A stretch of 64,000 bases of DNA from the NCBI GenBank assembly GCA_046563655.1, contig CM102285.1:7316001-7380000 (forward strand), written 5' to 3'. Source of the stretch: Yuukianura sp. NJ FZ-2021 (lineage: Eukaryota). Positions within the stretch are counted from its first letter, which is position 1. Each line of letters starts with the position of its first letter. Positions 1 through 64,000 of this stretch are shown one piece after another. A program made the position numbers and the translations under genes. The notes beneath the pieces are model-generated. The model worked only from the letters and a program-made list of their open reading frames with translations. It had not been told where the DNA came from and made no database searches.

Positions 1-2441
1 TTTGAAACATGAATTTTCATAAATAAAGGTAACAAGATGAGGGCGACACAGCAAGTGAAAGTGGGTTACTGTAGCACTTTTTATGAGGAATTAAGAAATG
101 TAGTTGACTTTTACCCAGCATGGTTCCGGAATGCATTTCTTTTGAATTCTTTGTTTTGAAACATGAGTTTTCATAAATAAAAGGAACAAGATCACGGACG
201 ACACAGCAAGTGAAAGTGGGTTGCGTAGCACTTTTTACGAGGAATTCAGAAATGTAGTTGACTTTTACCCAGCATCGTTCCGGAATGCATTTCTTTTGAA
301 TTCTTTGTTTTGAAACATGAATTTTCATAAATAAAGGGAACAAGATGAGTGACGACACAGCAAGTGAAAGTGGGTTCCTGTAGCACTTTTTATGAGGATT
401 TCAAAAATGTAATCTACTCTTCGTTCATTCTCACATTTGCATGTTCATTCTCACAAATTTAAGTCGTTTTACGTCGAAATGGTGCTCGGCATTACCCTGG
501 GTGCGGTATAAAAACCCCAGATAAAATTCGAGGCGGAGCGATTAATCCCGACTTTTAAGTCCGCTCTATCCAGCTTTAATGGCGATCTATGCACACCAAT
601 TAAACTTGGGGTCCTGCAGTACTTTTCAGGAGGAGTTCAGACAAGTAAGTCATTTTCACCCGGCATCGTTCCGCTCTGAGGTTTTTCGAATGCTTCGTTT
701 TGAAACAAATTTTCATAAATAAAAGTAACAAGATGAGGGACGACACAGCAAGTGAAATTGGGTTCATGTAGCCTTTTTTATGAGGATTTCAAAACTGTAG
801 TTGACTTTTACAAAGTATCATTCCGGAGTGCAACTTTCTTGAAATGTTATTTTGAAACATGAATTTTCATAAATAAAGGTAACAAGATGAAGGACGACAC
901 AGCAAATGAAAGTGGTTTCCTGTAGCACTTTTTATGAGGAATTCAGAAATGTAGTTGACTTTTACCCAGCATCGTTCCGGAATGCATTTCTTTTGAATTC
1001 TTTGTTTTGAAACATGAATTTTCATAAATGAAGGGAACAAGATGAGTGACGACACAGCAAGTGAAAGTGGGTTCCTGTAGCACTTTTTATGAGGATTTCA
1101 AAAATGTAGTTTACTCTTCGTTCATTCTCACATTTGCATGATCATTCTCACAAATTTAAGTCGTTTTACGCCAAAATGGTGCTCGGCATTACCCTGGGTG
1201 CGGTATAAAAACCCCAGATAAAATTCGAGGCGGAGCGATTAATCCCGACTTTAAAGTCCGCTCTATCCAGCTTTAATGGCGATCTATCCACACCAATTAC
1301 TGTTCAGATCAAAAAAGAAACCGCAAAAACACCTGCAATCTGTCATGTGCTTTTTTCCTATAAGGAAAAAGAAGCTACTCACTCCTGCCTTCCTTTTTGA
1401 GAAAAGAGGGAAGATTCTTTTTTGACAGCAAAAAAGAAGAGAATTAGAAATTGCGCGGCATGCAGGTGTTATCTCTAGAAACTATTTTTTTTGTGAGTTC
1501 TTCCTTCAGAAAAAAATCATTTGTTGACGGTAACACCTGCAAGCCGCGCAACTTGAAATTCTCTTCCTTTTCGCTGTCAAAAAAGAATCTTCCCTCTTTT
1601 CTCAGGGAAGGAAGGCAGGAGTGAGTAGCGTCTTTTTCCTTATGGGAAAAAAGCACATGACAGATTGCAGGTGTTTTTGCGGTTTCTTTTTTGATCTGAA
1701 CAGTAAACTTGGGGTCCTGCATTACTTTTCAGGAGGATTTCAGAAAAGTAAGTCATTTTCACCCGGCATCGTTCCGCACTGAGGTTTTTCGAATGTTTTG
1801 TTTTGAAACAAATTTTCATAAATAAAAGTAACGAGACCAGGGACGACACAGCAAGTGAAATTGGGTTCATGTAGCCTTTTTTATGAGGATTTCAAAACTG
1901 TAGTTGACGTTTACCCAGTATCGTTGCGGAGTGCAACTTTCTTGAATTTGTTGTTTTGAAACATGAATTTTCATAAATAAAGGTAACAAGATGAGGGACG
2001 ACACAGCAAGTGAAAGTGGGTTCCTGTAGCACTTTTTATGGGGAATTTAGAAATATAGTTGACTTTTACCCAGCATCGTTCCGGAATGCATTTCTTTTGA
2101 ATTCTTTGTTTTGAAACATGAATTTTCATAAATAAAGGTAACAAGATGAGGGACGACACAGCAAGTGAAAGTAGATTCCTGTAGCACTTTTTATGAGGAT
2201 TTCAAAAATGTAATTTACTTTACGTTCATTCTCACATTTGCATGTTCATTCTTACAAATTTAAGTCGTTTTGCGTCAAAATGGTGCTCGGCATTACCCTG
2301 GGTGCGGTATAAAAATCCCAGATAAAATTTGAGGCGGAGCGATTAATCCCGACTTTTAAGTCCGCTCTATCCAGCTTTAATGGCGATCTATCCACACCAA
2401 TTAAACTTGGGGTCCTGCAGTACTTTTCAGGAGGATTTCAG
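1..2441 (-). repeat. Satellite array, ~697-bp composite unit, reverse orientation
   Basis: Reverse complement of the unit that dominates 2462-39435 (e.g. GACGACACAGCAAGTGAAA recurring every ~155 bp). Interrupted by a MITE at 1300-1703. Confidence 0.97.
1300..1703. mobile_element. 404-bp fold-back MITE, TA target duplication (Tc1/mariner-superfamily-like, non-autonomous)
   Basis: Starts CTGTTCAGATCAAAAAAGAAACCGCAAAAACACCTGCAATCTGTCATGTGC and ends with its reverse complement (...GATCTGAACAG). Imperfect arms run almost to the centre (~1500). Flanked by TA at 1298-1299 and 1704-1705, where the empty satellite site reads CAATTAAACTT. Superfamily is inferred from the TA duplication only. Confidence 0.9.
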
Positions 2442-2461
2442 AAAAGTAAGTCATTTTCACC

Positions 2462-5400
2462 CTGAAATCCTCCTGAAAAGTACTGCAGGACCCCAAGTTT
2501 AATTGGTGTGGATAGATCGCCATTAAAGCTGGATAGAGCGGACTTAAAAGTCGGGATTAATCGCTCCGCCTCGAATTTTATTTGGGGTTTTTATACCGCA
2601 CCCAGGGTAATGCCGAGCACCATTTTGACGCAAAACGACTTAAATTTGTGAGAATGAACATGCAAATGTGAGAATGAACGTAAAGTAAATTACATTTTTG
2701 AAATCCTCATAAAAAGTGCTACAGGAACCCACTTTCACTTGCTGTGTCGTCCCTCATCTTGTTACCTTTATTTATGAAAATTCATGTTTCAAAACAAAGA
2801 ATTCAAAAGAAATGCATTCCGGAACGATGCTGGGTAAAAGTCAACTACATTTCTGAATTCCTCATAAAAAGTGCTACAGGAACCCACTTTCATTTGCTGT
2901 GTCGTCCCTCATCTTGTTACCTTTATTTATGAAAATTCATGTTTCAAAACAACATTTCAAGAAAGTTGCACTCCGGAATGATACTGGGTAAAAGTCAACT
3001 ACAGTTTTGAAATCCTCATAAAAAAGGCTACATGAACCCAATTTCACTTGCTGTGTCGTCCCTCATCTCGTTACTTTTATTTATGAAAATTTGTTTCAAA
3101 ACAAAGCATTCGAAAAACCTCAGTGCGGAACGATGCCGGGTGAAAATGACTTACTTTTCTGAACTCCTCCTGAAAAGTACTGCAGGACCCCAAGTATAAT
3201 TGGTGTGGATAGGTCGCCATTAAAGCTGGATAGAGCGGACATAAAAGTCGGGATTAATTGCTCCGCCTCGAATTCTATCTGGGGTTTTTATACCGCACCC
3301 AGGGTAATGCCGAGCACCATTTCGACGTAAAACGACTTAAATTTGTGAGAATGAACATGCAAATGTGAGAATGAACGAAGAGTAGATTACATTTTTGAAA
3401 TCCTCATAAAAAGTGCTACAATAACCCACTTTCACTTGCTGTGTCGTCACTCATCTTGTTCCCTTTATTTATGAAAATTCATGTTTCAAAACAAAGAATT
3501 CAAAAGAAATGCATTCCGGAACGATGCTGGGTAAAAGTCAACTACATTTCTGAATTCCTCATAAAAAGTGCTACAGGAAACCACTTTCATTTGCTGTGTC
3601 GTCCCTCATCTTGTTACCTTTATTTATGAAAATTCATGTTTCAAAACAACATTTCAAGAAAGTTGCACTCCGGAATGATACTTTGTAAAAGTCAACTACA
3701 GTTTTGAAATCCTCATAAAAAAGGCTACATGAACCCAATTTCACTTGCTGTGTCGTCCCTCATCTCGTTACTTTTATTTATGAAAATTTGTTTCAAAACG
3801 AAGCATTCGAAAAACCTCAGAGCGGAACGATTCCGGGTGAAAATGACTTACTTTTCTGAACTCCTCCTGAAAAGTACTGCAGGACCCCAAGTTTAATTGG
3901 TGTGCATAGATCGCCATTAAAGCTGGATAGAGCGGACTTAAAAGTCGGGATTAATCGCTCCGCCTCGAATTTTATCTGGGGTTTTTATACCGCACCCAGG
4001 GTAATGCCGAGCACCATTTCGACGTAAAACGACTTAAATTTGTGAGAATGAACATGCAAATGTGAGAATGAACGAAGAGTAGATTACATTTTTGAAATCC
4101 TCATAAAAAGTGCTACAGGAACCCACTTTCACTTGCTGTGTCGTCACTCATCTTGTTCCCTTTATTTATGAAAATTCATGTTTCAAAACAAAGAATTCAA
4201 ACGAAATGCATTCCGGAACGATGCTGGGTAAAAGTCAACTACATTTCTGAATTCCTCATAAAAAGTGCTACAGGAACCCACTTTCATTTGCTGTGTCGTC
4301 CCTCATCTTGTTACCTTTATTTATGAAAATTCATGTTTCAAAACAACATTTCAAGAAAGTTGCACTCCGGAATGATACTGGGTAAAAGTCAACTACAGTT
4401 TTGAAATCCTCATAAAAAAGGCTACATGAACCCAATTTCACTTGCTGTGTCGTCCCTCATCTCGTTACTTTTATTTATGAAAATTTGTTTCAAAACAAAG
4501 CATTCGAAAAACCTCAGTGCGGAACGATGCCGGGTGAAAATGACTTACTTTTCTGAACTCCTCCTGAAAAGTACTGCAGGACCCCAAGTATAATTGGTGT
4601 GGATAGATCGCCATTAAAGCTGGATAGAGCGGACATAAAAGTCGGGATTAATCGCTCCGCCTCGAATTCTATCTGGGGTTTTTGTACCGCACCCAGGGTA
4701 ATGCCGAGCACCATTTCGATGTAAAACGACTTAAATTTGTGAGAATGAACATGCAAATGTGAGAATGAACGAAGAGTAGATTACATTTTTGAAATCCTCA
4801 TAAAAAGTGCTACAGGAACCCACTTTCACTTGCTGTGTCGTCACTCATCTTGTTCCCTTTATTTATGAAAATTCATGTTTCAAAACAAAGAATTCAAAAG
4901 AAATGCATTCCGGAACGATGCTGGGTAAAAGTCAACTACATTTCTGAATTCCTCATAAAAAGTGCTACAGGAAACCACTTTCATTTGCTGTGTCGTCCCT
5001 CATCTTGTTACCTTTATTTATGAAAATTCATGTTTCAAAACAACATTTCAAGAAAATTGCACTCCGGAATGATACTGGGTGAAAGTCAACTACAGTTTTG
5101 AAATCCTCATAAAAAAGGCTACATGAACCCAATTTCACTTGCTGTGTCGTCCCTCATCTCGTTACTTTTATTTATGAAAATTTGTTTCAAAACAAAGCAT
5201 TCGAAAAACCTCAGTGCGGAACGATGCCGGGTGAAAATGACTTACTTTTCTGAACTCCTCCTGAAAAGTACTGCAGGACCCCAAGTATAATTGGTGTGGA
5301 TAGATCGCCATTAAAGCTGGAAAGAGCGGACATAAAAGTCGGGATTAATCGCTCCGCCTCGAATTCTATCTGGGGTTTTTATACCGCACCCAGGGTAATG

Positions 5401-8400
5401 CCGAGCACCATTTTGACGTAAAACGACTTAAATTTGTGAGAATGAACATGCAAATGTGGGAATGAACGAAGAGTAAATTACATTTTTGAAATCCTCATAA
5501 AAAGTGCTACAGGAACCTACTTTCACTTGCTGAGTCGTCACTCATCTTGTTCCCTTTATTTATGAAAATTCATGTTTCAAAACAAAGAATTCAAAAGAAA
5601 TGCATTCCGGAACGATGCTGGATAAAAGTCGACTACATTTCTGAATTCCTCATAAAAAGTGCTACAGGAACCCACTTTGATTTGCTGTGTCGTCCCTCAT
5701 CTTGTTACGTTTATTTATGAAAATTCATGTTTCAAAACAACATTTCAAGAAAGTTGCACTCCGGAACGATACTGGGTAAAAGTCAACTACAGTTTTGAAA
5801 TCCTCATAAAAAAGGCTACATGAACCCAATTTCACTTGCTGTGTCGTCCTTCATCTCGTTACTTTTATTTATGAAAATTTGTTTCAAAACAAAGCATTCG
5901 AAAACCTCAGTGCGGAACGATGCCGGGTGAAAATGACTTACTTTTCTGAACTCCTCCTGAAAAGTACTGCAGGACCCCAAGTTTAATTGGTGTGGATAGA
6001 TCGCCATTAAAGCTGGATAGAGCGGACTTTAAAGTCGGGATTAATCGCTCCGCCTCGAATTTTATCTGGGGTTTTTATACCGCACCCAGGGTAATGCCGA
6101 GCACCATTTTGACGTAAAACGACTTAAATTTGTGAGAATGAACAGGCAAATGTGAGAATGAACGAAAAGTAAATTACATTTTTGAAATCCTCATAAAAAG
6201 TGCTACAGGAACCCACTTTCACTTGCTGTGTCGTCCCTCAGCTTGTTACCTTTATTTTTGAAAATTCATGTTTCAAAACAACAAATTCAAGAAAGTTGCA
6301 CTCCGGAACGATACTGGGTACAAGTCAACTACAGTTTTGAAATCCTCATACAAAAAGCTACATGAATCCAATTCCACTTGCTGTGTCGTCCCTCATCTTG
6401 TTACTTTTATTTATGAAAATTTGTTTCAAAACAAAGCATTCGAAAAACCTCAGTGCGGAACGATGCCGGGTGAAAATGACTTACTTTTCTGAACTCCTCC
6501 TGAAAAGTACTGCAGGACCCCAAGTTTAATTGGTGTGGACAGATCGCTATTAAAGCTGGATATAGCGGACATAAAAGTCGGGATTAATCGCTCCGCCTCG
6601 AATTCTATCTGGGGTTTTTATACCGCACCCAGGGTAATGCCGAGCACCATTTCGACGTAAAACGACTTAAATTTGTGAGAATGAACATGCAAATGTGAGA
6701 ATGAACGAAGAGTAGATTACATTTTTGAAATCCTCATAAAAAGTGCTTCAGGAACCCACTTTCACTTGCTGTGTCGTCACTCATCTTGTTCCCTTTATTT
6801 ATGAAAATTCATGTTTCAAAACAAAGAATTCAAACGAAATGCATTCCGGAACGATGCTGGGTAAAAGTCAACTACATTTCTGAATTCCTCATAAAAAGTG
6901 CTACAGGAACCCACTTTCATTTGCTGTGTCGTCCCTCATCTTGTTACCTTTATTTATGAAAATTCATGTTTCAAAACAACATTTCAAGAAAGTTGCACTC
7001 CGGAATGATACTGGGTAAAAGTCAACTACAGTTTTGAAATCCTCATAAAAAAGGCTACATGAACCCAATTTCACTTGCTGTGTCGTCCCTCATCTCGTTA
7101 CTTTTATTTATGAAAATTTGTTTCAAAACAAAGCATTCGAAAAACCTCAGTGCGGAACGATGCCGGGTGAAAATGACTTACTTTTCTGAACTCCTCCTGA
7201 AAAGTACTGCAGGACCCCAAGTATAATTGGTGTGGATAGGTCGCCATTAAAGCTGGATAGAGCGGACATAAAAGTCGGGATTAATTGCTCCGCCTCGAAT
7301 TCTATCTGGGGTTTTTATACCGCACCCAGGGTAATGCCGAGCACCATTTCGACGTAAAACGACTTAAATTTGTGAGAATGAACATGCAAGTGTGAGAATG
7401 AACGAAGAGTAGATTACATTTTTGAAATCCTCATAAAAAGTGCTACAGGAACCCACTTTCACTTGCTGTGTCGTCACTCATCTTGTTCCCTTTATTTATG
7501 AAAATTCATGTTTCAAAACAAAGAATTCAAAAGAAATGCATTCCGGAACGATGCTGGGTAAAAGTGAACTACATTTCTGAATTCCTCATAAAAAGTGCTA
7601 CAGGAACCCACTTTCATTTGCTGTGTCGTCCCTCATCTTGTTACCTTTATTTATGAAAATTCATGTTTCAAAACAACATTTCAAGAAAGTTGCACTCCGG
7701 AACGATACTGGGTAAAAGTCAACTACAGTTTTGAAATCCTCATAAAAAAGGCTACATGAACCCAATTTCACTTGCTGTGTCGTCCCTCATCTCGTTACTT
7801 TTATTTATGAAAATTTGTTTCAAAACAAAGCATTCGAAAAACCTCAGTGCGGAACGATGCCGGGTGAAAATGACTTACTTTTCTGAACTCCTCCTGAAAA
7901 GTACTGCAGGACCCCAAGTATAATTGGTGTGGATAGATCGCCATTAAAGCTGGATAGAGCGGACATAAAAGTCGGGATTAATCGCTCCGCCTCGAATTCT
8001 ATCTGGGGTTTTTATACCGCACCCAGGGTAATGCCGAGCACCATTTCGACGTAAAACGACTTAAATTTGTGAGAGTGAACATGCAAATGTGAGAATGAAC
8101 GAAGAGTAGATTACATTTTTGAAATCCTCATAAAAAGTGCTACAGGAACCCACTTTCACTTGCTGTGTCGTCACTCATCTTGTTCCCTTTATTTATGAAA
8201 ATTCATGTTTCAAAACAAAGAATTCAAAAGAAATGCATTCCGGAACGATGCTGGGTAAAAGTCAACTACATTTCTGAATTCCTCATAAAAAGTGCTACAG
8301 GAAACCACTTTCATTTGCTGTGTCGTCCCTCATCTTGTTACCTTTATTTATGAAAATTCATGTTTCAAAACAACATTTCAAGAAAGTTGCACTCCGGAAT

Positions 8401-11400
8401 GATACTGGGTGAAAGTCAACTACAGTTTTGAAATCCTCATAAAAAAGGCTACATGAACCCAATTTCACTTGCTGTGTCGTCCCTCATCTCGTTACTTTTA
8501 TTTATGAAAATTTGTTTCAAAACAAAGCATTCGAAAAACCTCAGTGCGGAACGATGCCGGGTGAAAATGACTTACTTTTCTGAACTCCTCCTGAAAAGTA
8601 CTGCAGGACCCCAAGTTTAATTGGTGTGGATAGATCGCCATTAAAGCTGGAAAGAGCGGACATAAAAGTCGGGATTAATCGCTCCGCCTCGAATTTTATC
8701 TGGGGTTTTTATACCGCACCCAGGGTAATGCCGAGCACCATTTTGACGCAAAACGAATTAAATTTGTAAGAATGAACATGCAAATGTGGGAATGAACGAA
8801 GAGTAAATTACATTTTTGAAATCCTCATAAAAAGTGCTACAGGAACCTACTTTCACTTGCTGAGTCGTCACTCATCTTGTTCCCTTTATTTATGAAAATT
8901 CATTTTTCAAAACAAAGAATTCAAAAGAAATGCATTCCGGAACGATGCTGGGTAAAAGTCAACTACATTTCTGAATTCCTCATAAAAAGTGCTACAGGAA
9001 CCCACTTTGATTTGCTGTGTCGTCCCTCATCTTGTTACGTTTATTTATGAAAATTCATGTTTCAAAACAACATTTCAAGAAAGTTGCACTCCGGAACGAT
9101 ACTGGGTAAAAGTCAACTACAGTTTTGAAATCCTCATAAAAAAGGCTACATGAACCCAATTTCACTTGCTGTGTCGTCCCTCATCTCGTTACTTTTATTT
9201 ATGAAAATTTGTTTCAAAACAAAGCATTCGAAAACCTCAGTGCGGAACGATGCCGGGTGAAAATGACTTACTTTTCTGAACTCCTCCTGAAAAGTACTGC
9301 AGGACCCCAAGTTTAATTGGTGTGGATAGATCGCCATTAAAGCTGGATAGAGCGGACTTTAAAGTCGGGATTAATCGCTCCGCCTCGAATTTTATCTGGG
9401 GTTTTTATACCGCACCCAGGGTAATGCCGAGCACCATTTTGACGTAAAACGACTTAAATTTGTGAGAATGAACAGGCAAATGTGAGCATGAACGAAAAGT
9501 AAATTACATTTTTGAAATCCTCATAAAAAGTGCTACAGGAACCCACTTTCACTTGCTGTGTCGTCCCTCAGCTTGTTACCTTTATTTTTTCAAAACAACA
9601 AATTCAAGAAAGTTGCACTCCGGAACGATACTGGGTACAAGTCAACTACAGTTTTGAAATCCTCATACAAAAAGCTACATGAATCCAATTCCACTTGCTG
9701 TGTCGTCCCTCATCTTGTTACTTTTATTTATGAAAATTTGTTTCAAAACAAAGCATTCGAAAAACCTCAGTGCGGAACGATGCCGGGTGAAAATGACTTA
9801 CTTTTCTGAACTCCTCCTGAAAAGTACTGCAGGACCCCAAGTTTAATTGGTGTGGACAGATCGCTATTAAAGCTGGATAGAGCGGACATAAAAGTCGGGA
9901 TTAATCGCTCCGCCTCGAATTCTATCTGGGGTTTTTATACCGCACCCAGGGTAATGCCGAGCACCATTTCGACGTAAAACGACTTAAATTTGTGAGAATG
10001 AACATGCAAATGTGAGAATGAACGAAGAGTAGATTACATTTTTGAAATCCTCATAAAAAGTGCTACAGGAACCCACTTTCACTTGCTGTGTCGTCACTCA
10101 TCTTGTTCCCTTTATTTATGAAAATTCATGTTTCAAAACAAAGAATTCAAAAGAAATGCATTCCGGAACGATGCTGGGTAAAAGTCAACTACATTTCTGA
10201 ATTCCTCATAAAAAGTGCTACAGGAAACCACTTTCATTTGCTGTGTCGTCCCTCATCTTGTTACCTTTATTTATGAAAATTCATGTTTCAAAACAACATT
10301 TCAAGAAAGTTGCACTCCGGAATGATACTGGGTAAAAGTCAACTACAGTTTTGAAATCCTCATAAAAAAGACTACATGATCCCAATTTCACTTGCTGTGT
10401 CGTCCCTCATCTCGTTACTTTTATTTATGAAAATTTGTTTCAAAACAAAGCATTCGAAAAACCTCAGTGCGGAACGATGCCGGGTGAAAATGACTTACTT
10501 TTCTGAACTCCTCCTGAAAAGTGCTGCAGGACCCCAAGTATAATTGTTGTGGATAGATCGCCGTTAAAGCTGGATAGAGCGGACATAAAAGTCGGGATTA
10601 ATCGCTCCGCCTCGAATTCTATCTGGGGTTTTTATACCGCACCCAGGGTAATGCCGAGCACCATTTTGACGTAAAACGACTTAAATTTGTGAGAATGAAC
10701 ATGCAAATGTGGGAATGAACGAAGAGTAAATTACATTTTTGAAATCCTCATAAAAAGTGCTACAGGAACCCACTTTCACTTGCTGTGTCGTCACTCATCT
10801 TGTTCCCTTTATTTATGAAAATTCATGTTTCAAAACAAAGAATTCAAAAGAAATGCATTCCGTAACGATGCTGGGTAAAAGTCAACTACATTTCTGAATT
10901 CCTCATAAAAAGTGCTACAGTAACCCACTTTCACTTGCTGTGTCGTCCCTCATCTTGTTACCTTTATTTTTGAAAATTCATGTTTCCAAACAACAAATTC
11001 AAGAAAGTTGCACTCCGGAACGATACTGGGTAAAAGTCAACTACAGTTTTGAAATCCTCATACAAAAAGCTACATGAATCCAATTCCACTTGCTGTGTCG
11101 TCCCTCATCTTGTTACTTTTATTTATGAAAATTTGTTTCAAAACAAAGCATTCGAAAAACCTCAGTGCGGAACGATGCCGGGTGAAAATGACTTACTTTT
11201 CTGAACTCCTCCTGAAAAGTACTGCAGGACCCCAACTTTAATTGGTGTGGACAGATCGCTATTAAAGCTGGATAGAGCGGACATAAAAGTCGGGATTAAT
11301 CGCTCCGCCTCGAATTCTATCTGGGGTTTTTATACCGCACCCAGGGTAATGCCGAGCACCATTTCGACGTAAAACGACTTAAATTTGTGAGAATGAACAT

Positions 11401-14400
11401 GCAAATGTGAGAATGAACGAAGAGTAGATTACATTTTTGAAATCCTCATAAAAAGTGCTACAGGAACCCACTTTCACTTGCTGTGTCGTCACTCATCTTG
11501 TTCCCTTTATTTATGAAAATTCATGTTTCAAAACAAAGAATTCAAAAGAAATGCATTCCGTAACGATGCTGGGTAAAAGTCAACTACATTTCTGAATTCC
11601 TCATAAAAAGTGCTACAGTAACCCACTTTCACTTGCTGTGTCGTCCCTCATCTTGTTACCTTTATTTTTGAAAATTCATGTTTCCAAACAACAAATTCAA
11701 GAAAGTTGCACTCCGGAATGATACTGGGTAAAAGTCAACTACAGTTTTGAAATCCTCATACAAAAAGCTACATGAATCCAATTCCACTTGCTGTGTCGTC
11801 CCTCATCTTGTTACTTTTATTTATGAAAATTTGTTTCAAAACAAAGCATTCGAAAAACCTCAGTGCGGAACGATGCCGGGTGAAAATGACTTACTTTTCT
11901 GAACTCCTCCTGAAAAGTACTGCAGGACCCCAAGTTTAATTGGTGTGGACAGATCGCTATTAAAGCTGGATAGAGCGGACATAAAAGTCGGGATTAATCG
12001 CTCCGCCTCGAATTCTATCTGGGGTTTTTATACCGCACCCAGGGTAATGCCGAGCACCATTTCGACGTAAAACGACTTAAATTTGTGAGAATGAACATGC
12101 AAATGTGAGAATGAACGAAGAGTAGATTACATTTTTGAAATCCTCATAAAAAGTGCTACAGGAACCCACTTTCACTTGCTGTGTCGTCACTCATCTTGTT
12201 CCCTTTATTTATGAAAATTCATGTTTCAAAACAAAGAATTCAAAAGAAATGCATTCCGTAACGATGCTGGGTAAAAGTCAACTACATTTCTGAATTCCTC
12301 ATAAAAAGTGCTACAGTAACCCACTTTCACTTGCTGTGTCGTCCCTCATCTTGTTACCTTTATTTATGAAAATTCATGTTTCAAAACAACAAATTCAAGA
12401 AAGTTGCACTCCGGAACGATACTGGGTAGAAGTCAACTACAGTTTTGAAATCCTCATAAAAAAGGCTACATGAACCCAATTTCACTTGCTGTGTCGTCCC
12501 TCATCTCGTTACTTTTATTTATGAAAATTTGTTTCAAAACGAAGCATTCGAAAAACCTCAGAGCGGAACGATGCCGGGTGAAAATGACTTACTTTTCTGA
12601 ACTCCTCCTGAAAAGTACTGCAGGACCCCAAGTTTAATTGGTGTGCATAGATCGCCATTAAAGCTGGATAGAGCGGACTTAAAAGTCGGAATTAATCGCT
12701 CCGCCTCGAATTTTATCTGGGGTTTTTATACCGCACCCAGGGTAATGCCGAGCACCATTTTGACGTAAAACGACTTAAATTTGTGAGAATGAACAGGCAA
12801 ATGTGAGCATGAACGAAAAGTAAATTACATTTTTGAAATCCTCATAAAAAGTGCTACAGGAACCCACTTTCACTTGCTGTGTCGTCCCTCAGCTTGTTAC
12901 CTTTATTTTTGAAAATTCATGTTTCAAAACAACAAATTCAAGAAAGTTGCACTCCGGAACGATACTGGGTACAAGTCAACTACAGTTTTGAAATCCTCAT
13001 ACAAAAAGCTACATGAATCCAATTCCACTTGCTGTGTCGTCCCTCATCTTGTTACTTTTATTTATGAAAATTTGTTTCAAAACAAAGCATTCGAAAAACC
13101 TCAGTGCGGAACGATGCCGGGTGAAAATGACTTACTTTTCTGAACTCCTCCTGAAAAGTACTGCAGGACCCCAAGTTTAATTGGTGTGGACAGATCGCTA
13201 TTAAAGCTGGATAGAGCGGACATAAAAGTCGGGATTAATCGCTCCGCCTCGAATTCTATCTGGGGTTTTTATACCGCACCCAGGGTAATGCCGAGCACCA
13301 TTTCGACGTAAAACGACTTAAATTTGTGAGAATGAACATGCAAATGTGAGAATGAACGAAGAGTAGATTACATTTTTGAAATCCTCATAAAAAGTGCTAC
13401 AGGAACCCACTTTCACTTGCTGTGTCGTCACTCATCTTGTTCCCTTTATTTATGAAAATTCATGTTTCAAAACAAAGAATTCAAAAGAAATGCATTCCGG
13501 AACGATGCTGGGTAAAAGTCAACTACATTTCTGAATTCCTCATAAAAAGTGCTACAGGAAACCACTTTCATTTGCTGTGTCGTCCCTCATCTTGTTACCT
13601 TTATTTATGAAAATTCATGTTTCCAAACAACAAATTCAAGAAAGTTGCACTCCGGAATGATACTGGGTAAAAGTCAACTACAGTTTTGAAATCCTCATAA
13701 AAAAGACTACATGATCCCAATTTCACTTGCTGTGTCGTCCCTCATCTCGTTACTTTTATTTATGAAAATTTGTTTCAAAACAAAGCATTCGAAAAACCTC
13801 AGTGCGGAACGATGCCGGGTGAAAATGACTTACTTTTCTGAACTCCTCCTGAAAAGTACTGCAGGACCCCAACTTTAATTGGTGTGGACAGATCGCTATT
13901 AAAGCTGGATAGAGCGGACATAAAAGTCGGGATTAATCGCTCCGCCTCGAATTCTATCTGGGGTTTTTATACCGCACCCAGGGTAATGCCGAGCACCATT
14001 TCGACGTAAAACGACTTAAATTTGTGAGAATGAACATGCAAATGTGAGAATGAACGAAGAGTAGATTACATTTTTGAAATCCTCATAAAAAGTGCTACAG
14101 GAACCCACTTTCACTTGCTGTGTCGTCACTCATCTTGTTCCCTTTATTTATGAAAATTCATGTTTCAAAACAAAGAATTCAAAAGAAATGCATTCCGTAA
14201 CGATGCTGGGTAAAAGTCAACTACATTTCTGAATTCCTCATAAAAAGTGCTACAGTAACCCACTTTCACTTGCTGTGTCGTCCCTCATCTTGTTACCTTT
14301 ATTTTTGAAAATTCATGTTTCCAAACAACAAATTCAAGAAAGTTGCACTCCGGAATGATACTGGGTAAAAGTCAACTACAGTTTTGAAATCCTCATACAA

Positions 14401-17400
14401 AAAGCTACATGAATCCAATTCCACTTGCTGTGTCGTCCCTCATCTTGTTACTTTTATTTATGAAAATTTGTTTCAAAACAAAGCATTCGAAAAACCTCAG
14501 TGCGGAACGATGCCGGGTGAAAATGACTTACTTTTCTGAACTCCTCCTGAAAAGTACTGCAGGACCCCAAGTTTAATTGGTGTGGACAGATCGCTATTAA
14601 AGCTGGATAGAGCGGACATAAAAGTCGGGATTAATCGCTCCGCCTCGAATTCTATCTGGGGTTTTTATACCGCACCCAGGGTAATGCCGAGCACCATTTC
14701 GACGTAAAACGACTTAAATTTGTGAGAATGAACATGCAAATGTGAGAATGAACGAAGAGTAGATTACATTTTTGAAATCCTCATAAAAAGTGCTACAGGA
14801 ACCCACTTTCACTTGCTGTGTCGTCACTCATCTTGTTCCCTTTATTTATGAAAATTCATGTTTCAAAACAAAGAATTCAAAAGAAATGCATTCCGTAACG
14901 ATGCTGGGTAAAAGTCAACTACATTTCTGAATTCCTCATAAAAAGTGCTACAGTAACCCACTTTCACTTGCTGTGTCGTCCCTCATCTTGTTACCTTTAT
15001 TTATGAAAATTCATGTTTCAAAACAACAAATTCAAGAAAGTTGCACTCCGGAACGATACTGGGTAGAAGTCAACTACAGTTTTGAAATCCTCATAAAAAA
15101 GGCTACATGAACCCAATTTCACTTGCTGTGTCGTCCCTCATCTCGTTACTTTTATTTATGAAAATTTGTTTCAAAACGAAGCATTCGAAAAACCTCAGAG
15201 CGGAACGATGCCGGGTGAAAATGACTTACTTTTCTGAACTCCTCCTGAAAAGTACTGCAGGACCCCAAGTTTAATTGGTGTGCATAGATCGCCATTAAAG
15301 CTGGATAGAGCGGACTTAAAAGTCGGAATTAATCGCTCCGCCTCGAATTTTATCTGGGGTTTTTATACCGCACCCAGGGTAATGCCGAGCACCATTTTGA
15401 CGTAAAACGACTTAAATTTGTGAGAATGAACAGGCAAATGTGAGAATGAACGAAAAGTAAATTACATTTTTAAAATCCTCATAAAAAGTGCTACAGGTAC
15501 ACACTTTCACTTGCTGTCTCGTCCCTCAACTTGTTACCTTTATTTTTGAAAATTCATGTTTCAAAACAAAGAATTCAAAAGAAATGCATTCCGTAACGAT
15601 GCTGGGTAAAAGTCAACTACATTTCTGAATTCCTCATAAAAAGTGCTACAGTAACCCACTTTAACTTGCTGTGTCGTCCCTCATCTTGTTACCTTTATTT
15701 ATGAAAATTCATGTTTCAAAACAACAAATTCAAGAAAGTTGCACTCCGGAACGATACTGGGTAGAAGTCAACTACAGTTTTGAAATCCTCATAAAAAAGG
15801 CTACATGAACCCAATTTCACTTGCTGTGTCGTCCCTCATCTCGTTACTTTTATTTATGAAAATTTGTTTCAAAACAAAGCATTCGAAAACCTCAGTGCGG
15901 AACGATGCCGGGTGAAAATGACTTACTTTTCTGAACTCCTCCTGAAAAGTACTGCAGGACCCCAAGTTTAATTGGTGTGGATAGATCGCCATTAAAGCTG
16001 GATAGAGCGGACTTTAAAGTCGGGATTAATCGCTCCGCCTCGAATTTTATCTGGGGTTTTTATACCGCACCCAGGGTAATGCCGAGCACCATTTTGACGT
16101 AAAACGACTTAAATTTGTGAGAATGAACAGGCAAATGTGAGAATGAACGAAAAGTAAATTACATTTTTGAAATCCTCATAAAAAGTGCTACAGGAACCCA
16201 CTTTCACTTGCTGTGTCGTCCCTCAGCTTGTTACCTTTATTTTTGAAAATTCATGTTTCAAAACAAAGAATTCAAAAGAAATGCATTCCGGAACGATGCT
16301 GGGTAAAAGTCAACTACATTTCTGAATTCCTCATAAAAAGTGCTACATGAAACCCACTTTCATTTGCTGTGTCGTCCCTCATCTTGTTACCTTTATTTAT
16401 GAAAATTCATGTTTCAAAACAACATTTCAAGAAAGTTGCACTCCGGAATGATACTGGGTAAAAGTCAACTACAGTTTTGAAATCCTCATAAAAAAGGCTA
16501 CATGAACCCAATTTCACTTGCTGTGTCGTCCCTCATCTCGTTACTTTTATTTATGAAAATTTGTTTCAAAACAAAGCATTCGAAAAACCTCAGTGCGGAA
16601 CGATGCCGGGTGAAAATGACTTACTTTTCTGAACTCCTCCTGAAAAGTACTGCAGGACCCCAAGTATAATTGTTGTGGATAGATCGCCATTAAAGCTGGA
16701 TAGAGCGGACATAAAAGTCGGGATTAATCGCTCCGCCTCGAATTCTATCTGGGGTTTTTATACCGCACCCAGGGTAATGCCGAGCACCATTTTGACGTAA
16801 AACGACTTAAATTTGTGAGAATGAACATGCAAATGTGGGAATGAACGAAGAGTAAATTACATTTTTGAAATCCTCATAAAAAGTGCTACAGGAACCTACT
16901 TTCACTTGCTGTGTCGTCACTCATCTTGTTCCCTTTATTTATGAAAATTCATGTTTCAAAACAAAGAATTCAAAAGAAATGCATTCCGGAACGATGCTGG
17001 GTAAAAGTCAACTACATTTCTGAATTCCTTATAAAAAGTGCTACAGGAACCCACTTTGATTTGCTGTGTCGTCCCTCATCTTGTTACCTTTATTTATGAA
17101 AATTCATGTTTCAAAACAACATTTCAAGAAAGTTGCACTCCGGAACGATACTGGGTAAAAGTCAACTACAGTTTTGAAATCCTCATAAAAAAGGCTACAT
17201 GAACCCAATTTCACTTGCTGTGTCGTCCCTCATCTCGTTACTTTTATTTATGAAAATTTGTTTCAAAACGAAGCATTCGAAAAACCTCAGAGCGGAACGA
17301 TGCCGGGTGAAAATGACTTACTTTTCTGAACTCCTCCTGAAAAGTACTGCAGGACCCCAAGTTTAATTGGTGTGCATAGATCGCCATTAAAGCTGGATAG

Positions 17401-20400
17401 AGCGGACTTAAAAGTCGGAATTAATCGCTCCGCCTCGAATTTTATCTGGGGTTTTTATACCGCACCCAGGGTAATGCCGAGCACCATTTTGACGTAAAAC
17501 GACTTAAATTTGTGAGAATGAACAGGCAAATGTGAGAATGAACGAAAAGTAAATTACATTTTTAAAATCCTCATAAAAAGTGCTACAGGTACACACTTTC
17601 ACTTGCTGTGTCGTCCCTCAACTTGTTACCTTTATTTTTGAAAATTCATGTTTCAAAACAAAGAATTCAAAAGAAATGCATTCCGTAACGATGCTGGGTA
17701 AAAGTCAACTACATTTCTGAATTCCTCATAAAAAGTGCTACAGTAACCCACTTTAACTTGCTGTGTCGTCCCTCATCTTGTTACCTTTATTTATGAAAAT
17801 TCATGTTTCAAAACAACAAATTCAAGAAAGTTGCACTCCGGAACGATACTGGGTAGAAGTCAACTACAGTTTTGAAATCCTCATAAAAAAGGCTACATGA
17901 ACCCAATTTCACTTGCTGTGTCGTCCCTCATCTCGTTACTTTTATTTATGAAAATTTGTTTCAAAACAAAGCATTCGAAAACCTCAGTGCGGAACGATGC
18001 CGGGTGAAAATGACTTACTTTTCTGAACTCCTCCTGAAAAGTACTGCAGGACCCCAAGTTTAATTGGTGTGGATAGATCGCCATTAAAGCTGGATAGAGC
18101 GGACTTTAAAGTCGGGATTAATCGCTCCGCCTCGAATTTTATCTGGGGTTTTTATACCGCACCCAGGGTAATGCCGAGCACCATTTTGACGTAAAACGAC
18201 TTAAATTTGTGAGAATGAACAGGCAAATGTGAGAATGAACGAAAAGTAAATTACATTTTTGAAATCCTCATAAAAAGTGCTACAGGAACCCACTTTCACT
18301 TGCTGTGTCGTCCCTCAGCTTGTTACCTTTATTTTTGAAAATTCATGTTTCAAAACAAAGAATTCAAAAGAAATGCATTCCGGAACGATGCTGGGTAAAA
18401 GTCAACTACATTTCTGAATTCCTCATAAAAAGTGCTACAGGAAACCACTTTCATTTGCTGTGTCGTCCCTCATCTTGTTACCTTTATTTATGAAAATTCA
18501 TGTTTCAAAACAACATTTCAAGAAAGTTGCACTCCGGAATGATACTGGGTAAAAGTCAACTACAGTTTTGAAATCCTCATAAAAAAGGCTACATGAACCC
18601 AATTTCACTTGCTGTGTCGTCCCTCATCTCGTTACTTTTATTTATGAAAATTTGTTTCAAAACAAAGCATTCGAAAAACCTCAGTGCGGAACGATGCCGG
18701 GTGAAAATGACTTACTTTTCTGAACTCCTCCTGAAAAGTACTGCAGGACCCCAAGTATAATTGTTGTGGATAGATCGCCATTAAAGCTGGATAGAGCGGA
18801 CATAAAAGTCGGGATTAATCGCTCCGCCTCGAATTCTATCTGGGGTTTTTATACCGCACCCAGGGTAATGCCGAGCACCATTTTGACGTAAAACGACTTA
18901 AATTTGTGAGAATGAACATGCAAATGTGGGAATGAACGAAGAGTAAATTACATTTTTGAAATCCTCATAAAAAGTGCTACAGGAACCTACTTTCACTTGC
19001 TGTGTCGTCACTCATCTTGTTCCCTTTATTTATGAAAATTCATGTTTCAAAACAAAGAATTCAAAAGAAATGCATTCCGGAACGATGCTGGGTAAAAGTC
19101 AACTACATTTCTGAATTCCTCATAAAAAGTGCTACAGGAACCCACTTTGATTTGCTGTGTCGTCCCTCATCTTGTTACCTTTATTTATGAAAATTCATGT
19201 TTCAAAACAACATTTCAAGAAAGTTGCACTCCGGAACGATACTGGGTAAAAGTCAACTACAGTTTTGAAATCCTCATAAAAAAGGCTACATGAACCCAAT
19301 TTCACTTGCTGTGTCGTCCCTCATCTCGTTACTTTTATTTATGAAAATTTGTTTCAAAACAAAGCATTCGAAAACCTCAGTGCGGAACGATGCCGGGTGA
19401 AAATGACTTACTTTTCTGAACTCCTCCTGAAAAGTACTGCAGGACCCCAAGTTTAATTGGTGTGGATAGATCGCCATTAAAGCTGGATAGAGCGGACTTT
19501 AAAGTCGGGATTAATCGCTCCGCCTCGAATTTTATCTGGGGTTTTTATACCGCACCCAGGGTAATGCCGAGCACCATTTTGACGTAAAACGACTTAAATT
19601 TGTGAGAATGAACAGGCAAATGTGAGAATGAACGAAAAGTAAATTACATTTTTGAAATCCTCATAAAAAGTGCTACAGGAACCTACTTTCACTTGCTGTG
19701 TCGTCACTCATCTTGTTCCCTTTATTTATGAAAATTCATGTTTCAAAACAAAGAATTCAAAAGAAATGCATTCCGGAACGATGCTGGGTAAAAGTCAACT
19801 ACATTTCTGAATTCCTCATAAAAAGTGCTACAGGAACCCACTTTGATTTGCTGTGTCGTCCCTCATCTTGTTACCTTTATTTATGAAAATTCATGTTTCA
19901 AAACAATATTTCAAGAAAGTTGCACTCCGGAACGATACTGGGTAAAAGTCAACTACAGTTTTGAAATCCTCATAAAAAAGGCTACATGAACCCAATTTCA
20001 CTTGCTGTGTCGTCCCTCATCTCGTTACTTTTATTTATGAAAATTTGTTTCAAAACAAAGCATTCGAAAACCTCAGTGCGGAACGATGCCGTGTGAAAAT
20101 GACTTACTTTTCTGAACTCCTCCTGAAAAGTACTGCAGGACCCCAAGTTTAATTGGTGTGGATAGATCGCCATTAAAGCTGGATAGAGCGGACTTTAAAG
20201 TCGGGATTAATCGCTCCGCCTCGAATTTTATCTGGGGTTTTTATACCGCACCCAGGGTAATGCCGAGCACCATTTTGACGTAAAACGACTTAAATTTGTG
20301 AGAATGAACAGGCAAATGTGAGAATGAACGAAAAGTAAATTACATTTTTGAAATCCTCATAAAAAGTGCTACAGGAACCCACTTTCACTTGCTGTGTCGT

Positions 20401-23400
20401 CCCTCAGCTTGTTACCTTTATTTTTGAAAATTCATGTTTCAAAACAAAGAATTCAAAAGAAATGCATTCCGGAACGATGCTGGGTAAAAGTCAACTACAT
20501 TTCTGAATTCCTCATAAAAAGTGCTACAGGAAACCACTTTCATTTGCTGTGTCGTCCCTCATCTTGTTACCTTTATTTATGAAAATTCATGTTTCAAAAC
20601 AACATTTCAAGAAAGTTGCACTCCGGAATGATACTGGGTAAAAGTCAACTACAGTTTTGAAATCCTCATAAAAAAGGCTACATGAACCCAATTTCACTTG
20701 CTGTGTCGTCCGTCATCTCGTTACTTTTATTTATGAAAATTTGTTTCAAAACAAAGCATTCGAAAAACCTCAGTGCGGAACGATGCCGGGTGAAAATGAC
20801 TTACTTTTCTGAACTCCTCCTGAAAAGTACTGCAGGACCCCAAGTATAATTGTTGTGGATAGATCGCCATTAAAGCTGGAAAGAGCGGACATAAAAGTCG
20901 GGATTAATCGCTCCGCCTCGAATTTTATCTGGGGTTTTTATACCGCACCCAGGGTAATGCCGAGCACCATTTTGACGCAAAACGAATTGAATTTGTAAGA
21001 ATGAACATGCAAATGTGAGAATCAACGAAGAGTAAATTACATTTTTGAAATCCTCATAAAAAGTGCTACAGGAACCTACTTTCACTTGCTGTGTCGTCAC
21101 TCATCTTGTTCCCTTTATTTATGAAAATTCATGTTTCAAAACAAAGAATTCAAAAGAAATGCATTCCGGAACGATGCTGGGTAAAAGTCAACTACATTTC
21201 TGAATTCCTCATAAAAAGTGCTACAGGAACCCACTTTGATTTGCTGTGTCGTCCCTCATCTTGTTACCTTTATTTATGAAAATTCATGTTTCAAAACAAC
21301 ATTTCAAGAAAGTTGCACTCCGGAACGATACTGGGTAAAAGTCAACTACAGTTTTGAAATCCTCATAAAAAAGGCTACATGAACCCAATTTCACTTGCTG
21401 TGTCGTCCCTCATCTCGTTACTTTTATTTATGAAAATTTGTTTCAAAACAAAGCATTCGAAAACCTCAGTGCGGAACGATGCCGGGTGAAAATGACTTAC
21501 TTTTCTGAACTCCTCCTGAAAAGTACTGCAGGACCCCAAGTTTAATTGGTGTGGATAGATCGCCATTAAAGCTGGATAGAGCGGACTTTAAAGTCGGGAT
21601 TAATCGCTCCGCCTCGAATTTTATCTGGGGTTTTTATACCGCACCCAGGGTAATGCCGAGCACCATTTTGACGTAAAACGACTTAAATTTGTGAGAATGA
21701 ACAGGCAAATGTGAGAATGAACGAAAAGTAAATTACATTTTTGAAATCCTCATAAAAAGTGCTACAGGAACCTACTTTCACTTGCTGTGTCGTCACTCAT
21801 CTTGTTCCCTTTATTTATGAAAATTCATGTTTCAAAACAAAGAATTCAAAAGAAATGCATTCCGGAACGATGCTGGGTAAAAGTCAACTACATTTCTGAA
21901 TTCCTCATAAAAAGTGCTACAGGAACCCACTTTGATTTGCTGTGTCGTCCCTCATCTTGTTACCTTTATTTATGAAAATTCATGTTTCAAAACAATATTT
22001 CAAGAAAGTTGCACTCCGGAACGATACTGGGTAAAAGTCAACTACAGTTTTGAAATCCTCATAAAAAAGGCTACATGAACACATGAACCCAATTTCACTT
22101 GCTGTGTCGTCCCTCATCTCGTTACTTTTATTTATGAAAATTTGTTTCAAAACAAAGCATTCGAAAACCTCAGTGCGGAACGATGCCGGGTGAAAATGAC
22201 TTACTTTTCTGAACTCCTCCTGAAAAGTACTGCAGGACCCCAAGTTTAATTGGTGTGGATAGATCGCCATTAAAGCTGGATAGAGCGGACTTTAAAGTCG
22301 GGATTAATCGCTCCGCCTCGAATTTTATCTGGGGTTTTTATACCGCACCCAGGGTAATGCCGAGCACCATTTTGACGTAAAACGACTTAAATTTGTGAGA
22401 ATGAACAGGCAAATGTGAGAATGAACGAAAAGTAAATTACATTTTTGAAATCCTCATAAAAAGTGCTACAGGAACCCACTTTCACTTGCTGTGTCGTCCC
22501 TCAGCTTGTTACCTTTATTTTTGAAAATTCATGTTTCAAAACAACAAATTCAAGAAAGTTGCACTCCGGAACGATACTGGGTAAAAGTCAACTACAGTTT
22601 TGAAATCCTCATACAAAAAGCTACATGAATCCAATTCCACTTGCTGTGTCGTCCCTCATCTTGTTACTTTTATTTATGAAAATTTGTTTCAAAACAAAGC
22701 ATTCGAAAAACCTCAGTGCGGAACGATGCCGGGTGAAAATGACTTACTTTTCTGAACTCCTCCTGAAAAGTACTGCAGGACCCCAAGTTTAATTGGTGTG
22801 GATAGATCGCCATTAAAGCTGGATAGAGCGGACTTTAAAGTCGGGATTAATCGCTCCGCCTCGAATTTTATCTGGGGTTTTTATACCGCACCCAGGGTAA
22901 TGCCGAGCACCATTTTGACGTAAAACGACTTAAATTTGTGAGAATGAACAGGCAAATGTGAGAATGAACGAAAAGTAAATTACATTTTTGAAATCCTCAT
23001 AAAAAGTGCTACAGGAACCCACTTTCACTTGCTGTGTCGTCCCTCAGCTTGTTACCTTTATTTTTGAAAATTCATGTTTCAAAACAACAAATTCAAGAAA
23101 GTTGCACTCCGGAACGATACTGGGTACAAGTCAACTACAGTTTTGAAATCCTCATACAAAAAGCTACATGAATCCAATTCCACTTGCTGTGTCGTCCCTC
23201 ATCTTGTTACTTTTATTTATGAAAATTTGTTTCAAAACAAAGCATTCGAAAAACCTCAGTGCGGAACGATGCCGGGTGAAAATGACTTACTTTTCTGAAC
23301 TCCTCCTGAAAAGTACTGCAGGACCCCAAGTTTAATTGGTGTGGACAGATCGCTATTTAAAGCTGGATAGAGCGGACATAAAAGTCGGGATTAATCGCTC

Positions 23401-26400
23401 CGCCTCGAATTCTATCTGGGGTTTTTATACCGCACCCAGGGTAATGCCGAGCACCATTTCGACGTAAAACGACTTAAATTTGTGAGAATGAACATGCAAA
23501 TGTGAGAATGAACGAAGAGTAGATTACATTTTTGAAATCCTCATAAAAAGTGCTACAGGAACCTACTTTCACTTGCTGTGTCGTCACTCATCTTGTTCCC
23601 TTTATTTATGAAAATTCATGTTTCAAAACAAAGAATTCAAAAGAAATGCATTCCGGAACGATGCTGGGTAAAAGTCAACTACATTTCTGAATTCCTCATA
23701 AAAAGTGCTACAGGAACCCACTTTGATTTGCTGTGTCGTCCCTCATCTTGTTACCTTTATTTATGAAAATTCATGTTTCAAAACAACATTTCAAGAAAGT
23801 TGCACTCCGGAACGATACTGGGTAAAAGTCAACTACAGTTTTGAAATCCTCATAAAAAAGGCTACATGAACCCAATTTCACTTGCTGTGTCGTCCCTCAT
23901 CTCGTTACTTTTATTTATGAAAATTTGTTTCAAAACAAAGCATTCGAAAACCTCAGTGCGGAACGATGCCGGGTGAAAATGACTTACTTTTCTGAACTCC
24001 TCCTGAAAAGTACTGCAGGACCCCAAGTTTAATTGGAGTGGATAGATCGCCATTAAAGCTGGATAGAGCGGACTTTAAAGTCGGGATTAATCGCTCCGCC
24101 TCGAATTTTATCTGGGGTTTTTATACCGCACCCAGGGTAATGCCGAGCACCATTTTGACGTAAAACGACTTAAATTTGTGAGAATGAACAGGCAAATGTG
24201 AGAATGAACGAAAAGTAAATTACATTTTTGAAATCCTCATAAAAAGTGCTACAGGAACCTACTTTCACTTGCTGTGTCGTCACTCATCTTGTTCCCTTTA
24301 TTTATGAAAATTCATGTTTCAAAACAAAGAATTCAAAAGAAATGCATTCCGGAACGATGCTGGGTAAAAGTCAACTACATTTCTGAATTCCTCATAAAAA
24401 GTGCTACAGGAACCCACTTTGATTTGCTGTGTCGTCCCTCATCTTGTTACCTTTATTTATGAAAATTCATGTTTCAAAACAATATTTCAAGAAAGTTGCA
24501 CTCCGGAACGATACTGGGTACAAGTCAACTACAGTTTTGAAATCCTCATACAAAAGGCTACATGAATCCAATTCCACTTGCTGTGTCGTCCCTCATCTTG
24601 TTACTTTTATTTATGAAAATTTGTTTCAAAACAAAGCATTCGAAAAACCTCAGTGCGGAACGATGCCGGGTGAAAATGACTTACTTTTCTGAACTCCTCC
24701 TGAAAAGTACTGCAGGACCCCAAGTTTAATTGGTGTGGACAGATCGCTATTAAAGCTGGATAGAGCGGACATAAAAGTCGGGATTAATCGCTCCGCCTCG
24801 AATTCTATCTGGGGTTTTTATACCGCACCCAGGGTAATGCCGAGCACCATTTTGACGTAAAACGACTTAAATTTGTGAGAATGAACAGGCAAATGTGAGA
24901 ATGAACGAAAAGTAAATTACATTTTTGAAATCCTCATAAAAAGTGCTACAGGAACCTACTTTCACTTGCTGTGTCGTCACTCATCTTGTTCCCTTTATTT
25001 ATGAAAATTCATGTTTCAAAACAAAGAATTCAAAAGAAATGCATTCCGGAACGATGCTGGGTAAAAGTCAACTACATTTCTGAATTCCTCATAAAAAGTG
25101 CTACAGGAACCCACTTTGATTTGCTGTGTCGTCCCTCATCTTGTTACCTTTATTTATGAAAATTCATGTTTCAAAACAATATTTCAAGAAAGTTGCACTC
25201 CGGAACGATACTGGGTAAAAGTCAACTACAGTTTTGAAATCCTCATAAAAAAGGCTACATGAACCCAATTTCACTTGCTGTGTCGTCCCTCATCTCGTTA
25301 CTTTTATTTATGAAAATTTGTTTCAAAACAAAGCATTCGAAAACCTCAGTGCGGAACGATGCCGGGTGAAAATGACTTACTTTTCTGAACTCCTCCTGAA
25401 AAGTACTGCAGGACCCCAAGTTTAATTGGTGTTGATAGATCGCCATTAAAGCTGGATAGAGCGGACTTTAAAGTCGGGATTAATCGCTCCGCCTCGAATT
25501 TTATCTGGGGTTTTTATACCGCACCCAGGGTAATGCCGAGCACCATTTTGACGTAAAACGACTTAAATTTGTGAGAATGAACAGGCAAATGTGAGAATGA
25601 ACGAAAAGTAAATTACATTTTTGAAATCCTCATAAAAAGTGCTACAGGAACCCACTTTCACTTGCTGTGTCGTCCCTCAGCTTGTTACCTTTATTTTTGA
25701 AAATTCATGTTTCAAAACAACAAATTCAAGAAAGTTGCACTCCGGAACGATACTGGGTAAAAGTCAACTACAGTTTTGAAATCCTCATACAAAAAGCCAC
25801 ATGAATCCAATTCCACTTGCTGTGTCGTCCCTCATCTTGTTACTTTTATTTATGAAAATTTGTTTCAAAACAAAGCATTCGAAAAACCTCAGTGCGGAAC
25901 GATGCCGGGTGAAAATGACTTACTTTTCTGAACTCCTCCTGAAAAGTACTGCAGGACCCCAAGTTTAATTGGTGTGGATAGATCGCCATTAAAGCTGGAT
26001 AGAGCGGACTTTAAAGTCGGGATTAATCGCTCCGCCTCGAATTTTATCTGGGGTTTTTATACCGCACCCAGGGTAATGCCGAGCACCATTTTGACGTAAA
26101 ACGACTTAAATTTGTGAGAATGAACAGGCAAATGTGAGAATGAACGAAAAGTAAATTACATTTTTGAAATCCTCATAAAAAGTGCTACAGGAACCCACTT
26201 TCACTTGCTGTGTCGTCCCTCAGCTTGTTACCTTTATTTTTGAAAATTCATGTTTCAAAACAACAAATTCAAGAAAGTTGCACTCCGGAACGATACTGGG
26301 TACAAGTCAACTACAGTTTTGAAATCCTCATACAAAAAGCTACATGAATCCAATTCCACTTGCTGTGTCGTCCCTCATCTTGTTACTTTTATTTATGAAA

Positions 26401-29400
26401 ATTTGTTTCAAAACAAAGCATTCGAAAAACCTCAGTGCGGAACGATGCCGGGTGAAAATGACTTACTTTTCTGAACTCCTCCTGAAAAGTACTGCAGGAC
26501 CCCAAGTTTAATTGGTGTGGACAGATCGCTATTAAAGCTGGATAGAGCGGACATAAAAGTCGGGATTAATCGCTCCGCCTCGAATTCTATCTGGGGTTTT
26601 TATACCGCACCCAGGGTAATGCCGAGCACCATTTCGACGTAAAACGACTTAAATTTGTGAGAATGAACATGCAAATGTGAGAATGAACGAAGAGTAAATT
26701 ACATTTTTGAAATCCTCATAAAAAGTGCTACAGGAACCCACTTTCACTTGCTGTGTCGTCACTCATCTTGTTCCCTTTATTTATGAAAATTCATGTTTCA
26801 AAACAAAGAATTCAAAAGAAATGCATTCCGGAACGATGCTGGGTAAAAGTCAACTACATTTCTGAATTCCTCATAAAAAGTGCTACAGGAACCCACTTTG
26901 ATTTGCTGTGTCGTCCCTCATCTTGTTACCTTTATTTATGAAAATTCATGTTTCAAAACAACATTTCAAGAAAGTTGCACTCCGGAACGATACTGGGTAA
27001 AAGTCAACTACAGTTTTGAAATCCTCATAAAAAAGGCTACATGAACCCAATTTCACTTGCTGTGTCGTCCCTCATCTCGTTACTTTTATTTATGAAAATT
27101 TGTTTCAAAACAAAGCATTCGAAAACCTCAGTGCGGAACGATGCCGGGTGAAAATGACTTACTTTTCTGAACTCCTCCTGAAAAGCACTGCAGGACCCCA
27201 AGTTTAATTGGTGTGGATAGATCGCCATTAAAGCTGGATAGAGCGGACTTTAAAGTCGGGATTAATCGCTCCGCCTCGAATTTTATCTGGGGTTTTTATA
27301 CCGCACCCAGGGTAATGCCGAGCACCATTTTGACGTAAAACTACTTAAATTTGTGAGAATGAACAGGCAAATGTGAGAATGAACGAAAAGTAAATTACAT
27401 TTTTGAAATCCTCATAAAAAGTGCTACAGGAACCCACTTTCACTTGCTGTGTCGTCCCTCAGCTTGTTACCTTTATTTTTGAAAATTCATGTTTCAAAAC
27501 AACAAATTCAAGAAAGTTGCACTCCGGAACGATACTGGGTAAAAGTCAACTACAGTTTTGAAATCCTCATACAAAAAGCTACATGAATCCAATTCCACTT
27601 GCTGTGTCGTCCCTCATCTTGTTACTTTTATTTATGAAAATTTGTTTCAAAACAAAGCATTCGAAAAACCTCAGTGCGGAACGATGCCGGGTGAAAATGA
27701 CTTACTTTTCTGAACTCCTCCTGAAAAGTACTGCAGGACCCCAAGTTTAATTGGTGTGGACAGATCGCTATTAAAGCTGGATAGAGCGGACATAAAAGTC
27801 GGGATTAATCGCTCCGCCTCGAATTCTATCTGGGGTTTTTATACCGCACCCAGGGTAATGCCGAGCACCATTTCGACGTAAAACGACTTAAATTTGTGAG
27901 AATGAACATGCAAATGTGAGAATGAACGAAGAGTAGATTACATTTTTGAAATCCTCATAAAAAGTGCTACAGGAACCCACTTTCACTTGCTGTGTCGTCA
28001 CTCATCTTGTTCCCTTTATTTATGAAAATTCATGTTTCAAAACAAAGAATTCAAAAGAAATGCATTCCGTAACGATGCTGGGTAAAAGTCAACTACATTT
28101 CTGAATTCCTCATAAAAAGTGCTACAGTAACCCACTTTCACTTGCTGTGTCGTCCCTCATCTTGTTACCTTTATTTTTGAAAATTCATGTTTCCAAACAA
28201 CAAATTCAAGAAAGTTGCACTCCGGACCGATACTGGGTAAAAGTCAACTACAGTTTTGAAATCCTCATAAAAAAGGCTACATGAACCCAATTCCACTTGC
28301 TGTGTCGTCCCTCATCTCGTTACTTTTATTTATGAAAATTTGTTTCAAAACAAAGCATTCAAAAGAAATGCATTCCGGAACGATGCTGGGTAAAAGTCAA
28401 CTACATTTCTGAATTCCTCGTAAAAAGTGCTACGCAACCCACTTTCACTTGCTGTGTCGTCCGTCATCTTGTTCCCTTTATTTATGAAAACTCATGTTTC
28501 AAAACAAAGAATTCAAAAGAAATGCATTCCGGAACCATGCTGGGTAAAAGTCAACTACATTTCTTAATTCCTCATAAAAAGTGCTACAGTAACCCACTTT
28601 CACTTGCTGTGTCGCCCTCATCTTGTTACCTTTATTTATGAAAATTCATGTTTCAAAACAACAAATTCAAGAAAGTTGCACTCCGGAACGATACTGGGTA
28701 AAAGTCAACTACAGTTTTGAAATCCTCATAAAAAAGGCTACATGAACCCAATTTCACTTGCTGTGTCGTCCCTCATCTCGTTACTTTTATTTATGAAAAT
28801 TTGTTTCAAAACAAAGCATTCGAAAAACCTCAGTGCGGAACGATGCCGGGTGAAAATGACTTACTTTTCTGAACTCCTCCTGAAAAGTACTGCAGGACCC
28901 CAAGTTTAATTGGTGTGGATAGATCGCCATTAAAGCTGGATAGAGCGGACTTGAAAGTCGGGATTAATCTATCCGCCTCGAATTTTATTTGGGGTTTTTA
29001 TACCGCACCCACGATAATGCCGAGCACCATTTTGACGTAAAACGACTTAAATTTGTGAGAATGAACAGGCAAATGTGAGAATGAACGAAAAGTAAATTAC
29101 ATTTTTGAAATCCTCATAAAAAGTGCTACAGGTACACACTTTCACTTGCTGTGTCGTCACTCATCTTGTTCCCTTTATTTATGAAAATTCATGTTTCAAA
29201 ACAAAGAATTCAAAAGAAATGCATTCCGTAACGATGCTGGGTAAAAGTCAACTACATTTCTGAATTCCTCATAAAAAGTGCTACAGTAACCCACTTTCAC
29301 TTGCTGTGTCGTCCCTCATCTTGTTACCTTTATTTTTGAAAATTCATGTTTCCAAACAACAAATTCAAGAAAGTTGCACTCCGGACCGATACTGGGTAAA

Positions 29401-32400
29401 AGTCAACTACAGTTTTGAAATCCTCATAAAAAAGGCTACATGAACCCAATTCCACTTGCTGTGTCGTCCCTCATCTCGTTACTTTTATTTATGAAAATTT
29501 GTTTCAAAACAAAGCATTCAAAAGAAATGCATTCCGGAACGATGCTGGGTAAAAGTCAACTACATTTCTGAATTCCTCGTAAAAAGTGCTACGCAACCCA
29601 CTTTCACTTGCTGTGTCGTCCGTCATCTTGTTCCCTTTATTTATGAAAACTCATGTTTCAAAACAAAGAATTCAAAAGAAATGCATTCCGGAACCATGCT
29701 GGGTAAAAGTCAACTACATTTCTTAATTCCTCATAAAAAGTGCTACAGTAACCCACTTTCACTTGCTGTGTCGCCCTCATCTTGTTACCTTTATTTATGA
29801 AAATTCATGTTTCAAAACAACAAATTCAAGAAAGTTGCACTCCGGAACGATACTGGGTAAAAGTCAACTACAGTTTTGAAATCCTCATAAAAAAGGCTAC
29901 ATGAACCCAATTTCACTTGCTGTGTCGTCCCTCATCTCGTTACTTTTATTTATGAAAATTTGTTTCAAAACAAAGCATTCGAAAAACCTCAGTGCGGAAC
30001 GATGCCGGGTGAAAATGACTTACTTTTCTGAACTCCTCCTGAAAAGTACTGCAGGACCCCAAGTTTAATTGGTGTGGATAGATCGCCATTAAAGCTGGAT
30101 AGAGCGGACTTGAAAGTCGGGATTAATCTATCCGCCTCGAATTTTATTTGGGGTTTTTATACCGCACCCACGATAATGCCGAGCACCATTTTGACGTAAA
30201 ACGACTTAAATTTGTGAGAATGAACAGGCAAATGTGAGAATGAACGAAAAGTAAATTACATTTTTGAAATCCTCATAAAAAGTGCTACAGGTACACACTT
30301 TCACTTGCTGTCTCGTCCCTCATCTTGTTCAATTTATTTATGAAAATTCATGTTTCAAAACAAAGAATTCAAAAGAAATGCATTCCGGAACGATGCTGGG
30401 TAAAAGTCAACTACATTTCTGAATTCCTCGTAAAAAGTGCTACGCAACCCACTTTCACTTGCTGTGTCGTCCGTCATCTTGTTCCCTTTATTTATGAAAA
30501 CTCATGTTTCCAAACAACAAATTCAAGAAAGTTGCACTCCGGACCGATACTGGGTAAAAGTCAACTACAGTTTTGAAATCCTCATAAAAAAGGCTACATG
30601 AACCCAATTCCACTTGCTGTGTCGTCCCTCATCTCGTTACTTTTATTTATGAAAATTTGTTTCAAAACAAAGCATTCAAAAGAAATGCATTCCGGAACGA
30701 TGCTGGGTAAAAGTCAACTACATTTCTGAATTCCTCGTAAAAAGTGCTACGCAACCCACTTTCACTTGCTGTGTCGTCCGTCATCTTGTTCCCTTTATTT
30801 ATGAAAACTCATGTTTCAAAACAAAGAATTCAAAAGAAATGCATTCCGGAACCATGCTGGGTAAAAGTCAACTACATTTCTTAATTCCTCATAAAAAGTG
30901 CTACAGTAACCCACTTTCACTTGCTGTGTCGCCCTCATCTTGTTACCTTTATTTATGAAAATTCATGTTTCAAAACAACAAATTCAAGAAAGTTGCACTC
31001 CGGAACGATACTGGGTAAAAGTCAACTACAGTTTTGAAATCCTCATAAAAAAGGCTACATGAACCCAATTTCACTTGCTGTGTCGTCCCTCATCTCGTTA
31101 CTTTTATTTATGAAAATTTGTTTCAAAACAAAGCATTCGAAAAACCTCAGTGCGGAACGATGCCGGGTGAAAATGACTTACTTTTCTGAACTCCTCCTGA
31201 AAAGTACTGCAGGACCCCAAGTTTAATTGGTGTGGATAGATCGCCATTAAAGCTGGATAGAGCGGACTTGAAAGTCGGGATTAATCTATCCGCCTCGAAT
31301 TTTATTTGGGGTTTTTATACCGCACCCACGATAATGCCGAGCACCATTTTGACGTAAAACGACTTAAATTTGTGAGAATGAACAGGCAAATGTGAGAATG
31401 AACGAAAAGTAAATTACATTTTTGAAATCCTCATAAAAAGTGCTACAGGTACACACTTTCACTTGCTGTCTCGTCCCTCATCTTGTTCAATTTATTTATG
31501 AAAATTCATGTTTCAAAACAAAGAATTCAAAAGAAATGCATTCCGGAACGATGCTGGGTAAAAGTCAACTACATTTCTGAATTCCTCGTAAAAAGTGCTA
31601 CGCAACCCACTTTCACTTGCTGTGTCGTCCGTCATCTTGTTCCCTTTATTTATGAAAACTCATGTTTCAAAACAAAGAATTCAAAAGAAATGCATTCCGG
31701 AACCATGCTGGGTAAAAGTCAAATACATTTCTTAATTCCTCATAAAAAGTGCTACAGTAACCCGCTTTCACTTGCTGTGTCGCCCTCATCTTGTTACCTT
31801 TATTTATGAAAATTCATGTTTCAAAACAACAAATTCAAGAAAGTTGCACTCCGGAACGATACTGGGTAAAAGTCAACTACAGTTTTGAAATCCTCATAAA
31901 AAAGGCTACATGAACCCAATTTCACTTGCTGTGTCGTCCCTCATCTCGTTACTTTTATTTATGAAAATTTGTTTCAAAACAAAGCATTCAAAAGAAATGC
32001 ATTCCGGAACGATGCTGGGTAAAAGTCAACTACATTTCTGAATTCCTCGTAAAAAGTGCTACGCAACCCACTTTCACTTGCTGTGTCGTCCGTCATCTTG
32101 TTCCCTTTATTTATGAAAACTCATGTTTCAAAACAAAGAATTCAAAAGAAATGCATTCCGGAACCATGCTGGGTAAAAGTCAACTACATTTCTTAATTCC
32201 TCATAAAAAGTGCTACAGTAACCCACTTTCACTTGCTGTGTCGCCCTCATCTTGTTACCTTTATTTATGAAAATTCATGTTTCAAAACAACAAATTCAAG
32301 AAAGTTGCACTCCGGAACGATACTGGGTAAAAGTCAACTACAGTTTTGAAATCCTCATAAAAAAGGCTACATGAACCCAATTTCACTTGCTGTGTCGTCC

Positions 32401-35400
32401 CTCATCTCGTTACTTTTATTTATGAAAATTTGTTTCAAAACAAAGGATTCGAAAAACCTCAGTGCGGAACGATGCCGGGTGAAAATGACTTACTTTTCTG
32501 AACTCCTCCTGAAAAGTACTGCAGGACCCCAAGTTTAATTGGTGTGGATAGATCGCCATTAAAGCTGGATAGAGCGGACTTGAAAGTCGGGATTAATCTA
32601 TCCGCCTCGAATTTTATTTGGGGTTTTTATACCGCACCCAGGGTAATGCCGAGCACCATTTTGACGTAAAACGACTTAAATTTGTGAGAATGAACAGGCA
32701 AATGTGAGAATGAACGAAAAGTAAATTACATTTTTGAAATCCTCATAAAAAGTGCTACAGGTACACACTTTCACTTGCTGTCTCGTCCCTCATCTTGTTC
32801 AATTTATTTATGAAAATTCATGTTTCAAAACAAAGAATTCAAAAGAAATGCATTCCGGAACGATGCTGGGTAAAAGTCAACTACATTTCTGAATTCCTCG
32901 TAAAAAGTGCTACGCAACCCACTTTCACTTGCTGTGTCGTCCGTCATCTTGTTCCCTTTATTTATGAAAACTCATGTTTCAAAACAAAGAATTCAAAAGA
33001 AATGCATTCCGGAACCATGCTGGGTAAAAGTCAACTACATTTCTTAATTCCTCATAAAAAGTGCTACAGTAACCCACTTTCACTTGCTGTGTCGCCCTCA
33101 TCTTGTTACCTTTATTTATGAAAATTCATGTTTCAAAACAACAAATTCAAGAAAGTTGCACTCCGGAACGATACTGGGTAAAAGTCAACTACAGTTTTGA
33201 AATCCTCATAAAAAAGGCTACATGAACCCAATTTCACTTGCTGTGTCGTCCCTCATCTCGTTACTTTTATTTATGAAAATTTGTTTCAAAACAAAGCATT
33301 CGAAAAACCTCAGTACGGAACGATGCCGGGTGAAAATGACTTACTTTTCTGAACTCCTCCTGAAAAGTACTGCAGGACCCCAAGTTTAATTGGTGTGGAT
33401 AGATCGCCATTAAAGCTGGATAGAGCGGACTTGAAAGTCGGGATTAATCTATCCGCCTCGAATTTTATTTGGGGTTTTTATACCGCACCCAGGGTAATGC
33501 CGAGCACCATTTTGACGTAAAACGACTTAAATTTGTGAGAATGAACAGGCAAATGTGAGAATGAACGAAAAGTAAATTACATTTTTGAAATCCTCATAAA
33601 AAGTGCTACAGGTACACACTTTCACTTGCTGTCTCGTCCCTCATCTTGTTCAAAATTATTTATGAAAATTCATGTTTCAAAACAAAGAATTCAAAAGAAA
33701 TGCATTCCGGAACGATGCTGGGTAAAAGTCAACTACATTTCTGAATTCCTCGTAAAAAGTGCTACGCAACCCACTTTCACTTGCTGTGTCGTCCGTCATC
33801 TTGTTCCCTTTATTTATGAAAACTCATGTTTCAAAACAAAGAATTCAAAAGAAATGCATTCCGGAACCATGCTGGGTAAAAGTCAACTACATTTCTTAAT
33901 TCCTCATAAAAAGTGCTACAGTAACCCACTTTCACTTGCTGTGTCGCCCTCATCTTGTTACCTTTATTTATGAAAATTCATGTTTCAAAACAACAAATTC
34001 AAGAAAGTTGCACTCCGGAACGATACTGGGTAAAAGTCAACTACAGTTTTGAAATCCTCATAAAAAAGGCTACATGAGCCCAATTTCACTTGCTGTGTCG
34101 TCCCTCATCTCGTTACTTTTATTTATGAAAATTTGTTTCAAAACAAAGCATTCGAAAAACCTCAGTGCGGAACGATGCCGGGTGAAAATGACTTACTTTT
34201 CTGAACTCCTCCTGAAAAGTACTGCAGGACCCCAAGTTTAATTGGTGTGGATAGATCGCCATTAAAGCTGGATAGAGCGGACTTGAAAGTCGGGATTAAT
34301 CTATCCGCCTCGAATTTTATTTGGGGTTTTTATACCGCACCCAGGGTAATGCCGAGCACCATTTTGACGTAAAACGACTTAAATTTGTGAGAATGAACAG
34401 GCAAATGTGAGAATGAACGAAAAGTAAAACATTTTTGAAATCCTCATAAAAAGTGCTACAGGTACACACTTTCACTTGCTGTGTCGTCCCTCATCTTGTT
34501 CCCTTTATTTATGAAAATTCATGTTTCAAAACAAAGAATTCAAAAGAAATGCATTCCGGAACGATGCTGGGTAAAAGTCAACTACATTTCTGAATTCCTC
34601 ATAAAAAGTGCTACGCAACCCACTTTCACTTGCTGTGTCGTCCCTCATCTTGTTCCCTTTATTTATGAAAATTCATGTTTCAAAACAACAAATTCAAGAA
34701 AGTTGCACTCCGGAACGATACTGGGTAAAAGTCAACTACAGTTTTGAAATCCTCATAAAAAAGGCTACATGAACCCAATTTCACTTGCTGTGTCGTCCCT
34801 CATCTCGTTACTTTTATTTATGAAAATTTGTTTCAAAACAAAGCATTCGAAAAACCTCAGTGCGGAACGATGCCGGGTGAAAATGACTTACTTTTCTGAA
34901 CTCCTCCTGAAAAGTACTGCAGGACCCCAAGTTTAATTGGTGTGGATAGATCGCCATTAAAGCTGGATAGAGCGGACTTGAAAGTCGGGATTAATCTATC
35001 CGCCTCGAATTTTATTTGGGGTTTTTATACCGCACCCAGGGTAATGCCGAGCACCATTTTGACGTAAAACGACTTAAATTTGTGAGAATGAACAGGCAAA
35101 TGTGAGAATGAACGAAAAGTAAATTACATTTTTGAAATCCTCATAAAAAGTGCTACAGGTACACACTTTCACTTGCTGTCTCGTCCCTCATCTTGTTCAA
35201 TTTATTTATGAAAATTCATGTTTCAAAACAAAGAATTCAAAAGAAATGCATTCCGGAACGATGCTGGGTAAAAGTCAACTACATTTCTGAATTCCTCGTA
35301 AAAAGTGCTACGCAACCCACTTTCACTTGCTGTGTCGTCCGTCATCTTGTTCCCTTTATTTATGAAAACTCATGTTTCAAAACAAAGAATTCAAAAGAAA

Positions 35401-38400
35401 TGTATTCCGGAACCATGCTGGGTAAAAGTCAACTACATTTCTTAATTCCGCATAAAAAGTGCTACAGTAACCCACTTTCACTTGCTGTGTCGCCCTCATC
35501 TTGTTACCTTTATTTATGAAAATTCATGTTTCAAAACAACAAATTCAAGAAAGTTGCACTCCGGAACGATACTGGGTAAAAGTCAACTACAGTTTTGAAA
35601 TCCTCATAAAAAAGGCTACATGAACCCAATTTCACTTGCTGTGTCGTCCCTCATCTCGTTACTTTTATTTATGAAAATTTGTTTCAAAACAAAGCATTCG
35701 AAAAACCTCAGTGCGGAACGATGCCGGGTGAAAATGACTTACTTTTCTGAACTCCTCCTGAAAAGTACTGCAGGACCCCAAGTTTAATTGGTGTGGATAG
35801 ATCGCCATTAAAGCTGGATAGAGCGGACTTGAAAGTCGGGATTAATCTATCCGCCTCGAATTTTATTTGGGGTTTTTATACCGCACCCAGGGTAATGCCG
35901 AGCACCATTTTGACGTAAAACGACTTAAATTTGTGAGAATGAACAGGCAAATGTGAGAATGAACGAAAAGTAAATTACATTTTTGAAATCCTCATAAAAA
36001 GTGCTACAGGTACACACTTTCACTTGCTGTCTCGTCCCTCATCTTGTTCAATTTATTTATGAAAATTCATGTTTCAAAACAAAGAATTCAAAAGAAATGC
36101 ATTCCGGAACGATGCTGGGTAAAAGTCAATTACATTTCTGAATTCCTCGTAAAAAGTGCTACGCAACCCACTTTCACTTGCTGTGTCGTCCGTCATCTTG
36201 TTCCCTTTATTTATGAAAACTCATGTTTCAAAACAAAGAATTCAAAAGAAATGCATTCCGGAACCATGCTGGGTAAAAGTCAACTACATTTCTTAATTCC
36301 GCATAAAAAGTGCTGCAGTAACCCACTTTCACTTGCTGTGTCGCCCTCATCTTGTTACCTTTATTTATGAAAATTCATGTTTCAAAATAGCAAATTCAAG
36401 AAAGTTGCACTCCGGAACGATACTGGGTAAAAGTCAACTACAGTTTTGAAATCCTCATAAAAAAGGCTACATGAACCCAATTTCACTTGCTGTGTCGTCC
36501 CTCATCTCGTTACTTTTATTTATGAAAATTTGTTTCAAAACAAAGCATTCGAAAAACCTCAGTGCGGAACGATGCCGGGTGAAAATGACTTACTTTTCTG
36601 AACTCCTCCTGAAAAGTACTGCAGGACCCCAAGTTTAATTGGTGTGGATAGATCGCCATTAAAGCTGGATAGAGCGGACTTGAAAGTCGGGATTAATCTA
36701 TCCGCCTCGAATTTTATTTGGGGTTTTTATACCGCACCCAGGGTAATGCCGAGCACCATTTTGACGTAAATCGACTTAAATTTGTGAGAATGAACAGGCA
36801 AATGTGAGAATGAACGAAAAGTAAATTACATTTTTGAAATCCTCATAAAAAGTGCTACAGGTACACACTTTCACTTGCTGTGTCGTCCCTCATCTTGTTC
36901 CCTTTATTTATTAAAATTCATGTTTCAAAACAAAGAATTCAAAAGAAATGCATTCCGGAACGATGCTGGGTAAAAGTCAACTACATTTCTGAATTCCTCA
37001 TAAAAAGTGCTACGCAACCCACTTTCACTTGCTGTGTCGTCCCTCATCTTGTTCCCTTTATTTATGAAAACTCATTTTTCAAAACAAAGAATTCAAGAAA
37101 GTTGCACTCCGGAACGATACTGGGTAAAAGTCAACTACAGTTTTGAAATCCTCATAAAAAAGGCTACATGAACCCAATTTCACTTGCTGTGTCGTCCCTC
37201 ATCTCGTTACTTTTATTTATGAAAATTTGTTTCAAAACAAAGCATTCGAAAAACCTCAGTGCGGAACGATGCCGGGTGAAAATGACTTACTTTTCTGAAC
37301 TCCTCCTGAAAAGTACTGCAGGACCCCAAGTTTAATTGGTGTGGATAGATCGCCATTAAAGCTGGATAGAGCGGACTTGAAAGTCGGGCTTAATCTATCC
37401 GCCTCGAATTTTATTTGGGGTTTTTATACCGCACCCAGGGTAATGCCGAGCACCATTTTGACGTAAAACGACTTAAATTTGTGAGAATGAACAGGCAAAT
37501 GTGAGAATGAACGAAAAGTAAATTACATTTTTGAAATCCTCATAAAAAGTGCTACAGGTACACACTTTCACTTGCTGTGTCGTCCCTCATCTTGTTCCCT
37601 TTATTTATGAAAATTCATGTTTCAAAACAAAGAATTCAAAAGAAATGCATTCCGGAACGATGCTGGGTAAAAGTCAACTACATTTCTGAATTCCTCATAA
37701 AAAGTGCTACAGTAACCCACTTTCACTTGCTGTGTCGTCCCTCATCTTGTTACCTTTATTTATGAAAATTCATGTTTCAAAACAACAAATTCAAGAAAGT
37801 TGCACTCCGGAACGATACTGGGTAAAAGTCAACTACAGTTTTGAAATCCTCATAAAAAAGGCTACATGAACCCAATTTCACTTGCTGTGTCGTCCCTCAT
37901 CTCGTTACTTTTATTTATGAAAATTTGTTTCAAAACAAAGCATTCGAAAAACCTCAGTGCGGAACGATGCCGGGTGAAAATGACTTACTTTTCTGAACTC
38001 CTCCTGAAAAGTACTGCAGGACCCCAAGTTTAATTGGTGTGGATAGATCGCCATTAAAGCTGGATAGAGCGGACTTGAAAGTCGGGATTAATCTATCCGC
38101 CTCGAATTTTATTTGGGGTTTTTATACCGCACCCAGGGTAATGCCGAGCACCATTTAGACGTAAAACGACTTAAATTGGTGAGAATGAACATGCAAATGT
38201 GAGAATGAACGAAAAGTAAATTACATTTTTGAAATCCTCATAAAAAGTGCTACAGGTACACACTTTCACTTGCTGTGTCGTCCCTCATCTTGTTCCCTTT
38301 ATTTATGAAAATTCATGTTTCAAAACAAAGAATTCAAAAGAAATGCATTCCGGAACGATGCTGGGTAAAAGTCAACTACATTTCTGAATTCCTCATAAAA

Positions 38401-39435
38401 AGTGCTACGCAACCCACTTTCACTTGCTGTGTCGTCCCTCATCTTGTTCCCTTTATTTATGAAAACTCATGTTTCAAAACAAAGAATTCAAGAAAGTTGC
38501 ACTCCGGAACGATACTGGGTAAAAGTCAACTACAGTTTTGAAATCCTCATAAAAAAGGCTACATGAACCCAATTTCACTTGCTGTGTCGTCCCTCATCTT
38601 GTTACTTTTATTTATGAAAATTTGTTTCAAAACAAAGCATTCGAAAAACCTCAGTGCGGAACGATGCCGGGTGAAAATGACTTACTTTTCTGCACTCCTC
38701 CTGAAAAGTGCTGCAGGACCCCAAGTTTAATTGGTGTGGATAGATCGCCATTAAAGCTGGATAGAGCGGACTTAAAAGTCGGGATTAATCGCTCCGCCTC
38801 GAATTTTATCTGGGGTTTTTATACCGCACCCAGGGTAATGCCGAGCACCATTTTGACGTAAAATGACTTAAATTGGTGAGAATGAACATGCAAATGTGAG
38901 AATGAACGAAAAGTAAATTACATTTTTGAAATCCTCATAAAAAGTGCCACAGGTACACACTTTCACTTGCTGTGTCGTCCCTCATCTTGTTCCCTTTATT
39001 TATGAAAATTCATGTTTCAAAACAAAGAATTCAAAAGAAATGCATTAGGGAACGATGCTGGGTAAAAGTCAACTACATTTCTGAATTCCTCATAAAAAGT
39101 GCTACAGTAACCCACTTTCACTTGCTGTGTCGTCCCTCATCTTGTTACCTTTATTTATGAAAATTCATGTTTCAAAACAACAAATTCAAGAAAGTTGCAC
39201 TCCGGAACGATACTGGGTAAAAGTCAACTACAGTTTTGAAATCCTGATAAAAAAGGCTACATGAACCCAATTTCACTTGCTGTGTCGTCCCTCATCTCGT
39301 TACTTTTATTTATGAAAATTTGTTTCAAAACAAAGCATTCGAAAAACCTAAGTGCGGAACGATGCCGGGTAAAAATGACTTACTTTCCGAAATCCTCCTG
39401 AAAAGTACTGCAGGACCCCAAGTTTAATTGGTATG
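2462..39435 (+). repeat. Satellite array, ~697-bp unit (3 x ~155-bp subunits + spacer) with variant units
   Basis: The recurring pseudo-ORF starts are spaced 697 bp apart (2744, 3441, 4138, 4835). Subunit starts GTGTCGTC at 3441, 3596, 3750. Shorter (~543 bp) and longer (~851, ~1159, ~1312 bp) units differ by whole subunits. Confidence 0.98.
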
Positions 39436-39594
39436 AGTAGAATGGTAAGTTCCGCGAAGAACGTAAAACGTTCCGGATTCCTTTTGCGGAGGGAGTTGAG
39501 TCAGTTAGGAAGAATGCAAGGTTGAGGTCAAACGTTTGCCGTTCGATTGCAACTTGAGTTTTCCTCAGGAATATAAGGTTAGCTCAAGGTCCTT
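39436..39594 (+). repeat. Left terminal inverted repeat
   Basis: AGTAGAATGGTAAGTTCCGCGAAGAACG...CAAGGTCCTT is the reverse complement of 57253-57411, with 3 mismatches seen by eye. Confidence 0.95.
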
Positions 39595-40082
39595 GAATGG
39601 TAAGTTCGGCGAAGAACGTAAAACGTTCTGGATTCGTTCGCGCGTTTTTGGTCTGTGGGGGTGACTCACGAAAAGGTTAAGTTAAGATCGTTAAGTTTTT
39701 AAGTTAAGTCAGATCGTAAGTTTGCTGTGCCAGTTCTTGACGACATTTTGTTGTTGAAATCAGATATCTGAAAACTGAGTCATTCTAATGACAAAACATG
39801 ATGTTATTTTGAGTGTTGGACGTCCTTGGCATGCTTTTGGGATGTGGACAGAAATTTGTAGTTTCTGTCCTTGTGACACTGTGACAATTGTTTGGAGCGT
39901 TAGGATTCCAACCTTCGACCCCGATGGAGTATTTTGTTTAGTTGCACAATTTCTAAATGCTTTGGTTTTTAAGTCCGCCTCGTTCGTAAGATATAAAGAG
40001 GTTTGTTGTAAGTTGAAAGTTAATTTGAAAGTAAGTTGAGTTTGTGCTGTCAATCTCTGTCGTAAAAAAAAAAGAAAAAACC

Positions 40083-41450
40083 ATGGTTATTTGTCCCGTG
40101 TGTTTGGACAAGTTCGGGGACCATGAGCCGATGGACGTGAAGGCCATCGTCATCTCAACTGAGTGCAACCACGTGTTGCACTGGTAAGTAATTGTATCAG
40201 ATTCTTAGGATTAACGTGTTTGGTCAGGATTTAAAAACTTTGCGTTTTTAGGATTTGCATGCTGAATTGGGCTAATTCTGTCCATCCTGGATGCCTTGGA
40301 GATTCGGCCACAGTTGAGTAAGTACTTTTACTACTTTATATGTTAAGTTAAACCTTGTGCTAACTGTGTGCTTTTTCTTTCAGGACGGCATGTCCAGTGT
40401 GTCAGGCCATGGTCAAGACCACTGGGGAGAAAGTGGAGGGGCGAAGGCTGTTTCTGTCCATGCAGGAATGTGGCATGGCCTGGTCCGGTTTGGTGGTGAC
40501 TTCCGATAGGTAATTTTTCTTTTACGTTTTAATTGAAAAATGTTAAACAAAATTTTGTTTTTCTTTAAAAATCTTTAGTGATCGCATTCAGATCATCGAA
40601 AGCACGGTGATCGATCTGCAGGCCAGGATCGCTGCCTTGCCTGTGCAATACGCATTGTAAGCGTTTTGTAGTTTTTTAAGTTATGTGTGAAAATTAAATT
40701 TTTTAATTCGTTTTTTTTTCAGGGGTCAAAGAGTTGCGGAGTTGGAGTTCGGCAGTTGTCAAAAAACGAAAACAATTATGAACTTGCAGGCGGAACTGAA
40801 CAAAAAAGAAACGGACCTGAACTGTCGTACTACGGCGTGGTAAGTGTTTTTTTTTTGGTTTAACAATCTTTCAATGTTGCCAATTTTTGTGTCAAGTTTT
40901 TGTTTGTGTTTCTCTGTGTAGTTAGTAATTTCAATTTTTGTTTAGGGACAAAATCATGGCGAACAACTTAAGATTAATTGACGAATCGAACAAGCGGGGA
41001 GCAGCCTCAGAATCCCGCTGCGCGGAATTGAGCCAAAAACTCGTTGAATCCGAGGCGCGGTGGCACATGGCGAACATTCGTCACAAGGAGGAACAAGTGT
41101 CTTATGCCGCAAGGTTTGACATTGTTCACAAGAAACTTGAGGAGTCTGAAGAGAAAGTGCGCGAACTTCGTGAGCGTACTAAAATTGCCCAGGACAACCA
41201 GCAAGTGGCCGAAGTAGTTGCGTCTGCGGCTGAAACGGCAAAACGGGAAGCTGTGGAGGAGTTGAATCGACTCAAACAAGAGCTTGCTAACGTTGCCGTG
41301 AAGCGGGAAGTGGCTGAAGTGGAAGTGGCGGAGGAGCCAGTCCCGCCAAAACGCCCAAGGGGGCGCCCTCCAAAAAAGCGGGGGGGGTCTGCTGGTCCAA
41401 TGTGCGAAACTCGCAACATGCGATTGCGCCTTACCCGAGTTGGGTTTTAA
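40083..41450 (+). CDS. Spliced RING-H2 + coiled-coil + AT-hook protein (putative E3 ubiquitin ligase), ~330 aa, 6 exons
   Basis: Exons 40083-40183, 40252-40317, 40384-40509, 40579-40656, 40723-40839, 40946-41450. All introns are GT..AG with pyrimidine tracts and the frame stays open (993 nt). Gives CPVC...ECNHVLHWIC..NW...CPVC (C3H2C3), a heptad-rich middle and KRPRGRPPKK. TATAAA at 39992, AATAAA at ~41505. Confidence 0.85.
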
Positions 41451-41855
41451 ATACTTGAATTACTATTTAAAAAAAAAACAACATTTTTGTTTTGTTTGCA
41501 AAAAAATAAATTGAATTTTTTTTTCGTTGTACTTTTCGGTTTTTGTGGGTTTGCTGTTTGTACTATAAAAATGCGTTAGAAAAACTTTGTTTTTTAAGAA
41601 ATGTGAAAAGAATATCATCGAAATTCAAACTGTGAAAGTCTAGCATAATCACGTCAGGAGTTTTGGTAGGTGGCCCATGACCTTGGACTTTCACGTCGTA
41701 GTAGATGGTTAGGTGGTACTTTGGTGAGAAGACAAAGTTTGGACGCATCCCATCATCGTCTATCGTTGCTATCTTGTTAGACTGTGTTATCAGGTGACGT
41801 CATTTTTTTAGACTTTGGACGTTGAGGAAACGTTTGTTTTATCCTTGAGCTGGGG

Positions 41856-41880
41856 TATATAATTGAGTTGTTTTGTCATT
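41856..41880 (+). promoter_or_regulatory. TATA box and arthropod-type initiator for the F-box gene
   Basis: TATATAA at 41856, TCATT at 41876, ATG at 41945, and a CRE-like TGACGTCA at 41795. Confidence 0.55.
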
Positions 41881-41944
41881 TGTAACAGTACCTCACGCTT
41901 GTTAGAAAACCAGCAAAAGCACAAATTATAACACATTTGGGGCA

Positions 41945-43828
41945 ATGGAAGACCCGAAGTTGGAAAGCCTTCCGAATGAGGTGAGCTGTTGGGTAGGGTT
42001 TTGTAGGATTGACATCATGCGGGGTTATGTGAGAAGTTGGGTGTTTTAGAATCTCCACCATACGGGGTTATGTGAGAATTCGAGTGTTTTTGGATTTACG
42101 TCAAGTGGGGCATGGTGAGACTGGTTACATCATGCGGGGCAATGCAAGAGTTGACAGTTTTTTTTCAGAGAAATTTCGAGGAGGGGAAGGGGGCGATTCT
42201 CACGTTTCCCCAAACAGGAAAATCTTTAGCCGCGAAGGATATATATATACGAAAAAATGAATGAATTTTTTTGTTAACTAGATGTTGGCCCTTGTTCTGT
42301 CGTATTTGAATAATAATGAGCTGAGTAAAATGCGGCTTGTGTCTCGCGAGTGGAGAAAACGCGTTGACAGGTTCGTCACATATCCCAAGGCGCTTCCTGT
42401 TGCGATTCTGAGCTTTTTTTTTGAAGGATTTTTTTTTGGTTTAGGTTGGGATTGTGGAAGCTGGTGTGCTATAACAAGTGGCTCCCGCCGCATGTGAAGG
42501 AGTCGAAAGTGAGGCATCTTGTTCTGAAAAACTACCGTGACGCAGCGCTGCCTGCAATCAAGTTTCGCAGCCTGGTCCAGGAGGTAACATTTTCTGGCGC
42601 TTGCTCAATGAGCGGTCTGCGGAACGCAATTCGGACGTATTACTTTGTTCCTGCGATGAACTTTTTTCACGTTGGTGCAATTGGAAAGATCAATTGTGCC
42701 CAATTCACGCCATCTCAAATGGTGAGCCACTTCCAGAACTTGAAAATACTCAAGATTGACTCCTGCTTGTCCAACGGAAATGGCGGAAGGCACCAACAGC
42801 CCGGGTTGTTTGAAATTTTGTGCTCAAAACCCGACTTTGTACTAGCACAACTTTCCGAGTTCCATTTGTGTCACAAATTCAAGCCGGGCACAGTTCACAG
42901 CTTCTTCGAATTCATCCAAAGGCATCATGAGAAGTTGGAAGTTTTGAACCTAACATGTACGCGGAGCAATATGGAGTTTGGAGAGATCGGCCCTGTGGCA
43001 AACGTGGTGTTGCCAAAGTTGCGGGTTTTGGAGATCAGTTGTCTTCCGCACTACGCTTTCCCGTCCTCGTTTTTTAGTATTTGGTGGAAGTTGGTGGACT
43101 TGCCAAATGCTTTTGAATGCTTGAAGGTGGAACTAGACGGAGTTTCAATGCAACGGCTAGCTGTAATAATCAAGAATAGCAAAGAAAGCCTACGCAAGTT
43201 GGATGTTAGTAACGTGGTGATGGACGCGAGGTCGCCATATAGGATTGAGGGGTTGGAGGAACTGAATAATTTGACGGAATTGCGTCTGGAGTTTATTCCC
43301 CACAGCCACAGCCCATTCTTCTTTGGACACGGAAGATTTCAAGGGTTCCACAAAACTGTGTGTCAGCAGAATTATCCGAAGTCCATTTACAAACTTTCTC
43401 TGGTCGGCGCAAATGTGTTACGTGGGGAACTTGTAAGATCGATTGCATCTCTACCAAATTTGAGAAAACTACATTTGGACCGCCTTGGAGGTCACATTGA
43501 TTTTTCTTGCGGGGTTGACCATGTTGTGTTCTTGGAACTAGTTCCGAGACTTCCAGCCCTACAAGAAATTTCTTTGTCCGGTGTCTGTCAGCAAACAAGG
43601 TTCAGCTTTTCGCAGGACAAGGAATGCTGGAACAGGATTTTGGCTGCAGCTGATGCTTTGGGGGTTCTTGTTGTGATGGAAAACGGAAGAGGGAGTTCAG
43701 CAAGCACCCGGGGAGGGCAGATTTTGGCGGGAAAGTCGTTCACATTTAAGTTTGGTGAGAACATGGAAGCCAAGGACTTGCTGGTGAAGGAGTTGGAAAC
43801 GATTGCTGCTGACTATGGAAATTGGTAA
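41945..43828 (+). CDS. Spliced F-box/leucine-rich-repeat protein, ~502 aa, 3 exons
   Basis: Exons 41945-41980, 42282-42370, 42445-43828 join in frame. N-terminus LESLPNEMLALVLSYLNNNELSKMRLVSREWRKRVD is a canonical F-box. LxxLxL repeats follow (NLKILKI, KLEVLNL, KLRVLEI, SLRKLDV, NLTELRL, NLRKLHL, ALQEISL). AATAAA at ~43896. Confidence 0.88.
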
Positions 43829-44011
43829 TCGTCACTATATGATTCATGCCTATTTCTGAATTGTAAACGTTTTGCTGTCTCCCCTTTTCGATTTGAATAA
43901 AAAGTCGTTGTCTGTACGTTTTGTGCGGGGTATAAAATCATGGCACTTGTTGCATGTCAAATCATTCAGTTTCTGAGAAGCATTTGGAGAAGGAAGCTCT
44001 TATTTTTAACA

Positions 44012-44394
44012 ATGGACAAGAGAGGTAATTTTTTCATTCTACAATAGAAAAGATTTGGGAAAGTGATTTTTTTTGTGTATTAGGAGATGAAGCGGTCGTA
44101 GATGACGGCGTGGATCGTGAGGTGTTGAATTATGTGGAGGATGACAAAAAGTTGGACGTTTTCCATCGGGACTCGGTTTTTCAAGGACGACCATACACTT
44201 GGGTGTACTTTAAACGCAAGGGAAAGGTGGTCAACTTTGAGGGTCGGAACATTCCATATGTCATGCGGAAACTAACAAACATTTATTGCCGTGCCGTCGG
44301 GTGTGACTTGGAGAAGGCTACGGACACACTCCAAAGCTGCTTGAGAGAGGTCGCTTCTGCCAAGGAGGAAATTGAGGATATGCCTCACGATTAG
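44012..44394 (+). CDS. Small spliced hypothetical protein, ~107 aa, 2 exons
   Basis: TATAAAA at 43931 and TCATTCAGT at ~43962. Exon 44012-44024, GT..AG intron 44025-44083, exon 44084-44394 in frame with the listed ORF. AATAAA at ~44430. Confidence 0.65.
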
Positions 44395-44491
44395 AAATGT
44401 TATTTTTGAGGAATAATGTTTTTTTGAAAAATAAAAGCTCCATTGTGAGTGTTGTGCAGCATTAAGAAAAAAAGACCTTTACTTGTTGTTC

Positions 44492-45017
44492 TTATTTAGT
44501 ATGTGGGGTACAACATTGAGTTGGGCCATAGTAGGGGATAGTTTTTACTATTTGACGTAGCAGTTTTCTGACAAACCGCTTTACTAGCCTATCATTTGTA
44601 ATAGTGTTTGAAGTAAAGTTACAGTAGATTGACATTAAACAGCAGGAATGCAAAAGTTTAAACAGAAAGTAAATTGCATACTCACCACAAACTGTAGAAT
44701 TTATACTTTGAAGTTGTTTTGTGTTTTCGATTATGGATTGTGTTTAAACGTTTGGCAAAATTTTGCAGAGCTATATCATACATTTCTACACCAAGTCCAT
44801 AAGAATCTACAAATGTTAGTGGAGATTTTGAATTTTCTCTAAACAGGGCTAGCCAATGTTGTCCTGGATGGTGAGAAGGAGCACTGTTGACGACAAGTAG
44901 AAGAGGGTAGGTGAAAATTTCCATGGTATTTAAATGATCAATTGGAATTACATCAAAAGTGGAAGGATGTTTGCCAACAATTTTCGCCAGATAAGAGTAA
45001 ATTTGTTGTGTATTCAT
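44492..45017 (-). pseudogene. Adenain-like cysteine maturation protease, one 1-nt frameshift (~44740)
   Basis: N-part has VVNS...PGQHW...FVDSYG (catalytic His/Asp). The QLQSINSTVCGEYAIYF segment with the catalytic Cys and the tail NDRLVKRFV...TQCCTPHTK* lie in the +1 frame. Span is 526 nt, one more than a multiple of 3. Could be a sequencing error. Confidence 0.85.
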
Positions 45018-46360
45018 TGTTGAAGGCTGGCAAGACTGTAGTCTCTAAAGTATACTGATTTTGAGGAATCAATATGTAGGACGGATTGAAATTCGGCGTA
45101 GACAAGGACGGTGACAGAGCTTTTGAGTGCAGTTTTAAATTTTAGATCAATTTTGACGTTGCCGTATTTGGGAGTAGGAAAACCTTCTTTTGAATGTCTG
45201 AGATTATATAGCATAAGCGGATGAGATTTGAATTCTTCACGGTTCAAATCTAGTCCAACGTCATCGTTGGCAATTCCGAGACTACAAAATAGATTGTGGT
45301 AGAGTTGAACATATTGATCTTGCGTAAAGTCTACATGTGTCCCAAGTGAAGTTCCAGAGTCACCATTAATGCTAACATTTATGTAGCTCAAATCAAAGTG
45401 TTCAAATGCAAATGGATTTGTGGTTATAGATCCAATGTAGTTTTCTGAAGGTAAAAGTCCAATTAGTAGTCGATCACAAATGACACCAGAAATGAGATTT
45501 TCGTTGACGTTGGTAACTGTGCCAGGGGATAGAGTATATGTTTTAATTTCAACTCGTTTCATTGGATATGTTGCTGGCCTTCCATGCTCCCAAGTTTGGA
45601 GAATTGAAGTTAGTAATGAGGGAAGAAGTTGATGGCGTTGTACAATGAGGCGAGCATCTTGAATTTGAACTTGGTAGTTACCAGCTGTTTTGGCAACGAG
45701 ACAAAACTCTGGTGTGGATCTTAAAAATGAAATGCGTAAGTCGATTGAAGGAACGAGAAATTTGTTTTGGACACAAAGGTCGGTAAACGGACGTCCAACC
45801 ATTTCAATTATTTTGCTTTTGACTGCAAATGTGTATCTTTGTTTAAATCCATCTTCTTTTGTTTCATCTGTACATTTAGGATCTTTGTCCTTGTAGAAAA
45901 GGGAGCATTGACTTTGAGAGCGTTTGTATTCTTTTCCATATCCGAGTAAAGTTTCCAAGTATGCTCTGTAGGCATACTGTAAACTTGCAGGAGTAATTAA
46001 AACTTCATTGAGATATATGGAACACTGTAGAAATAGCGAGTGAAGGAAATTGTTGGCTGGAGCAACAATGCTGTTGTCATCCAAATCCGTGCCGTTCGAC
46101 TTTACAATTTTAACTTTTAAATAAAGTTTCGTTTCAGACAAGTCGATTAGTTCAGTTTGATTTCCTTGTACAAAAAATTCCAGAGGGGCTTGATTGTCTG
46201 AAAGTGAGTTGATTGAATGGAATTCCGTAGCTGAGGTTGATGCGAGACTAACATCAAAGATTGGTTCTTCAAAGAGTTGTGTTTCTGATCTAACAAATGT
46301 GTAAGGCAAAGAAGAAGAAGCTGTGCTAGGAGAAACTTTAGAAGACCTAACTTTCGGCAT
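45014..46360 (-). CDS. Major capsid protein (double jelly-roll, Polinton PY/hexon-like)
   Basis: 448-aa intact ORF with motifs typical of Polinton MCPs (IDLSETKLYLKVKI, NNFLHSLF, YAYRAYLETLL, NPFAFEHF) and located next to the protease. Confidence 0.85.
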   Translation of the reverse strand: MPKVRSSKVSPSTASSSLPYTFVRSETQLFEEPIFDVSLASTSATEFHSINSLSDNQAPLEFFVQGNQTELIDLSETKLYLKVKIVKSNGTDLDDNSIVAPANNFLHSLFLQCSIYLNEVLITPASLQYAYRAYLETLLGYGKEYKRSQSQCSLFYKDKDPKCTDETKEDGFKQRYTFAVKSKIIEMVGRPFTDLCVQNKFLVPSIDLRISFLRSTPEFCLVAKTAGNYQVQIQDARLIVQRHQLLPSLLTSILQTWEHGRPATYPMKRVEIKTYTLSPGTVTNVNENLISGVICDRLLIGLLPSENYIGSITTNPFAFEHFDLSYINVSINGDSGTSLGTHVDFTQDQYVQLYHNLFCSLGIANDDVGLDLNREEFKSHPLMLYNLRHSKEGFPTPKYGNVKIDLKFKTALKSSVTVLVYAEFQSVLHIDSSKSVYFRDYSLASLQQ

Positions 46361-46378
46361 TTTTGTTGTTGTTGTTGT

Positions 46379-46827
46379 TCAAAATAGGTATCTTGGTTTG
46401 GAGGGTTTTATTTTCTTTTTGACAATTTTCTTCTTCTTCTTCCCTTTCTTTCGTTTTTTACGCTTCTTTACGGCTCGCCGTCCAGATCCTGTCTGACTCA
46501 GCAAGTCCCGTCCTACTCCTTTAAGAGCGTCTATACCGTGGGAACGAAGTGATTCAGAGATTGGTCGTTTACGTTCAATTAGGTCGGATGCAACTGAGCG
46601 GGCTGCATTCAATGCATGTGGAGCGATATATTTTTTTAAAAATGGTACTAGCCTTCTTGCAAATGTACCTAGTACGGCTCCTAACCCTGCTCCTCTTTGT
46701 CTTCGTACTCCAGAAAAAATATGGGGGATCCATAGCCAACTTGATGAAGAGAGGAGGGATGGGTTGAAAATTTGAAGAAATTTTGAGCACTATCTCTGGC
46801 ACAATTGTATGGGACTAGGGCTCTCAT
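46379..46827 (-). pseudogene. Basic core/membrane-lytic-like Polinton virion protein, one 1-nt frameshift (~46715-46727)
   Basis: ATG 46827 gives MRALVPYNC...QVGYGSP. Another frame continues FSGVRRQRGAGLGAVLGTFARRLVPFLKK...QTGSGRRAVKKRKKRKK to the stop at 46379. Span is 449 nt, one short. The QxGxG motifs, amphipathic helix and basic tail are typical of this Polinton gene. Confidence 0.7.
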
Positions 46828-46840
46828 TTTGTTTTTGGTT

Positions 46841-47642
46841 TTAATATTTTCGCTGACGGAAGCGAAGTGTCGCCGTCACGTTTCCAAATTGTAATGCCAG
46901 ATTTTCTCCAACTTCATTTAATAAGTAGATCTTGACAGTGTCAAACTCACTTACGGCAAGGTCCAAAAAATATGGATGTGTAAATTCATTTACAACTTGG
47001 CGTCGTATGTGTCCATCATAATTGACAACTCTCAGACACTGTACAAGTACATCTCCAACAAATTGTGGTTTAATTAGGTTACAGTATACAAACATTTTTG
47101 TATTTCCAGTAATTGAAAAACACTGGCATTGTTCCTTGACCTTTGAGTTGAAAAGGTTGTTTTAAAAAAAGTTTTTCTGTAGCTTTAGCACTACTTGTTA
47201 CAGAAAGATTTGCTTTAGGTAGTCCAAGTATATCAACCAATTTTTGGGAAACTATAATTCCTTCATGTAGCAAAGGGAATTGATAATAGAAGATGTGGTC
47301 CCTAATTTCAAAAGTTGCTCCGGTTAGAGCAGATGAAAGTTCTTGTAACAGTTCCTGTTCACTTGTAATGTTTCTGCTACAAACATATGTTTGTAGGCTT
47401 GATACTGACTCATCTTCACTTTTTTTGAAAGTTGAAAATAACACGTCACCAGAATGTATTATTGCATTTCCAAATGTGTATGAAATTTCTGTGAGCGCAA
47501 CTTCCCATTGCCCAGCTGGCAGTGAGATTGTTGTGGAAAGACGGTTCTTGAAATTTGAAATTTTATTATCTGGAAATAAATCCATACATGCGTTTGATTG
47601 TAATGTTACAAAAAATGAGGTGTCACGCTGTTGATGCGCCAT
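46841..47642 (-). pseudogene. Minor capsid protein (penton/PX-like), one 1-nt frameshift (~47116-47120)
   Basis: N-part FFVTLQSN..MDLFPDNKISNF...WEVALTEISY and C-part MFVYCNLIKPQFVGD...YFLDL...TLRFR are in two overlapping ORFs. Removing one base from the A5 run joins them (span 802 nt). Confidence 0.82.
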
Positions 47643-47745
47643 TTTCTTTTTGAGATTCACGTGTTTATTTGACGAAATACAAAATCACACTAAGATAAAA
47701 TACAACGTTTACTTACTACTTAAGAAACAAAAAAGTAGAGGGGGC

Positions 47746-47985
47746 ACAGGGGTTAAAAACCCCGGGTTGCACGCAGGTGTAAAACCCATGTTGTACGCAG
47801 GGCTTAAACCCAAGTTGTACGCAGGGCTTAAACCCCAGTTGCACGCAGGGCTTAAATACAAGTTGCACGCAGGGCTTTAACCCAAGTTGCACGCAGGGCT
47901 TAAACCCAAGTTGCACGCAGGGTTAAAACCCACGTGGTCAGCAGGGAGTAACACCCAGCGTAGCATTGTTGGGTTTAAAACCCAC
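47746..47985. repeat. 24-bp minisatellite (~8 copies plus degenerate tail) inside the Polinton
   Basis: Consensus CCCAAGTTGCACGCAGGGCTTAAA repeated. The 8-aa periodic ORFs on both strands reflect it. Confidence 0.9.
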
Positions 47986-48047
47986 CATGATAAAGCAGGG
48001 ACCGCGCGCGCGTGCATCCCTGCAAGCATGGGGAGCATGGAGCACTT

Positions 48048-49067
48048 TCAATTTTTATATGCTTCCCAACTTTTGGCAAGTTGTTTTTTGACAATGTTTT
48101 TTTTACTTTTTGTACTATCATTTATAGTAGTTACGTTTCCTCGTTTTCGGAGTCTGTCTTTGATCGGTAGAGATTTGGGTGGAGATGATTTTTGATGTTG
48201 TTGTTGTTGCTGTTGTTGTTGTGGGGACAAGGTTGGTGGTGTACCAAATGTATTACTTTCCACATCATCATCCCCCTCCTCCTCCTCAACATTTCCTTCA
48301 GAATCGCCTTTAAAAAGGGATGAAAGGGGGGTTGTTGGTTCAATGGTAACTGTTGTAGTAGTTAAGTTTCTACTACCAACTTCTCCTGTTGGTACTTTCT
48401 CAAGAATTCTACGCACAGTTTGTGGTGGTGTTTGGATTTCTTCAAATTTTTGTAAATGTTCATTGACATCATTCCATCCAACTGGTAGATTGAGGATAAG
48501 ATTTTGTTTTTGCCTTTCGGATAAATTTTTCTTTTTAAATGAAACAAATTGAGAGAGGACATTGATGATATTTGAAGAAGGAATCCGCTTATTATCAATT
48601 AAAATTTCCAAATCTGAATTCCAACTAATATTACTAAATTTCATAAAGTTTAAAAACTTTTTGGCATCCTTTCCTGGTACTTGTTTTAAAATGTATGGTT
48701 CTGTAACATACTCAATGTTTTGTAACAAGTTGGATGGATTGTTGCTGTTGTTGTTGTTCTTGTTGTTGTTGTTGTTACTGATGTTTGAGTTTGATGTCAA
48801 ATTAGGAGTAGTTTCAGAAATAGATTTGACTAAAACTGGACGATTTGACAAAAGTTTTTGTTTTTGGAGAAGGCGGCGAGAAAAATCATAGTATAAAAGA
48901 GCTTTGATATCATCTGGTACATCGTCAACTGATAAAATTGTTTGCTTCTTGTATTCTAAATCTTCATTTCCACCCCCCACAATCTTAAGTGACTCTTTGG
49001 AACTTTTGTTTGGCTCTTCATACTTGTTTTTGTACTCTGATTCTGATATTAGACGCATTCGTTTCAT
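48048..49067 (-). CDS. Conserved Polinton hypothetical protein with low-complexity tracts
   Basis: 339-aa ORF. ISWNSDLEILIDNKRIPSSNIINVL...PVGW resembles a motif I recognise from Polinton uncharacterised proteins. Has poly-N, poly-Q and acidic tracts. Confidence 0.65.
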   Translation of the reverse strand: MKRMRLISESEYKNKYEEPNKSSKESLKIVGGGNEDLEYKKQTILSVDDVPDDIKALLYYDFSRRLLQKQKLLSNRPVLVKSISETTPNLTSNSNISNNNNNKNNNNSNNPSNLLQNIEYVTEPYILKQVPGKDAKKFLNFMKFSNISWNSDLEILIDNKRIPSSNIINVLSQFVSFKKKNLSERQKQNLILNLPVGWNDVNEHLQKFEEIQTPPQTVRRILEKVPTGEVGSRNLTTTTVTIEPTTPLSSLFKGDSEGNVEEEEGDDDVESNTFGTPPTLSPQQQQQQQQHQKSSPPKSLPIKDRLRKRGNVTTINDSTKSKKNIVKKQLAKSWEAYKN

Positions 49068-49399
49068 TTTTGAAAAATGGCTGATAAAACACTTGGGATC
49101 ATGGATCCTAATAGCAATGGAATTATTGCACCACCCCTTTGAGACAAAAGTTTTTTCTTTTTTGCCAACGATGAGCGTTTCTTCTTGACAATTGAAAGTA
49201 TTGTTCTTTTGAATGGACGCAACTTTTCAACTGTAGACTTTTTTAGTCCAACATTTTTTTTATATATATTCAAAACACATTCACAAATACTTTTGACTTC
49301 ACCACTACTAGCATATTTAATTAAAGCTTTTCTTTGCTGTGGTGAACACTTGATTAAATATCTCAAAAAATCTGAATTTTCTTTCACAGTTGTAGACAT
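49064..49399 (-). CDS. Small basic Polinton protein ending in QRGG + hydrophobic tail (putative virion/core precursor)
   Basis: Likely start ATG 49399 (ORF open to 49447). ICECVLN...KKKLLSQRGGAIIPLLL pattern. The stop overlaps the next ATG (ATGA). Confidence 0.7.
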   Translation of the reverse strand: MSTTVKENSDFLRYLIKCSPQQRKALIKYASSGEVKSICECVLNIYKKNVGLKKSTVEKLRPFKRTILSIVKKKRSSLAKKKKLLSQRGGAIIPLLLGSMIPSVLSAIFQK

Positions 49400-49526
49400 G
49401 GTTGAGTGCAGGTTATGCGTGTGACCCGTTTCATGTTGAAACTTCAAATGACTAATTCCATTGTGTATACCTCTCCTATAAAAAGTTTGGCATTTTCAAA
49501 TTCTAGGGTCAGATTTCATTTGTACA

Positions 49527-50489
49527 ATGGAGCAAAAACATTTGATAGAGAAAATACGCAAAGACTACGTCAATCCTCGTTCAAGTTTTGCATTTTCAGG
49601 ATTAGAAGGCACTTTTAAAGTTCAAAAGAAGAGTGGAGTCAGAAAACTTGATGTACTAAAAGCATTAGAACAAATTCCAGCTTATACTCTTCACAAACCG
49701 GCTCGGAAACACTACAACAGACGACAAGTTTTTATACCGTCCATAAGATATCAGTATATAATTGATCTAATCGATATTTCAAAGTATTCCGAAGCAAATA
49801 CGAATCATAAGTTCTTGTTGACTTGTATTGACGGTTTCTCAAAAGTCGCTGACGTCATCCCTTTAAAAAATAAAACTGGGACTCAAGTAGCAAACGCTTT
49901 ACAAAAAATTTTTAAGAAAAGAGGCACTCCAAAGTCAATTCAATTTGACGAAGGGAAAGAATTTTTAAATCGAAATGTTAAACAACTTTTAAAACAACAC
50001 TCTGTTCTATCCTTTAGTACTAGATCAGAACTGAAAGCAGTAATTGTTGAAAGATTTAACCAAACATTAATGAGAAGGTTGGCGAGATATATGACACACA
50101 ATCAGACAACAAAATTTTTAGATGTTTTGCAAAATATTGTAAATTCATACAACAACACCTACCATCGCTCCATCAAATGTACACCAAACCAAGTCAATGA
50201 CGACACAAAAACTCAAGTATTTCTAAACTTGTACGGACACTCACCAAAACAAAACCGACCAAAACGGAAACGTGCTACCTTCAATGTTGGAGACTCCGTA
50301 CTACTTAGTAAAAATAAAACACTTTTTGAAAAGGGATACGCCCAAAGTTGGACAAAAGAAATTTTTCAAATTGTTGAAGTTTGCAACACCGTCCCTGTCA
50401 CTTACAAGTTAAAAGACGGCAAAGGTGAAGACATATTTGGAATATTTTACAACGAGGAGCTGCAACGCGTTCCTCAGTCTTCAGTTTAA
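49527..50489 (+). CDS. Retroviral-like DDE integrase
   Basis: 320 aa with IDLID, QFDEGKEF and VERFN catalytic triad contexts, YNNTYHRSIKCTP, and an SH3-like C-terminus FNVGDSV...FEKGY...FYNEELQ. Confidence 0.95.
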   Translation: MEQKHLIEKIRKDYVNPRSSFAFSGLEGTFKVQKKSGVRKLDVLKALEQIPAYTLHKPARKHYNRRQVFIPSIRYQYIIDLIDISKYSEANTNHKFLLTCIDGFSKVADVIPLKNKTGTQVANALQKIFKKRGTPKSIQFDEGKEFLNRNVKQLLKQHSVLSFSTRSELKAVIVERFNQTLMRRLARYMTHNQTTKFLDVLQNIVNSYNNTYHRSIKCTPNQVNDDTKTQVFLNLYGHSPKQNRPKRKRATFNVGDSVLLSKNKTLFEKGYAQSWTKEIFQIVEVCNTVPVTYKLKDGKGEDIFGIFYNEELQRVPQSSV

Positions 50490-50647
50490 CTTTGCCGTGA
50501 CATGAGCTCGTGTCAAATTTGCTCTCTGTGGCGTTCTTTTTCAAATTTTTGCTTCAAAAAAATTCAACTACTACAATTACTGTTTGTGAAACATTTTCTT
50601 GTAACTGTAACCTCAACAAAACCTCGGAACCCTCTCAGGCAATCGAA

Positions 50648-50998
50648 ATGGAATCTCCAATTCAAGATTTTCTTAACCTAAATCCAAATCTTCTCACGGA
50701 AACTACCCAAGAGAAAAAACAACGCAAACGAGTTCGAATACCCAAACTACCTCGCAAAGTTACATCTCTGGCAATGGTTGTTGAAGTTCGTCAAGAGTTT
50801 CCTAAACCGCATCCACCACCACGAGTTAATTTGGAGGATGGTTGGCAGCTCTACATTGGCAACGAACAAGGAAACGACCAAGGACCTCTGACACATTTAC
50901 ATATCAAAAATGTTTATGATGCTGGATCTGGTGTCGTTATTCCAATTCATTTATTTGAGTGTCTCACCGAAGGACTTTCAAAATTAAAACGGAACTAA
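50648..50998 (+). CDS. Hypothetical protein, ~116 aa (weak PC4-like pattern)
   Basis: First ATG at 50648 within the 50510-50998 ORF, converging tightly on the ATPase stop. HLHIK...SGVVIP..LFECL pattern. Confidence 0.5.
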   Translation: MESPIQDFLNLNPNLLTETTQEKKQRKRVRIPKLPRKVTSLAMVVEVRQEFPKPHPPPRVNLEDGWQLYIGNEQGNDQGPLTHLHIKNVYDAGSGVVIPIHLFECLTEGLSKLKRN

Positions 50999-51004
50999 GG
51001 TAAA

Positions 51005-51664
51005 TTACTTTTTTAAATAAACTATACAAGAGTCTGGATCTGCAAATACATTTGACCTAATTCGAAAGTCATCATTTTGACTTTGAGACATATCTAAAAA
51101 CAAGTAACTATTTGGCTTATTCTTTGTGGCGTCTTCAAATGCTTCTTCTAGTGTTGAATTTGATTTTCCGCCATTCATTTGTCGTCCCAGATATTTTATT
51201 ATAGTTTTATCTCTCGGATTTCGAAATAACGCAACATATTTTGCATTTAAAGTCAAATTCCTACATCCCTTGAAGAAAAAATTTTGAATCGTAATCATCA
51301 GAGAGAGTGACCGGTGATGAGACCCGCGGGTAACCATTTTACAAACATCCAATGATGATCCAATGTCTTCCATAAAGTCATCCAGCACAACAAGTGTTGG
51401 CTTCTTGTTTCCAACGTCAACGTCAATTTGATCCATGCCTTGGCAAAAATCAATTTCAATATCTTTTGCACTATTAATTTCTCTTAATCGTTTTGCAAAG
51501 TCCGGCTCATCTTCTGCATAACAATAGACTACACGCTTGACTTTCGGCTCAACAACTTCTTCGATACGTTCCAAAATGTTTTTGATCAAAGTACTTTTTC
51601 CACTTTGTGTAGGTCCCGCCAAAACCATCACAAACGGATGCTGCAAAGAACATTGAATTTCCAT
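51005..51664 (-). CDS. A32/FtsK-HerA-like DNA packaging ATPase
   Basis: Walker A GPTQSGKS, Walker B LVVLDD, followed by RGSHHRSLSLMITIQN and LNAKY..LFRNPRD. Confidence 0.93.
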   Translation of the reverse strand: MEIQCSLQHPFVMVLAGPTQSGKSTLIKNILERIEEVVEPKVKRVVYCYAEDEPDFAKRLREINSAKDIEIDFCQGMDQIDVDVGNKKPTLVVLDDFMEDIGSSLDVCKMVTRGSHHRSLSLMITIQNFFFKGCRNLTLNAKYVALFRNPRDKTIIKYLGRQMNGGKSNSTLEEAFEDATKNKPNSYLFLDMSQSQNDDFRIRSNVFADPDSCIVYLKK

Positions 51665-51722
51665 CTTGACAAATCAAACACCAAACAACTACTAAATGCG
51701 CGGACAATTAATCTAGTTGGCT

Positions 51723-63400: not shown

Positions 63401-64000
63401 AAAAACCTCAGTGCGGAACGATGCCGGGTGAAAATGACTTACTTTTCTGAACTCCTCCTGAAAAGTACTGCAGGACCCCAAGTTTAATTGGTGTGGATAG
63501 ATCGCCATTAAAGCTGGATAGAGCGGACTTAAAAGTCGGGATTAATCGCTCCGCCTCGAATTTTATCTGGGGTTTTTATACTGCACCCAGGGTAATGCCG
63601 AGCACCATTTTGACGTAAAACGACTTAAATTGGTGAGAATGAACATGCAAATGTGAGAATGAACGAAAAGTAAATTACATTTTTGAAATCCTCATAAAAA
63701 GTGCCACAGGTACACACTTTCACTTGCTGTGTCGTCCCTCATCTTGTTCCCTTTATTTATGAAAATTCATGTTTCAAAACAAAGAATTCAAAAGAAATGC
63801 ATTCCGGAACGATGCTGGGTAAAAGTCAACTACATTTCTGAATTCCTCATAAAAAGTGCTACAGTAACCCACTTTCACTTGCTGTGTCGTCCCTCATCTT
63901 GTTACCTTTATTTATGAAAATTCATGTTTCAAAACAACAAATTCAAGAAAGTTGCACTCCGGAACGATACTGGGTAAAAGTCAACTACAGTTTTGAAATC
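57412..64000 (+). repeat. Satellite array resumes (same ~697-698-bp unit, same orientation)
   Basis: Pseudo-ORF starts at 57599, 58297, 58995, 59692, 60390. Begins mid-spacer at TTAATCTATCCGCC. Confidence 0.98.

Follow-up and report, generated by a model that had tools for sequence, protein, structure and literature searches.

A predicted six-exon gene for a RING-H2, long-helix and AT-hook-like protein in a satellite-resident Polinton

A 330-aa protein is encoded on the forward strand at positions 40083–41450 of a stretch of Yuukianura sp. DNA (the window, 64,000 nucleotides of contig CM102285.1) once six exons are joined across five predicted GT-AG introns. The predicted protein combines an N-terminal RING-H2 domain, a long heptad-periodic helix and an AT-hook-like tail, and its gene lies inside a Polinton/Maverick element. 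On the evidence of its sequence, we regard 40083–41450 as a real and lineage-specific gene with predicted splicing and expression. Tentatively, and with a confidence just short of an even balance, we interpret it as an accessory (cargo) gene of the Polinton that encodes a nuclear, DNA-anchored RING-H2 ubiquitin ligase acting on host nuclear proteins for the benefit of the element.

Structure of the gene and of the element that carries it

For the five gaps there are 432 possible GT/AG combinations; all were evaluated, and eight leave a single frame uninterrupted between the ATG at 40083 and the stop codon at 41448–41450. Introns 2 and 3 are identical in all eight, and the 330-aa model chosen here is the combination with consensus signals at every splice site. 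On these grounds, the six exons, five canonical introns and product of about 330 residues proposed in the initial annotation are borne out. Exon 1 (40083–40183) encodes residues 1–33 plus two nucleotides and is followed by exon 2 (40252–40317), exon 3 (40384–40509), exon 4 (40579–40656), exon 5 (40723–40839) and exon 6 (40946–41450), all on the forward strand and separated by introns of 68, 66, 69, 66 and 106 nt. Intron 4 has two candidate acceptors (40722 or 40731), and exon 5 could alternatively begin at the 40731/40732 junction. The donors read gtaagt (three), gtaatt (one) and gtaagc (one), and each acceptor is rich in pyrimidines, with cag or tag at its end. The pentamer GTAAG occurs four times on the forward strand of the gene, each time as a predicted donor at an exon end. 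GC content is 0.46–0.58 in exons versus 0.16–0.31 in introns, a contrast found at all five introns. Unspliced, the region contains 17–23 stop codons in each of three frames, and the last exon is its only ORF of at least 110 aa, which agrees with the earlier remark that the ORF track displays the gene as this exon alone.

The ATG at 40083 has a strong start context. A pattern search located a TATAAA on the forward strand (39992–39997), 91 nt upstream of the ATG, that may act as a promoter element, and a candidate polyadenylation signal (AATAAA, 41505–41510, forward strand) is found 55 nt after the stop codon. The idea that the introns are mutual copies (“introners”) was rejected, as pairwise alignment gave z-scores of 0.6–4.3 and no convincing family.

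The Polinton/Maverick is ~18 kb long (39436–57411) and is bounded by terminal inverted repeats of 159 nt (39436–39594 and 57253–57411) that are 98% complementary. The termini, AGTAG… on the left and …CTACT on the right, have the 5′-AG…CT-3′ ends of long inverted repeats that define Polintons, and are comparable to the AGT/ACT end motifs given for vertebrate Mavericks in the available text of PMC8097293. A 6-bp target-site duplication is absent at the two flanks (GGTATG on the left versus TTAATC on the right), and 124 nt of non-satellite DNA follow the right repeat. The integrase matches Pfam rve (E 2.3e-11; 44.3 bits versus a cut-off of 32.6). The major capsid protein is of the animal Maverick type, with 322 homologues, the best of which shares 61% identity; the three homologues with NCBI names are labelled “F54H12.2(-like)” or hypothetical and come from a spider, a sea spider and an octocoral. 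The capsid protein matched no Pfam family and had no relative in viral contigs. The putative packaging ATPase gave AAA, Adeno_IVa2 and Pox_A32 matches, all under their cut-offs, and has homologues in 18 of 80 related loci. The candidate for the protein-primed family B DNA polymerase is a 1292-aa ORF on the reverse strand (51723–55601), for which Pfam at E ≤ 0.01 returned an Endonuclease_7 stretch only. A polymerase-type motif, “YTDTDS”, was seen by eye in the same ORF.

The core genes consist of long ORFs that lack introns. This copy of the Polinton is not fully intact, in that its protease homologue falls into two frames around 44737–44739. Given that the terminal repeats are 98% alike, the open frame of the RING gene may reflect the youth of the copy and not selection. 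One copy of the element and of the RING gene was analysed.

The element is inserted in an array of a 154/155-bp satellite that extends over at least 45 kb, and the terminal repeats and the array together bear out the earlier description of a satellite-resident Polinton. The satellite is 62% AT, and A/T runs of at least 6 nt occur in it 24–26 times per kb, compared with 15.7 times per kb in the element. A preference for satellite DNA cannot be deduced from one insertion.

The RING gene is found ~500 nt inward from the left inverted repeat, with the core genes on its other side, and belongs to a block whose GC content is 0.42–0.45 versus ~0.38. This setting resembles what the available text of a study of nematode Mavericks describes as a cargo region with “high GC%, low nucleotide conservation, genes with introns”, its genes being read as “taken up from the host” (10.1101/2022.07.12.499685). 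For intact vertebrate Mavericks, “No introns” is the corresponding entry for the core genes (PMC8097293). In being repeat-proximal, richer in GC, intron-bearing and poorly conserved, the RING gene is like the Maverick cargo genes covered by the consulted portions of these two sources. Intron-bearing cargo adjoining a Maverick terminal repeat is thus a phenomenon already described, and the RING gene is a lineage-specific accessory gene of a known kind. The nematode cargo, as far as that source describes it, consists of proteases and kinases with ubiquitin-like domains (10.1101/2022.07.12.499685), whereas here the product is a RING-H2, helix and AT-hook protein. Other cargo of the Polinton comprises a two-exon IAP-like gene with BIR and RING domains and an LRR gene, whose homologue in one related Polinton locus (L001) contains an F-box scoring above its Pfam cut-off. 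With the RING, IAP-like and F-box/LRR-related genes on one element, ubiquitin-system cargo is a theme of this lineage.

Domains of the predicted protein and their relatives

RING-H2 domains follow the pattern C-x2-C-x(9-39)-C-x(1-3)-H-x(2-3)-H-x2-C-x(4-48)-C-x2-C. A regular-expression search of the spliced model recovered the full C3H2C3 spacing at residues 4–62 (C4, C7, C28, H30, H33, C36, C59 and C62), and these eight ligands confirm the complete RING that had been claimed. Five ligands (C4, C7, C28, H30, H33) lie on exon 1, one (C36) on exon 2, which also supplies W40 at a “C-x3-W” position, and two on exon 3, which encodes the final C59-P-V-C62, a Gln and then a linker. Because the ligands are split over three exons, the RING domain exists only after splicing. 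Pfam and PDB searches were run on single exons. Exon 1 matched seven RING-type Pfam families, best among them zf-RING_2 (E 6e-4; 20.5 bits, profile positions 3–26 of 44), and its score falls under the cut-off of 27.3, as expected since 24 of the 44 profile positions are covered. Exon 2 alone (21 aa) gave no Pfam match, and exon 3 gave no PDB match at E ≤ 10.

In the PDB, exon 1 matched five RNF4 RING chains (E 1.5e-7 to 1.7e-3, with one RNF4 RING match listed at E 2.6e-4), and the next family was TRIM21 (E 0.46). RNF4, which functions in the nucleus as a dimeric E3, is the closest solved match (2xeu, 4ap4, 3ng2, 4ppe, 2ea6), with 13 of 30 aligned residues identical. Common to both are CP[IV]C[ML]D and a long first loop ending in [IV]STEC.HV (IVISTEC.HV here). 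By sequence, then, the RING appears closest to that of RNF4, a likeness confined to exon 1. Beyond it the two proteins diverge. Ligand 5 is His in the Polinton protein and Cys in RNF4 (RING-H2 versus C3HC4), and the RING is N-terminal (residues 4–62 of 330) in the former but C-terminal in the latter, so that the Polinton protein does not have a C-terminal RING whose tail completes the dimer. Also unlike RNF4, the Polinton RING has 22 inserted residues ahead of its last Cys pair. The residue after the last Cys is Gln instead of the Arg of RNF4 (“CPTCR”); we take this position to be the E2~ubiquitin “linchpin”, and the predicted ligase activity may therefore be weak. RNF4-like relatives of the N-terminus may exist, as the large protein database searches covered exon 6.

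The heptad-periodic helical region begins in exon 4, and its register continues across exons 4–6, over the exon joins. A hydrophobic periodicity of 3.5 residues at residues 98–290 was matched by 0.4% of 2000 shuffles, and that of exon 6 alone by 11%. AlphaFold2, run on exon 6, predicted one helix of ~126 residues (residues 2–127; 40950–41327), with pLDDT above 90 through residue 120 and a mean of 84.2, followed by a disordered Pro/Gly/basic tail. Charged residues make up 39% of the helix (26 acidic and 23 basic of 127), which could also fit a single stable helix instead of a coiled coil. Of the long coiled coil proposed in the initial annotation, the long predicted helix and its heptad periodicity thus stand, while its pairing is left as one of two readings. 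Regular-expression searches also found SIM-like tetrapeptides in exon 4 at residues 101–104 (IQII) and 108–111 (VIDL; both within 40586–40618), and another at residue 171, motifs of a kind expected by chance.

Within the disordered tail is an AT-hook-like basic run, K298–R308 (K-R-P-R-G-R-P-P-K-K-R; 41349–41381, forward strand), read from the sequence. Its core, R301-G-R-P304, is flanked by Lys and Arg, as in AT-hooks of the HMGA type. The C-terminal AT-hook motif noted earlier is accordingly present in core and basic flanks; exon 6 against Pfam at E ≤ 10 gave sub-threshold helical noise only and no AT_hook, and the 40-aa tail had no PDB match at E ≤ 10. The AT-hook is a generic motif, and the basic run could equally be a nuclear localisation signal. 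HMGA shares the R-G-R-P core but has three hooks in a small chromatin protein, whereas the Polinton protein has a single hook, placed at the end of a putative E3 ligase. An LxCxE motif, as in the “Oncoid” genes of adintoviruses, was looked for and none was present.

The 167-aa product of exon 6 had no homologue in three protein searches, which covered 5.8 billion clusters and 1.84 billion representatives; none of 3130 candidates passed E ≤ 0.001 in one search, none of 552 passed E ≤ 0.01 in another, and the 1.84 billion representatives gave no match at E ≤ 0.001. Pattern matches in viral contigs (28) and metagenome contigs (597) yielded no confirmed relative, and the best ESM Atlas score (0.87) was under the level that counts. 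Since the best capsid relative is only 61% identical, close relatives of the element are unsampled and these blanks say little about sister copies. The spliced model had matches in none of the 80 related Polinton loci, which indicates that the element family does not need the RING gene. In L001 and L003, the two closest relatives in which the same slot is covered, other small Cys-rich genes are found there and the RING gene is absent. The earlier doubt that this might be a common Polinton gene is answered by these 80 loci and by the blank database searches with exon 6. In the Polinton, Maverick and adintovirus literature as available, no Polinton gene combining RING-H2, helix and AT-hook is described, and accessory RING genes may appear in the supplementary tables of PMC8502044 and PMC8097293.

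Several known ligases resemble parts of this architecture. TRAIP-type ligases have an N-terminal RING and a long coiled coil, as the Polinton protein appears to. The 10 PDB structures matched by exon 1 at E ≤ 10 do not include TRAIP; the structures searched may lack a TRAIP RING. ICP0 of herpes simplex virus, a RING E3 of viral origin that acts in the nucleus, clears repressive proteins of nuclear bodies and centromeres; it has a C3HC4 RING, is not known to have a coiled coil or an AT-hook, and was likewise not among these 10 matches. Baculovirus IE2 has an internal RING and is not known to have an AT-hook. According to the available text of PMC4749218, this viral RING E3 forms nuclear bodies and self-associates via a coiled coil at its C-terminus, with foci that need both domains. 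IE2 is therefore alike in being a nuclear E3 of an invertebrate DNA virus with a RING and a self-associating coiled coil, the comparison being one of architecture and not of sequence. Within the wider Polinton-like group, the polinton-like virus CpV-PLV “Curly” is described as having an E3 ligase gene that was not detected in other virophages (PMC6459981, in the part available). Its host, unlike that of the present element, is a protist with a giant virus, and the likeness is one of gene description, not of sequence or architecture.

Possible functions

In the mechanism that we tentatively prefer, the accessory gene would be transcribed from its own TATA-type promoter and undergo five splicing events. 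The N-terminal RING, with its RNF4-like first loop, would recruit a ubiquitin-charged E2, and the ~190-residue heptad-periodic helix would pair or bundle the protein and so unite two RINGs, an arrangement on which dimeric RINGs such as that of RNF4 depend. Nuclear import and retention on A/T-rich DNA would be the task of the basic AT-hook tail. The anchored ligase would then ubiquitinate nearby host nuclear proteins to the element’s benefit, with chromatin-bound repressors or DNA-sensing and repair factors as likely targets. The model here is provided by the nuclear RING ligases of DNA viruses, baculovirus IE2 and herpesvirus ICP0. From expression and splicing through E3 activity, oligomerisation and DNA binding to nuclear location, substrates and any gain for the element, each step here is inferred.

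The gene could instead be a passenger, that is, a host RING/coiled-coil gene, or a fragment of one fused to new sequence, that was captured as genomic DNA by this Polinton lineage, does nothing for the element and is open only through recent capture and insertion. We consider this possible but doubtful. It would account for the five introns beside intronless core genes (compare “No introns” for vertebrate Maverick core genes; PMC8097293), for a GC content above that of the core genes, and for the absence of the gene from the covered slot in L001 and L003. It also suits a copy whose protease gene is already frame-shifted, and the host origin published for nematode Maverick cargo, as that source words it (10.1101/2022.07.12.499685). 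Against a mere passenger, the gene retains its TATA box, its poly(A) signal and all five splice-site pairs intact, as well as a strong context at the start codon, and the two further ubiquitin-system genes on the element suggest selection for such cargo.

The initial annotation had the AT-hook tether the ligase to the satellite, where heterochromatin or centromere proteins would be degraded, the satellite chromatin de-silenced or remodelled, and the element thereby expressed out of silenced DNA, an explanation that we regard as unlikely. It draws on the location of the element within the satellite array, on the greater density of A/T runs in the satellite, on the RNF4-like exon 1 and on IQII and VIDL after the RING. 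In addition, the available text of 10.1101/245597 links both RNF4 and ICP0 to turnover of the satellite-binding protein CENP-B, and ICP0 is named beside RNF4 in the accessible portions of papers on SUMO-targeted ligases. A single insertion, however, is uninformative on preference, the satellite is only 62% AT, a four-residue SIM pattern is expected by chance in the hydrophobic start of a helix, and the RING is of H2 type and N-terminal where that of RNF4 is C3HC4 and C-terminal. Quite unlikely, in our view, is the sharper form of this explanation, a DNA-anchored SUMO-targeted ligase like RNF4 and ICP0. Such a protein would use its RNF4-type RING, two SIM-like motifs and dimerising helix to eliminate silencing or centromere proteins marked by SUMO, with the AT-hook restricting this activity to A/T-rich repeat chromatin, and the element would stay expressible in satellite heterochromatin.

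It is very improbable that the protein is a targeting factor bridging incoming element DNA or integrase to A/T-rich chromatin and so steering integration, with the RING as an interaction module and not a ligase. An AT-hook and an oligomerising helix would make a bivalent DNA tether, and the element does sit in a repeat array, but no evidence connects the protein with the integrase, the gene is missing from the two closest relatives, and the complete RING-H2 ligand set points to an E2-binding role. Finally, chance open stretches flanked by GT and AG, which a C-terminal half without homologue might suggest, are very unlikely in view of the eight canonically spaced RING ligands that appear only after joining three exons, the four of four GTAAG at exon ends, the GC contrast at all five introns, the independent RING and RNF4 matches of exon 1, and the heptad register that continues over the exon joins.

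Implications for Polinton biology

Polintons/Mavericks are treated as viruses living as transposons, and to our knowledge little is known of how they handle host nuclear defences. The present evidence is one predicted orphan gene in one copy. This copy carries three ubiquitin-system genes outside the core modules, namely the RING-H2/helix/AT-hook gene, the F-box/LRR relative and the IAP-like BIR and RING gene. Multi-exon cargo of this kind is missed by ORF-based annotation of such elements. If expressed, these three genes would enable the element to manipulate cell death and protein turnover in its host in a manner similar to that of large DNA viruses, and the RING gene would be a concrete candidate for a chromatin-acting factor. 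Should the SUMO-targeted reading, which we hold to be quite unlikely, prove true, this would be the first counter-silencing ligase for a Polinton and an invertebrate parallel to herpesvirus ICP0.

The Polinton/Maverick insertion and its satellite setting

The window is almost wholly tandem satellite with units of 154/155 bp, in blocks that repeat ~700 bp apart, and the array is broken by one ~18-kb insertion (39436–57411). The insertion is bounded by two 159-nt inverted repeats (39436–39594 and 57253–57411) that are 98% complementary to each other, with the termini AGTAG.../...CTACT. It carries an integrase (Pfam rve, E 2.3e-11), an A32/IVa2-like ATPase with Pfam matches under the cut-offs, a polymerase-sized ORF of 1292 aa, and a 454-aa ORF with 322 database homologues (best 61% identity). 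The three homologues with an NCBI name, from a spider, a sea spider and an octocoral, are annotated as 'F54H12.2(-like)' or hypothetical proteins. We identify the 454-aa product as the animal Maverick capsid protein, and the insertion is therefore a Polinton/Maverick. In the polymerase-sized ORF (51723–55601, minus strand), Pfam reports no polymerase family at E ≤ 0.01; residues 514–567 match Recombination endonuclease VII above the cut-off (E 1.5e-6).

Two features are at odds with an insertion that is clean and intact. The flanks (39400–39435 and 57412–57535) show no 6-bp target-site duplication, and the homologue of the protease-position gene, located after the capsid gene (44501–45017, minus strand), is split over two frames near 44737–44739. 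This gene is a single ORF of 181–182 aa in relatives, and the split reflects either a sequencing error or a frame shift in the window copy. Past the right repeat, 124 nt of non-satellite DNA (57412–57535) precede the restart of the satellite, and the element may have inserted into a different sequence embedded within the array. A 24-nt tandem repeat in seven copies (47766–47932) is found between two capsid-side ORFs, and a 392-aa ORF (48048–49226, minus strand) has long stretches of Asn and Gln and an N-terminal part that is kept in 11 of 80 related loci.

Structure and domains of the RING gene

Near the left inverted repeat is a predicted six-exon gene (the RING gene; 40083–41450, plus strand). 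The initial annotation noted that only its last exon appears in the ORF list, which is borne out, the other exons being too short for listing. The start and stop codons lie at 40083 (ATG, with A at −3 and G at +4) and 41448–41450; of all 432 GT/AG combinations tried around the five interruptions between them, eight preserve a single open frame. The eight have introns 2 and 3 in common, and the one whose junctions all carry consensus signals encodes 330 aa in exons at 40083–40183, 40252–40317, 40384–40509, 40579–40656, 40723–40839 and 40946–41450. The observation in the initial annotation, of five introns joining six exons, is real and well described. At the predicted donor sites the sequence is gtaagt in three introns, gtaatt in one and gtaagc in one, and these sites account for all four occurrences of GTAAG on the plus strand of the gene. 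The predicted acceptors are preceded by pyrimidine runs, and that of intron 4 could be 40722 or 40731. Introns are 66–106 nt long with a GC content of 0.16–0.31, versus 0.46–0.58 in the exons. Candidate signals, by pattern, are a TATAAA 91 nt upstream of the ATG and an AATAAA 55 nt downstream of the stop. All five introns (within 40184–40945) have phase 2, and each of the four internal exons has a length divisible by three; any internal exon could therefore be skipped with the frame kept. Compared with one another, the introns are not convincingly mutual copies. A 150-aa open frame antisense to exon 6 (41007–41459, minus strand) is most simply a codon-composition by-product of the helix-coding strand.

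The strongest argument for the splicing model is that the RING-H2 ligand set is spread over three exons. All eight ligands of the claimed C3H2C3 RING are present in the spliced product (C4, C7, C28, H30, H33, C36, C59 and C62), of which exons 1, 2 and 3 contribute five, one and two, respectively. Taken by itself, exon 1 hits seven Pfam families of the RING type, with zf-RING_2 first (E 6e-4; 24 of 44 profile positions, score under the cut-off). Its hits among solved structures are headed by the RINGs of five RNF4 chains (E 1.5e-7 to 1.7e-3); the next family is TRIM21 (E 0.46). Exon 1 has CP[IV]C[ML]D and a long first loop ending in [IV]STEC.HV in common with RNF4, but differs in that ligand 5 is His, the second loop is longer, Gln rather than Arg follows the last Cys, and the RING is N-terminal.

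AlphaFold2 predicts exon 6 as a single helix (residues 2–127, pLDDT >90) followed by a disordered tail. A hydrophobic 3.5-residue period runs through aa 98–290 without a change of register at the exon joins and is equalled by only 0.4% of 2000 shuffles; for exon 6 alone it is weaker (11% of shuffles). The long coiled coil of the initial annotation thus stands as a long helix with this period, but the helix is strongly charged and a coiled coil is only likely. The proposed C-terminal AT-hook can be read directly in the tail as a textbook core (K-R-P-R-G-R-P-P-K-K-R), but was not recognised by profile (Pfam) or structure (PDB) searches. The tetrapeptides IQII and VIDL, located where the helical region begins, resemble SIMs, for which such short motifs are weak evidence.

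Relatives and the variable repeat-proximal slot

No homologue of the exon-6 product was detectable in protein databases, viral and metagenome contigs, or the ESM Atlas. The element's capsid protein serves as a control: its best database match reaches no more than 61% identity, so near relatives of the element are unsampled. A search based on the aligned capsid protein and its top 19 hits recovered 80 related metagenome loci (369,680 nt; most short). The spliced RING model matched none of the 80 at E ≤ 0.01, and the gene is not a common Polinton gene; the protease region, integrase and ATPase were found in 52, 33 and 18, respectively.

Only two loci, L001 and L003 (capsid 61% identical), clearly cover the RING-gene side of the element. 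Both keep the order capsid, protease, ORF121 homologue and LRR homologue. Past the LRR gene, four tandem small Cys-rich ORFs replace the RING gene (L001 7318–8719 and L003 4409–5666, both minus strand). These repeat the pattern C-x2-C...C-x2-C...H...C...C-x2-C, have sub-threshold zinc-ribbon matches only, and may be counterparts of the Cys-rich 'Oncoid' genes described in adintovirus-type elements, whose polymerase also bears an OTU-like domain (PMC8502044). The repeat-proximal slot is thus variable, and the RING gene is particular to the lineage to which the element in the window belongs.

An LRR ORF of 467 aa adjoins the RING gene (42425–43828, plus strand). Its homologues occupy the same position in L003 (2799–4280, minus strand, by tblastn) and L001 (5636–7111, minus strand, by synteny); in the L001 protein, an F-box scores above the cut-off of Pfam (E 6.6e-5). 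An additional upstream exon is likely for the ORF in the window, because an in-frame start is missing near its N-terminus. A second intron-split RING gene (56220–56858 and 56920–57051, minus strand), with two exons and a 61-nt GT-AG intron (GC 0.23), lies at the element's right end. Its 256-aa product is IAP-like: Pfam finds a single BIR (E 4e-8) and, at the C-terminus, a C3HC4 RING (E 8e-11). Three of the 80 related loci (L034, L038 and L045) also have IAP-type RINGs.

Possible roles of the RING gene

With function read from domains alone, we tentatively favour a lineage-specific accessory gene encoding a RING-H2 ubiquitin ligase that would be nuclear, associate with DNA and probably form oligomers. 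This reading is strengthened by a ubiquitin theme in the element, namely the BIR and RING IAP-like gene and the LRR gene with its F-box-bearing L001 homologue. The main rival, a passenger gene that was captured recently and has no role, is rather less probable; in its favour are the lack of the gene in the closest relatives and the frame shift in the window copy's protease. The de-silencing of satellite chromatin proposed in the initial annotation, including a sharper SUMO-targeted form, is improbable. The satellite has a moderate excess of A/T runs over the element and is only 62% AT, and a single insertion is no basis for a satellite preference.

In the main-text passages of the open-access literature searched, no Polinton/Maverick gene with a RING/helix/AT-hook architecture is described. 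In kind, the gene belongs with known Maverick accessory cargo and viral RING ligases. In nematode Mavericks, the stretch from the left repeat to the core genes is described as holding host-derived cargo, namely intron-bearing, GC-richer and poorly conserved genes (10.1101/2022.07.12.499685), one protist polinton-like virus is reported with an E3 ligase gene (PMC6459981), and nuclear bodies are formed by baculovirus IE2, a RING E3 that self-associates via a coiled coil (PMC4749218). As an accessory ligase, the RING-H2 protein of the element would act on host nuclear proteins, and this action would benefit the element.
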